Below are positions 1 to 64,000 of a DNA stretch of 64,000 bases, in pieces. Below the pieces are notes generated by a model. The model made no database searches. It saw nothing but the letters and a program-made list of their open reading frames with translations, and was not told the origin of the DNA. The position numbers were made by a program, and so were the translations under genes. This DNA comes from an uncultured Oscillospiraceae bacterium (GTDB lineage: Bacteria; Bacillota; Clostridia; Oscillospirales; Ruminococcaceae). How positions within the stretch are numbered: the first letter of the stretch is position 1; every line of letters starts with the position of its first letter. Location of the stretch: assembly GCA_964369965.1 (NCBI GenBank), contig CAYJGF010000006.1:2321-66320 (forward strand), in the 5' to 3' direction.

Positions 1-16
1 TTATTTGTTAGGGGTG

Positions 17-1897
17 TTACTGTGAATAAGGTGAGCCGTTCGATGTGGCTGTGCCGCCGTTTGCGTTTGTGAAAGTGTTTCCTGGGCTGGTATAGATGCC
101 GGCGGCTTGGCCACTACCACTAGTACCGTTACCGCCCACCGCAACTATCGTGCCACCTCTATATGTTGCGGAATCACCGTTTTTACCATTGCCGTTTATA
201 AATATTCCCTCACCGCCGCCACTGGAGCCGTCACCACCGGTGGCTGTTATAATGACTGGATTTTGTACATATAGATCACCGACAAGCATTGCATTGGCAC
301 CGCCATGAGCTCCGTCTGCGCCGTTTATAGTCAAACTGCCCTGTCCGTGAAGATGTATATTATGCACTAACATCTTATCAGCGGCATAAAGCCCGTGGAT
401 GCCGGCACCTGTTCCTCTCACGGTGTTTACCCCCACAAGGTCGATCGACAGACCAACCTCGGTGTGAATTGCCCCGAATTTATTTGATCCATCAGAATTG
501 TCGTAACTGATATTAGCGCCTTGCAACACAAGGATCCCGGTTTGTTGCGACATCGGAACAAAAAAGGTGGATTTATCACCCAAAATGTCGGTGAAGTTTT
601 GGTCGGTTATCTGTCTGCCGGACACCCAGATGTTATAGGTTGCAACTAAATTATTCGAGTCATACACACCCACCACCGCAACATCACTTCGCAACTTTGT
701 GCCTGTGCTGTCCGTGACCTCGCAATAATAGTATAACACACCTGTAGCATAGGTGGATGGTCTGAGATTTTTACCGTTTTCACCGGGTATGGTATTATAG
801 ATTTGGCTAAAACCATTACTTACAAACCACTGATAGCTTATCGTGCCGGTTCCTCCCGTTGTCTCGACCGAAAGCTCGGCATTGTTGGGGTTTGTGCTCG
901 AAATAACCATACTCTGCGGCTGTTTTGTTATCGCAAGAGGAGTCGTCGGTGTCGGGGTTGGCGTCGGTGTCGGGGTTGGCGTCGGGGTTGCGGTTCCCAC
1001 CACACTTACATTGACTATGTTGCTGGTACGGCTGTAGGTATAACCGCCGTAGCTATCACTCACGACACAGAAATAGTATTGGCTGTACGGACCGCCGGTG
1101 TCGATGTTGTAGCTACTGCCGGTTTTGCCGGTGAGCGGCACCGCACCCTCGGTGCTATTCGACAGGGAAGTGTACCACTGATAGGTCAGCGCGCGTCCAC
1201 TGTTGGAGCTCGCTGCAACGCTCAGACTGGAGTTGGAGTGCTGTTCAAAGTTGCCGCCCTGCGGTTGGGTGGTTATTGCAAAACTGTAGGAGTTGTCCTC
1301 CACGCTACTGCTGCTACTCGAACTACTGCTACTGCTACTACTGCTACTGCTGCTGCTTTCGCTACTGCTGCTCTCGCTGCTACTGCTACTCGAACTGCTA
1401 CTGCTGTCGTCATCGTCATCGTCCGGGTCGACAACGGTCACGGAGAACATGGGGGATAGGATGGACGCCTGGCTTTCATCATCCCCCTCCAAGCCTAAAA
1501 GTGTCGCCATGCCATCGCCCGAATCATATTCATAGAGAAGTTCAATATAATAATAGGTGGTCCCGACGACGCTTGTGTCGGGGGTAAAGGTGAAAGCCAC
1601 CGGCGAATTTTCCGGAAAGGGGTTGGAAAAATTCGCGCCGTATCGAATGGGCAAACCATGATACTTGTTGTCGCTACTTATCACATCAGCCGTGGAACTG
1701 CGCCAGTTTGCCTCAATAATGCCTTCCGTCTCACCGAAGTCTACCGTCACCGTCACGGTCAACGGCTCGGCAACCTCCCCCAGCTCGTAGGTCACATTCT
1801 CCGGCACCACAAAGGAGTACTCCCCGAGCGATTCACCACAGGAAGTAAAAGTAAGCAGTGCGGCGATAAATGCAATCGCGACCGTTAATTTTTTCAT
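17..1897 (-). CDS. Cell-surface (probably lipid-anchored) protein with Ig-like repeats, poly-Asp/Ser and (Thr-Pro)n linkers and a Gly-rich C-terminal region
   Basis: ORF 17..1948. The internal Met at 1897 gives MKKLTVAIAFIAALLTFTSC, a signal peptide with a lipobox-like Cys. Two related ...(T/S)YQW(Y/F)... segments are separated by a TPTPTP linker. A D6 plus long Ser run and GGxG-rich C-terminal repeats follow. Function is inferred from composition only. Confidence 0.7.
   Translation of the reverse strand: MKKLTVAIAFIAALLTFTSCGESLGEYSFVVPENVTYELGEVAEPLTVTVTVDFGETEGIIEANWRSSTADVISSDNKYHGLPIRYGANFSNPFPENSPVAFTFTPDTSVVGTTYYYIELLYEYDSGDGMATLLGLEGDDESQASILSPMFSVTVVDPDDDDDDSSSSSSSSSSESSSSESSSSSSSSSSSSSSSSSSVEDNSYSFAITTQPQGGNFEQHSNSSLSVAASSNSGRALTYQWYTSLSNSTEGAVPLTGKTGSSYNIDTGGPYSQYYFCVVSDSYGGYTYSRTSNIVNVSVVGTATPTPTPTPTPTPTPTTPLAITKQPQSMVISSTNPNNAELSVETTGGTGTISYQWFVSNGFSQIYNTIPGENGKNLRPSTYATGVLYYYCEVTDSTGTKLRSDVAVVGVYDSNNLVATYNIWVSGRQITDQNFTDILGDKSTFFVPMSQQTGILVLQGANISYDNSDGSNKFGAIHTEVGLSIDLVGVNTVRGTGAGIHGLYAADKMLVHNIHLHGQGSLTINGADGAHGGANAMLVGDLYVQNPVIITATGGDGSSGGGEGIFINGNGKNGDSATYRGGTIVAVGGNGTSGSGQAAGIYTSPGNTFTNANGGTATSNGSPYSQ
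941..986 (-). repeat. Coding (Thr-Pro)n short tandem repeat inside the surface-protein gene
   Basis: Reiterated ggcgtcggtgtcggggtt units on the + strand encode TPTPTPTPTPTPTP. Confidence 0.8.
1300..1430 (-). repeat. Coding poly-Ser / poly-Asp trinucleotide-repeat tract inside the surface-protein gene
   Basis: An imperfect (gct/act)n run followed by (gtc/atc)n encodes DDDDDD plus about 35 Ser with a few Glu. Confidence 0.8.
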
Positions 1898-1987
1898 CAG
1901 CTCGGCACCGGTGGTGTGGGCTGATTTTGTGTCATATATTTTATTCATCTATTATATCCCCAGACATTTTCTATTATTATATCATAT

Positions 1988-2015
1988 TTACGGAAAATTA
2001 CAAGAAGTAAATTCA
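1988..2015 (-). promoter_or_regulatory. Candidate sigma-70 type promoter for the surface-protein gene
   Basis: The minus strand reads TTGTAA, a 16-nt spacer, then TATAAT, about 90 nt upstream of the ATG at 1897. Confidence 0.45.
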
Positions 2016-2117
2016 TATTTTTTAAATCACCTTGAAAACGGGTCGTCGAGGGCGCTTGCCCAACAAATATATTTAATCCCACCGGACTATCCGATGGGGG
2101 GGGGAGTTGTTTATTTG

Positions 2118-2290
2118 TTAGGGTGTTGAGGGAGGATGACTCAAGCCGTTCGATGTGGCTGTGCCACCGTTTTCGTTTGTGGAGGTGCCGCCCAAATTTT
2201 CAATCCCTTCGGCTTGAGAAACACCGCCTCCAATTTGGTTACCGCCTGTTGCAACTATCGTGCCACCTTTATATTCCTCAGTAGACGTAG
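2118..2290 (-). pseudogene. 3' remnant of a paralog of the 17..1897 surface-protein gene
   Basis: Nucleotides 2111..2180 align with 1..70 (ttatttgtta gggGtgtt...agccgttcgatgtggctgtgcc(g/a)ccgtt). The minus-strand translation ...EEYKGGTIVATGGNQIGGGVSQAEGIENLGGTSTNENGGTATSNGLSHPPSTP* parallels the C-terminus YRGGTIVAVGGNGTSGSGQAAGIYTSPGNTFTNANGGTATSNGSPYSQ*. No start codon or N-terminal part is present. Confidence 0.65.
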
Positions 2291-3094
2291 ACAGCTGTTG
2301 ATAGGGGTATTATCGGCGGCGTCGATATTGTCCTTGATATGATCTGTAACGTTCATTCCGCTGAGCACGGTGCCTACACCCTCATGATTCATGACAAATC
2401 TAAGCGCCCAATTTGCGGGGCTTCGTTGTGTTTTATAGTTTTTAAAAATCTCTCTCACCTTGTCGGGGGCTTGATTTGACAGAGCGCCACCACGCAGTGG
2501 CTCCATAATTACAACACCGATTCCGAGTTCGACAGCTCTTATCAATATAATTATACTGGATTTGGCAAAACTCCCACGGATAGTCCTCTAAGATTTTAAT
2601 AAAATCCTCTGGTCTGCCGTGGTATGAAAAACCGATGTGTTTAATTTGCCCTGTATTCTTTTTCTCGTTGATGAAGTCAATTATGCCGAAAGATTTTAGT
2701 TTTTCCCAATCGGATAAACTGGTGAGCATATGCATGAGATAATAGTCTATGTAGTCGGTATTCAATCTCCCCAGTTGAGTTGTAAAAAACTTTTGCGCCT
2801 GTTGTGGTTTATTGACTAAAAAAGCAGGGAGTTTATCGGCGATGTACACCTTTTCACGTATATTGTTTTTACTGACAAACTCCCCTAAAACCACCTCGCT
2901 TTTCCCCCCGTGATATGGGTATACGGTATCAAATAATTAACGCCGTTATCATAGGCATACTTTAACTGCTCAAACGTAAGCTCCTTATCAATTCCACCGC
3001 CTTTAGTGGGGAAGCGCATACATCCGTATCCCAAAAGAGAGACCTCGGGTGCGTCTTTTACAAGTGTTCTGTATTGCATTTTATTTCTCCTCAT
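2255..3094 (-). pseudogene. Aldo/keto reductase, disrupted by at least two frameshifts and truncated at the 3' end
   Basis: Three consecutive minus-strand ORFs in different frames (2885..3094, 2442..2894, 2255..2545) together read like one AKR: ...LLGYGCMRFP...YDNGVNY // VLGEFV...TDYIDYYLMH...HIGFSYHG // ELGIGVVIMEPLRGG.... The last fragment runs into the surface-protein remnant instead of an AKR C-terminus. Confidence 0.8.
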
Positions 3095-3180
3095 AATGTT
3101 GACGCATATAAATTACACAGTGTATGTTAATAGTATACACTGTGTAACTAATTTTGTCAATGTTATTGTGAAGATAACAA

Positions 3181-3206
3181 TATGGACATGATAAAGCATG
3201 TCCATA
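3181..3206 (-). terminator. Candidate intrinsic terminator after the ydcF-like gene
   Basis: Perfect hairpin TATGGACATG-ataaag-CATGTCCATA, 10 nt beyond the stop at 3216. On the minus-strand transcript it is followed by a U-containing stretch (UUGUUAUCUU). Confidence 0.5.
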
Positions 3207-3215
3207 CAGAAAAAA

Positions 3216-3962
3216 TTATTTTTTCAATACCCACAATCTTATTATCGCCGCGAGTTCTCGGCTGTACGAGGGGAGGAGTTGAGGTATTGAAAGTTTTGAC
3301 GGTGCGAAAGTAGGGGCGGTGATCCCCTGCATTTTCGCGTATGCGGCAGAGCGGTAGCAGTGGAAATGATTTGTTGCGATAAGCACCCCTCCCGAAAGGT
3401 TCGTGTGGTGCTTATCAAAGAGTATCAGCGCATTTTTTATGTTTGTGTAGGTGTCGTGGGAGTCGGGGTCGTACAATATATCGACACTCGGTATGCCGTT
3501 GTCGAGCAGGTACTGCCTCATCGCCTGAGCCTCCGGTATAATCTCATAATACCCCTTTGAGCCGGTCACACAGATTGTCACACCCTTATGTTTATTATAA
3601 AATCTTATTGCGCTGTCAAGTCGACTTTTGAGTGTTTTAGAGACCTCGGTCCCGTTTAGACCGGCGCCGAGGACTATGACCGCCTTTTCCTTTTTTGTCA
3701 TCAGTGGATAATCAAGCCGTGCTACGACAAACATCATAATGATATAAGCGCTTAGTCCGACAATAAAAATTATGGCTAAAACAAGCCCGAGTCCGTCGGA
3801 GCATATTGCGTTGACCGTGTCAAAAAACAGCGCATAAATCGTTGCAATAATAGTTAAAGCATAGACAAAAAATGTGCCGAAATGTAGATTGGAGCGCAAT
3901 AAGAGCAGGGCGCTGTTTGAAACAAGTAACAGTGCAATTATTATTATAACAAATCTTATCAT
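3216..3962 (-). CDS. YdcF/ElyC/SanA (DUF218) family membrane protein
   Basis: Three N-terminal TM helices are followed by a DUF218-like core (VIVLGAGLNG...ICVTGSKG...EAQAMRQYL...DTYTN). Confidence 0.75.
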   Translation of the reverse strand: MIRFVIIIIALLLVSNSALLLLRSNLHFGTFFVYALTIIATIYALFFDTVNAICSDGLGLVLAIIFIVGLSAYIIMMFVVARLDYPLMTKKEKAVIVLGAGLNGTEVSKTLKSRLDSAIRFYNKHKGVTICVTGSKGYYEIIPEAQAMRQYLLDNGIPSVDILYDPDSHDTYTNIKNALILFDKHHTNLSGGVLIATNHFHCYRSAAYAKMQGITAPTFAPSKLSIPQLLPSYSRELAAIIRLWVLKK

Positions 3963-3966
3963 ATAT

Positions 3967-4953
3967 CTATTTTAGCCCGATTTTCTCGTACAATCTCTGT
4001 TTGACCGCAAGTGAGTGCTCCTGCGCCTTTTGTGCGCCTTTTTTAAGCACCTCATCCAGTGTGGTTTTGTCGGCGAGCAACCGTTTATATTCCGCTTGAA
4101 TGGGGGCGAGTTCGTCGCATACCGCCTCCCCCACCGCTAATTTAAAGTCGCCGTAACCTCTGCCGTCAAATTCCCTTTCAATCTCGTCATAACTCTTGCC
4201 GCTCACCGCACCGTAGATAGACATGAGGTTCGCAACACCGGGGCCGTCCTCTCGCAGGGTGACCGCGGCGGCACTGTCGGTGACGGCACGCTTAAACTTC
4301 TTTATAATAACATCGCGCTCGTCGGTCAAAAGCACCGTCGCGTTTTTGTTCGCATCTGACTTGCTCATCTTGGCATTTGGGTCGGCGAGGCTCATTATCC
4401 TCGCGCCCACCTTGGGGAAATAACCCTCCGGCACGACCATAGTCCCCTCACCAAAACGTTGATTTAAACGCACGGCGATGTTGCGCGCCAGTTCAAGGTG
4501 TTGTTTTTGGTCGGCGCCGACCGGCACGAGATGTGCGTCATAACTCAATATATCGGACGCCATCAAAACCGGATAGGAAAAAAGCCCACAGTTGATGTTG
4601 TCGGCATGTTTTGTCGATTTTTCTTTAAACTGGGTCATGCGAGACAGCTCCCCGAAAGGCGTAAAACAGCCGAGCACCCACGCCACTTCAGCATGTGTCC
4701 TCACGTCGCTTTGCACAAAAAGGGTGCTGGTGTTACTGTCCACACCACATGCAAGCGTCAACGCCGCCGACGAGCGCGTTGTTCGCAACAACTCCGCCGG
4801 ATCCTGCTCCACCGTTATTGCATGAAGATTGACGATGCAATAGATACAGTCATGCTCCCGTTGCAACTCGGCCCAGTTTTTAAGTGCCCCCAAATAGTTG
4901 CCAAGAGTAAATCCACCGGTCGGCTGTATGCCGCTAAATATGGTTTTTTTCAT
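3967..4953 (-). CDS. trpS: Tryptophan--tRNA ligase
   Basis: Class I aaRS with FSGIQPTG..TLGNYLG (HIGH-like) and KMSKSD motifs. Its 328 aa length is typical of TrpRS. Confidence 0.95.
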   Translation of the reverse strand: MKKTIFSGIQPTGGFTLGNYLGALKNWAELQREHDCIYCIVNLHAITVEQDPAELLRTTRSSAALTLACGVDSNTSTLFVQSDVRTHAEVAWVLGCFTPFGELSRMTQFKEKSTKHADNINCGLFSYPVLMASDILSYDAHLVPVGADQKQHLELARNIAVRLNQRFGEGTMVVPEGYFPKVGARIMSLADPNAKMSKSDANKNATVLLTDERDVIIKKFKRAVTDSAAAVTLREDGPGVANLMSIYGAVSGKSYDEIEREFDGRGYGDFKLAVGEAVCDELAPIQAEYKRLLADKTTLDEVLKKGAQKAQEHSLAVKQRLYEKIGLK

Positions 4954-5483
4954 CTTTTTATGTCAATCCTTTCAGTTTAATGCCTCTTTTCATAACTATA
5001 ACACATTTTAATTGTATTTTCAATTATTATAATAGTTTTTCTAAAAACAACACATTGAAATAGTAATTTAGTGTGAACAGAACACAAACACATTGAAGTC
5101 GTTTACACAGCTTTAGCAAACGCAGTCAAACAAAATTTGTGTTTGAGCAAATAATAAAACCCGAGTAGGGATTTGTTATTTGTGAGTTAAATTTTGTAAC
5201 AGCTTTAGCTGTCAACTGCGTTCTATAATGCGGACAGCCAAGAACACGCTAGGGTTTGGGACATGCGCGAACTCGTCAAGAGTTCGGGAGTCCACAACAC
5301 TTTTTGTTACTTTTTGGTGTCAAAAAGTAAAGAAACGAGCACTGCGGCGATGCAGTAAGAAATATAAACACAAAGCATAATCATATCAATTATAACCAAT
5401 AAACCGCAATCCCTACACCACACCATAAAATCCAATTTATAATAATGTTTACAGATGTATAAATTAAAAATACACGAATTTAT

Positions 5484-5511
5484 TTGACAAACCACAAATT
5501 ACCACTATAAT
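5484..5511 (+). promoter_or_regulatory. Candidate sigma-70 type promoter for gltX
   Basis: TTGACA, 16-nt spacer, TATAAT, 37 nt upstream of the gltX ATG. An AAGGAAAC ribosome binding site (RBS) follows. Confidence 0.55.
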
Positions 5512-5547
5512 ATTAATTATAATAATATATAAGGAAACAACGATAAG

Positions 5548-7002
5548 ATGAAAAAGACACGGACGAGATTTGCACCCAGCCCAACCGGATACATGCATGT
5601 CGGCAACCTGCGCACCGCGCTTTATGCCTACCTCAAGGCGCGGCAGGATGACGGTACATTTATTCTGCGCATCGAGGACACCGACCGAGAGCGCTATGTC
5701 GAGGGTGCGGTGGATATAATTTATAACACCCTGCGTGAGACAGGGCTGACATGGGATGAGGGTCCCGACGTCGGTGGACCCTGCGAGCCGTATGTGCAGA
5801 GTGAACGCGCAAACAGCTATATCCCTCTCGCCGAAAAACTTATTGAAAGCGGTCATGCCTACCGCTGTTTTTGCACCAAAGAGCGATTGGAGCAACAGCG
5901 CGCTATCCAGTCCGCCGGCGGCACCGCGCCGATGTACGACGGTCACTGTCGTCATCTTGAGAATGGCGAGATAGAAAAAAATCTTGCGAGCGGTATGCCC
6001 TACGTCATACGTCAGGCTATGCCGAAAACAGGCGATGTCTCGTTCGAGGACATGGTCTACGGTCATATCGAGGTGGATGCCGCACTGCTCGATGATCAAA
6101 TTCTTATCAAGACGGACGGTATGCCGACCTATAACTTTGCCAACGTTATCGACGACCACGCGATGGATATCACGCATATCATAAGAGGGAGTGAGTATCT
6201 GTCCTCCACTCCAAAATACAACCTACTCTATCAGGCGTTCGGCTGGGATATTCCGGTCTATATCCACTGCCCACCCGTCATGAAGGACGCGACCCACAAG
6301 CTGTCAAAGCGCAACGGCGATGCCTCCTATGAGGATCTGGTGGAAAAGGGATATCTTAAAGAGGCTCTTGTCAACTACATTGCACTGCTCGGATGGGGAC
6401 CTAAAGACGAGCGTGAAATATTCACTCTCTCGGAGCTTATAGCGACCTTTGATGTGTCCGGCATTAGCAAAAGCCCTGCTATATTCGATTATGACAAGCT
6501 GCGCCATATCAATGCGGAGCATATTCGCGCACTGCCGTTTGAGACTTTTTATGACATAGCAACAAAGGTCATTAAAGGCACGGTCAACGACGATTGCGAC
6601 CTCAATCTGCTTTGCACCATGTTGCAAAAACGCACGGAATTGCTATCCGATATACCGGAGCAGGTGGATTTTATTGATAAGTTGCCGGACTATGACACCG
6701 ACATGTATGTCAGCAAGAAGATGAAGACCACCAAGGAGGGCTCACTCGAGATACTGCGTGAAATGTTGCCCCTTTTGGAGAGTTTAGAGGACTTCAGCCA
6801 CGATGCGCTTCACACCGCGATATTTGACTTTATCGCAAAAAAAGAGGTCAAAAACGGTATTGTGCTCTGGCCACTGCGCGTTGCGGTATCCGGCAAGCAG
6901 TTCACACCGGGTGGCGGCACGGAACTCGCGGCGGTGATAGGCAAAGAAAAAACTCTATCCCGAATAGCCGTCGGAATAGAGCTTTTAGAAAAATCACTTT
7001 AA
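5548..7002 (+). CDS. gltX: Glutamate--tRNA ligase
   Basis: [19 protein letters not shown] (HIGH region), KLSKRNG (KMSKS), 484 aa. Confidence 0.95.
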
Positions 7003-7014
7003 CAAGGGAAATAT

Positions 7015-7890
7015 ATGATTGATTGTATCGGGCAATCCTGCCCAATATGTAACCGCAGATTTTTAGAGGGGGACGATGTGGTCGTCTGCCCCGACTGTGG
7101 CGCGCCGCACCACCGAGATTGCTATAAAGAGCAGGGGCACTGTGCCCACAAGGAGCTGCACGGCACCGACTTTTCCTGGAAAAAGACTCCCCCTGAGCCA
7201 CTGCCGAAAAGTTGCCCCAACTGTAACTCCACCAACGAGCCGAACGCTCCCTTTTGCAAAAACTGCGGTATGCCGATGGACACACCGGTGCCGGTTGAGA
7301 TCAAGAGTGATAAGAACTTTGTGGAGGCGATTTCAGCCATTGAGATGTTCGACAGGATCACCGGTATATCGGACAATGACGAGCTGGACGGCATCAAGAT
7401 AAAGGATTGGAAGACCTATATAGGAACTGCCGCACCGCGATATCTCTTCACCTTTAAACGTATGGATGAGACCGGCAAGAAGATAAGTTTTTGCCTTTCG
7501 GCTATGTTTTTTGCCCCCTTTTATTTCCTGTACCGTCGAATGTGGCTTTTGGGGGTGGTTGCGCTTATAATTGAGATGATATTCTCCCTGCCTGCCGCGT
7601 TTTTAATAGTATCGGAGCTGTACAACATTGCGGTGCCGTTGGAACAGGATATGCTGTTGATTTTAGCGAACATTTCCAATTTCTTTATGTTGGCGGCAAA
7701 CGCCGGATGGGGGCTTTTTGCCTATTATCTATACCGCAAGACCGCCGCGAAACAGATAAAGAGGATGCGCGAGGTATCCTCTGACGAAAAGGAGTTTAAC
7801 GACGTGTTGGAGCGCCGCTCCGGCCCCTGTAAAGCTGTTTTGATTGCGGTGGTGGGACTGGTGGTTTTTACGCTTTTTTCGCAGATTTAA
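7015..7890 (+). CDS. RING-like zinc finger plus zinc-ribbon N-terminus fused to a DUF2628-like multi-TM domain
   Basis: CPICNRRF...VVCPDCGAPHHRDCY..GHCAH, then CPNCNS...FCKNCG, then about four TM helices. Confidence 0.6.
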   Translation: MIDCIGQSCPICNRRFLEGDDVVVCPDCGAPHHRDCYKEQGHCAHKELHGTDFSWKKTPPEPLPKSCPNCNSTNEPNAPFCKNCGMPMDTPVPVEIKSDKNFVEAISAIEMFDRITGISDNDELDGIKIKDWKTYIGTAAPRYLFTFKRMDETGKKISFCLSAMFFAPFYFLYRRMWLLGVVALIIEMIFSLPAAFLIVSELYNIAVPLEQDMLLILANISNFFMLAANAGWGLFAYYLYRKTAAKQIKRMREVSSDEKEFNDVLERRSGPCKAVLIAVVGLVVFTLFSQI

Positions 7891-7910
7891 AACAGGACAA
7901 ACACATGATC

Positions 7911-8004
7911 GGGTGTAGGGGCGGTATCTATTTCCGCCCGACCCTGACCGTCGTCGTATATTTCGGGCGGCTATGGAATCCACCCCTACAACATGACCAT
8001 TTGA
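7911..8004. repeat. Intergenic structured repeat, copy A (GTAGGGGCGG ... CCACCCCTACAAC)
   Basis: Imperfect inverted repeat gtgtaggggcgg (7913..7924) / ccacccctacaac (7980..7992) with an internal GGGGCGG-n9-CCGCCC hairpin. It shares the CCCCTACAAC core with copies at 12415, 18021, 28616 and 51225. Confidence 0.7.
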
Positions 8005-8445
8005 TTATTCGCTGTCTTTATCCATGCTCTGCTTCAACTTATAGACCGCGTTTTTTAATACGGTCGGGAGTGGCACGCCGAGACCGCCGAGGTTTTCGAG
8101 GATGGAGATAGCCTCATTTACACAAAGCCAGATGGTGACCGTGACGGTGAGCATCTGAAAAAGGCTTTGCGGCACACCGGTTATCGGTGCAAAATTCAAC
8201 ATAAGATACTCTATCCCCACCGTGGTCGCTACCAATACCCAGTAGCCGACCTTTTTTATTGCGCCCTTTATGCCGACCTTGCTGGACAGCTCGCCACTGT
8301 CGATTGCGAGAAGAATTCCACTGCCATAGTCCAATACATTTGTTACAAACAGGATAATGAATAACGGTGTGTAAGGGCAAAACCATTGCCAGAAGGCTCC
8401 GGCGAGCGCACTGAGGGCCAGTATTGCTGTTTTAGATTCGTTCAT
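8005..8445 (-). CDS. Phage holin (LL-H/TcdE-like, holin_4 type)
   Basis: Four TM helices. Characteristic LDYGSGILLAI...KGAIKKVGYW...CVNEAISILENL motifs. Sits directly after a lysin gene. Confidence 0.85.
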   Translation of the reverse strand: MNESKTAILALSALAGAFWQWFCPYTPLFIILFVTNVLDYGSGILLAIDSGELSSKVGIKGAIKKVGYWVLVATTVGIEYLMLNFAPITGVPQSLFQMLTVTVTIWLCVNEAISILENLGGLGVPLPTVLKNAVYKLKQSMDKDSE

Positions 8446-8539
8446 GTTTGCCGTCCTTTCTTTTGTATAGACATTTAACCCTGAAAAACATGCGATATTA
8501 TTGCAAAGATGAGTTGGTCCTCAGGGTTAAATTACTATT

Positions 8540-9292
8540 TTATTCTATAGCGGTGAACGCCTGATAATTTATCCATTTGCCGTCCTCGGTGCGGTAGAAC
8601 TCACAGTCGGCGGTCTGCTCCACCAAAATCACCTCACGGTTGATAACACCAACCGGTGTCGCGTTGATGTCCGGCACGGTGCGCAAATTCCAGTTGCCGA
8701 AGTTAATTAGCCCCTTTTTTTTTATGACGGTGATGTCGTTTTGCGGCTCGTCACGTAGCCATGTGTATCCGCCCTCGTCCAATATGGTTACATCGGGACC
8801 CAGCCACAGCATGTCGTTGACCGGCACCTGATCCTCTATTATATAGACGCCGTAGCTGTTTTGGAACTGTATCGCATTCTTCCATCTGCCACGTCCGCAC
8901 TCGATATGCAGATGGTCGGCAAATTTCCCCGGCACACCGCCGCTCATGCCGCCCTCTTCATAGAAAAAGGCACCGAAAGGAATGATATCCCCCTCGTTAA
9001 AATAAAAGTCCTCGCCATGGATAAGCAGTATTTTTGCATAGTCCTGTGTGCCGTCTGCCCAGAGGACCGGCTGTGTGCTCTCGATATACATTTCGCCGTT
9101 GGCATTGCGGCGTGTGCGCACCACCTTTGCCTCAAACGGGCAGTAACATTTATCTTTGCCGGTGTCTTTGCCGCCGAGGTCGAGCGCCCACGAGCCGGTA
9201 TGACTGTAGGTTTTTTTCACCGTTCCGTCGGCATTGAAGCCATACCCCTGAGTGACCCTTAAATATTCCATAAGAAATCTTGCTTTATTCAT
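8540..9292 (-). CDS. Endolysin candidate: M23-like metallopeptidase with a C-terminal SH3-like wall-binding region
   Basis: SHTGSWALDLGG (H..D) and ADHLHIE (HxH) resemble LytM/M23 signatures. It is adjacent to the holin. The ATG at 9292 is preferred over the TTG at 9304. Confidence 0.6.
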   Translation of the reverse strand: MNKARFLMEYLRVTQGYGFNADGTVKKTYSHTGSWALDLGGKDTGKDKCYCPFEAKVVRTRRNANGEMYIESTQPVLWADGTQDYAKILLIHGEDFYFNEGDIIPFGAFFYEEGGMSGGVPGKFADHLHIECGRGRWKNAIQFQNSYGVYIIEDQVPVNDMLWLGPDVTILDEGGYTWLRDEPQNDITVIKKKGLINFGNWNLRTVPDINATPVGVINREVILVEQTADCEFYRTEDGKWINYQAFTAIE

Positions 9293-9371
9293 AGTTGTGA
9301 CCAAACCTTTCTTGTAATAATTTTCATTACTACAATATATGCTACAACCGATGTTTTTGTTTTTAGTGGGC

Positions 9372-9581
9372 TTATGTTTCTAAACTGTCAAGTCTTTGCT
9401 CGATACTGTCCAGGCGCAGCGACAACTCCTCGACAAGGGCGTTGTGTCGCTCAATTGCGAGGGTTGGCAGTCGGTCGAACATGCGTTGCAACTCCGCCGA
9501 CTCCCCACGCCAGTGCAGTTTCACACCCTCTATGCGATTTTCCTCAATCTCCTGCTGTGATATGCCGTACTCGTTTAACAT
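9372..9581 (-). CDS. Small coiled-coil phage protein, unknown function
   Basis: 69-aa ORF in the operon, with a heptad-like C-terminus (LVEELSLRLDSIEQRLDSLE). Confidence 0.5.
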   Translation of the reverse strand: MLNEYGISQQEIEENRIEGVKLHWRGESAELQRMFDRLPTLAIERHNALVEELSLRLDSIEQRLDSLET

Positions 9582-9596
9582 AACTTTCCTCCTTTA

Positions 9597-11495
9597 TTAT
9601 TTTGCAAACCCCTCGTCGGTGTATGTTTTAGTTAGTTGATATACACCAAAACCCTCGTCCGGTTGAGAATTCTCTATCCGAAATTGCATGTTGTTGTATC
9701 GTTTGACCTTTTTGTTGAAGAAATAACGACCGGGATCAACTGCGGTGGAAAAACTCAGCGAGTTAAAATCAAACTCATCAAAGTCGAGGCGTGCAAAAAA
9801 CACCTCATCCACCACCTCGAACTCCCCACCGTCGACAGCTACAGATATGATGGCGGAGGTTTTGGGGAAGTCTTTGAGCACGATCATGCCGCCCTTTTTC
9901 TGCATTGTTTTAAACCGTGTCGGCAGGTCGTCGTCGTCAATCCTCGTCTCCCAAAAAGCCCTTATACTCACACCGTCGTCCATGAAACGCTCCGGGTCGG
10001 TCTCGTCGGTCACATACCGCAGTACCCTGCCGTCCTCGGTGCCGACATAGAGTGTGCCGAGCTCCACCACAAATCGCCTTGCCGCAACTCCTGTCCAAAA
10101 ATAACCGTCGTAGACAAATTGGGAGTTTTCAAAAGCCGCGTCGGTACGGTGACGGTTGTCCAAAAGATAAATATTGCCACCCACCCCGAGCATATAAAAA
10201 CTCTTATAGCTGACCGCACAAGCAGAGCTTAAATCCTGTTCCGTGAGCAGTTTGCCGTCGATATGATAGGATCTGTTTTGCAGTGTTCGTTCCGAGTTGA
10301 CCGTGTCGGTGGTTACGGCGAGCACACCTGTCCTTGATAAAAACATCGGCTCGTCCTGAAGTGAGGCAAAGCAGTCGGTCGAGACCGCACCGGCACCGCT
10401 CATGCCGGCGGTTATCTCGTAGACTACCTCGTCGGTAAGCTCCCGATAACTTCGTTTGTAGAGTGACACCTCCTTGCCGGTATCCTCCTTGATAATAAGT
10501 TGGTCGGCGCCTATCTTTTGATAACCCATGATGCGATAGTTTTGGTCACCGAACACCGTCTTTGAGTCCTCGGCAAAAAAAAGCGCGTCGTTCACGTTGC
10601 TCACCCAATCACATGCCGGTTGCTCGGGATTGCCGGCGATATAGAGCCGATTTTCACCGTCCGGACCGTAAAATGTCGCGATGGTACAGCGTTGCAACGG
10701 GCTTTCCGGTTGGTCGGCATCAAAATATGTGAAAAAGACATTGCAATCATAGCCGTATGGGGTTAGTCGGACATCATAATCCAGCGATATATAGCCGGTC
10801 GACGGGTTATAACTGTAGGCAGTGGTAGGTATTATGTCGATACTGCTTGTCCTCAAAGCGGAATTATAGTTGCTCGCCTCCATATAATACGGTTTTGACA
10901 TATCCACCCGACCGGAGACATACAGGTTTATCGCGCCACCCTCGGTGAAAAAGCCCTCTTTCACCTTGCGAGAGAGTGCGTTGCCGGGATAGGTGTTGGT
11001 GATGAGATTGGCGGAATGGGCACGTTCGATAATGAGCGGCACGGTCACATACTCGTCCACGTCCACAATCCTCACCCCATCATATGCGAGCCATTTTTCT
11101 CCGGTCATGATTATCGCTATTATCCGCTCGCCGTACATGTAGGAGACACAGCTGCTTTTCGTATCGTTCACATTTTCGGCGAGCAATATCGGTTGAAAAG
11201 CCCCCTCCAACGACACGCGGTAAATCTCATTACCGCTATGCACTAAAATGTGCCGATCTTCACCTATGTTACAGCCGTGTATGCCGTTTATTCTGCCGGG
11301 TAGGGCGCAGACGCGCTTAAAACCGGAGCGTTTTTCCGGCATACCGGCGCCGTCACCTATCATATTCTCGGCGTAGGGCGCCCTGTCTCTGTCCACCGTC
11401 AGTGCGGTGCCGGAGAAATTCACCCCTTTAAACGCACCGTAGGTGGTGGTATAGGTTTTTTGCTCGGGGGGGAGTGTCAAGATATTCATCACCAC
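9597..11495 (-). CDS. Large phage structural protein (tail or nozzle candidate), unassigned
   Basis: 632-aa ORF downstream of the head genes. It overlaps the preceding ORF by 7 nt. I recognise no motif; the assignment is by position only. Confidence 0.45.
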   Translation of the reverse strand: MVMNILTLPPEQKTYTTTYGAFKGVNFSGTALTVDRDRAPYAENMIGDGAGMPEKRSGFKRVCALPGRINGIHGCNIGEDRHILVHSGNEIYRVSLEGAFQPILLAENVNDTKSSCVSYMYGERIIAIIMTGEKWLAYDGVRIVDVDEYVTVPLIIERAHSANLITNTYPGNALSRKVKEGFFTEGGAINLYVSGRVDMSKPYYMEASNYNSALRTSSIDIIPTTAYSYNPSTGYISLDYDVRLTPYGYDCNVFFTYFDADQPESPLQRCTIATFYGPDGENRLYIAGNPEQPACDWVSNVNDALFFAEDSKTVFGDQNYRIMGYQKIGADQLIIKEDTGKEVSLYKRSYRELTDEVVYEITAGMSGAGAVSTDCFASLQDEPMFLSRTGVLAVTTDTVNSERTLQNRSYHIDGKLLTEQDLSSACAVSYKSFYMLGVGGNIYLLDNRHRTDAAFENSQFVYDGYFWTGVAARRFVVELGTLYVGTEDGRVLRYVTDETDPERFMDDGVSIRAFWETRIDDDDLPTRFKTMQKKGGMIVLKDFPKTSAIISVAVDGGEFEVVDEVFFARLDFDEFDFNSLSFSTAVDPGRYFFNKKVKRYNNMQFRIENSQPDEGFGVYQLTKTYTDEGFAK

Positions 11496-12358
11496 CCCCG
11501 TTCGTTGATGAATTCACTCTCGGTGCCGGTGTTGAGACGGGCGCGGAGCATCTCATAGCTGTTCCAATAATATGTTGCCTTACGCTCGTCATCGTCCAAA
11601 AATACACGGTTTGCCATCAAGAGCGGCAAAAGTGGGGAAAGACCGTCCGACAGTTCTATGATTTCATCGTCCGGCGTTAGGGAGTCTATCCTCTTATGTC
11701 GGCGACGATATCGTATCTCAATTTCCCCCTCATAATCGCTCGGCAGGCTGATCACACCATCCGTGATTTCGCACCCTATGTCGAGGGCGTTGACTCCGTT
11801 TTTCACTGTCACGCCCTGTCCTACAAGACCGGCAAAACCATCTCCCACAAGGCGGTGCATGTCGTAGTAGACCCGTTCGCCACCCTGAGGGATATCGTCC
11901 AAAGTCTGCCCTCTAAGCCGCCCATACATCGCTACGGCGCGGATATTAAAGTCGTGCTCCCCCTCAAAACTCAAGGTGAGAGAACCGCTTGCAAACCCTT
12001 TGTAGGGTGAAAATGTGCCGTTAGATGATAGTTCTATCTCTTTTGTGCCGTCGTCGTCTATTAAAACCGCCCTGCCGTTGCCGTCGCACTCAAAATAGTA
12101 GGCGCACACCCCCTCGGCACTGTAGGTGGGTGATCCGTACGCGTTGTGAGAGGCTATGGTTGTACTTGCAAGCAGATTGTCGGGCGGTTGTTGATATAGA
12201 GTCGTTCGCCCCTCGAGTGGTCGCACCGTCTCACTTAAAATGTCCAGTGCGGCGTTGGCGGCGATGATAAAACTATCTTTATAGCTGTCATAGACCGCAT
12301 CACTCTCAAAGCCGAGGGCTAACACCTCGTTTTTAAGTTGTCCCCATGTCATTGACAT
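11489..12358 (-). CDS. Phage structural protein (head-tail adaptor or tail candidate), unassigned
   Basis: ORF 11489..12448. The first 30 codons are encoded by the intergenic repeat. The ATG at 12358 (MSMTWGQLKNEV...) has a GGAAAGGA RBS 8 nt upstream. Confidence 0.45.
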   Translation of the reverse strand: MSMTWGQLKNEVLALGFESDAVYDSYKDSFIIAANAALDILSETVRPLEGRTTLYQQPPDNLLASTTIASHNAYGSPTYSAEGVCAYYFECDGNGRAVLIDDDGTKEIELSSNGTFSPYKGFASGSLTLSFEGEHDFNIRAVAMYGRLRGQTLDDIPQGGERVYYDMHRLVGDGFAGLVGQGVTVKNGVNALDIGCEITDGVISLPSDYEGEIEIRYRRRHKRIDSLTPDDEIIELSDGLSPLLPLLMANRVFLDDDERKATYYWNSYEMLRARLNTGTESEFINERGW

Positions 12359-12414
12359 ATCGTTAATCCTTTCCATTGTTATTTTATTGTAGATAATTTT
12401 CGGTGCCGGTCGGG

Positions 12415-12540
12415 AGCGTACCGGCGGGGCGGAAGCGGACAACCGCAAGGGTTGTCCCTACACCCCGACCGGAGGTTATTGATAAAAAAGGCGAAGCCGT
12501 TTCAATAACCATTCACCATTAGACATTAGTCATTAGCCAA
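12415..12540. repeat. Intergenic structured repeat, copy B
   Basis: GGACAACC-gcaa-GGGTTGTCC hairpin, then ctacaccccgaccggagg, ataaaaaaggcgaagccgtttc, attcaccatt, cattag. It is near-identical in blocks to 51300..51411 and 18021..18108. Confidence 0.75.
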
Positions 12541-12702
12541 CCTTGTCGGAGCTTTCGGCTTCCTCGGTTTCCTCGGTGTGAGTTTTTGCTCCTTTTGCGT
12601 CATCTGTGACAGGTAGGTGTCGTCCTTGTTGACCGCTAATATCTCATAGCGCCGCCCCCCCTCGACGAAGATGTCGCCTACCTTTAAACCCTTGTCAACC
12701 AT
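12526..12702 (-). CDS. 58-aa small protein with a basic Pro/Lys tail (below the ORF-track cutoff)
   Basis: Hand translation gives MVDKGLKVGDIFVEGGRRYEILAVNKDDTYLSQMTQKEQKLTPRKPRKPKAPTRLAND*. The ATG lies 4 nt after the capsid stop. The ORF contains a G7 run (12655..12661). Its last codons and stop are supplied by repeat copy B. Confidence 0.4.
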   Translation of the reverse strand: MVDKGLKVGDIFVEGGRRYEILAVNKDDTYLSQMTQKEQKLTPRKPRKPKAPTRLAND

Positions 12703-12705
12703 AGA

Positions 12706-13707
12706 TTAAGTCAAGGTGGTGCCGGTCGTTGCACCGCCGAGGATGATGTGACGCCAGTTGTTAAAGCCGACGCTTGCGCGGAATCTGCCGGAATACTCGA
12801 TACCGTGTGACTTTGTAATCACATCACGTATCACGGTGAGCGGTATTCTGTCGTAGAAAACATTGCCGAGCAGTTCGCGGTTTGCCTCACTGGATAACAC
12901 CATAAAAGGCTCGGTGCCGGAGGCGGCAATCCATCGATGGTTGACGATGAGTTTAAAACGACCTTTAGAGATGTTTATATCGTTGTTGGCACTGCCGACC
13001 TGCAATTCAGAACCGACCACCGCACGAACAGCTCTTTCAAGTGTCGGACAGTTGCCCGGTATGATGATAGTGTCAAATTCATAACCCTGAACATGGCCAC
13101 TGTCGGTCAAGAAGTTGCGTCCGAGATTGGAGAGGCGGTTGAGTATAACATCGTCGGTGCCGAACTCGTTGGTATAGACGTTGGACTGGGTGGTGTCCTC
13201 GTCGTGTTTGGACGGATGGTCGGTGGCAAAAAGCCCCTTTGCATCGCCTGTTTTTTTGTCGATGGACTTGCCACCGTAGGTAAAGGACGCACCCTCTGTG
13301 ACGAGAGCGGTGGTGGCAAAATTTGCCCTACTGCGTTTATAGGCGCGCACAAAGTTGGCGGCGGCGACCTTTGCCTCGTTGAGATATTCATCCTCTGCCA
13401 TCTCGGCGGTCACCTTGAACCCTTTGATGAACTGTCGATGATCGACGAGGGAGGAATACCCCTCCTGAATGTCGTCCAGCACCGCATCGCCCCCCTCCGC
13501 GACAATACTAAAGTCACTAAAGGTGGTGATGGAGGAGACTTTTTCGGCATATCTTTTGGAGGTTTTGACGTTGAAAAGGCTGTTCACCAAAATGTCGTCC
13601 TTGGTGCTGTTTGCCTCCGTCTCCTGAATGATTGCGGTGAGGCGGACGTCGGTGTCCTTGTAAAGTCCGCTGTTAAGTCCGCTGGATTTTGAAAATTCTA
13701 CTGCCAT
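12706..13707 (-). CDS. Major capsid protein candidate
   Basis: 333 aa, immediately after an acidic scaffold-like ORF and the portal gene. Size and position fit an HK97-fold coat protein. No motif-level proof. Confidence 0.6.
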   Translation of the reverse strand: MAVEFSKSSGLNSGLYKDTDVRLTAIIQETEANSTKDDILVNSLFNVKTSKRYAEKVSSITTFSDFSIVAEGGDAVLDDIQEGYSSLVDHRQFIKGFKVTAEMAEDEYLNEAKVAAANFVRAYKRSRANFATTALVTEGASFTYGGKSIDKKTGDAKGLFATDHPSKHDEDTTQSNVYTNEFGTDDVILNRLSNLGRNFLTDSGHVQGYEFDTIIIPGNCPTLERAVRAVVGSELQVGSANNDINISKGRFKLIVNHRWIAASGTEPFMVLSSEANRELLGNVFYDRIPLTVIRDVITKSHGIEYSGRFRASVGFNNWRHIILGGATTGTTLT

Positions 13708-13760
13708 GATCTATTCCTTTCTTTTGTGTGTATCAGTCTATTGTGACATTTGCCTGTCCC

Positions 13761-14270
13761 CTAACCAACCGCATTCAGTGCGCTGTTGTATATTTCTCGA
13801 AGTCGTGCGGAGTTGGCGTCGGGGAACATCTCCTGCCATTCGGCGAGCTGGTCTCGGGGTATGTCTTTGCCGGTCGGCACCCCGATCGCTCCACCGCTTT
13901 TTACAAGGTGTGCCTTGCCGTCGTCCGACGGGGTAAAGGTGGTCGCCCTACCGGTGGTGGCATAGTAGGCGGTGACTGCGTCCACAAGTCCTGTTTGCAT
14001 CAGTTTTGCATAGTCCTCACCGAGCTGTTCAAGGCTCTCAATCTCGGGATTTATGCTTTTGATGTTTGCAAGGTCCTGCCCCTCCTTTTGTTTTAGTGTC
14101 AAGGTTTTGAGCAATTTTTCATAGAGGGACTCCTCGTTGCCTGCCTCCTCCTGCTCCGGTTCCGGCGCTTGTTCCTCTGCCGTCAGGGTGCTCACCTCTA
14201 CCGGCTCCTCCTCAAACTGCCCTACCTCGTCGGCAGTTATCATCTCTTGCGGTGTTTCGTTTAATTCCAT
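13761..14270 (-). CDS. Scaffolding protein candidate
   Basis: 169 aa, very acidic and helical N-terminal half (EEEPVEVSTLTAEEQAPEPEQEEAGNEE). It lies between the portal and capsid genes. Confidence 0.5.
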   Translation of the reverse strand: MELNETPQEMITADEVGQFEEEPVEVSTLTAEEQAPEPEQEEAGNEESLYEKLLKTLTLKQKEGQDLANIKSINPEIESLEQLGEDYAKLMQTGLVDAVTAYYATTGRATTFTPSDDGKAHLVKSGGAIGVPTGKDIPRDQLAEWQEMFPDANSARLREIYNSALNAVG

Positions 14271-14283
14271 TTTTTCCCCTTTC

Positions 14284-14433
14284 TTATAAATCGTTTATTC
14301 GGTAAATTATCCCTTTGTCGGAACAGTTTTTGTTGGTGCAACAGTGATATTGCACCGTCATAAACCGCCCGTTGTAGGGTTCTACCCTATAGTTGTTCAG
14401 GCGCATTGTCGCACTGCATTTCGGGCAGAGCAG
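14284..14433 (-). CDS. Small Cys4 zinc-ribbon ORF overlapping the portal 3' end, with no canonical start codon
   Basis: The frame reads ..KERGVK-LLCPKCSATMRLNNYRVEPYNGRFMTVQYHCCTNKNCSDKGIIYRINDL*. A strong AAGGAGAGG RBS sits 9 nt before a CTG at 14433. The only in-frame ATG after the RBS (14406) would drop the first CxxC. Confidence 0.3.
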   Translation of the reverse strand: MLCPKCSATMRLNNYRVEPYNGRFMTVQYHCCTNKNCSDKGIIYRINDL

Positions 14434-16162
14434 TTTGACGCCCCTCTCCTTGTTGTTCCACCTGGATTGTCCAGTGCTGAACCATGCGCCCTGCGTTCGG
14501 GTAGCCGAGGGCTTCCTTTTCTTTCCAGTATAAAAGGAGTGTCTGCGGCATTTCGGGGTTGCCGAACGCCCCAAGACCGAAGTCGGTGCGCACGTCCTCC
14601 AGCATAAAGCGTCGGTTGTTCGCGATGGTGCCGGACTCGTCCACCGAAAATACAAAGTCGTCCTCATAATACAAGCTCCCGTCCGCGCGTGTCTTTAAAA
14701 AATCCCGTCGGTCGAAGACAAGCTCTTTGCGACTGCCGTCGGTATCGGTGGCGGTATATCCCCGTGGCTCGTCCGCAAAGCTCAGCATAAAGCGGAACAT
14801 ACAGCGAAAGAGATCGGCATATGCTGAGTTTTTCAACATCTGTTTTGTCTGCTGTATACCTATGGTGCGGCTCATAAGCAGCTCCTTTGCCTTGCCGGAG
14901 GTGGCGGACGAGTCCGCATTGCCGAGGAAACTGTCGGTTATACCGAGCACGGCGCGCGCCATCTCATAACAGCGATTTATAACGGTGTAGTCGGCATTTG
15001 CATCGAATTCAAACGCAATACTTTTGAGCATGTCAATCTGGTCGGGGCCTGTGACCGAGAGAACACGCCCCATCTTGTTGGATAGCTCAAACTGCATGTT
15101 GTCCGGTTTTGTCATTATATAGCCGGAGCAGGCTATCTTCTCATCAATCTTCGAGAGCGCCTTGTTTGCCTGCTGTTGCAGTCCGGTTATCGCCTCACAG
15201 TCACTGCCGCCGAAAAATCGACCGAAAAGTGAGTTGTTGCGGCGCACAGCCACGGGGAAATCATTACAGGAATAGTAGGGTACATTCACATCCTCCACCA
15301 TCGGTGTGCCGTCGGGCGATAGCATCACCCTGCCATTTTTGTCCCTTTTCGGTCGGTGCTTTTGCAGGCCGGAGTGATAATCGGTCGACACCGCACGTCG
15401 CTCATACTTTTCACTGCCACACTCACACTGCTCACCCGATTTGATTTTGCCACATGCGACACAACACTTTAGCTTTCGCAGGTGGTAGTCCTCGTTGAAG
15501 AAAAGTTCGGTATCCCCTGCCCAGGATAGCGCACCGAGACCGCCCCTGTCATTTTTAAAATAGCATATAACCTGTGTGACGCGCTCGTTTGACGGTTTCT
15601 CACCGAGGCGCACATCGACACCCTCCTCCGGTTTTATGCCATATCGTTTATATAGGCGCTCTTTCGTGTCCTCAAACACCAGAAAGAAGTAGTCCATCCG
15701 CTCGGTCTCGACAATGCCGGGCTGGGGGATAAATTCAAGAGGAGAGAGGGAGCGCACCGACAGACCGCCTTTGCAACTGCCGGTTCGCAGACTGTTGTCC
15801 CACTCGACAAGATAAACACTGCCGCCCATTATACGGCTTATCCGCTCCTCGGCGTCGTTCATGCGCTCAAACGGCATCCTGTCCATCTCGCACCTTATCA
15901 TCGCCTCAACAACACGTGCAAGCCGAGTATTTTGCTCACTCGGGTGACGGGGGGTGACGAGTGGCATCGGCACATTGGGGTTTATCTGCGCCTCGATAAG
16001 CTCCTTTGTAAAGTTGTAGCTAAGGCGTGCCGGTGCACCGCCCGATATCTCGGTACTGCCCTCGAACTGCCGTTGCCAGGCGGCAAATTTCTCACGATGG
16101 GGGGCAAAGTCGGACAATGCCTCCTCAAAACGTTCTTTATAATATTGGGTTGTCGCTGTCAT
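14387..16162 (-). CDS. Portal protein
   Basis: 591 aa, directly downstream of the large terminase and upstream of scaffold and capsid. It contains an inserted Cys-rich knuckle (KCCVACGKIKSGEQCECGSEKY). Confidence 0.75.
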   Translation of the reverse strand: MTATTQYYKERFEEALSDFAPHREKFAAWQRQFEGSTEISGGAPARLSYNFTKELIEAQINPNVPMPLVTPRHPSEQNTRLARVVEAMIRCEMDRMPFERMNDAEERISRIMGGSVYLVEWDNSLRTGSCKGGLSVRSLSPLEFIPQPGIVETERMDYFFLVFEDTKERLYKRYGIKPEEGVDVRLGEKPSNERVTQVICYFKNDRGGLGALSWAGDTELFFNEDYHLRKLKCCVACGKIKSGEQCECGSEKYERRAVSTDYHSGLQKHRPKRDKNGRVMLSPDGTPMVEDVNVPYYSCNDFPVAVRRNNSLFGRFFGGSDCEAITGLQQQANKALSKIDEKIACSGYIMTKPDNMQFELSNKMGRVLSVTGPDQIDMLKSIAFEFDANADYTVINRCYEMARAVLGITDSFLGNADSSATSGKAKELLMSRTIGIQQTKQMLKNSAYADLFRCMFRFMLSFADEPRGYTATDTDGSRKELVFDRRDFLKTRADGSLYYEDDFVFSVDESGTIANNRRFMLEDVRTDFGLGAFGNPEMPQTLLLYWKEKEALGYPNAGRMVQHWTIQVEQQGEGRQTALPEMQCDNAPEQL

Positions 16163-16175
16163 TTCAATGTCCTTT

Positions 16176-17996
16176 CTATATGTTTATACTTTCCGGCAAA
16201 CCGTATTTATCGCGCATCATCTGCCTTGTCTTTTCGTCGGCGTGAAGATAATCCTCCAACATATCGTCGGTGTAACGGGCTTTTACCGTAGGTTTTGTCA
16301 CCGTTTTGCTCTGCTGATTGCCGGCAAACAGTGCGATAGCGTAGGCGAAAATCCGATCGTCGGTTGCACCGCGGCGGTGTGCCTCCCGCCCGTTTTCGTC
16401 CCGAACAAAGCACAGCATCTCGTCCAGAGTCCCCTCATCATGAATCAGCTCCAAACTGTCCTTACAAAATGCCGCAAAACCGGACAGGATCAGCGGTCGT
16501 GTTATGGAGGTGGTCTTAAAGCCATACCGCGGCTCCCCTCTGCCGGTGTAGCGGTCGACCCGCTCACGCCGATATAGTCTCGGGTACCCCCAACGTCGCA
16601 ACAGCTCATTTGCGTAGATACCGGTGTTCACCTCGCTTGCAATAAGGGCGTCGTTATAATATTTTCCGAGGCAATAAACCTGCTCGGCATATGCGCCCTC
16701 ATCGTATTCGGTATGATATATCGCCACCTGTTCGCCGGTGCGGTTATCCAGCACCTGTGCACAAAAACACTCACTTCCCTCGCCGGCGATGTCACCGCCG
16801 ATGACATACGGCACGCCCTCCTCCGGGCTTTTATAGATGGTGACATCTCCGTTGCAGGTTGAAAATGTGATTTCGCTCGGCGCAGATAGATTGCCGCTTT
16901 TTGCAAAGGAGAACTCGCCCACCTGCAACGGTTCACAGAGCGATGATTTGTGCTGAATAATGCGTTCGTTGTCAAAAACCCCACGCCCTGTGGAGATAAA
17001 GGCATCGTCCACACTGCACGGATACTCCTGCCGTATCAGGCTTTTGTCGAGGTAGCCTTTATATTTTTCGGCATACCAGTGCAGTTGCTCCGCCGACAGC
17101 CCCGTGCTCTTAAGCCACTTCAGTCGCTCATAAAGCCAGCTGTCATGTTTTTTCAGCCTTACATTAAAGCGACGTTTCTCGTTCGCATCGGCAAATTCGA
17201 GATGGTACTCCTCGGTGAGCCACCAGGGATAAAAGAGCGTTATATGGGCGCCACTGTGCCACATGTCGTAGTAGTCGTTGAAGCCGTTCGCCGTCGACTC
17301 GAAAATTTTTATACAGTCGGGGGTGAGCGCCTCACCGAGAGCCGCCTGAACCGGTGCTATACCACACTTCCAAAAGGCACACTCCGAGCCATGTATAAAG
17401 TTGATGGTACGGGAGCGACCGAGCTGACGACCGGCGGTCTCGACGTTCCAGCCGGAGTTTAGTCGTGAAAAACGAAGTTCCCGACGGTTGTTGTATTTTT
17501 CACTCGGGTGGAGCAGTTTCGGCAGGCGATCAAGGATAAATTTCGCCTTGTTTTCAAATATAGTCTCGGCGTTTCGCACATCGTCGGCGACGGTCATGCC
17601 CTCAAAGTTGCGTGAAAGCAGTGTGTTCGCAAGTTGATATGCCGTTATCAATGAGGTGAACCCCTGCTGTCGCCCCTTTAAGACCATTATGGATATGGAG
17701 GATATTTTCCTGTCGCGATAGTCCTGTTTAGCTTTTTTCAACCTGTCGATAAAATCTCGCTGAACCTCGTTGAGGAAAAAAGGGACGGTCTTTCGCTTTT
17801 TGTTCGGTATTAAAAACATCAACTCTATGAGTTTTTCGGGTTTGCATCGCAACTCCTCCACCAATGTGGGGCTGCGAACAATCTCGAGCGCCACCGCACG
17901 ACAAAGGTCGCTGTCCGCCTTTTCGCTTTTTAAAAACTCCCACTGCTTACGGCGTTTGGCGATAAGCAGATCGGCGGTATAATATTTCTCGCTCAT
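16176..17996 (-). CDS. terL: Terminase large subunit
   Basis: 606 aa. Walker-A-like MVLKGRQQGFTSL, a later nuclease-type acidic motif region, and a strong AAGGAGG RBS. The position before the portal gene fits. Confidence 0.8.
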   Translation of the reverse strand: MSEKYYTADLLIAKRRKQWEFLKSEKADSDLCRAVALEIVRSPTLVEELRCKPEKLIELMFLIPNKKRKTVPFFLNEVQRDFIDRLKKAKQDYRDRKISSISIMVLKGRQQGFTSLITAYQLANTLLSRNFEGMTVADDVRNAETIFENKAKFILDRLPKLLHPSEKYNNRRELRFSRLNSGWNVETAGRQLGRSRTINFIHGSECAFWKCGIAPVQAALGEALTPDCIKIFESTANGFNDYYDMWHSGAHITLFYPWWLTEEYHLEFADANEKRRFNVRLKKHDSWLYERLKWLKSTGLSAEQLHWYAEKYKGYLDKSLIRQEYPCSVDDAFISTGRGVFDNERIIQHKSSLCEPLQVGEFSFAKSGNLSAPSEITFSTCNGDVTIYKSPEEGVPYVIGGDIAGEGSECFCAQVLDNRTGEQVAIYHTEYDEGAYAEQVYCLGKYYNDALIASEVNTGIYANELLRRWGYPRLYRRERVDRYTGRGEPRYGFKTTSITRPLILSGFAAFCKDSLELIHDEGTLDEMLCFVRDENGREAHRRGATDDRIFAYAIALFAGNQQSKTVTKPTVKARYTDDMLEDYLHADEKTRQMMRDKYGLPESINI

Positions 17997-18020
17997 TTTG
18001 ACCTCCTTGATTTTAATGTT

Positions 18021-18108
18021 ACAACACGACCATCGGATTTAAATAAAAAAGGCGAAGCCGTCTCCACAACTATTCACTATTCATTATTCACTAAGCACTT
18101 AAGCACGT
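18021..18108. repeat. Intergenic structured repeat, copy C
   Basis: tacaacacgaccatcggatttaaataaaaaaggcgaagccgtctc, followed by a reiterated (t)attcact / cattatt stop-rich tail that abuts the stop of the 79-aa gene. Confidence 0.7.
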
Positions 18109-18348
18109 CTACCCCAACAACTCCTCCAAATTCAAATCCTCCTCCCCCTCCTCCTCCGGTGAGGCGAAACCACACATCTTGTTGGCGAGGTCGATAGCAC
18201 GCAGTGCCACCATGGCGGCCTGATTTTTAAACGTGCATCTATCCTCATCCATCTCGATAGAAGCCTCGCTCGCACTTTGCGCAATACTGCACAACATAGA
18301 AAGCGCTTTTTCCTTTGTCCACTGTGTCTGCATCAAAACCCCTTTCAT
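18109..18348 (-). CDS. 79-aa acidic-tailed protein; possible truncated small terminase subunit
   Basis: First gene of the late operon, directly before terL. ...AAMVALRAIDLANKMCGFASPEEE resembles the C-terminal ...KALELLGKHLGMF... segment of P27-type TerS proteins. No N-terminal HTH is present. Confidence 0.35.
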   Translation of the reverse strand: MKGVLMQTQWTKEKALSMLCSIAQSASEASIEMDEDRCTFKNQAAMVALRAIDLANKMCGFASPEEEGEEDLNLEELLG

Positions 18349-18393
18349 TGATATTTAATAAGTTTTACTAATATTTTATAGTCGATGTCTCAT

Positions 18394-18422
18394 ATTATAA
18401 CCTAAAAAATCAACATTGTCAA
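18394..18422 (-). promoter_or_regulatory. Consensus sigma-70 promoter driving the phage-like late operon
   Basis: The minus strand reads TTGACA, 17 nt, TATAAT (perfect hexamers), 46 nt upstream of the 79-aa gene start. Confidence 0.7.
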
Positions 18423-18461
18423 GAGTTTTTTTAATATTTTAACTCATTTCGTAATTTTATA

Positions 18462-18490
18462 TTGACAAAAAAATCAGTATTTGTTATAAT
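18462..18490 (+). promoter_or_regulatory. Consensus sigma-70 promoter driving the XRE/ImmA genes
   Basis: The plus strand reads TTGACA, 17 nt, TATAAT (perfect hexamers). A leader of about 190 nt precedes the XRE ATG at 18683. Confidence 0.7.
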
Positions 18491-18682
18491 TTCAACATAT
18501 TACACATATATTCGACAGCGTATGACAATTTGAAAATTAAATCGTATCGGCGACATTTATGGAAATTAATATAGAAAATTAACTTAATATATAACTTTAC
18601 GTGAATATATATAATTTTCATATTAAAAGATATACTATATATTGAGCGGTAGTAATAATTAAAAGAAAGGGATAACAACGAG

Positions 18683-19027
18683 ATGAAGATGGAACGTTTA
18701 CGCCACCTACGCAGAGAACAGAATTTAAGCCAAGTAGAGATGGCGAAAATATTTAACGTGCACCAAAGTGCGGTCTGTCAATGGGAGAGCGGTCGGGCCA
18801 ATCCGGACTTTGAAAAACTTAAAAAAATAGCCGGTTATTTCGGTGTGACGGTGGACTACCTTTTAGAGACGGATAGGCAAAACGAAAAAAAATCGCCCAT
18901 CGACGACAAAGGGTCGATGAGCAACTTTGATTTTGCACTGTTTGATGAACTGTCCCACCTTAACGAGACTCAAAAAGAGGATGTTTTAAACTTTGCAAGG
19001 TTTATAAGGCAGAAGAATAATGAATGA
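18683..19027 (+). CDS. XRE-family (Cro/CI-type) HTH transcriptional regulator
   Basis: LRHLRREQNLSQVEMAKIFNVHQSAVCQWESGRANP is a classic HTH_3 domain. Confidence 0.85.
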   Translation: MKMERLRHLRREQNLSQVEMAKIFNVHQSAVCQWESGRANPDFEKLKKIAGYFGVTVDYLLETDRQNEKKSPIDDKGSMSNFDFALFDELSHLNETQKEDVLNFARFIRQKNNE

Positions 19028-19050
19028 ATATAGAGATATTGAGGTAACGA

Positions 19051-19449
19051 ATGTTGAAGCAACTTTACAGCGAAGCGGAGCAAAACAATATTGAGGTGGT
19101 CTATTTCCCAATGGAGAGCTTGACCGCCATCGCCTCGCCCTGCCGTGATGGATATGTCATAGGTATCGACGCCGACCGACTGTCCACCACAGCACATGAG
19201 GCTGTCTGCCTTGCCCACGAGATGGGTCACTGCAAAACAGGGAGTTTTTATAACTTTAACAGCAAATTTGATATTATAGGTCGTCACGAGGCACGCGCGA
19301 ATGCATGGGCTTATAAACGGCTTATCCCCTACGATGAGCTACAGGAGCTATGTGAGCTCGGCACACACGAGGTATGGGAGATTGCGGAGTATTTCGGCGT
19401 GACCGACGAATTCGCGCACAAGGCGCTTTGCTATTATGGGGTGCTTTAG
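19051..19449 (+). CDS. ImmA/IrrE-family zinc metallopeptidase (anti-repressor protease type)
   Basis: HEMGH zinc motif in an approximately 130-aa protein, immediately downstream of an XRE regulator. This is the canonical ImmR/ImmA arrangement. Confidence 0.8.
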   Translation: MLKQLYSEAEQNNIEVVYFPMESLTAIASPCRDGYVIGIDADRLSTTAHEAVCLAHEMGHCKTGSFYNFNSKFDIIGRHEARANAWAYKRLIPYDELQELCELGTHEVWEIAEYFGVTDEFAHKALCYYGVL

Positions 19450-21260
19450 GATTTATTTGCCCTCATGCGCAGATTATGGTCCAATATCTGTTTGCGGATA
19501 CGCAGGCTTTTTGGCGTGACCTCCAGTAGCTCGTCCGACTTTAAAAATTCGAGACACTCCTCGAGGCTCATGTTCCTCGCAGGGGTTAAACGCAGTGAAT
19601 CGTCGGAGCCGGAGGCGCGAATGTTGGTCATCTGTTTGCGTTTGCAGACGTTGACCGTCATGTCGTCCGATTTCGGGCTGACACCGACCACCATGCCGGC
19701 ATAGACCGGCACACCGGGGCCTATAAAGAGCGTGCCGCGCTCCTCCGCGTTATAAAGACCGTAGGTGACCGACTCGCCGGTCTCGTGCGCTATCAGCGAA
19801 CCGCGCTCGTTGGTGCTAAGATCACCGCGATAGTCGTCGTAGCCGTCAAAGAGGGTGTTGAGTATGCCCTCCCCCTTGGTGTCGGTCAAAAACTCACTGC
19901 GATAGCCAAAAAGACCGCGCGCCGGTATACGAAATTCAAGGCGGGTGCGAGAGCCGACCGGCATCATCTGGAGAAGTTCGCCCTTGCGTGCCGGCAGTTT
20001 TTCCATCACACTGCCCACACAGTCCTGTGGGACATCTATGACCACATACTCGAACGGCTCCTGCCTTATGCCATCCTTGTCACGGTATAGGACACGCGGA
20101 GGGGATACCGAGAACTCAAACCCCTCTCGGCGCATAGTTTCAATCAATATAGACAGATGCATTTCGCCCCTGCCCAGAATCTTAAAGCTGTCGGCGCGCT
20201 CGCCGTCCGACACACGCAGTGCGACATCGCGCAGCAGTTCCTTTTGCAGGCGGTCTTTAAGCTGACGGGAGGTTACAAACTTCCCCTCCCTGCCGGCATA
20301 TGGCGAGTTGTTGACCGCAAAGGTCATCTCGACGGTCGGCTCGTTTATTTTCAAAAATGGGAGCGGCTCCACACCGTCACCGCAGGTAATGGTGTTGCCG
20401 ATGTTGACATCCTCAATGCCGGACAGCGCGACAATGTCCCCTGCCGCAGCCTCACTACACTGGACACGCGACACGCCCTCAAAGGTGTAAAGGGCGCTGA
20501 CCTTGCCCTTTATCTGCAGGTCACGGTCATGATAGTCACATAGCTCTATCTTATCGCCGGTTCGCACCGTGCCGCTCTCTATCCTGCCGACCGCAATCCT
20601 GCCGACATACTCGTTGTATTCTATGCTGGAGACTATCATGGAGAAGGGTGCGTTTTTGTCCCCTGTCGGTGGGTTTGTATACTCGAGAATACTGTCGAGT
20701 AGTGGCACAAGGTCGACCCCCTCGACGTCGGGGGAGTAGCTCGCGGTGCCGTTTCGCCCACTGCAAAAGACGGTGGGGGAATCGAGCTGACGGTCGGTCG
20801 CACCGAGATCCATGAGCAGTAGCAGTATTTCGTCCACCACCTCTTTTATACGTGCGTCGGGGCGATCTATCTTATTGACGACGATGATTACCGACAGATC
20901 CTGCGATAACGCTTTTTGTAACACAAAGCGCGTCTGGGGCATCGGACCCTCGGCGGCGTCGACCAGTAGCAAAACGCCACTGACCATCTTGAGCACACGC
21001 TCCACCTCACCACCGAAATCGGCATGTCCCGGAGTGTCAATAAGGTTGATTTTAACCCCCTTATACACCGCGCCGGCATTCTTTGCAAGGATGGTGATAC
21101 CGCGCTCCCGCTCAAGGTCACCGCTGTCCATCACACGCTCGGCGACCTGCTCGTTCTCGCGGAAAACTCCCGCGGTGCGCAGCATCCCGTCAACAAGCGT
21201 AGTCTTGCCATGGTCAACGTGGGCTATGATTGCTATATTTCTTAAATCCTGTCTTGTCAT
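19446..21260 (-). CDS. typA: Translational GTPase TypA/BipA
   Basis: [34 protein letters not shown]. 604 aa. Confidence 0.95.
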
Positions 21261-21278
21261 TTTTGTCCTCTCACCTTA

Positions 21279-22256
21279 TTAATCAAACGGATAAACTAAT
21301 CCGACCCTCTTGCGAAATTCGTCCATGATACCCATGACCATACTGCTCTCTTTTCTTCCAAAACGATCGCTGTCTTTTTTCCCTTGACGGATAAGGTGAC
21401 AAAAGTGATCTATTTCGTAGGAGAAGTCCACCTTGTCCTGCACTTCATAACAGATATCCTCATTGCCATCGTTAACCGTATAGTTTTGGGAGAAGATGGC
21501 ATTCGGTATAACGATACTTCCTTTTTCAAGTGTGATGATAAGGTCGCTTGGCAGATTTTCCGTTATACAGCAACGAAGTCGCGCATCGAATTTGTTGAAT
21601 TTCAACACAAATCGGCTGTCACCGTCCACACCGGTATGGGTTCTTGTCACACTGCACTCGCCGAGCGTGGGTGCCTCGTCATGGAAAAAGGTCGCGGCAT
21701 TTATGTTGTAAATACCAATATCAAACAGTGCACCGCCGGCAAGCTCTAACGAGTTGAGACGTGCGTCGTCGCCGTGCCCACTCGCATCGAACGCGATGGT
21801 ATAGTCTAAGCCCACTACCTCGCCGAGCTGTTTTGAGCGGATGACCTCGCCCACAGCCTCATACACCGGATTGAATCTCGTCCACATCGCCTCCATAAGG
21901 AGGACCCCTGCCTTTTTCGCGGCATCGAACAGGGTGTTGAGTTTGTCTGTGTCGGTGGTCATGATTTTCTCGCAAAGGACATGTTTTTTGTGTTTAAATG
22001 CAAGAAGTACCTGCTCCATATGCAGTGCGTGAGGTGTCGCAATATACACAGCGTCGACGTTGTTGTCGGCACACAAACTCTCATAGTCGCCGTATGCCAC
22101 CGCATTCGGGCAGTGCTTTTTTGCAAAGTCGGCGGCGCGCTTTGTATCTCGCGCGGCAACCGCCACGACGGAGCAATCCGACAGCCTTTTAATGGAGTCC
22201 GTGAACCTCGGCGCAATCTTTCCGCACCCGATAATTCCAAAATTGATATGTTTCAT
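21279..22256 (-). CDS. Gfo/Idh/MocA family oxidoreductase
   Basis: N-terminal Rossmann fold [12 protein letters not shown] and the EKIM/EKP-type motif (VLCEKIM). Confidence 0.8.
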
Positions 22257-22359
22257 TCAAAAACCTCTTTTTTCCATACTTTGTTATTATAGCATTTTTA
22301 CAGCTAATGTACAAGTGTAAAATTATTGACATAAACTTAATGCAAATTCTTCGAAAATA

Positions 22360-22388
22360 TTGACCGATTAGTCGTCCTATGTTATTAT
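22360..22388 (+). promoter_or_regulatory. Candidate promoter for the ECF S-component gene
   Basis: TTGACC, 17 nt, TATTAT, about 40 nt upstream of the ATG at 22426. Confidence 0.4.
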
Positions 22389-22425
22389 AACCTTATAATA
22401 TAAAACGAAAGGATACCTAAAACAC

Positions 22426-22986
22426 ATGACTAACAACACCAAAGAACTCACTCGTTTGGCACTGCTTATAGCAATCACGATACTGCTCGCCGCAACGCCG
22501 CTCGGGTACATACCGCTACTGCCGACGTTCAGCCTCACCATAATGACGGTGCCTATCGCCGTCGGTGGTATATCCGTTAAACCGTACGCGGCGGTCCTGC
22601 TCTCACTGGTGTTCGGCATAACCAGCTTTTTGCGTGCACCGTACGAGAGTGTTTTCACCATCGCATTGTTTGAATATAACGTCGCCTATATGTTGTTACT
22701 CACCGTCGGCGGTCGACTGTTGGTGGGGCTTGGTGCCGCGGTTTTGTCGCATCTGTATCGAAAGTTCGATAAGATTGTCCCCTCCTTTGTAGGTGCTGCC
22801 ATTATCGGTGCGATTACCTCCCTTTTAAACACGGTTATATTTTTATCGGGGCTGTTTTTTATCTTCCCCGCCGAGCTGTCGGGCGGCATCGCCATATTCG
22901 GTCTGATACTCACAAACGGTCTCGCCGAAGCCGCCGCCGCCGCAATACTGACACCGCCGATATGCGCGGTGCTCAAAAGGAATTAG
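22426..22986 (+). CDS. ECF-transporter substrate-specific (S) component
   Basis: 186 aa with six TM helices. The N-terminal TKELTRLALLIAITILLA... pattern is typical of S components. Substrate is unknown. Confidence 0.65.
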   Translation: MTNNTKELTRLALLIAITILLAATPLGYIPLLPTFSLTIMTVPIAVGGISVKPYAAVLLSLVFGITSFLRAPYESVFTIALFEYNVAYMLLLTVGGRLLVGLGAAVLSHLYRKFDKIVPSFVGAAIIGAITSLLNTVIFLSGLFFIFPAELSGGIAIFGLILTNGLAEAAAAAILTPPICAVLKRN

Positions 22987-23065
22987 CTCGACAAAATTTT
23001 TGTTGTAAAATGTCCTATTTTGTGTTAAAATTAAACTGTAAACGTATATTAAAGGGAAAGTGATT

Positions 23066-23704
23066 ATGCAACCGTCAGTTTTATACATAGGTCACGGTAG
23101 CCTTCGATTTACCGCAAAAAACGGCTCGGTCGTCTATGTCGACCCATTTTTCCCGGGGGATTACAGCGTGCCTGCCGACCTGATTTTACTCACTCACAAC
23201 AGACCGGGCGGTGTTGACCTCTCCCTCGTCACCCAAAAGGAGGAGTGCCTTGTCGTCACACCGGAGGATGCTGTCAACGAGGGTGGATACAACATATTTG
23301 GCTTTAAAGGCGTTGTTGTAAACTCGTATGAGACGCTCAACGACCAAAAGATAAGGACCCTCGGTGCCGGCTATATGATACTGCTCGGCAACGGTATCAA
23401 GGTCTACTGCGCCGGCGACACCGTCAAGACCACCGATATGGAAAAACAGCTGTCTCTTCTCGCCATCGACTATGCATTCCTGCCCATCGACGGCGAGACG
23501 ACCATGTCCCCGTCCGAGGCGGCGGAGTGCGCCGAGGTTATGGAGGTGACCTACGCAATCCCCATCCATAACGACTACTCGGTGCTCCAAACTCTCGAGT
23601 ACTCCGACAAGGGGGTCGATGAATTTGACTTTGATAAAAAAATAGTGCTTAAATACGGCGAATCGCTCGATTTGGAACGATTTGACCCGTTCTCGGAATT
23701 TTAA
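23066..23704 (+). CDS. MBL-fold protein with a degenerate metal-binding motif
   Basis: [11 protein letters not shown]...VYVDPF...[13 protein letters not shown]. The fold signature is present but HxHxDH is replaced by HNRPGG. The ATG at 23066 is preferred (AGGGAAAG RBS). Confidence 0.6.
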
Positions 23705-23727
23705 CTATACTATGGAAAGGAATTGAG

Positions 23728-24948
23728 ATGAAAAAATTTAAAAAAGTTGTACTCGCCTACTCCGGCGGTCTTGACACCTCGGTCATAATCCCGTGGCTGA
23801 AGGAGAATTATGACAACTGCGAGGTTATAGCCGTGTCCGGCGATGTCGGTCAAGGCACCGAGCTGGACGGTCTTGAAGAGAAGGCGATAGCCACCGGCGC
23901 GTCGAAGCTTTATATTGAGGATCTTAAACAGGAGTTTGTGGAGGATTTCATCTTCCCGACGCTTAAAGCCGGCGCTGTATATGAGGGTCGCTATCTGCTC
24001 GGCACCTCCTTTGCGCGCCCCATTATCGCAAAGCGCATTGTCGAGATTGCCCTCGCCGAGGGTGCCGATGCTATTGCGCACGGCTGTACCGGTAAGGGTA
24101 ACGATCAGGTTCGTTTTGAGTTGACCATCAAGGCGTTTGCCCCCGATATGGGTATCATCGCCCCCTGGCGCACCTGGGAGTTTAAAAGCCGTGACGATGA
24201 AATTGACTACGCCGAGAAACATAATATCCCCCTCAAAATCAACCGTGAGACCAACTACTCCAAGGACAAAAACCTCTGGCACCTCTCCCACGAGGGTATG
24301 GATTTAGAGGACCCGGCTAACGAGCCGATGTTCGACAAGATTTTAGAGATGGGTGTCTCACCGGAGAAGGCCCCCGACAAACCTACCTACATCACGGTTG
24401 CTTTCGAGCAGGGTGTGCCGGTATCGGTCGACGGTCAAAAACTCGGCTCTGTCGAGCTTATCGAAAAACTCAACGAGGTCGGCGGTGCCAACGGTATCGG
24501 CATCGAGGACATCGTGGAAAATCGTTTAGTCGGCATGAAGTCACGCGGCGTGTATGAGACGCCGGGCGGCAGTATTTTGTACCGTGCGCATGAGGCACTG
24601 GAGACACTCTGCCTTGACAAGGCGACACAACATTATAAGATGCTGATAGCTCAAAAATTCGCCGAGATTGTCTATGACGGACAATGGTTCACCCCACTGC
24701 GTGAAGCACTGTCCGCCTTTGTGGACAAAACACAGGAGACGGTGACCGGCGAGGTTAAACTCAAACTCTACAAGGGTAACATGATCCTGTCCGCCGTAAC
24801 TAGCCCCTACACCCTCTATGATGAGGAGGTCGCGACCTTCGGCGAAGAGGAGGTCTACAATCAGCAGGATTCCGAGGGCTTTATTAACCTATTCGGTCTG
24901 CCGCTACAGGTCAAGGCACGCCTTGATGCTAAAAGAGGCAACAAATAA
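23728..24948 (+). CDS. argG: Argininosuccinate synthase
   Basis: [28 protein letters not shown]. 406 aa. Confidence 0.95.
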
Positions 24949-24960
24949 AGGATAAAACAT

Positions 24961-26338
<1,378 letters not shown>

Positions 26339-26346
<8 letters not shown>

Positions 26347-27373
26347 GGTAGGTATAATAGGCGCAACCGGATATGCCGGTGCGGAACTTGTGCGTCTATT
26401 GCTCTTGCACGACAAGGTGCAGATTGTCGCACTTTCGTCGGTGAGTTTTGAGGGTCAGGCGTTGTCTGATGTGTATCCCTCTTTTTTTAATATTGCGGAT
26501 GATATTCTCGTCGATGAAAATGCCGTTATCGAGCGCAGTGACATTGTTTTCGCCTCCCTCCCCCACGGTCTTTCGGAGGACATCGCTAAAAAATGCGCCG
26601 ACGCAGACAAACGCTTTATCGACCTCGGCGCGGACTTTCGTCTGGAGCAGGAGCAGGAGTTTATCGACTGGTACGGTGCGCCCTTTAAATATGATGAACT
26701 TCATTCCGAGGCGGTCTACGGTCTCTCGGAGCTGTTTTGCGACGATATCAAAGATGCAAACATCCTCGCCAACCCCGGTTGCTATCCAACCAGTGTCGCG
26801 CTTGGGCTTGCGCCACTGCTTTGCAATAATCTTATAAATTCAAAAGGCATTGTGATAGACTCCAAAAGTGGCACCACCGGCGCAGGGCGCAGTTTGTCCC
26901 AGACCACCCACTTCCCGGACTGTAACGAGAATTTTGCGCCGTATAAGGTCGCGGAGCACCGCCACACCCCCGAAATAGAACAGACCCTCACGGAGCTTGC
27001 CGGCGAGCAGGTCACCGTCACTTTTGTGCCGCACCTTTTGCCGGTTAACAGAGGGATCCTTTCCACCATCTACGCCGATATAAAATCGGAGCACTCGCTC
27101 GAGGAGCTACACGAACTCTATCGTGAGTTTTATAAAAACGCACCGTTTGTCCGCGTGCTCGATATGGGCAAGGCGGCGTGTATAAAGGCTGTACGACTTT
27201 CCAACTACTGTGATATATCCATACATTTTGACCGAAGATGCGGCCGGGTTATCATAGCCTCGGCCATAGATAATATGGTCAAGGGTGCCGCCGGCCAGGC
27301 AGTTCAAAACATGAATATTATGCTGGGGCTCGACGAGACGACAGGTCTTTTAGCCGTCCCACCTGCTATATAG
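26339..27373 (+). CDS. argC: N-acetyl-gamma-glutamyl-phosphate reductase
   Basis: IKVGIIGATGYAGAELVRLL, ANPGCYPT active-site Cys. The ATG at 26339 (RBS AAAGGGA 7 nt upstream) overlaps the argH stop. Confidence 0.92.
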
Positions 27374-27397
27374 TTATCGAAAGGAATAAATAATAAT

Positions 27398-28615
27398 ATG
27401 GATATAAGAAGTATTGACGGCGGTGTTTGCGCCCCGAGTGGGTTTTGCGCCTCCGGCGTACACTGCGGTATCAGAAAAAATAAGACAAAGTTGGACTTGG
27501 CGCTAATCTACTCTAAGGCGCGTTGCAGTGCGGCTGCGGTCTACACCCAAAACAAGGTGGCGGGCGCGCCCATCACCGTGACAAAGCAAAACATTGCAGA
27601 CGGCTATGCCAAAGCGGTCATCTGCAACAGCGGCAACGCAAACACCTGCAACGCCGACGGGGTGGAAAAGGCGACACTCACCTGCAACGCCCTCGCCGAA
27701 AGGCTCGATATCAAGCCGGATGAGGTGATTGTCGCCTCGACCGGAGTTATTGGTCAACCGCTGAATGTCAAGGCTATCCTCGACGGAATTCCCTCGCTTA
27801 TAGAGGCGTTATCGGACAGTGACGAGACCGCCGCCGAGGCTATACTCACCACCGACTTTGTGAAAAAAGAGATTGCTGTCGAGTTTACCCTCGGTGGCAA
27901 ACCATGTCGTATAGGCGGCATCGCCAAGGGAAGCGGCATGATACACCCCAACATGGCGACCATGCTCTGCTTTCTCACCACCGACGCGGCAATAACGCCC
28001 GAAATGTTGCAAAATGCCCTATCCGACGCGGTGGGTGACAGCTTTAACATGGTCAGCGTGGACGGCGACACCTCCACCAACGACATGGTATCGATAATGG
28101 CGAACGGCAAGGCAAAAAACGCCGAAATCAAAACCAAAGATGACGAGTATAAAACATTTTATCGTGCTCTGCTACAGCTGTGCATCATGCTATGTCGCAT
28201 GGTCGCAAGGGATGGCGAGGGCGCGACAAAACTGCTGGAGTGCACCGTCAACGGCGCCGCCTCAAACGCCGTTGCAAAACCGGTTGCAAAGTCGGTCATC
28301 ACCTCCAGTCTTTTCAAGGCGGCAATGTTCGGTGAGGACGCAAACTGGGGCAGAATTCTCTGTGCGATAGGCTACGCCGACGCGGAGTTTGACATCAACC
28401 GTGTGTCGGTCGCACTGCGCTCCGAACGCGGCATGGTCAAGGTCTGTGAGGGCGGTGCCGGCATAGATTTTTCCGAAGAAAAGGCGGCTGAAGTTCTATC
28501 CTCCGACGAAATACACATCGAGGTATCACTCGGTGACGGTGACGGCTCCGCAACGGCATGGGGCTGTGATTTGAGCTATGATTATGTCAAGATAAATGGG
28601 GATTATAGGACATAG
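27398..28615 (+). CDS. argJ: Bifunctional ornithine acetyltransferase / N-acetylglutamate synthase
   Basis: GIAKGSGMIHPNMATMLCFLTTD self-cleavage site region. 405 aa. Confidence 0.93.
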   Translation: MDIRSIDGGVCAPSGFCASGVHCGIRKNKTKLDLALIYSKARCSAAAVYTQNKVAGAPITVTKQNIADGYAKAVICNSGNANTCNADGVEKATLTCNALAERLDIKPDEVIVASTGVIGQPLNVKAILDGIPSLIEALSDSDETAAEAILTTDFVKKEIAVEFTLGGKPCRIGGIAKGSGMIHPNMATMLCFLTTDAAITPEMLQNALSDAVGDSFNMVSVDGDTSTNDMVSIMANGKAKNAEIKTKDDEYKTFYRALLQLCIMLCRMVARDGEGATKLLECTVNGAASNAVAKPVAKSVITSSLFKAAMFGEDANWGRILCAIGYADAEFDINRVSVALRSERGMVKVCEGGAGIDFSEEKAAEVLSSDEIHIEVSLGDGDGSATAWGCDLSYDYVKINGDYRT

Positions 28616-28745
28616 TTACAAACTGTAGGGGCGACCTGTGGTCGTCCGTTTAGGTGATACGTATAATCGACCGGTTGATTGCAGGGGTGACGAACATGCA
28701 TTCGGACGAGCGAAGCTCGCCCCTACAACCACCACACAAAGGAAA
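28616..28745. repeat. Intergenic structured repeat, copy E, inside the arg operon
   Basis: 10-bp inverted repeat GTAGGGGCGA (28625..28634) / TCGCCCCTAC (28717..28726), an inner CGAGC-gaa-GCTCG hairpin, and the CCCCTACAACC core. Confidence 0.75.
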
Positions 28746-28758
28746 GGACACAAAAATA

Positions 28759-29619
28759 TTGAACAATCTCTCCGACCTGTCAAGGGCACAGGTTTTAATC
28801 GAGGCACTGCCTTATATACAACGTTATCGCGGCAAGACGGTGGTCATAAAATACGGTGGCAACGCGATGACCTCCGATACTTTAAAAGCGGCGGTGATGG
28901 AGGACATCATTCTTTTATCGCTGATGGGTGTGCGTATCGTGCTGGTGCACGGTGGCGGACCCGAGATAACCGAGGCGCTCACTCGTATGCAGATTGAGAG
29001 CCGTTTTGTGGACGGTCTGCGATACACCGATGCCGAGACTGCCGAGGTGGTGCAGATGGTGCTCGCCGGCAAGCTGTCGAAAGAGTTGGTCTACCTTATT
29101 CAGCGCAGTGGCGGCAAGGCGCTTGGGCTTTGCGGTCTCGACGGCGGCATGATATCCGCCAAAAAGCACAAAGGCGCAAGCGACCTCGGATTTGTCGGCG
29201 ACATCACAAAGGTCAATACCGAGCCAATAATTGATGCGCTGAATTGTGGCTATATTCCGGTCATTGCGACCGTCGCCGGTGACAGCAAAGGCAATGTATA
29301 CAATATAAATGCCGACACCGCCGCCTCCGGCATTGCGAGTGCGCTCGGGGCGGAGAGCTTTATACTGATGACCGATATCAAAGGTCTTTTAGAGAACAAG
29401 GACGACGAGAACACACTGATTCCGGTCGTGAGCGTGAGCGACGTCCCCCATCTCATCAAACGTGGCATCATCTCGGGCGGCATGATACCGAAGATAGAAT
29501 GCTGTGTCGAGGCGGTTCGCCGTGGAGTTAAAAGGACGTTTATCTTGGACGGCAGAGAGCCGCACTCCATCTTGGTGGAAATACTGTCCGACAAGGGCAG
29601 CGGCACCATGTTTTATTAA
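28759..29619 (+). CDS. argB: Acetylglutamate kinase
   Basis: VLIEALPYIQRYRGKTVVIKYGGNAM. A TTG start at 28759 follows the AAGGAAAGGA RBS. The ORF-track start at 28654 would translate the repeat element. Confidence 0.88.
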   Translation: MNNLSDLSRAQVLIEALPYIQRYRGKTVVIKYGGNAMTSDTLKAAVMEDIILLSLMGVRIVLVHGGGPEITEALTRMQIESRFVDGLRYTDAETAEVVQMVLAGKLSKELVYLIQRSGGKALGLCGLDGGMISAKKHKGASDLGFVGDITKVNTEPIIDALNCGYIPVIATVAGDSKGNVYNINADTAASGIASALGAESFILMTDIKGLLENKDDENTLIPVVSVSDVPHLIKRGIISGGMIPKIECCVEAVRRGVKRTFILDGREPHSILVEILSDKGSGTMFY

Positions 29620-29640
29620 TATGTAGAAAGGGACATTATA

Positions 29641-30873
29641 ATGTCATATAATGAATTAAAATCCAACGATGAAAAATATGTGGTCGGCAACTACGCGAGA
29701 TTTGATCTTTGCATCGACCACGGTAAAAAGTCCACATGCTACGACTTAGAGGGCAACGAATATATCGACTTCACCACCGGCATCGGCGTCAACAGCCTCG
29801 GCTTTTGTGACGACGGTTGGGTCATGGCGGTCACCAAACAGGCGGCGGCGTTAAATCACGTCTCCAACCTATACTACACCTCGCCCGGCACCGACCTTGC
29901 AAAACTGCTTAGCGCTCGCACCGGTTGCGACAAGGTCTTTTTTGCCAACTCCGGTGCGGAGGCTAACGAGGGCGCAATCAAGGCGGCACGCAAATACTCC
30001 TTTGATAAGTACGGCAAGGACCGCAATGTCATAATCACACTGAACGGCTCGTTCCACGGCAGGACGGTGACGACCCTCGCCGCCACCGGTCAGGACGCAT
30101 ACCACGACTTCTTTTTCCCCTTTACCGAGGGTTTTGTGCACATCGAGCCAAACGACACCGCCGCATTGGACGCGGCACTCGGCAAGGATGTCTGCGCCGT
30201 CATGTTGGAGTTTGTCCAGGGTGAGGGCGGTGTGCGCAAGCTCAGTGACGAGTTTGTCAAGGAGGTTGCAAAACTCTGCGCCGAACGTGACATATTACTG
30301 ATTGCGGACGAGGTGCAGACCGGCGTCGGCAGGACCGGCACATTTTTAGCATCGGAGCAGTTCGGCGTCACCCCCGACATAACCACCCTTGCAAAGGGTC
30401 TCGGCGGAGGTCTGCCCATCGGTGCAATACTTTTTAATGAAAAGACAGGCGGTGTGCTCACCCCCGGCACCCACGGCACCACCTACGGCGCGAACCCCAT
30501 CGCCTGCGCGGCGGCGTACTACACCGTCAACACCATAGACACCGCCCTCATGAACGAGGTCAAGGTCAAATCCGGCTATATAAGAGCGCGCCTTGAAAAG
30601 ATGAAAAATGTCATCGTCGTCGACGGTCTCGGCATGATGGTAGGCTTTGAAGTGAGCGATCAATTTAAACCGGCAGAGCTGGTCAAGGCGGCGATGGAAA
30701 AGGGGTTGCTCCTGCTCACCGCAAAGGACAGGGTGCGGCTACTGCCTGCGCTCAACATTCCAAAAGCATCGTTAGAGCGCGGTATGGATATCCTTGCCGA
30801 GCTGTTAAAAGGCAGTGAAGAGGCGACTATCGAGGAGAAAAGCACAACTTCAAAAAAGGAGAAAAAGAAATAG
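29641..30873 (+). CDS. argD: Acetylornithine aminotransferase
   Basis: Class-III aminotransferase: NSGAEANEGAIK, DEVQTGVGRTG, TLAKGLGGG (PLP Lys). It carries a Lys-rich C-terminal tail. Confidence 0.9.
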   Translation: MSYNELKSNDEKYVVGNYARFDLCIDHGKKSTCYDLEGNEYIDFTTGIGVNSLGFCDDGWVMAVTKQAAALNHVSNLYYTSPGTDLAKLLSARTGCDKVFFANSGAEANEGAIKAARKYSFDKYGKDRNVIITLNGSFHGRTVTTLAATGQDAYHDFFFPFTEGFVHIEPNDTAALDAALGKDVCAVMLEFVQGEGGVRKLSDEFVKEVAKLCAERDILLIADEVQTGVGRTGTFLASEQFGVTPDITTLAKGLGGGLPIGAILFNEKTGGVLTPGTHGTTYGANPIACAAAYYTVNTIDTALMNEVKVKSGYIRARLEKMKNVIVVDGLGMMVGFEVSDQFKPAELVKAAMEKGLLLLTAKDRVRLLPALNIPKASLERGMDILAELLKGSEEATIEEKSTTSKKEKKK

Positions 30874-31794
30874 ATGAAACATCTTTTAAAACTAAGCGAT
30901 CTCACCGGCGAACAGATCATTGAGCTGTTGAACCTCGCCGATCAGCTGAAATATCAACAAAAACACGGCATTTCACACCGCCATTTAGAGGGCAAGACGC
31001 TCGGCATGATCTTCCAAAAGTCCTCCACACGCACACGAGTATCGTTTGAGGTGGGCATGTATCAGCTTGGGGGCTATGCACTGTTTTTATCGTCAAATGA
31101 CCTGCAAATTGGGCGTGGTGAGCCGGTATGCGACACCGCACGCGTGCTCTCGCGCTATCTTGACGGCATAATGATAAGGACTTTCGAGCAGTCGGAGGTG
31201 GAACAGCTCGCCGAGTTCGGCAGTATCCCCATCATCAACGGGCTTACCGACTATTCCCACCCCTGCCAAATACTCGCCGACCTAATGACTGTTCGGGAGT
31301 ATAAAGGTCATCTCGACGGGCTCAAACTCTGTTATATAGGCGACGGCAACAACATGGCGAACTCACTTATTATCGGTGGGCTAAAGGTTGGTATGTCGGT
31401 CGGCATTGCCACCCCGAAAGGCTATGAGCCGGCGAAAGAAGTTATGGCGTTCGCATCGGGGTACGACTGTTTTGAGTTTTCCAACGACCCGAAAATCGCC
31501 ACAAAAGACGCCGACGTGGTCATCACCGACGTCTGGGCATCGATGGGGCAGGAGCAGGAGGCGCAGGAGCGTCGAGTACACTTCAACGGTTTCCAGATCA
31601 ACGAGGAGCTGATGGCGCTCGCAAAACCGGACGCGATGGTGCTACACTGCCTGCCGGCACACCGCGAGGAGGAGATAACTGCCGAGGTGTTCGAAAAACA
31701 CGCGGACGAGATCTTTGACGAGGCGGAAAATCGCCTCCACGCCCAAAAGGCTGTGCTGGTCAAACTGCTCGCAAACGAGGATATAATCGACTAA
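30874..31794 (+). CDS. argF: Ornithine carbamoyltransferase
   Basis: FQKSSTRTRVSFE carbamoyl-phosphate motif, HCLPA. 306 aa. Confidence 0.93.
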   Translation: MKHLLKLSDLTGEQIIELLNLADQLKYQQKHGISHRHLEGKTLGMIFQKSSTRTRVSFEVGMYQLGGYALFLSSNDLQIGRGEPVCDTARVLSRYLDGIMIRTFEQSEVEQLAEFGSIPIINGLTDYSHPCQILADLMTVREYKGHLDGLKLCYIGDGNNMANSLIIGGLKVGMSVGIATPKGYEPAKEVMAFASGYDCFEFSNDPKIATKDADVVITDVWASMGQEQEAQERRVHFNGFQINEELMALAKPDAMVLHCLPAHREEEITAEVFEKHADEIFDEAENRLHAQKAVLVKLLANEDIID

Positions 31795-31814
31795 ATTTTG
31801 AGAGGAACAAGGAC

Positions 31815-33752
31815 ATGAAAGAGAAATTTTATATTACCACCCCCATCTATTACCCGTCCGATAAACTGCATATCGGTCATGCCTACTGCACCGTCATGGC
31901 GGACGCGGTGGCACGGTATCATAGGATGTGTGGCAAGGATGTCCTTTTCCTGACCGGCACCGACGAGCACGGCAAGAAGATAGAGGACCGCGCGGCAGAC
32001 AAGGGAGTCACGCCAAAGCAGTATGTGGACGAAATTGTCGCCGGCATTAAGGACTTATGGAAGTTGATGAACGTCAGCTACGACCGTTTTATCCGCACCA
32101 CCGACGACTACCACGAGCAATCGGTCGCGAAAATATTTAAAAAGCTGTACGACAACGGCGATATCTATAAGGATAGGTACGAGGGGCACTACTGCAAGCC
32201 GTGCGAGAGTTTTTGGACAAAAACACAGCTTGTCGAGGAGAAATGTCCCGACTGCTCCGGCGATGTCACCCTCGAAAGTGAGGAGGCATATTTCTTCCGC
32301 CAAAGCAAATACGCCGATCGCCTGCTTGAACTGTACGAGCAAAACCCGACCTTTATCCAACCGAACACGCGCAAAAACGAGATGGTGTCCTTTATCAAAC
32401 AGGGGCTTAGTGACCTTTGTGTTTCCCGCACTTCGGTCAAATGGGGCATACCGGTGGACTTTGATCCAACACACACCGTATATGTCTGGATTGATGCGCT
32501 AACCAACTATATCAACGCCCTCGGATACGAGAATAAGGAGTATTCCGATTTTGAGCGTTACTGGCCTGCCGAGTTGCATCTTGTCGGCAAAGAGATACTG
32601 CGCTTTCATGCAATTATCTGGCCGTCAATATTGATGGCGCTTGATCTGCCACTGCCAAAACAAGTTTACGGTCATGGTTGGTTGCTTTTTTCCGGTGGCA
32701 AGATGAGCAAGTCCAAGGGCAATGTCATCGACCCCGGTATCCTTTGTGAGCGATATTCCGTCGATGCGATACGCTACTTTTTACTGCGCGAGGTGGCCTT
32801 TGGCAGTGATGGTGAGTTCTCTAACGAGGCTTTATTTGCTCGAATTAATCAGGACCTCGCCAACGACCTCGGCAATCTGCTCTCACGCACAGTGTCCATG
32901 CAGATGAAATACTTCGGCGGCACACTGCCGAGCGAGCAGTGCGGCGGCGACGAGGACGAGGAACTGTTGCAAAAGATGAAAAACGTCGCTCAAAATGTCG
33001 AAAAGGCGATGGAGCTCCACAACATGCCGGAGGCACTCGGCGCGATCTTTGAGGTGGTCGGCAGTGCCAACCGCTATATCGATAAAACCTCCCCTTGGGC
33101 ACTCGCCAAGGAGGAGGCAAACAAACCGCGTCTTGCACGGGTGATGTACAACCTCGGTGAAGCACTTCGCCACGTCGGTGTACTGCTCTCGCCGTTTATG
33201 CCGGACGCATCGGTCAAGATACTCGGGGCGCTCTCGCTCACCCCCGAGTTGGGCGGTGGCAACTATGCGACACTGTCCTGTGCACTTGCGCCGGACTTTA
33301 CCGCCGTGCAGATACCGGCGCTCTTCCCGAGGATTGACATTGAAATGGAGCTGGCGGCGTTAGAGGAGCATCTGCCCAAAAAAGCGGTTGAGAAAAAACC
33401 TGCCAAGGTAGAAACACCCGTCAAACCGGACGAAATTTCATTTGACGATTTTATGAAGTGCCACCTTATCTGCGCCGAGGTCAAGGCGTGCGACAAGGTT
33501 AAAGGTGCGGACAAGCTGTTGCAACTTACCCTGTTTGACGGTGAGCGGGAGCGCAGTGTCGTCTCCGGCATAGCACAGTTTTATACCGCCGAGGAGCTTA
33601 TCGGCAAAAAAATAGCGCTGGTCGCCAACCTGAAGCCGGCGAAACTGCGCGGTGTTTTAAGCGAGGGCATGATTCTCGCCGCCGACAACGGTGACGATGT
33701 GGAGGTGCTGTTCCTGCCAAAAGATTTGCCCTGTGGGAGTAGGATCAGATAG
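31815..33752 (+). CDS. metG: Methionine--tRNA ligase with a C-terminal tRNA-binding (EMAP/Trbp111-like) domain
   Basis: YYPSDKLHIGHAY (HIGH), KMSKSKGN, a Cys4 knuckle CKPCESF...CPDCSG, and a C-terminal VVSGIAQFY...LKPAKLRGVLSEGMIL. Confidence 0.95.
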   Translation: MKEKFYITTPIYYPSDKLHIGHAYCTVMADAVARYHRMCGKDVLFLTGTDEHGKKIEDRAADKGVTPKQYVDEIVAGIKDLWKLMNVSYDRFIRTTDDYHEQSVAKIFKKLYDNGDIYKDRYEGHYCKPCESFWTKTQLVEEKCPDCSGDVTLESEEAYFFRQSKYADRLLELYEQNPTFIQPNTRKNEMVSFIKQGLSDLCVSRTSVKWGIPVDFDPTHTVYVWIDALTNYINALGYENKEYSDFERYWPAELHLVGKEILRFHAIIWPSILMALDLPLPKQVYGHGWLLFSGGKMSKSKGNVIDPGILCERYSVDAIRYFLLREVAFGSDGEFSNEALFARINQDLANDLGNLLSRTVSMQMKYFGGTLPSEQCGGDEDEELLQKMKNVAQNVEKAMELHNMPEALGAIFEVVGSANRYIDKTSPWALAKEEANKPRLARVMYNLGEALRHVGVLLSPFMPDASVKILGALSLTPELGGGNYATLSCALAPDFTAVQIPALFPRIDIEMELAALEEHLPKKAVEKKPAKVETPVKPDEISFDDFMKCHLICAEVKACDKVKGADKLLQLTLFDGERERSVVSGIAQFYTAEELIGKKIALVANLKPAKLRGVLSEGMILAADNGDDVEVLFLPKDLPCGSRIR

Positions 33753-35586
33753 CGGAAGATGTTACGGCATAAACATGATATCCCCCATCGCTGAAAAGAG
33801 GTGTAAGATCTTCATCCTCGACCGGCTCCCCCTCCAACAAAATATAATCCACCAAAAGGCTCGACAGTATATCATGTCGGGCCTTTTCTGATAGGGCTGT
33901 ATCAAAAACCTCCTGTCGAGAAGGTGTACAGACGCGCCCCGACATAGCCGAGACAAACTCCTCCCCACCCTGAACATTGCTCATTATCATGGAGGAATTT
34001 TCGGTATTGTCGCGGATAAACTTGAGCGCACCGTGCATGGTCGGGTCAAACATCTGCTGTTCTTCATATTCGACATAACCGAAATTTTGCAGCTGTGTGA
34101 GCACACCACCGTACATCACTGCCCCGATATTAAAGATACCGAAAAGACAGGATATTCCGATAAATGCCATCGCCGTCACGCTTTTTTTGCGAGCAAAGGC
34201 GCGAAAGACGTTTATCGCACCGCTCAACAGGACGAGAGTTACCAACACCTTGTAACCGCCCTCAATCAAAAAAGCACCACATAGCGCGAGGGTGAAGGTC
34301 AACAGGAAAAGCAGTCTTAAATAGCCACTGATTTTTATATTTTTCAAGGTTTTGACCCCTTGCGAGACACTCGGAAAGAGGAATGGGAACAAGATGAATA
34401 ATATGCTCAATATCACCGTTATCGGGAACATTATGTTATAAAGCAAAACCGAAACGGTGTAACTCTCACGCAACAGCCCATCAAACAGACCGCTCATCTT
34501 GAACTGCTCACATGGCGCTATATTATAAATATAATCATGGCAGAGCGTGAAAAACAGACCGAATAAAATTATCAGCGCAAGATACACACGCAGATAAAAT
34601 CGTTTTGTGACGGTATAAAGGACGGCAATTATGAACTGGGCAACCAACAAAAACAGCGCATATAAAGGCTCCGACAGGCAAAGCACCAGATAGCACAGTA
34701 GCATCGGCAGGAGTGACAACAGCCATGACGACACACCGCCGTTCACCTTTGCGGATATGCCGGCGAGGGCGATGATGTTTGCTATCATCAGCGTTAATAT
34801 AAAACAAAATTCACCCGATAAAAGCAACTGTTCGCTCGCGAAAAAGCCATTATCGAATATCGGCAGGACTAGCGGCGATGCAAAGAGGAATAAGAGCGTT
34901 GACAGCAGGGCGCGGTGTCGGTTTTTAAGGTATCGGTCGGTAAGCGAGTAGACCGATACCGCGGTGCATATTAAGAATACGAGAGGCAGATAAAACGCGG
35001 CTATATCATAGAGCGGTAGACCGAACAAATGCCCGACAGCGGCAACTATAAGGTCATAAACCTCGCCGGTGAATAGCCGCTCGGCGATAAACGAGTCGCT
35101 CGGCAGTAATAAAACCGCGTCGGAGATGTCTTTGTATAGCTTTTCATCGGCAAAGGGTACCGGCGCGAAGTTTGGTAGTGCAACCCTCGGCAGGGTGCAG
35201 AGCGCGAACACAAGCCCCACAAAGGACAACAAAAGTCCATGCCGATGAATTTCGGGGCGATATTCACCGCCATACAGTTTAAAAAGCCCCATTGCACCTA
35301 TCAGTGGCGGTACACCGTAGAAAACGGCGCTTATGCCGCTTAGCAAAAATACGATATAGCAGGACAAAAACACAACAAACCCGAGCGCAAACGCCGTCGG
35401 AATAAAATGCTCTTTGATATTGCAGTTAAGGCAGATGTAAACACCCGGCAACAAAACATAGAGCAAAAGCCCCACAGCAACGCTCACCATCGCAATCACC
35501 GAGCCGCCATTCCATAAAACAGCACAGCAAAGGACGAGGGCGCAGGCAATAAATATGCTTTTTTTGCGCAGGATTTTGTCAATCAT
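33745..35586 (-). CDS. Large polytopic membrane protein (about 14 TM helices) with a C-terminal soluble domain, unknown function
   Basis: 613 aa, hydrophobic throughout residues 1..470. The start overlaps the addA stop (ATGA-type overlap at 35583..35586). Confidence 0.6.
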   Translation of the reverse strand: MIDKILRKKSIFIACALVLCCAVLWNGGSVIAMVSVAVGLLLYVLLPGVYICLNCNIKEHFIPTAFALGFVVFLSCYIVFLLSGISAVFYGVPPLIGAMGLFKLYGGEYRPEIHRHGLLLSFVGLVFALCTLPRVALPNFAPVPFADEKLYKDISDAVLLLPSDSFIAERLFTGEVYDLIVAAVGHLFGLPLYDIAAFYLPLVFLICTAVSVYSLTDRYLKNRHRALLSTLLFLFASPLVLPIFDNGFFASEQLLLSGEFCFILTLMIANIIALAGISAKVNGGVSSWLLSLLPMLLCYLVLCLSEPLYALFLLVAQFIIAVLYTVTKRFYLRVYLALIILFGLFFTLCHDYIYNIAPCEQFKMSGLFDGLLRESYTVSVLLYNIMFPITVILSILFILFPFLFPSVSQGVKTLKNIKISGYLRLLFLLTFTLALCGAFLIEGGYKVLVTLVLLSGAINVFRAFARKKSVTAMAFIGISCLFGIFNIGAVMYGGVLTQLQNFGYVEYEEQQMFDPTMHGALKFIRDNTENSSMIMSNVQGGEEFVSAMSGRVCTPSRQEVFDTALSEKARHDILSSLLVDYILLEGEPVEDEDLTPLFSDGGYHVYAVTSSAI

Positions 35587-38500
35587 ATCTCAACCGCCAC
35601 CTCTTTACCCAAATACAGCGAATATATTATAGCCTCCTTGACCTTTTTTTCAAATCTGCGGTTCAGAGCGGCGGCGTATAGGCGCAGTTGCTCACGGTAT
35701 TGCTCGCCCAATTCCTCCTCGTTACCCCTCGTTGTTTTATAATCCAACAGCACAATGCCGTCCTGCTCCACGAACAAAAGGTCGACTATGCCCTGCAGTA
35801 TGGTGCCGTCCTGCTCCGTTATAAACTCATATTCCCGATAGACCTCATCGGAGCGCAAAATCCTCTTGAAAATCGGGGATGCAAAAAAGGCTCCGAGTGT
35901 CTTGCGGTTGCAAAGCTTTGTTTGTTTTTCTTCCATAAATCCGTGCTCTACAAGCCGTTTTATTTCGGCGGACAGATCCTGCGCCGCCAGTTTTAAGTCA
36001 CACAGTTGTAAAAATGCATGGGTCGCACTGCCGCGCGCCGCGCCGCCACCATCACCGAGAGCAAAGTTCGGGACGGCGACGCTCGGGGGCATCTCCTCCC
36101 TCTCTAACAGCCGTGTCACCGAGCTTTTTATCGGCAGGCGAGTATCCTCTTTGTATCGATATTCAAAGGCAAAAAGTCGGCAAAGCTCAGCGGTGTCCTG
36201 CACATTCATATCCTCGTCAGGGGCATTTTGCGGTGTTGTCGGATCGATAATTATATTTACCGACATGTTAGAAGTATTATCTATAAGTGAAATAAGGACA
36301 TCTTGCGCCAACTCTCGCAATGCGCCACCGTTTGGATGGCAAAGCCCGAAATATAACAGATAGTCCGCAAAACTCCTGCTCCTCGACAGCAGATAGGGCG
36401 TTACCCCACCGACACCAAACAGCGAACATGCGAGCGTGAAAAGCCTCTTTTTATCGGTGGCAACCATGATGTGCAATGCCGTTTTTGCGCGCGTTGTCGC
36501 GACATACAAAAGCCTCATCCTCTCGCTTTGCAGGTCAAGACGGCAGGCAATCGCCGCCGCCTGCCGAAATGGGGTGTCGACAAAACCTCCGTCCTCCTCC
36601 AGCCGTATGCCTATGGAGGTTTTTTCGTGTTGCAGTACCGCGCCGGACAGCTCCCGTACATTAAAGAGCGCGGCGGTGTCGGCGAGTATACAGACAGGGA
36701 ATTCAAGACCCTTTGAGGTGTGGATGGTCATGACGTTTATAACCCCCTCTTGAACATTTGCCTCCCTCTTGTTGCCGTCGGTGCGTGCGAGAGCGAGGTT
36801 TAGCCGCCGCACAAACCCGACAAGTCCCCCCTGCCCTACGTTGTCGTAAGCGAGTGCCATATCCTCAATTGTTCTTATAGCCGCCGCTGCGCCGTGTGAC
36901 ATGGCACTGCATATGACATAGGCGCCGAGGCGTTCATATATAACCTGCAAAAGCGCACGCACCGACACACCTGCCGCGATGCGACGCAGTTCAAACAGTT
37001 CCGCTATAAAGTCGCGAAGCCGTTCATTTTCACCGCACGCCATTGCCAAAATCAATCTCTCTTTGCGCCCACGGGTGAGCGGTGCTATATCGTCGGTACT
37101 AAATCCGGCGAGGGGTGATAATAAAACAGCGGTCAAATCCACCTCGGAAAAGGGGTTTGCAAGCAGCCGCAACAGGGCGATTAACGGCATTGTGCCCACC
37201 TCGTCGGCAAGCCTTGTATCCCCTACGGTGCCGCTTTTCATGCGGGCATCACTCAAAGCCTTTGCATAGAGTGCCACCGATTTATTGGTCGGGAGTAGCA
37301 CACAGATATCCTCCGGCGGTGTGTCGCTGTCAATCAACTCTTTGCACTTTGCTACCACCGCCGCACGGTCGTCGTCACACATCACCGCGTTAAAACTCAC
37401 ACCTGCGCCGATTACCTCATCTGTCCTGCCGGGATTGAGCCGATTGTGCTCGTCATAGTCCACACCGCCTATCGGACGGGACATCAAAAGCCCAAAAAGG
37501 TCGTTGACAGCGCCGATAACCTCATGGGTGCTACGGTAGTTATCGGCAAGATATATCACCTGTGACTCGTCGGAGTTCTCACAGTTTAAAACACGGTTTG
37601 CAAAGATATCAGGGCGCGCGGAGTTGAAGCCGTAGATGCTCTGTTTAACGTCACCCACCATAAAAAGCGCGCCGTGATTGTCCCCGACAATGCTGTGATA
37701 GATATAGTCGGCAATCGGGTTTGTGTCCTGATACTCGTCCACCATGACCGCAAAATATCGCTCCCCTATGCCAAGCTCATCTATCTTTAAGAGTTTTAGT
37801 GTCATGTGTTGCAGGTCATAAAAGTCAAAACATGCCGCCTCTTTTTTAAGTGAAAACAGACGCTCATGGTAATACTTTGTCGCCCTACACAGTCCTGAGA
37901 CGAGGCGATAGTGCCGTTTTGTACGCTCATTTTGGGTGTTTACATCCTCTAAAAAATAGCTCTCATATATCGAGCTTGCAATCTCCTTGGCATCATCACG
38001 GAGTTGCTTTATAATGTCTTTAGTCTCGGGGGCGATATTTTTCCCCGGCACAAAGCGCGCGAACAACCTCTCACCGCGCGACGAGAACATCTGCCGTATC
38101 TCACTGTATCCCCCTGCGCGTGCAAGCCGTGCAAGCTCCCCCACAAAGAAAAGGTCATCGCTAAGCACCGACAGCGCGCCGGTCGAAACACCGCCATCTT
38201 TTGCAAGCTCGTGCGCTTTTTTCAGTAACTGTTTGGCATTTTCAAAGGCATCGGCGGCGTAGTTAAATATCATTATGCCGGCAGGTGTCACGCCGAGAAT
38301 GTCCGGTTTTGTCGCCTCCTGCAAGCGATCTAAATATTCTATCGGCTTAGGCTGACTAATCATGCCACGGTGTAACATTTTTATCGCATTTTCCGCATCA
38401 ATTAAACTACGCGGATTGGCAAAACCCCTTGCAAACTCTTCAAAGTCGATATCGCTCAACATCTCGTTTAACGTCTCACCCATCGCCTCACCCTCGATGA

Positions 38501-38906
38501 CGTCCAACATTAGTCGTTCCCCGACCTTAAAATCCGGCTCGATACCGAGTGTCGCGAAAAACTCGGTGCAAAGGTTCTTGCAAAAGGAGTCAAATGTGCC
38601 AATAGCGGCACGGGAGAGGAGCATACGCTGTCTTTTTAAAAGATTAACATCGCCCTGACCCGACTGTATGCGCCGTGACAATTCATGCGCAAGGTCACTT
38701 TTGAGCTTCGTGGCGGCGGCGACGGTAAAGGTCACCACCATCAGACGGTCGGCGGTGTAGCCGGATTCACCACACGAGAGCAGTCGCATGACGCGTTGAA
38801 TTAGAACGGTCGTCTTGCCACTGCCTGCCGCCGCCGAGATAAGCAGTGCCTTGCCGTCGGTATCTATCGCGCACTGTTGCGCCGGTGAAGGTTTAAAATC
38901 ACCCAT
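35583..38906 (-). CDS. addA: Helicase-nuclease AddAB, subunit A
   Basis: UvrD-type LLISAAAGSGKTTVL, VDEYQDTN, and a C-terminal RecB-like nuclease IVDLLF...LLDYKT. The ATG at 38906 lies 1 nt after the addB stop. The longer ORF-track start overlaps addB. Confidence 0.9.
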   Translation of the reverse strand: MGDFKPSPAQQCAIDTDGKALLISAAAGSGKTTVLIQRVMRLLSCGESGYTADRLMVVTFTVAAATKLKSDLAHELSRRIQSGQGDVNLLKRQRMLLSRAAIGTFDSFCKNLCTEFFATLGIEPDFKVGERLMLDVIEGEAMGETLNEMLSDIDFEEFARGFANPRSLIDAENAIKMLHRGMISQPKPIEYLDRLQEATKPDILGVTPAGIMIFNYAADAFENAKQLLKKAHELAKDGGVSTGALSVLSDDLFFVGELARLARAGGYSEIRQMFSSRGERLFARFVPGKNIAPETKDIIKQLRDDAKEIASSIYESYFLEDVNTQNERTKRHYRLVSGLCRATKYYHERLFSLKKEAACFDFYDLQHMTLKLLKIDELGIGERYFAVMVDEYQDTNPIADYIYHSIVGDNHGALFMVGDVKQSIYGFNSARPDIFANRVLNCENSDESQVIYLADNYRSTHEVIGAVNDLFGLLMSRPIGGVDYDEHNRLNPGRTDEVIGAGVSFNAVMCDDDRAAVVAKCKELIDSDTPPEDICVLLPTNKSVALYAKALSDARMKSGTVGDTRLADEVGTMPLIALLRLLANPFSEVDLTAVLLSPLAGFSTDDIAPLTRGRKERLILAMACGENERLRDFIAELFELRRIAAGVSVRALLQVIYERLGAYVICSAMSHGAAAAIRTIEDMALAYDNVGQGGLVGFVRRLNLALARTDGNKREANVQEGVINVMTIHTSKGLEFPVCILADTAALFNVRELSGAVLQHEKTSIGIRLEEDGGFVDTPFRQAAAIACRLDLQSERMRLLYVATTRAKTALHIMVATDKKRLFTLACSLFGVGGVTPYLLSRSRSFADYLLYFGLCHPNGGALRELAQDVLISLIDNTSNMSVNIIIDPTTPQNAPDEDMNVQDTAELCRLFAFEYRYKEDTRLPIKSSVTRLLEREEMPPSVAVPNFALGDGGGAARGSATHAFLQLCDLKLAAQDLSAEIKRLVEHGFMEEKQTKLCNRKTLGAFFASPIFKRILRSDEVYREYEFITEQDGTILQGIVDLLFVEQDGIVLLDYKTTRGNEEELGEQYREQLRLYAAALNRRFEKKVKEAIIYSLYLGKEVAVEI

Positions 38907-38907
38907 A

Positions 38908-41900
38908 TCAATCCTCCTGTGCGAACGGTCGCGCCTCATCACTGCCAAACTTCTCTCTGCCGTCGCCGTCACACTGTCGGCAGACGGTGCGGTATCCACA
39001 GTATTCGCAGTCCTTTTTGCCGTTTTTCTTCACATAGGGTATGGCATCAAAACTGCCACCCTGCATGTCGCCTGCTATGTCGTTTATCAGCTTGTCTATA
39101 TGGCGCTTTATCCTCGCCCCCTTTGCCCTGTCAAACAGTCGATTTTCCTGCACCGACAAAAAACTGCCGTCCGCCTTTTGCCTTATGTTAATAAACTCGC
39201 CGCCCATTGCCTCGACCACCTTGCCCTCGCTGAGCACCGCGCCGTCATAACTGTAAAATGGTCTGCCACCGATTTGGGACGGTCGATTTTTAAGATAAAA
39301 TGCCCCTGCCGGTGTCTCGGTCTCCTGCCCTGCATAAAAAAGGTATAAAAACAACTGTATGTCGACCCCGTCCAGCACGTCCTTGAGCGAAAAATCCTTA
39401 CTGCCGGTCTTGTAGTCCACCACTCGGATATACCGCTCTCCGTCCATCTCACATCCGTCCATCCTGTCCACAAGACCGCGCAACGTCAATTTCAGACCGC
39501 AAGGCGTGTCTATCTCGCGCTTTAATTCCGTCTCAAACCGAACCGGTCGAAAGTCCGATACCTCCTGCTCCCTCTTTAAAAATAGTATCAGTTGCAGTGC
39601 CGAGGCGGCAAGTCGCTTTACTATAAACCTATCCTTGGGCGATAACTCCTCACCGAAAAGTCCCTTTATAATCTCGGCGGAATGTCGCTCACAAAGCTCG
39701 GCGAGTCTTGGTGCCGCCACCGAGGTCAACTCGGAGTGCTCACTCAATATCCTCTCCATAATGGTGTGGATAAACGTCCCTGCGATATCGGCGGACAGCT
39801 CCAGTCGCCGCACCGGCTCAATCTTCATAAGATGTTGCATTAAAAAACTAAATCCACAGTTGCGATAGCCGGAAATTCGCCCTGCCGAGAGGGAAAGGTT
39901 TGAAAGTAACAGTTCAATATTCCTTTGCTCATTTAGATTAAAGCACGGTATATCACCTGCCGAGCTTATCACACCGCCGAGGCTTTCCTGCCCTGCGTCG
40001 TTTAATGCCTGCTTTAAAAAATCCGCCTTTTTGGTATTGGTATGTAACGAGCGTGACATTATAACCCCTGCCGCGCCGATTGTCGCCACCTCGTCGAGCG
40101 GTGAGGTAACCCTCGATGATGCTATTTTGGCGATGGGTAACAGTGCGGTGGAGAGTTTCGCACCGTTTTTTATCAAATAGCTGATGTGCAGACGCTCGCT
40201 CGGGGTGCAAGCGGTGCGATAGAAATAGAGATCCTCCAACATGACGCGGTTTAAATAGAGACCGGGGAGAAGCATGTCCTGCCCTGCGAGCATCTCACGG
40301 TCGGCATGATTTAAAAGTCCCGAGGCGCCAACTTCACTGGGGAACACTGTGTTATTCACACCGAGCATGTAAAGTGTTTTTATGCCGTCATTCACAATCC
40401 TGTCGGGGCGATATATACACACCGAGTCCACAACCCTCGGTATGCTGTGAAACTCCGTGTTCTGTAAAAGTATTGTGTAGAGGTGACGCAGTTCCTTTAT
40501 GTCGGTGTCAAAATTCTCGGTGAGGACGTGCAGTTCGTCCAGCAAACCGACTATCAGGTTATACTGCCTTATCTGTTCATCATCCTTTATCCGCTTTGCA
40601 ACACCGAGGTTTTGCATGGTCTCATAAATTGCGCCTGCCGAATCTTTATTCTTGTCGAATATAGGGGTCAACATCTCCATCAGGCGCTCTCGCACCTTTT
40701 CACCGCCGAACCATCGTTTGTCGACGTCCTGCGCTGTCATTTCGACACCCTCACGCAGGATGGCGGCGGTGGGGTAAAAACGGAGCACCCAGTCCTGTAG
40801 GCACGCCACCTCCTGCCTTGACAGGTCACAAAGGTCGGTGTCCAGCAAGGCGAGTATATCCTCGGTTGAAAGGGATATGCGAAGCGACAAAAGTGAGTAC
40901 ACCAACCGTGCCGGTGCACAAAAACGCAGATCATTAGGGCTGTCGAAATAGACCGGTATGTCAAAAAGATCAAAACAGCGCGCTACCTCGCCGAAATAAT
41001 CCTCAACACTGTGCATGACCAACGCGATATCCCGATACCTTGCACCGTCGCGCACCTCGGCGTGGATTGCCGCCGCGACCGATAGCACCTCATCGGCAAT
41101 ACTATCAAACGGGGTGAGTGTAACATCGCTGAATTTCTCCGGCAGGTCGACCACCTCACCCGATAAAAGTAAATTCATGCATTCAAGGTCATCGCCGGTG
41201 CGAAAATTCTCGGTCAATATGTATGGGGTGTCGACAGCCGCGTCGTTTTTATTAGCTAAACGGATTAATCGACCTGCCGCCTTGTGTACCGTTTCAAAAA
41301 AGCTCTGTTCCTCCACCCACTGCGACGGCATACAAAAGGCGGCACACATCGCCCTGTCATGCATTAACAGTGAATTTAAGATACTGTACTCCGGTGCGGT
41401 AAAGCCGTCGAACCCATCGATAAAAATATTGGTGTCGCTTAAAAAATCGGAATGTTCTTCTATAGTATCGGCGGCGGCGAGCAGGGCATCCTGCGGCTCT
41501 CGTCTGTCGATCAAAAGTTGATCGTAGACGCTGTAGACGAGTGCTATATCTCGCAGTTTATCGCTGTTTGCCACCTCTATTAGCTGTTTTGGGGTACAGC
41601 TCATCTTAAGCTCTTTGACGATGTCGGCGAGCAGGGCATAAAATCCGGGGCTGTAGCTGTCGGCGGTGTAGTATTTAAGTTGCCCTTTGAGCGTGTTCAT
41701 CGCGGCACGGCACAGGGCAACGCGAAGTGCCTCCCCCACCGTGGGCAGTGCACCGCCGTAGGACTGCACGCAAAGCCGTGCAATCCGCCCGAAATCCGCG
41801 ACGGTTATGTAGTGGCAAAGGCGCTCACCGAAACGGCGAAGCACCGCCAGCTCGACCGACGAGGTAAACTGCTCCGGTATTAAAAGGAGCGAGCGTTCCC

Positions 41901-41982
41901 CCTCCCTCGCACGCTGTTCTATCCTGCGGTATATCTCGTGCGTTTTGCCACTGCCGCACCGTCCGTAAATTAAGGACAGCAT
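38908..41982 (-). CDS. addB: Helicase-nuclease AddAB, subunit B
   Basis: N-terminal GRCGSGKTH Walker A, C-terminal nuclease VVDYKTG, and an Fe-S Cys cluster (CEYCGYRTVCRQC). 1024 aa. Confidence 0.88.
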   Translation of the reverse strand: MLSLIYGRCGSGKTHEIYRRIEQRAREGERSLLLIPEQFTSSVELAVLRRFGERLCHYITVADFGRIARLCVQSYGGALPTVGEALRVALCRAAMNTLKGQLKYYTADSYSPGFYALLADIVKELKMSCTPKQLIEVANSDKLRDIALVYSVYDQLLIDRREPQDALLAAADTIEEHSDFLSDTNIFIDGFDGFTAPEYSILNSLLMHDRAMCAAFCMPSQWVEEQSFFETVHKAAGRLIRLANKNDAAVDTPYILTENFRTGDDLECMNLLLSGEVVDLPEKFSDVTLTPFDSIADEVLSVAAAIHAEVRDGARYRDIALVMHSVEDYFGEVARCFDLFDIPVYFDSPNDLRFCAPARLVYSLLSLRISLSTEDILALLDTDLCDLSRQEVACLQDWVLRFYPTAAILREGVEMTAQDVDKRWFGGEKVRERLMEMLTPIFDKNKDSAGAIYETMQNLGVAKRIKDDEQIRQYNLIVGLLDELHVLTENFDTDIKELRHLYTILLQNTEFHSIPRVVDSVCIYRPDRIVNDGIKTLYMLGVNNTVFPSEVGASGLLNHADREMLAGQDMLLPGLYLNRVMLEDLYFYRTACTPSERLHISYLIKNGAKLSTALLPIAKIASSRVTSPLDEVATIGAAGVIMSRSLHTNTKKADFLKQALNDAGQESLGGVISSAGDIPCFNLNEQRNIELLLSNLSLSAGRISGYRNCGFSFLMQHLMKIEPVRRLELSADIAGTFIHTIMERILSEHSELTSVAAPRLAELCERHSAEIIKGLFGEELSPKDRFIVKRLAASALQLILFLKREQEVSDFRPVRFETELKREIDTPCGLKLTLRGLVDRMDGCEMDGERYIRVVDYKTGSKDFSLKDVLDGVDIQLFLYLFYAGQETETPAGAFYLKNRPSQIGGRPFYSYDGAVLSEGKVVEAMGGEFINIRQKADGSFLSVQENRLFDRAKGARIKRHIDKLINDIAGDMQGGSFDAIPYVKKNGKKDCEYCGYRTVCRQCDGDGREKFGSDEARPFAQED

Positions 41983-41991
41983 ATCCCTCTC

Positions 41992-42579
41992 CTAATCTTT
42001 GAAAATCTTCTCCACAATCTCCAGCGTTTTGAACTTTATCTCATATTCACCGTTTATCAGCTCCAGCTCTTCCTCGTCGTACATCGTCTCGACGGCGGTT
42101 TCCCCCTCCACACTCGGTAGACAGAGCGGTGGGAACAAAACACACCACCAGTTGCGCCCTTTCGCCTCGCCAAGTTCGATACGCACCGCGTTATAGTGAC
42201 CTGCCGGCATGGTGAAGTCCTCATAGACGGTGGTGTCGAAATACATGCGTGTGGTGGTCGCACTCACTGCGTAGTTTAGCGAGAGTTCGGCGAGGGTGTC
42301 GGCGGCTATACTCTCGATAAGCGGCAGGTGACTTTGCGCTGAAAGTATCGCCGTCTCCTTGCTTTTTGACGCGGTAAAAAGATCTCCTGTGCCTGCGAGC
42401 AGTGCATCACGCACCTCAAGTTTTGCCGACTGGTCCACCTCGTCGTCGGAATGAGCGACGATATGTAGACGCAATGTCTCCTCCTCGATACCCTGCGCAG
42501 TATCGTAAAAACTGAAAAAATCACCGAAAAGCACACATAGCGCAAACGCCGCTATGACCGCACGCTCTAAAACCATCAT
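41992..42579 (-). CDS. spoIIR: Stage II sporulation protein R
   Basis: Signal anchor followed by LRLHIVAHSDDEVDQ..K..VRDA, the SpoIIR signature. 195 aa. Confidence 0.85.
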   Translation of the reverse strand: MMVLERAVIAAFALCVLFGDFFSFYDTAQGIEEETLRLHIVAHSDDEVDQSAKLEVRDALLAGTGDLFTASKSKETAILSAQSHLPLIESIAADTLAELSLNYAVSATTTRMYFDTTVYEDFTMPAGHYNAVRIELGEAKGRNWWCVLFPPLCLPSVEGETAVETMYDEEELELINGEYEIKFKTLEIVEKIFKD

Positions 42580-42645
42580 GACATATCCTCCTGTAATTGT
42601 CTTGATAGGAGGATTGTCCTGTTTATGCTCGGTTATTCATGAGAC

Positions 42646-43488
42646 TTATCCCGAAATTTCGACACCGTTTTTTGCAGGTTGCAGCAACCATGCATCGCCG
42701 TTAAAATACTCGCACGCTTTTTTAGCCGTCTCATAATCGAGAAATACGCCAAAAACCGCCGCACCACTCCCCGTCATCATCGCCTTTTTTGCTCCGAGCG
42801 ATAAAAAACGAGCTTTTGTGGGGTTTATGTCAATCGAGGTGGAATACTCCATGTCGTTGGAATAATGTCGATAAAAATCGTTATCAGTGAGCGCCTTTAT
42901 CGCGGCGGACGTGTCGGCGATCGTCTTGGTCCCGAACGTGTCAAAACGTCGATACGCCTCGGCGGTGGAGACCCCGACCCCTGCCATGGTGACGACAAAA
43001 TAGCATTTCGGCAGATCTGAAAGCGGTGTGATCATATCGCCGACACCCTGCACGCGGCACAGCCCCCCGACAAGGCAGACCGGCACATCACTGCCGACCG
43101 TTATGCCTATCTCACACAGCTCGTGCGTCGAGAGCGCGGTGTTGTACAGTCTATTTAGCCCGACCAGCACACCGGCGGCATCGGCGGAGCCACCCCCCAT
43201 GCCGGCACCGACAGGTACGTTTTTGTTGATGTCTATCGCGACACCGCCCTTTATTCCGGTTTTCGCAAAAAATCTCTCGGCTGAGCGCAGGGCGGTGTTG
43301 CGCGCGTCGGTCGGTATGTCGGCGACGTCGCAACAAAGTGACATTTCGCTCGCCTTTGTCAGTGTTATCTGCTCGTACAAATCCACCCCGACACAGAGCA
43401 TGTCGAGGGTATGCATCGACCCACGGGTTCCGGTTATATTAAGTGTAAGGTTGAGCTTTGCCGCCGCCCTCACCGATATACTATCCAT
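42646..43488 (-). CDS. ispE: 4-(cytidine 5'-diphospho)-2-C-methyl-D-erythritol kinase
   Basis: AKLNLTLNI, PVGAGMGGGSADAA GHMP-kinase motif. 280 aa. Confidence 0.9.
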   Translation of the reverse strand: MDSISVRAAAKLNLTLNITGTRGSMHTLDMLCVGVDLYEQITLTKASEMSLCCDVADIPTDARNTALRSAERFFAKTGIKGGVAIDINKNVPVGAGMGGGSADAAGVLVGLNRLYNTALSTHELCEIGITVGSDVPVCLVGGLCRVQGVGDMITPLSDLPKCYFVVTMAGVGVSTAEAYRRFDTFGTKTIADTSAAIKALTDNDFYRHYSNDMEYSTSIDINPTKARFLSLGAKKAMMTGSGAAVFGVFLDYETAKKACEYFNGDAWLLQPAKNGVEISG

Positions 43489-44626
43489 TGAACAGTTTAA
43501 CCCTCTTTATGTCAATCGCCTTTACCGGACACATCTCGTGACAGCAAAAGCACCTTATACAGTCCTTTTTGTGGATAAATGCCTTTTTATTCTCCATTGT
43601 TATAACATCTTTAGGGCATATTTCGGCACATTTTGCACAGCCGATACAGCCGCGTTTGTTTATCACCGGACGCGGTGCTATCCTTTTGACAATATAGGGC
43701 ATAAACGGCTTCAATATGCGAGGGACGCGGTTTTCAAATGTTATCTGAAGATGTGAGGTCGGCAGTTTATAGTCCTTAGCGACGGTAAATCCTTCGGGAT
43801 TTTGCAGCAAGCCAGGAGAAAAATCGCGACATAGTCCGCGCCCTTTTGCCGCCACAAGGTAGGGGATATCCTCTATCGGCGCGCCGATATACTCGGCACA
43901 GACGACATCGATATCATAGGTGCTCTCACCTGCGAGCAACATGCCGACCTGCCTTGGTGTGCCGCCGGCAGGCCCGTCCCCCTCCATCGCGGTGATGGCA
44001 TCGACAATGTTTATATCCGGATTTATAAGCTCCGCGACATCACACAGCATTTCGCCGAACATCTTCTTGTCGGGGAAGCGCATGTGCAGTTCCGCCTTTA
44101 AAAGCCCCGGTATTGTGCCAAAAAGGTTCTTTGTGGCGCAGGTGAGGTTAACCATGGCGTGGGTTTTGAGCTTGGGCAGATTTATAATAAAGTCCGCCTC
44201 GGCGACCGGTCGCAGTATGGTGAACTCGTGAGCACACACCCCGTTCGTCTTGAGCGCGACGCTCTCATAATCCTCGCCGTAACGCACGCAAAGACGCTCA
44301 CATACCTCGGCAAGACCGCTCGCTTTGTATATGCCCATCATCGCCTTTTCGTTGTAGACACCGCCTGCGGAATCAATGACGTATATGTCATTCACGCCAC
44401 GTTTTTTCAGCGCGAGTATCACCGCCTCCACCAACGCAGGGTGGGTGGTGACCGCCGCCTCCGGCGCGTGTTTTGCGAGCAGATTGGGTTTTATCACCAC
44501 CTTGCTCGTCGGCGTCAACCGCTTTGCCGCCGGCAGAATGTCAAAGATCTCCTCCACCGCCGTGCCGAGCGCCCCAAGGTCATAGTCCTGTATCTTTTTT
44601 ATTAATACCTTGTCATACTTTTGCAT
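43481..44626 (-). CDS. DUF362-domain protein with a C-terminal 2x[4Fe-4S] ferredoxin domain
   Basis: CIGCAKCAEICP and CIRCFCCHEMCP motifs. The ATG at 44626 (MQKYDKVLIKK, RBS AAGGGGAG) is preferred over the ORF-track start, which would overlap rsgA. Confidence 0.75.
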   Translation of the reverse strand: MQKYDKVLIKKIQDYDLGALGTAVEEIFDILPAAKRLTPTSKVVIKPNLLAKHAPEAAVTTHPALVEAVILALKKRGVNDIYVIDSAGGVYNEKAMMGIYKASGLAEVCERLCVRYGEDYESVALKTNGVCAHEFTILRPVAEADFIINLPKLKTHAMVNLTCATKNLFGTIPGLLKAELHMRFPDKKMFGEMLCDVAELINPDINIVDAITAMEGDGPAGGTPRQVGMLLAGESTYDIDVVCAEYIGAPIEDIPYLVAAKGRGLCRDFSPGLLQNPEGFTVAKDYKLPTSHLQITFENRVPRILKPFMPYIVKRIAPRPVINKRGCIGCAKCAEICPKDVITMENKKAFIHKKDCIRCFCCHEMCPVKAIDIKRVKLFNG

Positions 44627-45518
44627 AAACACTCCCCTTTTTCTCGACCTCGTCATATATTTTGAGATAGCTGTTGTATCTGCTGTTGTGAATAGCACCA
44701 TCTTCCATCGCCCGTCGCACCTCACAGCCGTCCTCCTTTCGGTGGGAGCAATCGGCAAAGCGACATGTTTTTGCAAACGGTGAAAACTCTAAAAACAAAT
44801 CGGCAAGATGTTGCACCTCCGCGTCGCACATCATGGAAAAAGACAATGATGAAAATCCGGCGGTATCGGCAAAAAAACCACCGCCTGAAAGTGGCAACAG
44901 CTCCGCCTCACGGGTTGTATGTACACCGCGCCCGAGTTTTTTGCTGATCGGTGCTGTCGGTCGGTCGGTGCCGTAAAGCCTGTTCATCAAGGTGCTTTTC
45001 CCGACGCCGGTGTTGCCGGCAAGCACCGAGATTTTGCCCTTTGCGAGGGTGAATATCTCGTTATCCTTTTCCCCTGCAACAAGCACCTTGTGTGATGTGG
45101 TATTATATATTTCGGCGAGGTTTTTATCCTTTTTTATGTCCGATTTAGTTATTATGAGAATCACCTCTACCCCGAGATATACTCCGGTCGCAATCATGGT
45201 GTCGAGCTGAAAGGGCGAACTTCTCGGCTCTATGGTGGACGCGACCAAAAACATGCGCTCGACATTCGCGACAGGGGGGCGCACAAATCGGTTTTTCCGT
45301 GGCAGTATCTCGGTTATGACGTGGGTGAAGCCCTCACCATTTTCCGACGGTTCTATTACACAAAAATCACCGGCAATCGGCTTTTCCCCCTTGTCACGAA
45401 AAAGCCCTCTCGGTTTTGCGGTAACAATGCCAAAAGGCGTATAGAGAGAATAAAAACCCCCAACGCCTTTTAAAATAATGTTATCATTCCCCTGCATACT
45501 ACCCAAGATAGACGGCAT
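44613..45518 (-). CDS. rsgA: Ribosome small-subunit-dependent GTPase A
   Basis: LAGNTGVGKSTLMN, and a C-terminal zinc knuckle CRFADCSHRKEDGC. An alternative start at 45497 is possible. Confidence 0.9.
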   Translation of the reverse strand: MPSILGSMQGNDNIILKGVGGFYSLYTPFGIVTAKPRGLFRDKGEKPIAGDFCVIEPSENGEGFTHVITEILPRKNRFVRPPVANVERMFLVASTIEPRSSPFQLDTMIATGVYLGVEVILIITKSDIKKDKNLAEIYNTTSHKVLVAGEKDNEIFTLAKGKISVLAGNTGVGKSTLMNRLYGTDRPTAPISKKLGRGVHTTREAELLPLSGGGFFADTAGFSSLSFSMMCDAEVQHLADLFLEFSPFAKTCRFADCSHRKEDGCEVRRAMEDGAIHNSRYNSYLKIYDEVEKKGSVYAKV

Positions 45519-47412
45519 AGGCTATAAAATTGCTGTTGGAATTGCCGGGTGAGGGGTTTTGCCAACATATAGTCCCTGCGGTGCCGCCCGGCTGGTCATA
45601 ATCGTCGTCATAGATAAGGGCAAGGGTCGGATTTGCCGCCTGTGCCGCCGCCGGGTCCATCCCGAGCACGTTCGGGATAATTATATCGCCACCGGTCGAG
45701 GACGCCGCCGCACCGGCAACCACTACGCTTATCTGGGAGTTGCGCTCCACCTCGCTGTCCGCTTCCGGCGTTTGGCTGATGACCGTGCCCTCCGGCAGTG
45801 CGCCGTCCGGCATGTGGACTATTGTGCCTATCAGCAGTTGATGGCGAAAGAGTAGCTCCTGTGCCTCGTCCACCAACATGTTGGTTATATCCGGCACCGT
45901 TGTGTCACCGTCCGACGGTATGGTGGATACGGCAAGGGTGATGGGGCTACCGCTCGAGAGCTCGGTGCCGACCGCCGGCTCGGTCCACATGGCATAACCA
46001 TACGGCACCTGCTCCGACTCATCGACGGTGTATTCAATATTGACTATGAGACCGAGGTCGCTAAGCATACGCTGTGCATCGGAACTTTTTTGACCGAGCA
46101 GTTCCTGTGGCACCGTCACAATCTCGACACCTTTGCTGACCTGCAACGTCACCGCGGCATTCTCTTTAACCTTTTTGGGTGGTTTTGGGTATTGGTTGAC
46201 TATATACCCCTCGGCATACTCGTTGCTGTAGACCTCCTCCACCATAAATCGGAAGTCATACTCCGCGTTGACATCCTCATAGGAGTGACCGAGGAAGTTC
46301 GGGATATCCACATCCTCATAACTTGCAAAAAGAGGGTTGCCGGACAGATTGAATATGATAAAGACCAGCACACCGCACCCGATAGCAAACGCCACCGATA
46401 GACCGAGCATCATCGGTATGACAACGCCGCCAATCGTCTTTTTCTTCGGCTTTTTCTGTGTCACCACACGGTCTTTAACGCTTTGACGTTTAACGTTGCT
46501 CTTGGTGGTAACCTTGTCGATAAACTTAGTCTGGGTATCGTCCTTTGAGAGATAGGTGTATTCAAACCGTATGCTCGGGTTGCGCTTAAACTCCTCAATA
46601 TCGGCACGCATGGTGGCGGCGCTGGCATAACGGTCACGCGGCTCTTTCGCCATGGCGCGCATGGTAATCTCCTCCAGCGGCTCCGGTATTTCGGGGTCGA
46701 TATCGCGCGGACGTATGGCGGTGTCACTTATCTGTTTTATCGCGACCGAGACGGCGCTGTCCGCCTCAAACGGGAGCATACCGGTGAGCATCTCATACAG
46801 CATTACACCGACGGAATAAATGTCCGCCTTGGGGTCGGTGGTGTCGCCCTTTGCTTGCTCCGGGCTGATGTAATGAACCGAGCCTATCGCCTTTTCGGTC
46901 ATGGTGCGTGAATCACTGCGTGACAGCCGCGCTATACCAAAGTCCATCACCTTGATACTGCCGTTTTGCATAAGCATGATATTATGCGGTTTGATGTCAC
47001 GGTGCACAACGCCCTTTTCATGTGCGTGGCTGAGCGCCGACAGGATCTGCTCGGCAAAAAACACCGCTATCTTCCATTTGAGTTTGCCGCCCGACTTTTC
47101 GATATAGTCGGCGAGTGATATACCCTCCACAAACTCCATGACGATATACTGGATAGACTCCGACACGCTCACGTCAAAAACCTTGACGATGTTGTCGTTG
47201 TTAAGTAACGATATTGCCTTGCTCTCGTTTTTAAAGCGGCGCACCAGCTCCGGATTATTTAAAAACTCATCGCGCAAAATCTTAACAGCGACCGTCTGCC
47301 CATTTTGCAGGTCGGTAGCCTTATAGACGTTCGCCATGCCACCCACACCGCAAAGTGAGAGCAGTTCATACCGTCCGTCCAGTCTTTTCCCTATAATATC
47401 TTTTGAAACCAT
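45499..47412 (-). CDS. prkC: Ser/Thr protein kinase with extracellular PASTA repeats
   Basis: Hanks kinase motifs (GGMANVYKA, HRDIKPHN, DFGIA), a single TM helix, and three PASTA-like repeats. Confidence 0.9.
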   Translation of the reverse strand: MVSKDIIGKRLDGRYELLSLCGVGGMANVYKATDLQNGQTVAVKILRDEFLNNPELVRRFKNESKAISLLNNDNIVKVFDVSVSESIQYIVMEFVEGISLADYIEKSGGKLKWKIAVFFAEQILSALSHAHEKGVVHRDIKPHNIMLMQNGSIKVMDFGIARLSRSDSRTMTEKAIGSVHYISPEQAKGDTTDPKADIYSVGVMLYEMLTGMLPFEADSAVSVAIKQISDTAIRPRDIDPEIPEPLEEITMRAMAKEPRDRYASAATMRADIEEFKRNPSIRFEYTYLSKDDTQTKFIDKVTTKSNVKRQSVKDRVVTQKKPKKKTIGGVVIPMMLGLSVAFAIGCGVLVFIIFNLSGNPLFASYEDVDIPNFLGHSYEDVNAEYDFRFMVEEVYSNEYAEGYIVNQYPKPPKKVKENAAVTLQVSKGVEIVTVPQELLGQKSSDAQRMLSDLGLIVNIEYTVDESEQVPYGYAMWTEPAVGTELSSGSPITLAVSTIPSDGDTTVPDITNMLVDEAQELLFRHQLLIGTIVHMPDGALPEGTVISQTPEADSEVERNSQISVVVAGAAASSTGGDIIIPNVLGMDPAAAQAANPTLALIYDDDYDQPGGTAGTICWQNPSPGNSNSNFIAYAVYLG

Positions 47413-47424
47413 TATAAATCAATC

Positions 47425-48171
47425 CTATCCTATGCTATTTGTCGGCATTGCCAAAACAACCACCGTAATATTGTCAAACCCTCCACCGGTTTTTGCAAGT
47501 TTTATCAACTTCTCCGGTGTGTCAAAAAAGGGGCTTGTACCTAAAATCATCTGTATCACCGACTCGTCGGCGCAGTTGGTGAGCCCGTCGGAACAAAGGA
47601 GCAGTTTGTCGCCGGGCGAGAGTTCATAGGCGCTGTAGTCAAGGTCGATATTCTCGCTAACCCCGACCGCACGAGTTATGAGGTTTTTCTTGGGGTGGAG
47701 TTTCGCCTGCTCCGGTGAGATGTTGCCGTTTTCCATCAAATCCTGCACGATGGAGTGGTCACGGGTGAGCTGTTGCAGTATGTTGTTGCGAAGTAGATAA
47801 CATCGGCTATCCCCAACGTTGACGAGGTGTAGTATGCTATCCTTTATGACAACGCAGACAAGTGTCGTCCCCATGCCGGTTTTCTCGCGGTCGCGTTTAG
47901 CGAGGGAGTGTATTTCGGAGTTGCCGACCACCACTGCATCAAACATCAATTTTTTAATGTCGCTTACCCCTTTAACGCTCGGCAATTTTTCATATAACAT
48001 GTCTTCTACGCTATTGGATAGTATTTCGCTGGCAAGCCGACCGCCGTTCGCGCCGCCCATACCGTCACAGACAAAGGCAAACGCGGTGCCACAGGGCAAC
48101 CTCGCGGCGCGAAAGTTGTCCTGATTTTCGGTGCGTCTGCAACCAATATCGGTTCTGCCGGCAATGTTCAA
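47425..48171 (-). CDS. stp: PP2C-family Ser/Thr phosphatase
   Basis: RTENQD, VCDGMGG, LLCSDGL, DNITVV motifs. Confidence 0.9.
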   Translation of the reverse strand: MNIAGRTDIGCRRTENQDNFRAARLPCGTAFAFVCDGMGGANGGRLASEILSNSVEDMLYEKLPSVKGVSDIKKLMFDAVVVGNSEIHSLAKRDREKTGMGTTLVCVVIKDSILHLVNVGDSRCYLLRNNILQQLTRDHSIVQDLMENGNISPEQAKLHPKKNLITRAVGVSENIDLDYSAYELSPGDKLLLCSDGLTNCADESVIQMILGTSPFFDTPEKLIKLAKTGGGFDNITVVVLAMPTNSIG

Positions 48172-48189
48172 ATTATCTCTCCGATTGTA

Positions 48190-49212
48190 CTATAAATTTT
48201 TTCTTCTTAACTGTCCGCACGCCGCCTCTATCCCTGCGCCGAGTCGTCGACGGACGGTGCACTGCAAACCTAAATCGACAAGTCGTTTTTCAAATGCTCT
48301 TGCCGCGGCATCGTGGCTCGCGTTTTCACCGTCGATGGAGTTGAGCGGTATAAGATTTATATGCACGTCTTTGCCACGCAACATCCTGCAAAGGCGATTT
48401 GCGTCCCCCTCGGTATCGTTTTCACCCGAAACAACCGCATATTCTATCGACACGCGCCGTCCGGTAACCTCACCGTATCTATATAACACACAAAGCAGTT
48501 CCGAAAGAGGGTATCTCCGAGCTATCGGCATGACCTTTACACGCTCGGCGTCGGTGGTGCGGTGTAGTGAGACCGAAAGGGTGAGCGACAACTTTTCACC
48601 GAGAAGTTGCTCTATCTGCGGCACAAGACCACAGGTGGAGAGCGTGATATTCCTCCCGGCTATATTATAGCCGAACTCACCAGTCAATAAACGCAAAAAT
48701 TTGACGACGTTGTCGTAGTTATCAAGTGGCTCCCCTATCCCCATGAGCACAAGATGGCGCGGTGGTTTTTCACAGAGGGAGGCGATTAGGTAAACCTGTG
48801 AGAGCAACTCGCCGACACCCATATCGCGCACAAACCCTGCCTTTGCCGAGGCACAAAAGACGCACCCCATTTTGCACCCTACCTGAGTTGAGATACAAAG
48901 GCTGTCACCGTGTTTGTGTTGCAACAGCACCGCCTCAACCGCGTTGCCGTCCGACAACCGCAAAAGGTACTTTTTTGTCCCCTGCTCGTCGGTCTGGCAA
49001 AGTGCCACGCTCGGATAGTCAAAAATATAATTGTTATCCAGTAGCTTTATTAACGATGAGGGCAGGTTTTTAGCCTCGGATAAACTTGTTATCCGTTTGG
49101 CGTGCAACCAGTCAAAAAGTTGCTTTGCGCGGAATTTCGGCTCACCGAGCTCGCATAGAATTTGGGCAAGCTCGTCCCTCGTGAGTGATAGGAGCTCTTT
49201 TTTTTCGTTCAT
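48190..49212 (-). CDS. rlmN: 23S rRNA (adenine2503-C2)-methyltransferase, radical SAM
   Basis: CISTQVGCKMGCVFCAS, with a conserved C-terminal GIEAACGQL. Confidence 0.92.
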   Translation of the reverse strand: MNEKKELLSLTRDELAQILCELGEPKFRAKQLFDWLHAKRITSLSEAKNLPSSLIKLLDNNYIFDYPSVALCQTDEQGTKKYLLRLSDGNAVEAVLLQHKHGDSLCISTQVGCKMGCVFCASAKAGFVRDMGVGELLSQVYLIASLCEKPPRHLVLMGIGEPLDNYDNVVKFLRLLTGEFGYNIAGRNITLSTCGLVPQIEQLLGEKLSLTLSVSLHRTTDAERVKVMPIARRYPLSELLCVLYRYGEVTGRRVSIEYAVVSGENDTEGDANRLCRMLRGKDVHINLIPLNSIDGENASHDAAARAFEKRLVDLGLQCTVRRRLGAGIEAACGQLRRKNL

Positions 49213-49236
49213 CTACAATCCCATTTTATTATTTTA

Positions 49237-50496
49237 TCATACTTTTTCCAAAAAAGCCATAAAAAAGCCATCAAAAATCACGCCATCCGGGAAAAAAGTT
49301 ATATATCCGTCGCAGAGCTCGGAATTTTGTGGTGGTTTTATCGGAATTGCGAGGGATTTCATCTCAGGGTTGTCCTTTAAAAAAGCCTTTATCTGCTCCT
49401 CATTCTCACTACGAGAGAGGGCGCAGGTGGAATAGCACAGCACACCTCCGACGCGCAGTGCCGACGCGGCTTTTTTGAGTATGTCACATTGCACCGCAAT
49501 CAAAGCCTCGGTGTCGGGTGAGGCGCCACGTATCTGGGGACGTTTTGACAAGACCCCCGTGCCGGTGCAGGGCACATCGCACAGGACTGCATCGAACTCA
49601 CCGTTGGGTACACCTTTTGTCGCATCGTTTTGCACTATCTTCACGTTATCAAGCCCAAGGCGCTTTGTCAACCCCTCGATGGCAGACAGGCGGTTTTGGT
49701 GGATATCGGAGGCGACAACGTCTGCCGACATCGCAAGCACGGCGGTCTTGCCACCCGGCGCAGCGCAAAGATCGAGAATATTTTTAGGTTTCTTAGAGAG
49801 CAGTATTTGTGCCGCTAATACCGAGGTGGTACTTATCACATGGAACAGCCCCTGTTCAAATCCCACCGTCCCCGCCGGTGGCTCGCCTTTACATATCAAG
49901 GTGTTGTCTGCAAAACCTGTTCGGGTGGCAACACCCTCGGCGGATAAAAGCTCACGAAGTTCGTTCACCGTTGTTTTTGTGGAATTAACATAGATACAGC
50001 AGTCGGCACGCTGTGTGGATTTTTCTGTTATGTCGAGGTATCGCTCGGGGTAGTCGCATTTCCAACCGGCGATGATATCGGGGTGGATACTGTATTTCAA
50101 ATGCGGCTCGTTTGGTATTGACACCGTTTTAACACGCCGTAACACCGCGTTAACCATGCCGGTGGCGCTTGCCTTTCGGTAAACCTTGCAAAGCTTGACC
50201 CCCTCGCTGATTGCGGCATAGTCCGGCACCTTATCCATGTAAAGTAGCTGATATGCGGTCATGCGCAAAACACAAAGGACCTCGATGTCCAACTTTTTAA
50301 GACCGCCCTTGACAAGTTTTGAGAGAATATAGTCGATGGTTATTTGTCGCTCTAAAGTGCCATAAAAAAGTGCGGTGACAAAAGCTGTTTTGCTCGCATC
50401 AAGCCCATCCGGCAGTGACAACATCAATAGGTTGGCAAAGCCGCCTTTTTCGGCGCGAATGAGTAGGTCGCAGACCGTTTTTCGCTCGTTCATCAA
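49237..50496 (-). CDS. rsmB: 16S rRNA (cytosine967-C5)-methyltransferase
   Basis: NusB-like N-terminus, DLCAAPGGKT, DVPCTGTG, YSTCAL. Confidence 0.88.
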   Translation of the reverse strand: MMNERKTVCDLLIRAEKGGFANLLMLSLPDGLDASKTAFVTALFYGTLERQITIDYILSKLVKGGLKKLDIEVLCVLRMTAYQLLYMDKVPDYAAISEGVKLCKVYRKASATGMVNAVLRRVKTVSIPNEPHLKYSIHPDIIAGWKCDYPERYLDITEKSTQRADCCIYVNSTKTTVNELRELLSAEGVATRTGFADNTLICKGEPPAGTVGFEQGLFHVISTTSVLAAQILLSKKPKNILDLCAAPGGKTAVLAMSADVVASDIHQNRLSAIEGLTKRLGLDNVKIVQNDATKGVPNGEFDAVLCDVPCTGTGVLSKRPQIRGASPDTEALIAVQCDILKKAASALRVGGVLCYSTCALSRSENEEQIKAFLKDNPEMKSLAIPIKPPQNSELCDGYITFFPDGVIFDGFFMAFLEKV

Positions 50497-51191
50497 TCTC
50501 TTCTTCTCAATAAAAGCAGGCGAAGCAGTGTCACGAGCGAGGTGGCGAGCGCGGCGACATAGGTCAGCGCGGCGGCGGAAAGGACACTTCTCACACCGCG
50601 ACTCTCCTCCTCGTTGACATAGCCGTTATCGCTCAAAACCGCGATGGCACGGGACGAGGCGTTGAACTCCACCGGCAGTGTCACCAGCTGAAAGAATGTG
50701 ACAAAGGCAAAAAGGATAATGCCGACACCGATAAGCGTCTCAAAAGCCGGCAGTAAAAGCCCAATGACCACGAGCGGCATGGATAGGGCAGAGCCTATGC
50801 GACTGACCGGGATAATCGCCTCACGCAGTCGTATCGGCGCGTAGTTTTGGGCGTGTTGTATGGCGTGACCTGCCTCATGTGCCGCAATGCCGAGCGCCGC
50901 CACCGACGATGAGTCATGCACCCCTTGTGACAGGCGAATGACATCGTTTTTCGGATCATAGTGGTCGGTGAGGTTGCCGGCTATCTGCTCAATGCGAATG
51001 TTGCGCAGTTCATGGCGGTCCAGTATGGCGCGCGCCGCCTCGGCACCGGTCATGCCGCGCGAGGTGGCGACCTGAGAATATTTTTTGTAGGTGGAATTGA
51101 CCTTAAACTGCGCCCACATTGCAAAGATAAAGGTGGGGATAGCGAGCAGAATATAGGTGGCATCAAAGCCAAATAGATAGTAGTTTAACAT
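50493..51191 (-). CDS. Membrane zinc metallopeptidase (Zn_peptidase_2 type)
   Basis: HEAGHAIQH motif and flanking TM helices. The ATG at 51191 (MLNYYLFGF) is preferred; the longer start is encoded by the repeat region. Confidence 0.8.
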   Translation of the reverse strand: MLNYYLFGFDATYILLAIPTFIFAMWAQFKVNSTYKKYSQVATSRGMTGAEAARAILDRHELRNIRIEQIAGNLTDHYDPKNDVIRLSQGVHDSSSVAALGIAAHEAGHAIQHAQNYAPIRLREAIIPVSRIGSALSMPLVVIGLLLPAFETLIGVGIILFAFVTFFQLVTLPVEFNASSRAIAVLSDNGYVNEEESRGVRSVLSAAALTYVAALATSLVTLLRLLLLRRRD

Positions 51192-51224
51192 GGGTTTTCC
51201 TTTTTGGGTTGGTATTGTATGTTG

Positions 51225-51411
51225 GGGTGGCAGGGGCAACCTTCGGTTGTCCGCATGTTCACGGCAAGGGTGTATTCCGATAACCGCGATGATGGGACGT
51301 CGAGGACGCCGCCCCCTACAACCCGACCGGAGGATTTCAATAAAAAAGGCGAAGCCGTTTCCCTAAAACGAAAAAAGCGTTCAGTCATTCACCATTCACC
51401 TTTAGCCATTA
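51225..51411. repeat. Intergenic structured repeat, copy D (longest, composite)
   Basis: GGCAACC-ttc-GGTTGTC hairpin ... gccccctacaacccgaccggaggatttcaataaaaaaggcgaagccgtttc ... cattcaccattcacctttagccattagtc. The rarA stop codon lies inside the terminal gactaatgg motif. Confidence 0.8.
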
Positions 51412-52644
51412 GTCTAAACTCCCCTTTATCTTCCCCCAATAAGCCCTCGCGGCCTGTTCTGTCTTATTGTTGCCGAACTCGTAATATTTCCTGCCCACCA
51501 GTCCGTCCGGGAGGTATTGTTGTTTGACATAGTGATTTTCAAAATCGTGGGGGTAGATATAGGCAGGGGCGGTCTTGCCCTGTTGCAGGTTGTCAAGATG
51601 TCGGGGGAAGTCGCCGTACCCTCCGCGCCGCACGTCCGACATTGCGGCATCTATAGCCGCCTCAGCGGAATTGGACTTCGGTGCGGTGGCGAGCAGTATC
51701 GTCGCCTCGGCAAGTGGAATTCTTGCCTCCGGTAGACCGAGTTGCAGTGCGCTGTCACACAGTGCCTTGACTATCGGCGCCGCCATAGGGTAGGCAAGCC
51801 CGATATCCTCGGCGCATATGACCAGCAGTCGCCGTATCGGTGAGATTATGTCCCCTGCCTCGATAAGCCGTGCGAGATAGTGCAGTGCCGCATTCTCGTC
51901 ACTTCCGCGGATGGACTTTTGCAATCCCGACAGCAGTCGATAGTGGATGTCGCCGTTTTTGTCATAACTGCCGGCGGAATTGCGGATAATCTGCGCGACC
52001 ATCTGCTCCGATATGACCTTTTCCCCGACCGATAGCAGTAACGAGAGGGACAAAAGTGCCTTCCTCATATCACCGCCACTGCCGGCGGCGAGCATCTCGA
52101 GCGCCGTCCCCTCAAAGGTGACCTCGTCACCCGATTTTATAACCGCGCGGTTAAGCCCATGGGTGATATCCTCCACTTCAAGTGGCAGAAATTCAAAGAC
52201 GAGACAACGTGATAGCAGTGCGCCGTAGACATAAAAATAAGGGTTTTCGGTGGTGGAGGCGATGAGAGTTATATCCCCACTCTCCACCGATTCAAGTAAC
52301 GATTGTTGCTGTTTTTTGTTGAGATACTGTATCTCGTCGAGATATAAAAGCACTCCGTTTGTATTGCCGAGCAGACCTATGTCGGCTATCACCGATTTTA
52401 TATCGGCGGTGCCGGCGGAGGTGCCGTTGAGCTTGTGCAATGTCTTACCTGCACCGTCCGAGAGGATGCTCGCGACCGTCGTCTTGCCGATGCCGGGGGG
52501 GCCGTAAAATATCATGTTCGGCAGTTCCCCTGCGGCAAGGGCACGTCGCAGGACGCTCCCCTCGCCGAGGATATGCCGTTGACCAACCACATCGTCGAGG
52601 GTGCGCGGTCGAAGTCGCTCGGCGAGAGGTATGCTGTTATTCAT
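51409..52644 (-). CDS. rarA: Replication-associated recombination protein A (AAA+ ATPase)
   Basis: [28 protein letters not shown]. 411 aa. Confidence 0.92.
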
Positions 52645-53893
52645 AGAGGGGGAAATCTTTGCACAGTGCCGCGACCTGCTGTGCTATATAGTCCTTTTGA
52701 GCCTCAAAGTCGGTGACGGCGAGGAAGATAAGCTCGGCGAGCTTGCGCATCTCGGGAGTGCCGAAGCCGCGCGTTGTGACGGCAGGGGTGCCGATACGAA
52801 CGCCGGAGGTGACCATCGGTGAGGCAGGGTCGTTCGGCACGGTGTTCTTGTTGACCGTTATGCCGACTTCGTCGAGGCGCGCCTCCAGCTCCTTGCCGGT
52901 GCAACCGGTGCCGACTAAATTCAAAAGTATCAGGTGGTTGTCGGTGCCGCCCGAAACGAGGTTGAGACCGCGCCCCATCAGCTCCTTTGCAAGTTCGGCG
53001 CAGTTGTTCACGACGCGTTTTTGATACTCGGCAAACTCCGGCTCGGCCGCCTCTTTAAAACAGACCGCCTTTGCAGCGATTATGTGCTCCAGCGGACCGC
53101 CCTGCGTGCCGGGGAATACCGCGCGGTCGATGTCCTTTGCAAACTGCTCTTTGCACAGTATCATGCCACCGCGAGGTCCGCGCAATGTCTTGTGGGTTGT
53201 GGTGGTGACAATGTCGGCATACGGCACGGGGGAGGGGTGAACGCCGGCGGCAACAAGCCCTGCAATGTGTGCCATGTCGACGAACAATATCGCGCCACAG
53301 CTGTCGGCAATCGTTCGAAAACGTGCAAAGTCGATGGTGCGCGGATACGCCGACGCGCCGGCGACTATCATCTTGGGTTTGTGCTCGTTTGCAAGGGCTT
53401 GCAGAGCGTCATAGTCGATATAGCCCTGCTCGTTGACCTCGTAGGGCACAAAGTTGTAGTATTTGCCGGAAATATTTATCGGCAGACCGTGCGAGAGGTG
53501 ACCGCCGTGCGAAAGGGAAAGCCCGAGCACCGTATCACCCGGCTTTAAAAATGCAAAATAGACGGCGGTGTTGGCGTTTGCACCGCAGTGGGGTTGGACG
53601 TTGACATGCTCCGCACCGAACAGCTTTTTAGCGCGCTCGATGGCGAGTGCCTCCACCTTGTCGACATGTACACAGCCACCATAGTAGCGTTTGCCGGGAT
53701 AGCCCTCGGCATATTTGTTGGTGAGCACACTTCCGGCGGCGGCGAGCACCGCAGGGGAGACGGCATTCTCCGACGCGATAAGCTCAATACCGTCGCGCAG
53801 TCGACCCAGCTCCTCATTTATAGCACCGCCCAGTTCCGGGTCACTGCCCATCAAAAAGTCGCCGGCATTAAAAAAGTCTTTGTACATTTTCAT
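52637..53893 (-). CDS. glyA: Serine hydroxymethyltransferase
   Basis: [23 protein letters not shown] (PLP Lys). 418 aa. Confidence 0.95.
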
Positions 53894-53976
53894 CTCCTCT
53901 TTATTGTCCTTGTATTTACCTCTATTATATGATATAATTTGTGAAAAATCAAGGGAAGACGAGTAGTATTAATAAT

Positions 53977-54606
53977 ATGAACAAAAAAACTGCCATAGAG
54001 ATAATAGAACTGCTGAAAAAAGCCTACCCCGAGGAGGAGTGCAGTCTCTCCCACACCGACCCGTACCATCTACTGGTGTCGGTTCGCCTTGCCGCGCAGT
54101 GCACCGACAAGCGCGTCAACATGGTCACGCCGGCACTTTTTGAGCGTTTCCCCACCCCATTTGCCATGAAAGATGCCGACATTGGGGAGGTGAGCGAGCT
54201 TATCCGCTCCACCGGTTTTTTCCGCTCCAAGGCGCGCGACCTTATCCTTTGCGCAAATCAACTGTGTGAGCGGCACGACGGCAGAGTGCCGGATAACATG
54301 GAGGAGCTACTCGCCCTCGCCGGAGTGGGGCGCAAATCGGCAAATTTAATACTCGGTGACATCTTCGGTCAACCGGCGATAGTTGCCGACACCCATTGCA
54401 TACGCATTACCGGACGTCTCGGCATGGTGACGAGCAAGGATCCCACCAAGGTGGAGATGCAGTTGCGAGCGATTATACCACCAAACGAGGGGAATTCCTT
54501 TTGCCACCGTCTTGTAATGCACGGGCGCGCCGTCTGTGATGCACGAAAACCGCGGTGTGAAGTCTGCACACTCGCGGTACACTGTCGAGATTTTTCCGGT
54601 GTATAA
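53977..54606 (+). CDS. nth: Endonuclease III
   Basis: HhH-GPD (LLALAGVGRKSANL) and a C-terminal 4Fe-4S loop CDARKPRCEVCTLAVHC. The ATG at 53977 is preferred. Confidence 0.9.
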   Translation: MNKKTAIEIIELLKKAYPEEECSLSHTDPYHLLVSVRLAAQCTDKRVNMVTPALFERFPTPFAMKDADIGEVSELIRSTGFFRSKARDLILCANQLCERHDGRVPDNMEELLALAGVGRKSANLILGDIFGQPAIVADTHCIRITGRLGMVTSKDPTKVEMQLRAIIPPNEGNSFCHRLVMHGRAVCDARKPRCEVCTLAVHCRDFSGV

Positions 54607-54607
54607 A

Positions 54608-55951
54608 ATGGATCTATTCTTTAAAAATCATAACGAAAAATACAAGCCGGAGAATATTATTCGGCTTTTTTTCCCCGACATAAAACTGCGGCACACTCGG
54701 CGCGCAGGGGATAACTATCTGTATTTTCGACGCGGTAAAAAAAGAGTTTTTATTGTATTGATAGAAAACGGTGTCAAACAAACCCTCCTCACCCACGGCG
54801 ATGCAGAAAAAACGCTCTATGACTTCCTAGCACTGCATACCGGTCGAGTTTTACCGTGGGGGATGCTCAACGGTGTGCGACCGCTTTGGCTGTACCGTCA
54901 GCGCGCCCTCGCAGGCAAAAACCATGACGAAATTTCAAACGAGCTTGCCACGACCTATGAGGTGACACAGCCAAAAATTGACCTGTTGCGCCGTTGTTAT
55001 GATACTCAAAACGCAATGCCGATAAATTCGGCGCGCGACGCCTATAGTCTATACGTCTCAATACCTTACTGCCCGTCGCGCTGTCGCTACTGTAGCTTTA
55101 TCTCCATGTCGGCGAACGATACCGCCGAAATGTCACTCTATCTTAAATTGCTTTTAGAGGAGATCACCGAGATATCACGCACGGTGACAATCCCTCCACT
55201 CACCGTCTATGTTGGGGGAGGTACACCGAGCGTCCTCTCGGCAGAGCAGTTGCGGCGACTGCTTAATCACATAAACGAACTGTTCCGACCCACACAAGAA
55301 TTCACCGTTGAGGCAGGCAGGCCGGACTGCACCGACCGTGAAAAACTTAAAGTTTTAAAGGAATACGGGGTGGGCAGAATTTCAATAAACCCCCAGACCT
55401 TTAACGACGCGACACTGCTCTCTATCGGCAGACTGCACTCAGCGAGCGACATCTACCGCTGTTTTAATGAGGCGCGCGAACTTGGTCACGACAACATAAA
55501 CATGGATTTGATTTCCGGTCTGCCGAACGATTCACTTGAGGGGTTTAATCACAGCCTGCGTGAGACGATAAAGCTTGCGCCGAACAGCATAACGGTGCAC
55601 AGCTTCACCCAAAAGACCGGCTCACACCTATCGCAGGAGCATCTCGCACCATGGCCCGATGTCGCCATGATGGCGGTATATCGTGACGAGATGATGGAGC
55701 AAAACGACTACAACCCATATTATATATATCGGCAGAAAAAAACCCCCTCGGGGCTTGAGAATGTAGGATACTCCCAAAGGGGGTATGAGTGCCTGTATAA
55801 TGTCTATATGATGGACGAGCTACATGGCGTCATCTCGGCAGGTGCCGGCGGTGTGACAAAATTCGTGAGTGGTGAGCGCAAAATCATACGTGAATTCCAT
55901 TCAAAATACCCCAAAGAATATATAAACGATCGGATCGCCGCACACGATTAA
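54608..55951 (+). CDS. hemZ: HemZ-type coproporphyrinogen dehydrogenase-like radical SAM protein
   Basis: YVSIPYCPSRCRYCSF radical-SAM cluster and a HemN-like core with the N-terminal extension typical of HemZ. The start is 2 nt after the nth stop. Confidence 0.75.
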   Translation: MDLFFKNHNEKYKPENIIRLFFPDIKLRHTRRAGDNYLYFRRGKKRVFIVLIENGVKQTLLTHGDAEKTLYDFLALHTGRVLPWGMLNGVRPLWLYRQRALAGKNHDEISNELATTYEVTQPKIDLLRRCYDTQNAMPINSARDAYSLYVSIPYCPSRCRYCSFISMSANDTAEMSLYLKLLLEEITEISRTVTIPPLTVYVGGGTPSVLSAEQLRRLLNHINELFRPTQEFTVEAGRPDCTDREKLKVLKEYGVGRISINPQTFNDATLLSIGRLHSASDIYRCFNEARELGHDNINMDLISGLPNDSLEGFNHSLRETIKLAPNSITVHSFTQKTGSHLSQEHLAPWPDVAMMAVYRDEMMEQNDYNPYYIYRQKKTPSGLENVGYSQRGYECLYNVYMMDELHGVISAGAGGVTKFVSGERKIIREFHSKYPKEYINDRIAAHD

Positions 55952-55960
55952 ATCTGTCGC

Positions 55961-56332
55961 TTATTTTATCGTCGTAACTATAAATGCAAAATAGATTATG
56001 TGAAATATCCAGACGAAAAAGAGGATAGTTTGCCCGACAGGCACGGCGTTCATCATCAAAAAACCTATTGTCATCAAGATTGTCACCGTGACAATAATCC
56101 TAACTTTGGTTTTAATGCTCATGCCCCGCCCTTTGACATAACTCTCTAAATTGTTTTTGTATAATTTTGTGTTTTTAAACCACCTGTCCAGCCTTTCACT
56201 GCTTTTCCCGAAACCGAACGCGGCAATGAGCAGGAACGGGAAGGTTGGCAGGATAGGAACGACCGAGCCGACAGCACCCAGTCCAAGGCCAACAAAACCT
56301 ATGCTTAGGTAAATTATTTTTTTGATTTTCAT
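55961..56332 (-). CDS. YbaN/DUF454 family inner-membrane protein
   Basis: 123 aa, four TM helices, GLGAVGSVVPILPTFPFLLIAAFGFGKSSERLDRW signature. Confidence 0.75.
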   Translation of the reverse strand: MKIKKIIYLSIGFVGLGLGAVGSVVPILPTFPFLLIAAFGFGKSSERLDRWFKNTKLYKNNLESYVKGRGMSIKTKVRIIVTVTILMTIGFLMMNAVPVGQTILFFVWIFHIIYFAFIVTTIK

Positions 56333-56354
56333 CCTATTTTCCTCATACTGTGCA

Positions 56355-58007
56355 TCAACTCTCTCTCACCGTTTCCATATTCAAAATGTTATCCGCTATC
56401 TTCACCGTGGACTTTCTGTGCGATACCAACACCACGGTTTTATCGCTACAGGCTTTTAACGACTTTAGGATAACCGCCTCGTTCAAGCTGTCGAGGTTGC
56501 TTGTCGGCTCGTCCAACATAATCAGGCTTGCGTCGTGCAAAAATGCCCTCGCCACGCCTATACGTTGTTTTTCCCCACCCGATATGGTGTCGGCGAGCTC
56601 ACCGAGCATCGTGTCATAACCGTCATCAAGGCATTCGATAAAATCGTGGAGCGACGCCCTTTTTGCCGCACTTATAACCTCATCGCGGTCGGCATTGATA
56701 TTTGCTATTTTAATATTGTTTTCGATTGTATCGCGGAAAACATGCGTCTCCTGCGTGACTAAACTCTCGTTGTCTCTAAGGCTTTTGGTGTTGATACCTC
56801 TCACATTTTCACCCGAGATTAAAACGTCACCGCCCTGCACGTCATAAAACCTCATCAAAAGTTTCAGCGCCGTGGATTTTCCGCATCCGCTCTTTCCGCT
56901 TATCACTAAAATTTTGTTTTTTTCTATATTTAGCGAATAGTTGTTCAATATTTTTTCGCCGTCATAGGAGAAGTCCACAGCAGCAAAACTTGCGTCTTTA
57001 AATTCGATATCCTTGCCGTTTTTCACCTCTTTAACAACGGGGACATCGTCTAAAATGTCCAGCACTCTATTGCCGGCAGCTATCGTCTGTGCAAGCCCTG
57101 CACCTAAGTTCGCCACCGACGACACCGCCCCGAAAGAGGAAAAAAGCAGGAGCGTGGGCACTATAACCGAGGTTATGTCTAAATAATTTCGTATGTATAA
57201 ACCGCTTGCAACAAAAAACAGGATAACCGAAAAGCAAAGTATAGCAAGGTTGGTCAGCGAGTATGTTCTCCCGAAATAGTTTTTGAGCACCTTGTTCGAG
57301 CTTTCAATCTGCCTTGACAGTTCGGTGAGTTTGCCTTTGCGTGCGTCGATATAATTATACTGCAAAACCTCCTTTATACCACGCAGGCTGTCAAGGAAGT
57401 ATGTGTTGAGACCGCCCACCTTTTCACGGTGCACCTCACCGCTGCTTTTACTTTTCCCTGCGACGATAACAGGCATCATTACGCCTACCGTCAGGTGCGC
57501 TAAAAGTGCTATCAAGCCGAGAAGTATATTAAAACTGCCGATAAACCCGACTATTATCGTTGAGGTTATCAGTGCAATACAGATGGGGGAGACGGTGTGA
57601 GCGTAGAATACCTCTAAAAGCTCTATATCAGAGGTGATTATGGAGACGAGGTTGCCCTTGTCCCTGCCGTCGAGTTTTGCAGGGGCAAGTTTTCTCAGCG
57701 CCGTGAACACCTTATCACGAATCAGCGCGAGAAGTTTGAAGGCTATAAAATGGTTGCAATACTGTTCTATATAGTGCAAAACCCCTCGAAAGACCGCTAT
57801 CAACGCCAACACAGCGATGAAAATTGCAACGTTTGCACCGTCGGTATTTATGATATCCAACAGGGCATATCCGCCCATAACGGTGATGAAGCTTGCGCAA
57901 AAATAGCCGAGACACCCCGTAATAATTGCGATGATCATGACCGGTGCGAGCGGCTTCACAAGACCGGTAAGTCGTGATAAAACCATGAGCGATGAGCGTT
58001 TTTTCAT
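56355..58007 (-). CDS. cydC: ABC exporter, fused permease-ATPase, CydC-like (thiol reductant exporter subunit)
   Basis: Six TM helices plus an NBD (GKSGCGKST, ISGGEKQR, LIMLDEPTS). It is paired by a 4-nt overlap with a CydD-like partner. The family assignment is by recall of N-terminal and size pattern. Confidence 0.6.
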   Translation of the reverse strand: MKKRSSLMVLSRLTGLVKPLAPVMIIAIITGCLGYFCASFITVMGGYALLDIINTDGANVAIFIAVLALIAVFRGVLHYIEQYCNHFIAFKLLALIRDKVFTALRKLAPAKLDGRDKGNLVSIITSDIELLEVFYAHTVSPICIALITSTIIVGFIGSFNILLGLIALLAHLTVGVMMPVIVAGKSKSSGEVHREKVGGLNTYFLDSLRGIKEVLQYNYIDARKGKLTELSRQIESSNKVLKNYFGRTYSLTNLAILCFSVILFFVASGLYIRNYLDITSVIVPTLLLFSSFGAVSSVANLGAGLAQTIAAGNRVLDILDDVPVVKEVKNGKDIEFKDASFAAVDFSYDGEKILNNYSLNIEKNKILVISGKSGCGKSTALKLLMRFYDVQGGDVLISGENVRGINTKSLRDNESLVTQETHVFRDTIENNIKIANINADRDEVISAAKRASLHDFIECLDDGYDTMLGELADTISGGEKQRIGVARAFLHDASLIMLDEPTSNLDSLNEAVILKSLKACSDKTVVLVSHRKSTVKIADNILNMETVRES

Positions 58008-59728
58008 CCGTTTGCCACCCCCATTGTCTCAAGATTTTGTTGTGTGGTCCAAAGTTCGCTGTACCGACCCCCGTTCAAGAGCAGTTCGTCGTGTGTGCCA
58101 CTCTGTGCTATACCACCGTCACAAAGCATATATATCTTGTCGGAGGTTATTGCATTCAACAGACGATGTGATATAAGTATAACGGTTTTTGTGCGCGTCA
58201 AACCTTTTATCACCTCCATTATTTCATTTTCGCTGTCGGCGTCTATGTTGCTTGTCGCCTCGTCAAAAATGTATAGCTCGCTGTCATGAAGTAAAGCCCT
58301 TGCAAGTGCTAAACGTTGACACTGCCCACCCGAGAAGTTACTGCCTTTTTCAAGCAGAGCGGTGTCAAGACCGCTTTGGTTAAGTAAAAACTCTTTTAAA
58401 TTAACCTTTGACAGCACCTGCCACATCTCCTCCTCGGTGGCATCGTTCTTTGCGATGAGAAGATTTTCCGCCACCGTGCCCTTGAATATATAGGAGTTTG
58501 CCGACACAAGGGTTATATGCCTTGCCAAACTGCTCCTTGATAGCTGCGAGAGTTCCACTCCCCCGATTGTGACACTGCCACCGTAGCCCTCGTTGTTTTG
58601 CGTTAAAATGCCGGCTATGGTTGATTTACCGGAGCCGCTCACCCCCACTATTGAGACAAAGCTGTTTTTAGGTATATCCATATTAATGTCGGTCAAGATT
58701 GTTTTTTGATCATATGCAAAATCAAGACCGTTTATCTTTATATCCACCCCGTTGACCTCTTTTGTTTTAAGAGGGCTATCCTCTATATCGAGCAGGGTGA
58801 ATATTTTTTTACTTGCGGCGATACCGTTCATTGCAATGTGAAAAAAACTGCCTAAAATTCTAAGTGGCAGGAAAAAATCGGCACTTAGCAGGATTACCGT
58901 GAACATCCCCACGAGCGATAGATTGCCGCCGTTAAATTCAAGCAACGCAAAAATTATGCCGAGTGCGGCGCCGCCATATGCAACAATATCCATAATGATT
59001 ATGGAGTTTAACTGCATGGACAACACCTTCATGGTAACTACCCTAAAGCGTTCCGCTTGACGATTCATCTGAGCGTGTTTATATTCGTCACTGCTATAAA
59101 TTTTCAGCGTGTTAAGCCCCTGCAGGTTCTCCAGAAAGTTATCACCCAGCCCCAGATACTCCCCCCAATATTTTGCGAGCAGTTTTTTTGCAAACTTTTG
59201 GACAAGCACTATAGAAATAGGGATCAAGGGGACGCAGACAAACAGTATTAACGCTACCTTAAAATTAAAAAAAGACACCACCGCAAACAGGATAAGCGGT
59301 GATATCATGGAATAGAAAAACTGTGGCAGAAAATTGCCAAAGTATGTTTCAAGCTGTTCGACGCCCTCTACCGACATCTGCAAAAGCTCGCCGGTGGGGA
59401 TTTTTTTGTTGTATCTGCCACCGAGACTTATGACCTTGTCGTAGATTTTTTCGCGCAAGATAACCTTAACCGATCTTGAGGCAAGATAGCTTTGAGTGCT
59501 CGCTAAATATATTGTAACAACCTTGATTGCAATGCAAAAAGCAACAATTACGGCGTATCGAAAAAACCCGTTTGTAATTATGGTTTTATTGATTAAGGCG
59601 TCGATAAACACACTGATGGTTATCATCAAAACTATATTTGATAAAAGCCCCGTCAACTGCAAAGCAACATTTTTTGCAATGTGTGCGGCTGCATCCGGCA
59701 CCATCTTTATCAATCTTTTGTTAATCAT
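58004..59728 (-). CDS. cydD: ABC exporter, fused permease-ATPase, CydD-like
   Basis: Six TM helices plus an NBD (GVSGSGKST, FSGGQCQR, LYIFDEATS). No N-terminal C39 peptidase domain. Confidence 0.6.
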   Translation of the reverse strand: MINKRLIKMVPDAAAHIAKNVALQLTGLLSNIVLMITISVFIDALINKTIITNGFFRYAVIVAFCIAIKVVTIYLASTQSYLASRSVKVILREKIYDKVISLGGRYNKKIPTGELLQMSVEGVEQLETYFGNFLPQFFYSMISPLILFAVVSFFNFKVALILFVCVPLIPISIVLVQKFAKKLLAKYWGEYLGLGDNFLENLQGLNTLKIYSSDEYKHAQMNRQAERFRVVTMKVLSMQLNSIIIMDIVAYGGAALGIIFALLEFNGGNLSLVGMFTVILLSADFFLPLRILGSFFHIAMNGIAASKKIFTLLDIEDSPLKTKEVNGVDIKINGLDFAYDQKTILTDINMDIPKNSFVSIVGVSGSGKSTIAGILTQNNEGYGGSVTIGGVELSQLSRSSLARHITLVSANSYIFKGTVAENLLIAKNDATEEEMWQVLSKVNLKEFLLNQSGLDTALLEKGSNFSGGQCQRLALARALLHDSELYIFDEATSNIDADSENEIMEVIKGLTRTKTVILISHRLLNAITSDKIYMLCDGGIAQSGTHDELLLNGGRYSELWTTQQNLETMGVANG

Positions 59729-59796
59729 TAAAAACCCGTTTAATATTATAAGAAATTAGTCGGAACTAACACGCTCTAATTTTAATATAAAACCGA

Positions 59797-60681
59797 TTAA
59801 ATGTCAAGTGTGCCCTCAACCTTGGTCGAGGATAGTGTTATTTTCGGCTTCTTGTAGCTAAAACACAGTGCATTTGTGGGGCAGACTTTAGTGCATTCAA
59901 GGCATCTTATGCATTCACCGTCGTCCGGTTTTTCGGCGGGGTTCACCTGCATTTTGCAGGTTTTTTCACATTTTTTGCAGGACACACACCGCTCTTTATC
60001 GACATGCAATCGCAAAAACGACACCTTGTTGAACAGTGCATATATAGCACCGAGTGGGCAGACGTATTTACAAAAAGGTCGATAAATAATTATGCTTGCG
60101 GTGATAGTCACCGCTAAAATAATGTTTTTATGTATGTACAGATAGCCAAGACCGCCGCGAAGCCCCTCGTTTAAAAGCACGAGCGGTATTCCGGCCTCAA
60201 GAGTGCCGGCAGGGCAGATATATTTGCAAAATGCTGGGGAGCCGAGGCCGGAAAAATCAACCCAAAACATGGGCAACAGTACAACAAAAACAAGCAGTAT
60301 GACATATTTCAGATACCGCAGTGCTCGGTCGTATTTAAAAGTGTCTATCTTAACAAAGAATTTAATCTTGTGAAGCAACTGTTGAATAAGCCCGAACGGA
60401 CACAAAAATCCGCAGACAAACCTTGCGAAGAACGCACCGAACGCTATGAGAAAGCCGAGCACATAAAACGGTATGTTAAATCCGCGTGAACCTATTGCCG
60501 CCTGCAACGAGCCAATCGGGCAACTGCCTAAAGCACCGGGGCAGGAATAGCAGTTAAGCCCCGGTGCGCAGACGGATTTGAGACTGCCGGTATAGATTCT
60601 ACCGGTCACAAAACCGTATAAATATCCGTTGGAGAGGGCGGCCCACAACACCTGAATAGCGAGTCTAAACCTTGCAAGCAT
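59797..60681 (-). CDS. Polytopic 4Fe-4S (NapH/MauN-like polyferredoxin) membrane protein
   Basis: TM helices with CxxCP motifs (CYSCPGALGSCP, CKYICPAG, CKYVCPLG) and a C-terminal CVSCKKCEKTC...CIRCLECTKVCP. The ATG at 60681 overlaps the upstream small ORF's stop (ATGA). Confidence 0.75.
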   Translation of the reverse strand: MLARFRLAIQVLWAALSNGYLYGFVTGRIYTGSLKSVCAPGLNCYSCPGALGSCPIGSLQAAIGSRGFNIPFYVLGFLIAFGAFFARFVCGFLCPFGLIQQLLHKIKFFVKIDTFKYDRALRYLKYVILLVFVVLLPMFWVDFSGLGSPAFCKYICPAGTLEAGIPLVLLNEGLRGGLGYLYIHKNIILAVTITASIIIYRPFCKYVCPLGAIYALFNKVSFLRLHVDKERCVSCKKCEKTCKMQVNPAEKPDDGECIRCLECTKVCPTNALCFSYKKPKITLSSTKVEGTLDI

Positions 60682-60827
60682 CACCCGATCCCCACACATT
60701 CAAGACATATGTTGACGGACTTGATAAGCAGATTGCCGACCTGCCCGTCCAGCACACCGATAAGCAACATCACAAGCCCTATAAGGACAAGCAACAGCGA
60801 CATCACCGTCCTTTTTTTATCAGTCAT
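60681..60827 (-). CDS. 48-aa membrane peptide with a C-terminal CXXC (CD1871A-like)
   Basis: Hand translation gives MTDKKRTVMSLLLVLIGLVMLLIGVLDGQVGNLLIKSVNICLECVGIG*. RBS AGAGGGTG. It lies below the ORF-track cutoff. Confidence 0.6.
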   Translation of the reverse strand: MTDKKRTVMSLLLVLIGLVMLLIGVLDGQVGNLLIKSVNICLECVGIG

Positions 60828-60841
60828 AGATAATACACCCT

Positions 60842-61576
60842 CTAAAGAGTCATGTCAAGGTTTTCGAGTTCGTACTCGATTACCTCTCGCCAGCTCGCCT
60901 TATCCCTCGCACCGGTGTATATATCGCCTACAATATTGCCGTTTGAGTCCACAAACACGGTGGTGGGGTACGCCTGTACGCTATATAAAATAGTGTCATA
61001 AAGAACCGTGTCGGGGAATACGGTCGGGAACTGCACACCGGAATCTCTCAATATCTGATCACCTGCGGCGAGCGCCTGATCATCGACACCGCTCGAAACA
61101 ATCACGTCGGTTAATATGCCGACTATACCGACATCAAACTCCTCCATTTCATGCGCAAGCTCGGCAAGCTCCGGCATTTCGGCTACACAAGGTGGGCACC
61201 ATGTCGCCCAGACGTTCACAAGGGTCAACTTGTTTTCCGTGAAAATGTCGGCGGTGATAGCCTCCCCTTCAAAGTTCACGGTATCAAGACCGAACATATC
61301 CGCGCCCTCGGCAACGGTGCCGGGGACAAACCCCGATGTCTCCTCCACCTGCTCGGTGTTTTCCTGCTCGACAGGCATTTCCGGCGTATCGGTCTCGACC
61401 GGCTCGGCGGTGTCGACATTTTCCTCTTCCGACTGCATGTCATCAATTATCGCCTGCGCTGTCGCGGCGGCAGCATTGAAGTCGTCGTCAAATGTCCCGA
61501 CAGTTTCCTCACCGCAACCGAACAACAGCAACGATATGCTAAGTAAAATAATTATTCTTTTCATGTCCACACTCAC
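60842..61576 (-). CDS. TlpA/ResA-like thioredoxin-fold lipoprotein
   Basis: Lipobox LLLFGC, an acidic linker, and a thioredoxin motif WATWCPPC. Confidence 0.85.
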   Translation of the reverse strand: MSVDMKRIIILLSISLLLFGCGEETVGTFDDDFNAAAATAQAIIDDMQSEEENVDTAEPVETDTPEMPVEQENTEQVEETSGFVPGTVAEGADMFGLDTVNFEGEAITADIFTENKLTLVNVWATWCPPCVAEMPELAELAHEMEEFDVGIVGILTDVIVSSGVDDQALAAGDQILRDSGVQFPTVFPDTVLYDTILYSVQAYPTTVFVDSNGNIVGDIYTGARDKASWREVIEYELENLDMTL

Positions 61577-61686
61577 CTTTCTATATATAATATATTCATA
61601 TTATATAACTTTTTTAATAATAATACAATATTTATCTCAAATGTTACACATTATTGTCGATGAATTTCACACCGCATACACAGTCT

Positions 61687-61715
61687 AAACCGCCGTTGAT
61701 AAATAACGGCGGTTT
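61687..61715 (-). terminator. Candidate intrinsic terminator after the 61729..62880 oxidoreductase gene
   Basis: AAACCGCCGTT-gataaat-AACGGCGGTTT hairpin, 14 nt beyond the stop. A/T runs lie on both sides, so it may act in both directions. Confidence 0.6.
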
Positions 61716-61728
61716 ATAAAAAATCTTT

Positions 61729-62880
61729 TTAAACGTCTACCCAGACACTGCCAAGCTCGTCCGATTTGACGACGCTGTGGATGAATTTGACGCTGTCGAT
61801 GCCTTCCTCAATGGTCGGGAAGTCGAGGTCCTCTTTTGTCAGCTCCTCGCCGTTTATTTTTTTGAGAAGTGCGGTGGTGTAGGTTTTATACAGGTTGGCA
61901 AACGCCACAAAAAGCCCCTCGGGATGACCGGACGGTATGCGATTGAGCTCACTCGCACGACCGGTGAGATATCCCATACCGCGGTTGTATATCTGAACAG
62001 GGCAACCTTTTTTGGTGACATAAAGTCGATTCGGATCCTCCTGAACCCACTCTATGGCGCCCTCGGTACCAAAAATCCTTATGACCAGTCCGTTGGAATG
62101 ACCGACACAGACCTGCGAAAAACAAAATACACCGTGTGCGCCGTTTTCATACTCCAGCAGCATATTGGCGTTCATCTCGAGCGGTTGTTCAAAATGGTCA
62201 AGCACGGCGCAGACCTTTTTGAGTTTTAAACCGGTGAGATATCCCACCATGTGCTCGACATGTGTGCCGAGATCGCCGACACAGTTGGAAATACCGGCAA
62301 TCTCGGGGTTCTTGCGCCACATGGAGAGTTTTTTGGTGGTGAGGTCGCCCTGACCCACGTCGTCGATAAGCCATTCCTGTAAAAATTCGGCATTGACGTT
62401 GATGACGTTGCCTATCTCACCGTCGTCGATTAGTTTTTTTGCCTGTTTAATCATACAGTTGCCGGTGTAGGAGTAGGTCACCGCAAAGAAAACATTTTTC
62501 TCTTTAGCAAGTTTTGCCAGCTCCTCACCCTGCTCTACCGTGTGACAGAGCGGTTTTTCACAAACTACATTAATACCCTCTTGCAAAAACTCCTTCGCGA
62601 TATTATAATGGGTTTTGTTAGGAGTCGTTATAACAACAAAGTCAATCCTATCGTCGCGCTTTGCCTCACCTTTCGCCATGTCGGAATAGGAGGAATAGAC
62701 TCTGTCTTTATCTAAACCAAGGCTTTTTCCGGTCTCGTTATTAAGCTCCTCACTTGTGCTAAAGCACCCTGCGCGCAGGACTGCCTTTGCGTCGAAATCT
62801 ATGGCGGTTCGGTGCACACCTCCTATAAATGCATTAAGACTGCCGCCAACCATGCCGTAATTCAAATAATCTCTTTTCAT
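61729..62880 (-). CDS. Gfo/Idh/MocA family oxidoreductase
   Basis: N-terminal Rossmann fold (YGMVGGSLNAFIG), the VVCEKPL motif, and a C-terminal alpha/beta domain. 383 aa. Confidence 0.8.
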   Translation of the reverse strand: MKRDYLNYGMVGGSLNAFIGGVHRTAIDFDAKAVLRAGCFSTSEELNNETGKSLGLDKDRVYSSYSDMAKGEAKRDDRIDFVVITTPNKTHYNIAKEFLQEGINVVCEKPLCHTVEQGEELAKLAKEKNVFFAVTYSYTGNCMIKQAKKLIDDGEIGNVINVNAEFLQEWLIDDVGQGDLTTKKLSMWRKNPEIAGISNCVGDLGTHVEHMVGYLTGLKLKKVCAVLDHFEQPLEMNANMLLEYENGAHGVFCFSQVCVGHSNGLVIRIFGTEGAIEWVQEDPNRLYVTKKGCPVQIYNRGMGYLTGRASELNRIPSGHPEGLFVAFANLYKTYTTALLKKINGEELTKEDLDFPTIEEGIDSVKFIHSVVKSDELGSVWVDV

Positions 62881-63139
62881 TTTAAGTATAGTCCTTTCTT
62901 TTTCAGATTATTGCTCCCCTTTTAAGCGATAATAATTATTACTTCATGTAGTATTCTATAACATAACAACAAAAAAATCAATCTTTTTTGAAAAAAAATA
63001 TTCCAAAACCCGTTTTCCCCTTGTAATGCTTGTTGTTGTAGTAATATTTTTGCCATAATAAAAAAATTTACAAAAAATATTAGCCATCCGCAAATTACTG
63101 CCGTATAAATAGTTAAACAACAAAAACAAGGAGATCGAC

Positions 63140-63382
63140 ATGAGCGACAAAATGTTAGAAAAGAATGCCGACATGGTGGAACAAAACGAGATGGGTGACG
63201 AAAACCTCACCGACGTTGCAGGCGGTAGCGTCAGTTTTTTGGGTAAAGAGGGCGGCTACACACACTCCTGTTTGGACTGCCAATTCCCTTTTAAAAATGT
63301 GTCTGAAGGCATGAATAACTGTCCAAGGTGCGGTGGCATGCTTAGACCGTTAAAACCATACATTCCAAACACTAATTTTTAA
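63140..63382 (+). CDS. Double-glycine-leader peptide precursor, Cys4 core (paralog 1)
   Basis: RBS AAGGAGA. Leader MSDKMLEKNADMVEQNEMGDENLTDVAGG. The 51-aa core contains CLDC...CPRCGG. Confidence 0.7.
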   Translation: MSDKMLEKNADMVEQNEMGDENLTDVAGGSVSFLGKEGGYTHSCLDCQFPFKNVSEGMNNCPRCGGMLRPLKPYIPNTNF

Positions 63383-63403
63383 ACTGATAAGGAGTACATG
63401 ACA

Positions 63404-63622
63404 ATGAATAACGAAAAAATAACCCCCATCGCCGAGACAGGCGAAGTTGCCGACGAGAATCTCACCGACGTTGCAGGCGGCAATGCGGGCAGACGCCCCA
63501 CAAGTTATAACTACGTTTGCACGAGTTGCCAAACCCCTTTAACGTACAAAGTTTCAAACGTAGAAACTTGCTGGAAGTGTGGCGGGAGGCTTATGCTACA
63601 ACCCGATCGATATGGTCGCTAA
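63404..63622 (+). CDS. Double-glycine-leader peptide precursor, Cys4 core (paralog 2)
   Basis: RBS AAGGAG lies 9 nt before the ATG at 63404 (only 3 nt before the ORF-track ATG at 63398). Leader ...GEVADENLTDVAGG. The 46-aa core contains CTSC...CWKCGG. Confidence 0.7.
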   Translation: MNNEKITPIAETGEVADENLTDVAGGNAGRRPTSYNYVCTSCQTPLTYKVSNVETCWKCGGRLMLQPDRYGR

Positions 63623-63649
63623 CCGTGATAATTAAAGGAGAACAATCTG

Positions 63650-63859
63650 ATGGATAACAATAAATCGAACCCCGGTGCAGAGCAGAGCGAGCTCAAAGAC
63701 GAAAATCTTTCTGACGTTTCGGGGGGATTTTACAGCCGACCGCCGACCACTGTAAGATGCTCTAAATGCAAAACCCACACCACCCTCTACGGCTATGGCG
63801 AGAGATGCCCGATAAAGGGATGTTCCGGCGTACTTGAACGTGTCGCCCAGTACTTGTAA
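63650..63859 (+). CDS. Double-glycine-leader peptide precursor, Cys4 core (paralog 3)
   Basis: RBS AAAGGAG. Leader ...SELKDENLSDVSGG. The 43-aa core contains CSKC...CPIKGC. Confidence 0.7.
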   Translation: MDNNKSNPGAEQSELKDENLSDVSGGFYSRPPTTVRCSKCKTHTTLYGYGERCPIKGCSGVLERVAQYL

Positions 63860-63880
63860 CTACATAAAAAGGAGGAAAAT

Positions 63881-64000
63881 ATGACCTTTGCAGATGATGA
63901 ACAAAACACCACCACCATGCAGGACGATAGAGCGCAAAACCTTTTTAAAATCATGTCGGAATACGGCGTTGATGTATCGCTCGAAGATGTGCAGGAACTG
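63881..64000 (+). CDS. Fourth co-oriented ORF of the peptide cluster (5' part only, runs off the window)
   Basis: RBS AAAGGAGGA followed by ATG. MTFADDEQNTTTMQDDRAQNLFKIMSEYGVDVSLEDVQEL... Identity unknown. Confidence 0.4.
   Translation, partial: MTFADDEQNTTTMQDDRAQNLFKIMSEYGVDVSLEDVQEL

Follow-up and report, generated by a model that had tools for sequence, protein, structure and literature searches.

Alphaproteobacterial gene transfer agents (GTAs) such as RcGTA are viriforms, each a domesticated head-tail cluster that is inherited vertically under purifying selection, carries a small terminase (TerS) without DNA-binding specificity, and releases its particles by lysis. RcGTA itself is siphovirus-like, multi-locus, and controlled by the host regulators CtrA and GafA, and its T=3 head containing ~4 kb of DNA is proven. 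Phage satellites possess an integrase with att sites as well as a replication module; the cf-PICIs among them have no tail genes. In the gut, packaging of the GTA type stands out in Oscillospiraceae, Ruminococcaceae, and Christensenellaceae. In Faecalibacterium prausnitzii, FpGTA is encoded by a podovirus-like operon of 10.5 kb, and its TerS has no DNA-binding domain (PMC12946183, Nat Commun 2026). A 12.7-kb candidate cluster was described in mouse-gut Butyricicoccaceae QXXE01, and core and lysis clusters in Coprocola (bioRxiv 10.64898/2026.07.08.737213).

The window analysed here, a 64,000-nt stretch of DNA from an uncultured, gut-type Oscillospiraceae bacterium, holds a cassette of ~11.4 kb and 13-14 genes (8005-19449), which is most likely a GTA-like particle locus of a kind that has been described in related bacteria only very recently. 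A minus-strand operon is accompanied at one end by a divergent XRE/ImmA pair. The operon begins with a TerS fragment, the large terminase (TerL), portal, Zn-ribbon ORF, scaffold, capsid, and 58-aa ORF, and continues with the probable adaptor, the nozzle, a 69-aa fibre stub, an M23 lysin, and a holin. All cassette ORFs were recovered at the coordinates given in an earlier note on this DNA, and the boundaries described there were also seen: the stop codons of ImmA and typA overlap at 19446-19449, the left end is separated from its neighbour by 114 bp, and the only flanking direct repeat is one 11-mer, a chance match. The remainder of the window is core chromosome, with gltX and a Prok-RING/DUF2628 gene on the left flank and typA and GFO on the right. 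In agreement with the note, integrase, recombinase, and replication families gave zero matches in any cassette ORF in Pfam, PHROG, and NCBIfam scans. Like a GTA, the cassette is a structural and packaging cluster in the chromosome without genes for integration, excision, or replication. Intact copies are present in two further Oscillospiraceae MAGs, L004 and L005; in the synteny comparison that the earlier note had proposed, the copy in L004 lies at the same typA site.

FpGTA is the closest known system. The two are alike in their Oscillospirales hosts, in their compact chromosomal operon of ~10-11 kb conserved across related genomes, and in the order TerS, TerL, portal, scaffold, capsid, and podovirus-type tail without integrase or replication genes. 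However, the window cassette is not an orthologue of FpGTA. In FpGTA, the capsid carries an N4-gp56 family annotation and a Prp-like protease comes next (RCH50849/RCH50850), whereas the window capsid matches PF25209 and its cassette has no Prp-like ORF; against NCBIfam models including N4-gp56, the window capsid gave no match at E<=0.1. While FpGTA keeps its fibre, RBP, holin, and endolysin in operon II, the window has its lysis genes in the same operon and an ImmR/ImmA pair attached. FpGTA particles with 8.4-8.9 kb of DNA have been shown experimentally, whereas those of the window cassette are predicted. A portal-pattern scan of genome contigs returned no Faecalibacterium locus. The QXXE01 cluster, compared by description only, resembles the window cassette in being a single locus that unites a regulator, both terminases, capsid proteins, holin, and endolysin; genes for integration and replication are likewise missing from it, and VLP coverage of its hosts is uniform (bioRxiv 10.64898/2026.07.08.737213). 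It is described with a transcriptional activator, whereas the window has a repressor/protease pair. In contrast to RcGTA, the window cassette has a podovirus-type tail, a single locus, and a phage-type switch.

The packaging and head genes are as follows.

18109..18348, minus strand: truncated small terminase, C-terminal half only; the likely start at ATG 18333 gives 74 aa
16176..17996, minus strand: large terminase (TerL), 606 aa (phrog_2, E=8.2e-22; phrog_24361)
14387..16162, minus strand: portal, 591 aa, with a conserved 4-Cys insertion (phrog_156, E=2.8e-28; weak PF16510 P22_portal)
14284..14439, minus strand: small Zn-ribbon ORF, ~50 aa, overlapping the 3' end of the portal gene
13761..14270, minus strand: acidic scaffolding-like protein, 169 aa, by its position between portal and capsid (dN/dS 0.24)
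12706..13707, minus strand: major capsid protein, 333 aa (PF25209 Phage_capsid_4, E=4.3e-6; phrog_371, E=2.4e-11)
12526..12702, minus strand: 58-aa ORF downstream of the capsid gene, 54-55 aa in L004/L005 (dN/dS 0.26)

The 79-aa ORF, previously called TerS-like, is indeed related to TerS but represents only the C-terminal half of one. Its residues 10-78 match residues 70-141 of a 149-aa protein encoded upstream of TerL in L022 (BLASTP E=4e-9), and because the alignment is confined to this part of the longer relative, we conclude that the N-terminal part is absent. No space for an N-terminal domain exists between the operon promoter and the start codon, and the short form is kept in L004, L005, and L009. 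From knowledge of the TerS family, we take the missing part to be the DNA-recognition domain. A TerS without DNA recognition is a mark of GTAs; here, the N-terminal part is absent and specificity has presumably gone with it, judged against a 149-aa reference whose own match to Terminase_2 (Pfam) is weak (residues 5-141, E=4.7e-4, below the gathering score). TerL is 91% identical in L004 and 81% in L005 (dN/dS 0.034), and the capsid is 96% and 84% identical, respectively (dN/dS 0.025). The portal has 576 homologues; its residues C234, C237, and C248 are invariant, and its dN/dS is 0.085. The CPxC...CC...C pattern of the Zn-ribbon ORF is kept in the window, L004, and L005, with tblastn identities of 78% and 56% to the latter two. 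The scaffold measures 169-187 aa in the window clade and mostly 245-300 aa in related loci, and is thus ~100 aa shorter than in most relatives, which is the sole lead on head capacity.

Three further genes are assigned to the tail.

11489..12358, minus strand: probable head-to-tail adaptor, 289-290 aa, between capsid and nozzle like T7 gp11
9597..11495, minus strand: tail nozzle/tail hub (T7 gp12/P22 gp10 type), 630-632 aa, from AF2 and Foldseek
9372..9581, minus strand: 69-aa ORF read as the N-terminal stub of a tail fibre, its receptor-binding part missing

The 632-aa ORF, for which the earlier note had given no more than a structural size, was resolved by structure search as a podovirus nozzle. 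An AF2 model was built with a 46-sequence alignment (pLDDT 87.6), and its best Foldseek matches in the PDB were all podovirus nozzle/tail-hub chains at E=1e-17 to 1e-10, including 9k09_U (E=1.2e-17), 9nwi_Y, 8zkk_O, 7boy_s, and 8eap_D. The matched structures come from cyanophage A4, Pa223, VP1, T7 (gp12), P22 (gp10), and Sf6. The sequence profile also matched 'Tail tubular protein B' in the PDB; the ORF matched phrog_3287, a virion structural protein, and has a dN/dS of 0.039. The 290-aa ORF may be a head-to-tail adaptor, a weakly supported assignment: its profile (A4) gave a single weak PDB match, 'Head to tail adaptor Gp50' (9d83_B, E=8.7e-4), and 22 of 31 homologues matched phrog_13046, of unknown function (dN/dS 0.066).

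The 69-aa ORF is present as listed in the earlier note and is now interpreted through its alignment to residues 1-55 of 347-490-aa fibres, which are encoded 3' of the nozzle in the sister cassettes L013-L018. In L004 and L005, the ORF is kept at a length of 67-74 aa (dN/dS 0.066). Searching the 64-kb window by tblastn with the sister-clade fibres for a receptor-binding fibre or tailspike returned only this stub, and no ejection proteins were found in the window. The statement that the cassette keeps everything needed to build, fill, and release a particle was therefore too strong. Since RBP, tailspike, and ejection proteins are missing, delivery to a recipient is doubtful, unless an RBP is encoded elsewhere as in operon II of FpGTA.

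Productive adsorption without a receptor-binding fibre is likewise doubtful, and a domesticated particle might instead serve in programmed altruistic lysis with release of eDNA, or act like PBSX in killing or as a decoy, packaging DNA without delivering it. PBSX is a DNA-packaging defective phage that serves a purpose other than transfer (PMC12946183), and retention of the lysis genes within the operon would fit such a role. However, a podovirus tail without fibres has no obvious killing mechanism, and the sister cassettes retain full fibres. Moreover, purifying selection on TerL, TerS, and portal indicates that DNA packaging itself matters, and we regard a role other than transfer as unlikely.

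Podophages of ~40 kb from Clostridia and Bacillus (Bacillus phage Page and IMG/VR contigs of 40-46 kb) encode a homologous portal, capsid, adaptor-like protein, and nozzle in the same order, with 24-46% identity to the window proteins. They carry replication genes (Toprim/DnaB in L069), whereas the window cassette has none, and the tail proteins of phage Page are far more numerous than those of the window cassette; among them are a tailspike, a fibre, a lytic fibre, and one protein of 1679 aa. With homologous capsid and portal genes in phages of this size, a capacity smaller than the locus, which is a hallmark of GTAs, may not apply if the window capsid holds ~40 kb.

The operon ends with two lysis genes.

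8540..9304, minus strand: M23 metallo-endopeptidase lysin, likely true start ATG 9292
8005..8445, minus strand: holin, 146 aa, last gene of the operon (PF05105 Phage_holin_4_1, E=1.6e-29; TIGR01593)

The M23-like character proposed for the lysin was borne out by profile A8 (55 homologues), which matched the M23 domain of phi29 gp13 (3csq_A, E=5.2e-31). The match covers residues 167-329 of phi29 'Morphogenesis protein 1', and LytM, lysostaphin, and ShyA matched more weakly. The phi29 gp13-like catalytic domain occupies approximately residues 5-185 and is followed by a C-terminal extension of ~65 aa; the columns H35, D42, H131, and H133 are nearly invariant. In L005, the lysin is 81% and the holin 65% identical.

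Control of the operon is suggested by the features at its 5' end.

18394..18422, minus strand: promoter of the structural/lysis operon, TTGACA-17-TATAAT, 12/12 consensus matches
18462..18497, plus strand: XRE/ImmA promoter, TTGACA-17-TATAAT with a TG extension, 12/12
18683..19027, plus strand: XRE-family (ImmR-like) repressor, 114 aa (PF01381 HTH_3, E=5e-15)
19051..19449, plus strand: ImmA/IrrE-type metalloprotease, 132 aa (PF06114 Peptidase_M78, E=8.6e-9; intact HEMGH motif)

The divergent XRE and ImmA/IrrE genes of the earlier note thus matched HTH_3 and Peptidase_M78 domains. An XRE HTH repressor followed by an M78 (HEXXH) protease, divergent from the operon, is the ImmR/ImmA-type layout, for which control by proteolysis is predicted. 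The XRE protein is 94% identical in L004 and 83% in L005 (dN/dS 0.095); ImmA has a dN/dS of 0.050, and its 4-nt stop overlap with typA is identical in L004. A candidate operator, TGTT-N8-AACA, overlaps the -10 element of the XRE/ImmA promoter, and positions 18481-18497, TTGTTATAATTTCAACA, are identical in three genomes. The operon promoter block is also kept in L004 and L005 despite saturated synonymous sites. In GTAs, production is controlled by regulatory circuits of the host. The cassette bears its own XRE/ImmA switch; the sister cassettes L013-L018 have no repressor within ~700 bp upstream. An ImmR/ImmA module is typical of mobile elements rather than a host regulator, which may count against the GTA reading.

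Carriers of this cassette type number 3-4 genomes, all of them MAGs. Comparing the window, L004, and L005, the ORFs are uninterrupted, without any frameshift, and all 11 of the 11 comparable genes have dN/dS values of 0.025-0.26 at dS ~0.5-2.1, which is near saturation. The flanking typA and GFO have dN/dS of 0.036 and 0.083 at dS of 0.76 and 1.49, and the cassette genes are similar. The vertical inheritance and purifying selection seen in GTAs are therefore found here as well, on 3-4 genomes only. Cassette proteins are 60-84% identical to those of L005, close to the host values of 86% for gltX, 84% for trpS, and 74% for the RING protein. GC, GC3, and RSCU of the cassette are indistinguishable from those of host genes; codon usage is ameliorated to the host. 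In the sister cassettes L009 and L013-L018, host genes lie directly upstream of TerL with no integrase there, and in L016, host genes are found at the lysis end too. The layout recurs in L007, where a CI/S24 repressor adjoins host genes. Cassette type tracks host clade.

The gene set could also be what is left of an immR-immA-int type prophage after deletion of its early region, that is, the late half of a temperate podophage without particle function, of which perhaps only certain genes, for example those for lysis or the repressor, benefit the host. The abutment of the ImmA stop on typA is expected if a terminal integrase was lost, and fibre and TerS are both truncated. However, strong purifying selection acts on all 11 comparable genes, TerL, portal, capsid, nozzle, and both truncated ORFs among them, and none of these genes is frameshifted in the three genomes. 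Moreover, the promoters are perfect and conserved, and the truncated forms of TerS and fibre are themselves conserved, making a defective remnant distinctly unlikely. These comparisons, which the earlier note had proposed, support its view of a maintained non-autonomous particle locus as opposed to a recent lysogen or a decaying remnant.

Surrounding gene order is conserved only with the closest relative, so the cassette may have been mobile in the past. Capsid-forming PICIs resemble the window cassette in being small chromosomal elements with their own capsid and packaging genes and an incomplete phage set, and the cassette might be a helper-dependent satellite that forms its own particles, providing head and tail core and obtaining integration, replication, and fibres from a co-resident ~40 kb phage of the same family. 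The missing integrase, replication genes, and RBP are parts that a helper could provide, the fibre is reduced to an attachment stub, and ImmR/ImmA switches would suit a mobile element. In addition, the 12.7-kb Butyricicoccaceae cluster was likened to capsid-forming satellites by its authors (bioRxiv 10.64898/2026.07.08.737213), and neighbourhoods differ among L005, L009, and L013-L018. Differing neighbours need not mean transposition, because scrambled gene order is a general feature of these genomes. Unlike known satellites, which are defined by an integrase, att repeat, and replication gene, the window cassette has none of the three, and it has a nozzle and a probable adaptor. Divergence and cassette type follow the host, codon usage is fully host-like, and the same site is still occupied at dS ~1. 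Finally, a TerS without its N-terminal part speaks against selective self-packaging. Taken together, a satellite is quite improbable.

We therefore return to the GTA-like reading, which is supported by a TerS without its N-terminal part and by an integrase-less cassette clade that tracks host clades. On balance, the cassette is probably a domesticated, podovirus-derived operon, predicted to be GTA-like, that neither replicates nor excises, and that would make DNA-filled short-tailed particles and lyse the producer cell. GTA activity, meaning particles with random host DNA, is what we infer from the genes. In the proposed mechanism, the XRE (ImmR-like) repressor would bind the operon promoter with its perfect consensus and keep it silent. 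ICEBs1 and phi105-type switches use an ImmA-type protease to remove the repressor. By family resemblance, a stress or population signal may activate the ImmA-type metalloprotease here, so that the repressor is removed. Once the operon is on, TerL and the shortened TerS would package chromosomal DNA headful-wise with little or no sequence specificity, as the analogy with RcGTA and FpGTA suggests for a TerS that has lost its presumed DNA-recognition domain. Portal, short scaffold, and capsid would form the head, which the putative adaptor, the structurally recognized nozzle, and presumably the 69-aa stub would close. The holin and M23 endopeptidase, identified at the level of their families, could then free the particles. 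Without replication or excision functions, the cassette is not amplified and is inherited vertically. More tentatively, in a scenario that we place somewhat short of probable, an uncultured Oscillospiraceae clade inherited a self-contained, single-operon, podovirus-derived particle machine, with an ImmR/ImmA or CI-type switch in some lineages. This machine would have an origin independent of FpGTA and be a source of as yet unassigned GTA-type DNA packaging in gut Oscillospiraceae and Christensenellaceae, and the window lineage would have been reduced further by giving up the receptor-binding fibre.

The tight packing described for the ORFs holds overall; it is broken by two gaps, 167 and 112 nt long, each of which contains a repeat copy.

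12459..12520, minus strand: intergenic repeat copy 1, within the 167 nt that separate the 58-aa ORF from the adaptor gene
18020..18081, minus strand: intergenic repeat copy 2, within the 112 nt that separate the TerS fragment from TerL

The host repeat reported inside the operon is real: the two copies within the cassette are 77% identical, with the core ACGGCTTCGCCTTTTTTAT, and a third copy lies elsewhere in the window, near 51340 (~51300-51400). The repeat was absent from all 134 loci compared, including L004 and L005. As the TerS-TerL gap in L004 is only 20 nt, the repeat insertion is specific to the window lineage.

We read the cassette (window 8005–19449), a minus-strand operon running from the small terminase gene (TerS) to the holin gene together with divergent XRE and ImmA genes, as a domesticated operon for a particle like a gene transfer agent (GTA). 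This is the best-supported reading, and we hold it with moderate confidence. Our ORF map placed the cassette ORFs at the same positions as the earlier note, and the following genes were assigned to families.

Features of the cassette with family matches
14387–16162, minus strand: portal (phrog_156)
Cassette, minus strand: large terminase, TerL (phrog_2)
Cassette, minus strand: capsid (PF25209 and phrog_371)
Cassette, minus strand: holin (PF05105, E = 1.6e-29)
Cassette, divergent from the operon: XRE repressor (PF01381)
Cassette, divergent from the operon: ImmA/IrrE protease (PF06114; HEMGH motif intact)

The flanks are housekeeping genes, as had been claimed: to the left are gltX and Prok-RING/DUF2628, to the right typA and the gene for a GFO oxidoreductase. 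Core chromosome makes up the remainder of the 64-kb window (argG, argH, metG, addAB, and genes for a PASTA kinase and for ABC transporters). The reported absence of functions for autonomy was borne out, as no cassette ORF matched an integrase, recombinase, excisionase, primase, helicase, or polymerase family in Pfam, PHROGs, or NCBIfam. Likewise, a search for direct or inverted att-like repeats at the cassette ends returned only an 11-mer chance match, in line with the earlier view that no repeats flank it, and a tRNA scan and an Rfam search over the window gave no tRNA gene and no match.

The 632-aa ORF is a nozzle. Its AF2 model, built from a 46-sequence alignment (pLDDT 87.6), had as best structural matches podovirus nozzle or tail-hub proteins throughout, namely those of cyanophage A4, Pa223, VP1, T7 gp12, P22 gp10, and Sf6 (E = 1e-17 to 1e-10). 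The 289-aa ORF occupies the position of T7 gp11 and is probably the adaptor, with one weak profile match to a head-to-tail adaptor, an unannotated family as its only PHROGs match, and a single-sequence AF2 model of pLDDT 30. The 254-aa ORF had no match in Pfam; a profile of 55 homologues matched phi29 gp13 in its M23 domain (E = 5e-31) as well as classical M23 enzymes, confirming the label of M23-like lysin. The 69-aa ORF is homologous to the first ~55 residues of the 347- to 490-aa fibres encoded 3' of the nozzle in sister cassettes; it is a conserved fibre stub without the receptor-binding part. This lack of a receptor-binding protein (RBP) weighs against the GTA-like reading. A domesticated particle serving a role other than transfer is an alternative that we consider unlikely.

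The 79-aa TerS ORF aligns with residues 70 to 141 only of a 149-aa protein encoded upstream of TerL in a related locus (L022), which itself has a weak Pfam Terminase_2 match under the gathering score. Because the alignment is restricted in this way, the N-terminal half of the cassette TerS is missing, and the position of the operon promoter leaves no space for it. From general knowledge of the TerS family, we regard the missing half as the DNA-recognition domain. The small Zn-ribbon ORF, which overlaps the portal gene at its end, is conserved together with its cysteines in three genomes. The portal family itself has an invariant insertion with four cysteines that resembles a Zn ribbon (C234, C237, C246, and C248; residues ~234–248). 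Comparing the portal and capsid profiles with PDB sequences yielded, at most, weak matches of Mu GpT type. The scaffolding-like protein (window 13761–14270) has 169 to 187 aa in the window clade versus 245 to 300 aa in most relatives, and its shortness may bear on procapsid size.

The 335-bp switch region contains two back-to-back promoters, each with a 12/12 consensus, and is conserved far better than synonymous sites. The switch, with its XRE (ImmR-like) repressor and ImmA/IrrE protease genes, is of the mobile-element type, which counts against the GTA-like reading. A satellite dependent on a helper is nonetheless quite improbable in our estimate, with the cassette GC, GC3, and RSCU all inside the host range. 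If transcribed from the consensus promoter at 18462–18490, the XRE gene has an unusually long, AT-rich leader of ~190 nt (window 18490–18683), within which further promoters or operators may lie.

Among 576 portal homologues, just three exceed 58% identity, and the close relatives of the cassette are uncultured Oscillospiraceae by their record titles. That the genomes are few, and all of them metagenome-assembled (MAGs), also speaks against the GTA-like reading. In IMG/VR, no close relative was found, the best portal match being 46% identical. When the synteny of the cassette in relatives was checked, the MAG locus L004 (portal 87%) had the same gene set, order, and site up to its contig end, including the identical 4-nt overlap of the ImmA and typA stops; its neighbourhood shares only typA and GFO with that of the window. 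The MAG locus L005 (portal 74%) has the complete ImmA-to-holin cassette among different neighbours. We rejected this different neighbourhood as proof of mobility, as the genes downstream of RING/DUF2628 are arranged differently in each of the relatives examined. Between the window and L004, dN/dS was 0.025 to 0.26 in all 11 cassette genes, compared with 0.036 and 0.083 in host typA and GFO, indicating the purifying selection that had been proposed as a check; dS was 0.5 to 2.1 in the cassette, 0.76 in typA, and 1.49 in GFO. Synonymous sites are saturated between the window and L005, and the 60 to 84% protein identity of the cassette to L005 is similar to that of host gltX (86%), trpS (84%), and RING/DUF2628 (74%). 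Neither neutral decay nor recent arrival fits the conservation, selection, host-like codon usage, and conserved switch. A functionless remnant is improbable in our view.

A genome-specific intergenic repeat of ~60 to 100 nt occurs in three copies in the 64 kb (12459–12520, 18020–18081, and 51260–51420), all oriented alike with respect to minus-strand genes. Its core is ACGGCTTCGCCTTTTTTAT (51340–51358 in the third copy), preceded by TAATG-rich sequence. As described earlier, two copies lie inside the operon. They fill its only two large intergenic gaps; the third copy lies outside the cassette. Neither L004 and L005 nor any other related locus compared contains the repeat. Since the TerS–TerL gap of L004 is only 20 nt and lacks the repeat, at least the TerS–TerL copy postdates the split from L004, in agreement with the long residence that the earlier note had read from the repeats. 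The repeat, which shows a weak hairpin and then a T-run, but nothing more, could be a terminator or antiterminator. A short motif from the 12459–12520 copy, GGGTGTAGGG, recurs as a partial motif at 7911–7920 in the left-boundary spacer.

Sister cassettes of a second type (L013–L018) lie among host genes of related Oscillospiraceae MAGs and span ~11.5 to 13.6 kb (for example, L016 7750–19400). Their order is small terminase, TerL, portal, scaffold, capsid, adaptor-like protein, nozzle, full fibres, Amidase_2 lysin, and holin, and their proteins are 58 to 94% identical among themselves. The fibres are full length in these cassettes, and one carries a GDSL domain. In loci with an upstream flank, the genes directly upstream of TerL are host genes (URO-D, AraC, NagB, and a histidine kinase, with PdxS/T in locus L009), and that flank contains no integrase; in L016, host genes also adjoin the lysis end. 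Locus L007 shares this layout; in place of ImmR/ImmA, its cassette is preceded by a CI/S24 repressor gene directly adjoining host genes. Two of the type-2 loci, L014 and L015, come from one MAG (CAYJKW). In the portal NJ tree, the sister cassettes form one clade together with L006, L055, and L056. Cassette type tracks host clade because host markers place the two type-1 hosts in one group and the two type-2 hosts in another. More distant homologues belong to phages of 40 to 46 kb with replication genes, and the tail proteins of Bacillus phage Page far outnumber those of the cassette; these relatives show what the cassette has lost. A free 11-kb genome, raised by ~11.2-kb contigs with nozzle homologues, was rejected, these contigs being ordinary fragments, one of which ends in host genes.

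The observed components of the GTA-like reading are the gene identities, truncations, selection pattern, promoters, and missing autonomy functions. In the proposed mechanism, the ImmR/ImmA-type switch would de-repress the single operon, presumably on proteolysis; TerL and the shortened TerS would package chromosomal DNA, probably non-specifically; head, adaptor, and nozzle would complete a short-tailed particle; and the holin and M23 enzyme would lyse the cell, allowing transfer. The interpretation of the earlier note is supported to this extent, qualified by the missing RBP, the type of switch, and the few MAGs.

To our knowledge, GTAs were long known almost exclusively from Alphaproteobacteria, and the sole locus tied so far to GTA-type packaging in gut Oscillospirales is that of FpGTA, the GTA of Faecalibacterium prausnitzii. 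Long-read virome work (2024–2026) found that gut Oscillospirales commonly show such packaging, and it has been reported for gut Ruminococcaceae, Oscillospiraceae, and Christensenellaceae (PMC12946183), in the last without an assigned locus. FpGTA comprises a 10.5-kb podovirus-like operon, with a TerS lacking the DNA-binding domain, and a second fibre/lysis locus, and its ~40-nm capsids carry 8.4 to 8.9 kb of host DNA (PMC12946183). A similar 12.7-kb single-locus candidate comes from Butyricicoccaceae (2026 preprint, bioRxiv 10.64898/2026.07.08.737213). The cassette would work likewise. However, orthology to FpGTA, tested through the capsid family, was not supported: judged by the FpGTA annotations, the cassette capsid is of a different family and Prp is lacking. 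The cassette also differs in having its lysis genes inside the same operon, a repressor/protease switch attached, and no RBP. It thus appears to be a variant, non-orthologous to FpGTA, of a very recently recognised kind. The general phenomenon is already published; the finding, drawn from sequence analysis of MAGs, appears timely and testable. The cassette and its sister clade offer specific candidate loci for a second lineage that is not orthologous to FpGTA; their regulatory switch can be read, and they contain very few genes. Should they prove active, they would show the minimal complement of genes for a short-tailed particle that packages DNA, and they would help to predict in which gut Clostridia capsids carry chromosomal DNA between cells.

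Distant homologues of single genes from the module, portal or nozzle, are known from cultured bacteria, namely Christensenella strains and Marasmitruncus massiliensis, suggesting a possible route to experiments. A related portal/capsid/nozzle module is present in cultured Christensenella at L012 (Christensenella sp. Marseille-P2438, LT700187.1), L010 (C. tenuis NSJ-35), and L054. At L012, it starts directly after host nrdD/nrdG, and this end shows a weak ImmA-like match (26%), an XRE gene, and the gene for a sigma-70-region-4 protein but no integrase. The portal query matched solely L001–L003 (MT836833, MT836592, and MT837280) among the phages of the GenBank collection. These "Bacteriophage sp." scaffolds, which are unannotated and come from human faecal samples collected in Mexico, carry the same portal–capsid–adaptor–nozzle module at ~26 to 35% identity.

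What the first reader, a model, noticed from the sequence alone, without database searches (positions are those of the whole stretch)
63140..64000. Tandem array of paralogous double-glycine-leader peptides with zinc-ribbon-like Cys4 cores: RiPP/bacteriocin-like precursor cluster running off the window
Three consecutive small genes each have a strong RBS, and the intergenic gaps are 15 to 27 nt. They encode 26-29-aa acidic leaders ending in a near-identical motif: DENLTDVAGG, DENLTDVAGG and DENLSDVSGG. The motif is also conserved at the nucleotide level (gacga(a/g)aa(c/t)ctcaccgacgttgcaggcgg). The cores are divergent, 43 to 51 aa long, and each carries two Cys pairs: CLDC-x15-CPRCGG, CTSC-x13-CWKCGG and CSKC-x12-CPIKGC. 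A conserved leader with hypervariable cores is the hallmark of ribosomally synthesised peptide precursors. Double-glycine leaders are established for class II bacteriocins, class II lanthipeptides and several radical-SAM-modified peptide families, where a C39-peptidase ABC transporter cleaves after the GG. The cores are unusual for those families. They are long and basic, rich in Thr, Ser and Tyr, and have the CxxC...CxxC(G) spacing of a zinc ribbon rather than a typical lanthipeptide or sactipeptide pattern. A fourth co-oriented ORF starts at 63881 and is cut by the window end. No maturase, immunity gene or C39 transporter is visible, and the nearby CydDC-like exporters lack a C39 domain, so the decisive genes lie downstream.
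Basis: partly seen in the sequence, partly recalled or inferred. Interest (0 to 1): 0.8.

Follow-up and report, generated by a model that had tools for sequence, protein, structure and literature searches.

The report
Secreted zinc-ribbon peptide precursor array
Three neighbouring small genes at the window's end encode peptides with a cleavable double-glycine export leader and a tiny zinc-ribbon-like core, a combination found in no curated family I searched; relatives and a shared promoter tie them to undescribed peptide-export clusters of gut bacteria, but the processing genes are not in the window.

Summary
Three co-oriented paralogous genes (63140-63382, 63404-63622, 63650-63859) each have a strong RBS. 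Each encodes an acidic 26-29 aa leader ending DENL(T/S)DV(A/S)GG and a divergent basic Cys4 core. A fourth ORF is cut by the window end.

The cores match solved zinc ribbons, by profile search and by predicted fold. No Pfam or NCBIfam model covers the peptides. Among 5.8 billion protein clusters they are singletons.

Weakly related peptides with the same build exist in gut anaerobes. Several lie in clusters that hold a C39-peptidase ABC exporter of the NHLP type, an ECF sigma factor, Nif11-leader precursors and an uncharacterised radical-SAM/SPASM enzyme. The array's promoter carries an exact copy of a motif (TAGCC-N16-CGTATAAA) that recurs in those clusters, on the coding strand only.

Best reading: these are ECF-sigma-controlled precursors, cleaved after GG and exported as zinc-ribbon-like mini-peptides. 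Radical-SAM tailoring is possible but not shown. The 64 kb window holds no maturase, C39 exporter or cognate sigma, and the downstream DNA could not be fetched. In one relative such genes are scattered, so those genes may not lie downstream.

Verdict: a new variant of a known kind. Interest is moderate to high.

The parts
63081..63109 (+). Promoter motif TAGCC-N16-CGTATAAA (TTAGCC at 63080-85; CGTATAAA at 63102-09). It ends about 30 nt before the ORF1 start codon. Proposed target of an ECF-type sigma factor.
   Evidence: It is the only hit in the window, even when 2 mismatches are allowed. With up to 1 mismatch, 0.16 hits are expected by chance. The same motif with the same 16-nt spacer lies upstream of the closest homologue in L003 and in L004, L144 (twice), L167, L168, L170, L172 and L185. 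In 66 related loci the + strand has 9 exact and 7 one-mismatch hits; the - strand has none of either. That an ECF sigma recognises it is inferred.
63128..63133 (+). RBS AAGGAG of ORF1, 6 nt before the ATG
   Evidence: Read directly.
63140..63382 (+). Precursor 1, 80 aa. Leader at 63140-63226 (29 aa, ends DENLTDVAGG). Core at 63227-63379 (51 aa, CLDC-x13-CPRCGG).
63389..63394 (+). RBS AAGGAG of ORF2. It lies 9 nt before the ATG at 63404 and only 3 nt before the ATG at 63398.
   Evidence: Read directly.
63404..63622 (+). Precursor 2, 72 aa (74 aa if it starts at 63398). Leader at 63404-63481 (26 aa, ends DENLTDVAGG). Core at 63482-63619 (46 aa, CTSC-x13-CWKCGG).
63635..63640 (+). RBS AAGGAG of ORF3, 9 nt before the ATG
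   Evidence: Read directly.
63650..63859 (+). Precursor 3, 69 aa. Leader at 63650-63727 (26 aa, ends DENLSDVSGG). Core at 63728-63856 (43 aa, CSKC-x12-CPIKGC).
63870..63875 (+). RBS AGGAGG of ORF4, 5 nt before the ATG
   Evidence: Read directly.
63881..64000 (+). ORF4, first 40 codons only (MTFADDEQNTTTMQDDRAQNLFKIMSEYGVDVSLEDVQEL). Identity unresolved; possibly a longer-leader precursor.
   Evidence: One search gives the translation. No homologue was found and no NCBIfam family hit. It scores 5.0 bits against a Nif11-like leader HMM and 4.0 bits against the sigma-associated small-protein HMM. Neither score beats shuffled controls.

Best explanation
The three genes, and probably ORF4, form one transcription unit driven by a promoter of the TAGCC-N16-CGTATAAA type. 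I take this to be the target of an ECF-type sigma factor like those encoded in related peptide-export clusters.

Proposed mechanism. Each gene gives a precursor with an acidic double-glycine leader. A C39-peptidase ABC transporter (PCAT), encoded outside the window, binds the leader through the hydrophobic residues at -4 (V), -7 (L) and -12 (M/V/L). It cleaves after GG and exports the 43-51 aa basic core. The core is a Cys4 zinc-ribbon-like mini-domain, held together by zinc or, outside the cell, by two disulfides. Its variable surface differs between the paralogues, as expected for bacteriocin-like or signalling cargo.

The short leader lacks the Nif11-like N-terminal domain carried by the main radical-SAM-associated precursors in relatives. 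I therefore consider export without radical-SAM tailoring somewhat more likely than tailoring.

What is shown: the genes, the RBSs, the leader/core conservation pattern, the zinc-ribbon similarity, the shared build with peptides in PCAT/rSAM clusters, and the shared promoter motif.

What is inferred: sigma dependence, GG cleavage, export, metal binding and biological activity.
For: Anatomy
- ORFs, RBSs and leader conservation are as described.
- No plausible intrinsic terminator separates the ORFs on the + strand. The only + strand candidate falls inside the ORF1 leader-coding sequence.
- The leader has hydrophobic residues at -4, -7 and -12. These are the positions that form the recognition knot in PCAT1-CtA and LahT. 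PCAT1 exports a 66-aa cargo (PMC6959990).

Zinc-ribbon character
- The profile of A4 hits solved C4 zinc ribbons at E 7e-5 to 4e-4.
- The AlphaFold core has block-mean pLDDT of 75-85 and the leader is disordered.
- The top Foldseek matches are Nob1, LapB, Sir2 and PolD zinc modules.

Family
- An exhaustive HMM search of 1.84 billion representatives found other peptides with a GG leader and a CxxC..CxxC core.
- An HMM trained only on 15 such peptides from exporter/rSAM loci ranks the three window peptides 1-3 of 819 window segments. They score 33-39.5 bits; the next best scores 10 bits.

Context of relatives
- L001/L002: precursor array, rSAM/SPASM, ECF sigma, STAS, a short HlyD-like fragment, NHLM_micro_ABC1 with a C39 domain (927 bits, cut-off 853) and ABC2 (758 bits, cut-off 709).
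- L144: PCAT, ABC2, sigma and a GG-peptide array.
- L141-143 and L166-L172: a short-leader zinc-ribbon peptide directly after the rSAM gene.
- L192: three short-leader zinc-ribbon peptides in tandem just before the rSAM gene.
- Within a locus, short leaders share the GG-proximal leader tail with the Nif11-leader precursors.

Promoter
- The motif is exact in the window and in L003, L004, L144, L167, L168, L170, L172 and L185. It occurs on the + strand only. It lies before sigma operons and before precursor genes.
Against: - No C39 transporter, ECF sigma homologue, STAS or rSAM/SPASM of the relatives' type exists in the 64 kb window (tblastn).
- The window's radical-SAM gene is HemZ (421.6 bits).
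- DNA downstream of 64000 could not be obtained.
- Similarity to relatives is weak: E 1e-4 to 1e-3 in the whole-library search. It rests on two simple elements, the leader tail and the Cys knuckles, so convergence is not excluded.
- No curated leader model is matched: TIGR01847 and TIGR03798 give no hit.
- Several relatives are solitary, with no exporter within several kb (L004, L034, L070, L075, L196).
- Sigma dependence of the motif is inferred from position and from the CGTA -10 element only.
- No expression, cleavage, export or metal data exist.
Confidence: 0.5

Rival explanations
1. These are true RiPP precursors. Before GG cleavage and export, a radical-SAM/SPASM maturase cross-links or otherwise modifies the core, for example by Cys-derived thioethers as in sactipeptides or ranthipeptides. 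The maturase would belong to the family found next to relatives and would be encoded downstream or elsewhere in the genome.
For: - Short-leader zinc-ribbon peptides lie within about 30 nt of a conserved rSAM/SPASM gene in L141-143 and L166-L172. They lie just upstream of it in L192, L001 and L002.
- The rSAM enzymes of L001 and L141 are 53% identical.
- They have the CxxxCxxC motif and a SPASM domain above the Pfam cut-off (28.5 bits, cut-off 21.5).
- 51 metagenomic loci with this enzyme all carry GG-leader precursor arrays where flanks are available.
- Only the Cys residues are invariant in the cores. That would fit Cys-donor cross-links with variable acceptor residues.
Against: - The enzyme's main neighbours are Nif11-leader precursors whose cores start GG|GC or GG|C. 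The window peptides have neither the Nif11 domain nor that start.
- No such enzyme is present in 63 kb upstream.
- Among contexts found through the peptide rather than through the enzyme, only about 2 of about 8 informative ones have an adjacent rSAM gene.
- No RRE/PqqD domain was detected in the enzyme's N-terminal 92 aa.
- The chemistry is unknown, and no NCBIfam equivalog is reached.
Confidence: 0.3
2. These are intracellular small zinc-ribbon proteins, for example regulators or nucleic-acid binders, with an acidic N-terminal tail. The GG motif is not a cleavage site.
For: - The core resembles cytoplasmic zinc ribbons such as Rpb12/RpoP, eL43 and small CPxCG proteins.
- No exporter is visible in the window.
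- Some relatives are solitary or lie on prophage-like DNA next to toxin-antitoxin genes (L070, L196).
Against: - The leader tail is the most conserved part of the gene, at the DNA level as well.
- It has the canonical -4/-7/-12 hydrophobic pattern plus GG.
- The same leader tail is shared with undisputed Nif11-leader precursors next to C39 exporters in relatives.
- Tandem paralogues with hypervariable cores are typical of secreted peptides.
Confidence: 0.1
3. These are class II lanthipeptide precursors, processed by a LanM encoded downstream.
For: They have a GG leader and cores containing Ser, Thr and Cys.
Against: - The Cys residues sit in paired CxxC knuckles that match zinc ribbons.
- No LanM-like or LanBC-like gene appears among the called genes of the relatives whose gene lists were returned.
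- Of the three ORFs of 1000 aa or more in the window, the two near the array are AddA and AddB. The window was not searched directly for a LanM.
- No lanthipeptide family model is matched.
Confidence: 0.04

Closest known systems
Double-glycine-leader substrates of peptidase-containing ABC transporters (class II bacteriocin type; for example CtA/PCAT1, and LahT substrates)
   Same: An acidic 24-29 aa leader ends in GG with hydrophobic residues at -4, -7 and -12. The cargo is a few dozen residues long. The genes occur as tandem paralogues.
   Different: The cargo is a Cys4 zinc-ribbon-like module. I found no description of this for such substrates. The curated leader model TIGR01847 is not matched. 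No C39 transporter lies nearby.
NHLP/Nif11-leader RiPP systems with the TIGR03794/03796/03797 export cassette (Haft et al. 2010, PMC2887384)
   Same: Relatives of the window peptides lie in clusters with NHLM_micro_ABC1 and ABC2 above their cut-offs. Those clusters also hold Nif11-leader precursors above the TIGR03798 cut-off. The cores are hypervariable and occur in arrays.
   Different: The window peptides have a short leader with no Nif11 domain and give no TIGR03798 hit. The export cassette is not in the window.
Radical-SAM/SPASM thioether RiPPs (sactipeptides such as the ruminococcin C arrays; ranthipeptides/SCIFF; the TIGR04149 GG-leader rSAM targets of Bacteroidota)
   Same: They have Cys-rich cores and multi-copy precursor genes. 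In relatives an rSAM/SPASM gene is adjacent. Peptide 3 gives a weak TIGR04149 hit (14.2 bits, cut-off 25).
   Different: The Cys spacing is that of a zinc ribbon (CxxC-x12/13-CxxC), not the patterns I recall for sactipeptides or ranthipeptides. The relatives' enzyme reaches no curated equivalog: StsB scores 87 bits against a cut-off of 625, and WgkB 88 against 650. No maturase is seen in the window.
Small stand-alone zinc-ribbon / CPxCG zinc-finger proteins (for example RNA polymerase subunit Rpb12/RpoP, eL43, PDB 8q5b)
   Same: Two CxxC knuckles with CPxCG-like motifs flank a short beta hairpin. The profile matches them and so does the predicted fold.
   Different: Those proteins are cytoplasmic and have no cleavable GG leader. 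They are not encoded as hypervariable tandem arrays.

Membership tests
Double-glycine leader / PCAT substrate | Gly-Gly (or GA/GS) at -2/-1, followed by the cargo | tested here: met
   AGG|S, AGG|N and SGG|F in the three peptides.
Double-glycine leader / PCAT substrate | Hydrophobic residues at -4, -7 and -12 of the leader (the recognition knot; PMC6959990) | tested here: met
   V at -4, L at -7 and M/V/L at -12 in all three. Read; the rule comes.
Double-glycine leader / PCAT substrate | Match to the curated leader model TIGR01847 (bacteriocin_sig) | tested here: not met
   No hit at E<=10. The model is 15 positions long, and HMMER's filters may drop weak hits.
Double-glycine leader / PCAT substrate | A cognate C39-peptidase ABC transporter in the genome, usually nearby | not testable with these tools
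   None in the 64 kb window. Downstream DNA and the rest of the genome were not retrievable.
Double-glycine leader / PCAT substrate | Cleavage after GG and export | not testable with these tools
   Needs experiment.
Nif11-like leader RiPP precursor (TIGR03798) | A Nif11-like N-terminal leader domain that matches TIGR03798 above 32.3 bits | tested here: not met
   No hit for peptides 1-3 or for the ORF4 fragment. Relatives in L001 do meet it, at 35-41 bits.
Radical-SAM/SPASM-modified RiPP (sactipeptide/ranthipeptide type) | An rSAM/SPASM maturase encoded with the precursors | tested here: inconclusive
   Absent from the window; HemZ is unrelated. Present next to some relatives. Downstream DNA is unknown.
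Radical-SAM/SPASM-modified RiPP (sactipeptide/ranthipeptide type) | Post-translational cross-links in the mature peptide | not testable with these tools
   Needs mass spectrometry or NMR.
Zinc ribbon | Two Cys pairs (knuckles) separated by a beta hairpin | tested here: met
   CxxC-x13-CxxC, CxxC-x13-CxxC and CxxC-x12-CxxxxC. In the model, strands flank the knuckles.
Zinc ribbon | Significant similarity to known zinc ribbons | tested here: met
   The profile against PDB gives PolD DP2 at 7e-5, Rpb12 at 1.2e-4 and RpoP at 3e-4. Single-sequence Pfam hits stay below cut-off: PF17283 scores 20.9 bits against 28.1. Foldseek matches are to zinc modules but at E>=0.1.
Zinc ribbon | Zinc bound by the four Cys residues | not testable with these tools
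   Needs metal analysis.
Class II lanthipeptide | A LanM synthetase with the precursors | tested here: inconclusive
   No LanM-like gene appears in the gene lists returned for the related loci. Of the three ORFs of 1000 aa or more in the window, the two near the array are AddA and AddB. The window was not searched directly for a LanM, and downstream DNA is unknown.

The most novel reading that the evidence does not exclude
The array represents an undescribed class of secreted bacterial peptides: zinc-ribbon mini-domains carried on double-glycine leaders. They would belong to a dispersed ECF-sigma regulon of gut Firmicutes. That regulon also includes a large uncharacterised radical-SAM/SPASM family that acts on Nif11-leader precursors beginning GG|GC. 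In the strongest version, the radical-SAM enzyme uses the zinc-ribbon Cys residues as cross-link donors, giving a new RiPP scaffold. In addition, the small leader-like 'SAAG' protein co-transcribed with the sigma factor would couple exporter activity to transcription.
Probability: 0.25. Interest if true: 0.8.

Novelty: new variant of a known kind. Interest (0 to 1): 0.6.

Why it matters
Double-glycine leaders and peptidase-containing ABC exporters are well understood. As far as I could find, a folded zinc-ribbon-like cargo has not been described for them. If these peptides are exported, they would be a compact, metal- or disulfide-stabilised scaffold with a naturally hypervariable surface. That is of interest as bacteriocins or signals in gut communities and as an engineering scaffold.

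The comparison also points to a sizeable unstudied system in human-gut metagenomes. Its parts are a conserved radical-SAM/SPASM enzyme, Nif11-leader precursors with a Cys directly after the cleavage site, an ECF sigma factor and a recognisable promoter motif. The motif gives a practical handle for finding scattered members of the regulon. Gene-neighbourhood mining would miss those members, and the array in this window is one of them.

Tried and rejected
- **Exact look-ups.** Look-ups of the three peptides and of the neighbouring 383-aa gene found nothing on record, so the source contig could not be extended. The protein collection does hold the three peptides as singletons on one 106,977-bp NCBI contig.
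- **First genome-contig scan.** The scan with the three-peptide profile gave 47 pattern matches and no relative.
- **ORF4.** The 40-aa fragment found no homologue and no family. Its by-eye resemblance to Nif11-like leaders (..ENGIELTAEDAQ..) scores 5.0 bits, no better than shuffles. Its resemblance to the sigma-associated small proteins scores 4.0 bits, rank 83 of 1995. I leave ORF4 unassigned.
- **Viral contigs.** The leader-motif scan returned only chance or unrelated matches.
- **Second genome-contig scan.** It returned mostly unrelated GG-leader peptides or GC-rich chance matches. Only L034, L070 and L075 had Zn-like cores.
- **Window radical-SAM gene (54536-55951).** Rejected as a possible maturase. 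It is HemZ, and it has no similarity to the relatives' enzyme.
- **CydDC-like ABC pair.** Rejected as the exporter. It has no C39 domain; its best families are CydC/CydD, below their cut-offs.
- **RRE/PqqD domain.** Not detected in the relatives' enzyme.
- **Rfam.** No match in the window.
- **Repeats.** No convincing regulatory repeats near the array beyond the promoter motif.
- **Literature.** Searches combining zinc ribbon with RiPP, double-glycine or bacteriocin found nothing relevant. Paywalled literature was not searchable.
Full report
**1. What is in the sequence**

The last 860 bases of the window hold three complete ORFs and one truncated ORF, all co-oriented. They follow a 259-bp AT-rich gap after a divergently transcribed GFO/IDH/MocA gene.

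Each ORF is preceded by AAGGAG or AGGAGG at 5-9 nt. For ORF2 this spacing fits the ATG at 63404 better than the one at 63398.

| Precursor | Coordinates | Leader | Core |
|---|---|---|---|
| 1 | 63140-63382 | 29 aa, ends DENLTDVAGG | 51 aa, CLDC-x13-CPRCGG |
| 2 | 63404-63622 | 26 aa, ends DENLTDVAGG | 46 aa, CTSC-x13-CWKCGG |
| 3 | 63650-63859 | 26 aa, ends DENLSDVSGG | 43 aa, CSKC-x12-CPIKGC |

The leaders are acidic (net -4 to -6) and the cores are basic (+2 to +5). The leader is more conserved than the core:
- leader identity is 50-58%;
- the last ten leader residues are 80-100% identical;
- core identity is 24-29%, and most of that is the Cys residues.

The degenerate DNA motif for the leader end occurs three times in the window, against none in 100 shuffles. 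No plausible + strand terminator separates the genes.

**2. The two halves of each peptide**

*Leader.* It carries V at -4, L at -7 and M/V/L at -12 before GG. The PCAT1-CtA and LahT structures identify exactly these positions as the leader's contacts with the C39 peptidase domain. PCAT1 exports a 66-aa cargo, so 43-51 aa is within range (PMC6959990).

*Core.* Single-sequence Pfam and NCBIfam scans give only sub-threshold zinc-ribbon hits. A profile of 15 family members is more informative. It hits experimentally solved C4 zinc ribbons:
- PolD DP2 at E 7e-5;
- Rpb12 at 1.2e-4;
- RpoP at 3e-4;
- eL43 and a small CPxCG zinc finger.

An AlphaFold model of peptide 1 has a disordered leader. Residues 41-70 form short strands with block-mean pLDDT of 75-85. 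Its nearest PDB folds are zinc-ribbon or rubredoxin-like modules (Nob1, LapB, Sir2, PolD) at 1.5-1.8 A over about 33 columns. As expected for so small a domain, the E-values are not significant.

**3. Relatives**

The peptides are singletons among 5.8 billion protein clusters. All three sit on one 106,977-bp NCBI contig that I could not retrieve.

An exhaustive HMM search of 1.84 billion representatives found weak hits (E 1e-4 to 1e-3) that have the same two-part build. A second search, seeded with those hits, found more. The closest are P0013 and P0016. Their leader ends DENLTEVAGG, and P0016 is 38% identical to peptide 1.

An HMM trained only on 15 short-leader zinc-ribbon peptides taken from exporter/rSAM loci picks the three window peptides as the top three of 819 window segments. 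They score 33-39.5 bits; the next best scores 10 bits. This shows a shared build. Because the signal comes from a leader tail plus four Cys residues, common descent is likely but not proven.

**4. Genomic context of the relatives**

- **L001 and L002.** Five or six precursor genes mix Nif11-like long leaders (TIGR03798, above cut-off) with short GG leaders. All have CxxC..CxxC cores. Next come a 471-aa radical-SAM/SPASM enzyme, an ECF sigma factor, a STAS protein and a short HlyD-like fragment. The cluster ends with the NHLP-type exporter pair, whose first subunit carries a C39 peptidase domain.
- **L144.** It has the exporter pair (the PCAT is 67% identical to L001's), a sigma factor, a SpoIIE-type phosphatase and about eight GG-leader genes.
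- **L141-143.** An orthologous rSAM/SPASM gene, 53% identical to L001's, lies directly upstream of the short-leader peptide P0027.
- **Metagenome scan.** Scanning with this enzyme gave 51 loci, several from samples labelled human gut. The enzyme is preceded by arrays of up to seven Nif11-leader precursors whose cores nearly always begin GG|GC or GG|C. In several loci it is also flanked by short-leader zinc-ribbon peptides:
  - a conserved one directly downstream in L166-L172;
  - three in tandem directly upstream in L192.
- **The enzyme itself.** It reaches no curated equivalog. Its nearest solved structure is PqqE at E 6e-15. No RRE domain was detected.
- **Solitary relatives.** L004, L034, L070 and L075, and L196 on prophage-like DNA, show no exporter or maturase within the available flanks.

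**5. A shared promoter**

Aligning the upstream regions of the window array and its closest homologue (L003) revealed ATATTAGCCA-N15-CGTATAAA in both.

- The core motif TAGCC-N16-CGTAT[AC]AA occurs once in the window, at 63081-63109, about 30 nt before the ORF1 start codon. No other hit appears even with two mismatches allowed.
- It occurs exactly in L003, L004, L144 (twice), L167, L168, L170, L172 and L185.
- In the 66 related loci (462 kb) the coding strand has 9 exact and 7 one-mismatch copies. The opposite strand has none of either.
- The 119 unrelated loci from the genome scan (861 kb) have no exact copy. They have four one-mismatch copies. Three of these are in a Treponema GG-peptide locus, and one is in a locus with an ABC2 homologue.
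- The copies lie before the operon of the small leader-like protein and the ECF sigma factor, and before precursor genes.

From my own knowledge, a CGTA -10 element and self-regulation are typical of ECF sigma factors. I therefore read this motif as the target of the cluster sigma. That reading is an inference.

The motif is evidence from non-coding DNA, independent of the peptide sequences. It indicates that the window array belongs to the same kind of system.

The window has no homologue of that sigma, of the exporter or of the rSAM enzyme. L004 shows that such peptide genes can be scattered away from the machinery.

**6. Interpretation**

I commit to the following reading, at about 0.5 confidence. 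The array encodes ECF-sigma-controlled, double-glycine-leader precursors. A C39 ABC transporter encoded elsewhere cleaves and exports them. The product is a set of zinc-ribbon-like mini-peptides with variable surfaces.

Radical-SAM tailoring is the main rival, at about 0.3.
- *For tailoring:* some relatives are tightly adjacent to the enzyme.
- *Against tailoring:* the window peptides lack the Nif11 leader domain and the GG|GC start that mark the enzyme's obvious substrates. Also, only a minority of independently found contexts contain the enzyme.

An intracellular role (about 0.1) and a lanthipeptide origin (about 0.04) are less likely.

ORF4 cannot be assigned.

**7. Comparison with known systems, and novelty**

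The array works like a class II bacteriocin or NHLP/Nif11-type export substrate. It fails the curated leader models, and it carries a cargo type that neither Pfam, NCBIfam nor the searchable literature describes. I rate it a new variant of a known kind.

The rest of the window is ordinary chromosome of a spore-forming Firmicute. It encodes SpoIIR, AddAB, PrkC, RsgA, RlmN, RsmB, SHMT and HemZ.

Noticed in passing
L145-L195 (for example L159 2638-7383, L170 4394-7566, L153 5531-7383), plus L001 and L002: An apparently uncharacterised radical-SAM/SPASM family (N-terminus ..ALRSWRLVPYAYY..) turned up in 51 metagenomic loci, several labelled human gut. It is always preceded by arrays of Nif11-leader precursors whose cores begin GG|GC or GG|C. 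Those cores range from 7-11-Cys peptides to almost Cys-free beta-rich domains. No NCBIfam equivalog is reached, and the nearest PDB entry is PqqE.
   Followed up: partly
L170 3173-3379, L144 5864-6148, L153 7380-7568, L201 2736-2945, L001 10600-10791: A conserved small protein (..LFDYQKF..LSDDDLxxVSAAGE..) sits next to the ECF sigma gene in these clusters. In L170 and L153 it lies directly upstream of the sigma gene and overlaps it. Its C-terminal motif mimics a double-glycine leader but reads AAG. It might be an anti-sigma or decoy element that links exporter/peptidase activity to transcription. This is pure speculation.
   Followed up: no
window 56355-61576, minus strand: An operon-like run of genes lies about 1.5 kb upstream of the Cys-rich peptide array. 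It comprises a CydD/CydC-like ABC pair (below the equivalog cut-offs), a NapH-like polyferredoxin membrane protein and a lipoprotein thiol-disulfide oxidoreductase of the TlpA/ResA/DsbE type. A role in the redox state of secreted Cys peptides is conceivable but untested.
   Followed up: partly
L070 966-1190; P0023: Some GG-leader peptides have cores that look like C2H2 zinc fingers (CxxC...HxxxxH) rather than zinc ribbons. Leaders may be fused to more than one kind of small metal-binding module.
   Followed up: no
L196 1967-2155 (P0017) and flanks: A GG-leader zinc-ribbon peptide lies in a prophage-like setting. A helicase-like gene and a small gene, both without a Pfam hit on record, lie upstream, and a Phd/PIN toxin-antitoxin pair lies downstream. 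No exporter is visible.
   Followed up: no
L004 6216-6407, 6542-6739 and 10001-10276: Three different GG-leader peptide genes are scattered among unrelated genes with no exporter in 11 kb. Two have zinc-ribbon cores and one has a Nif11-like leader; the Nif11-like gene follows the promoter motif. This is an example of a dispersed regulon.
   Followed up: partly
window 63881-64000: If the ORF4 tail ..DVSLEDVQEL is read as leader positions -13 to -4, then V, V and L fall at -12, -7 and -4. A GG would then lie just past the window end. This is untestable here.
   Followed up: partly
window 33745-35586, minus strand: A 613-aa ORF next to addAB has no Pfam match at E<=1e-5.
   Followed up: no
L051 (Treponema sp. 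JC4) 3668, 3845, 7381: Three one-mismatch copies of the promoter motif (TTAGCC-N16-AGTATAAA) lie before GG-leader peptide genes in a spirochaete. The system may therefore extend beyond Firmicutes.
   Followed up: no
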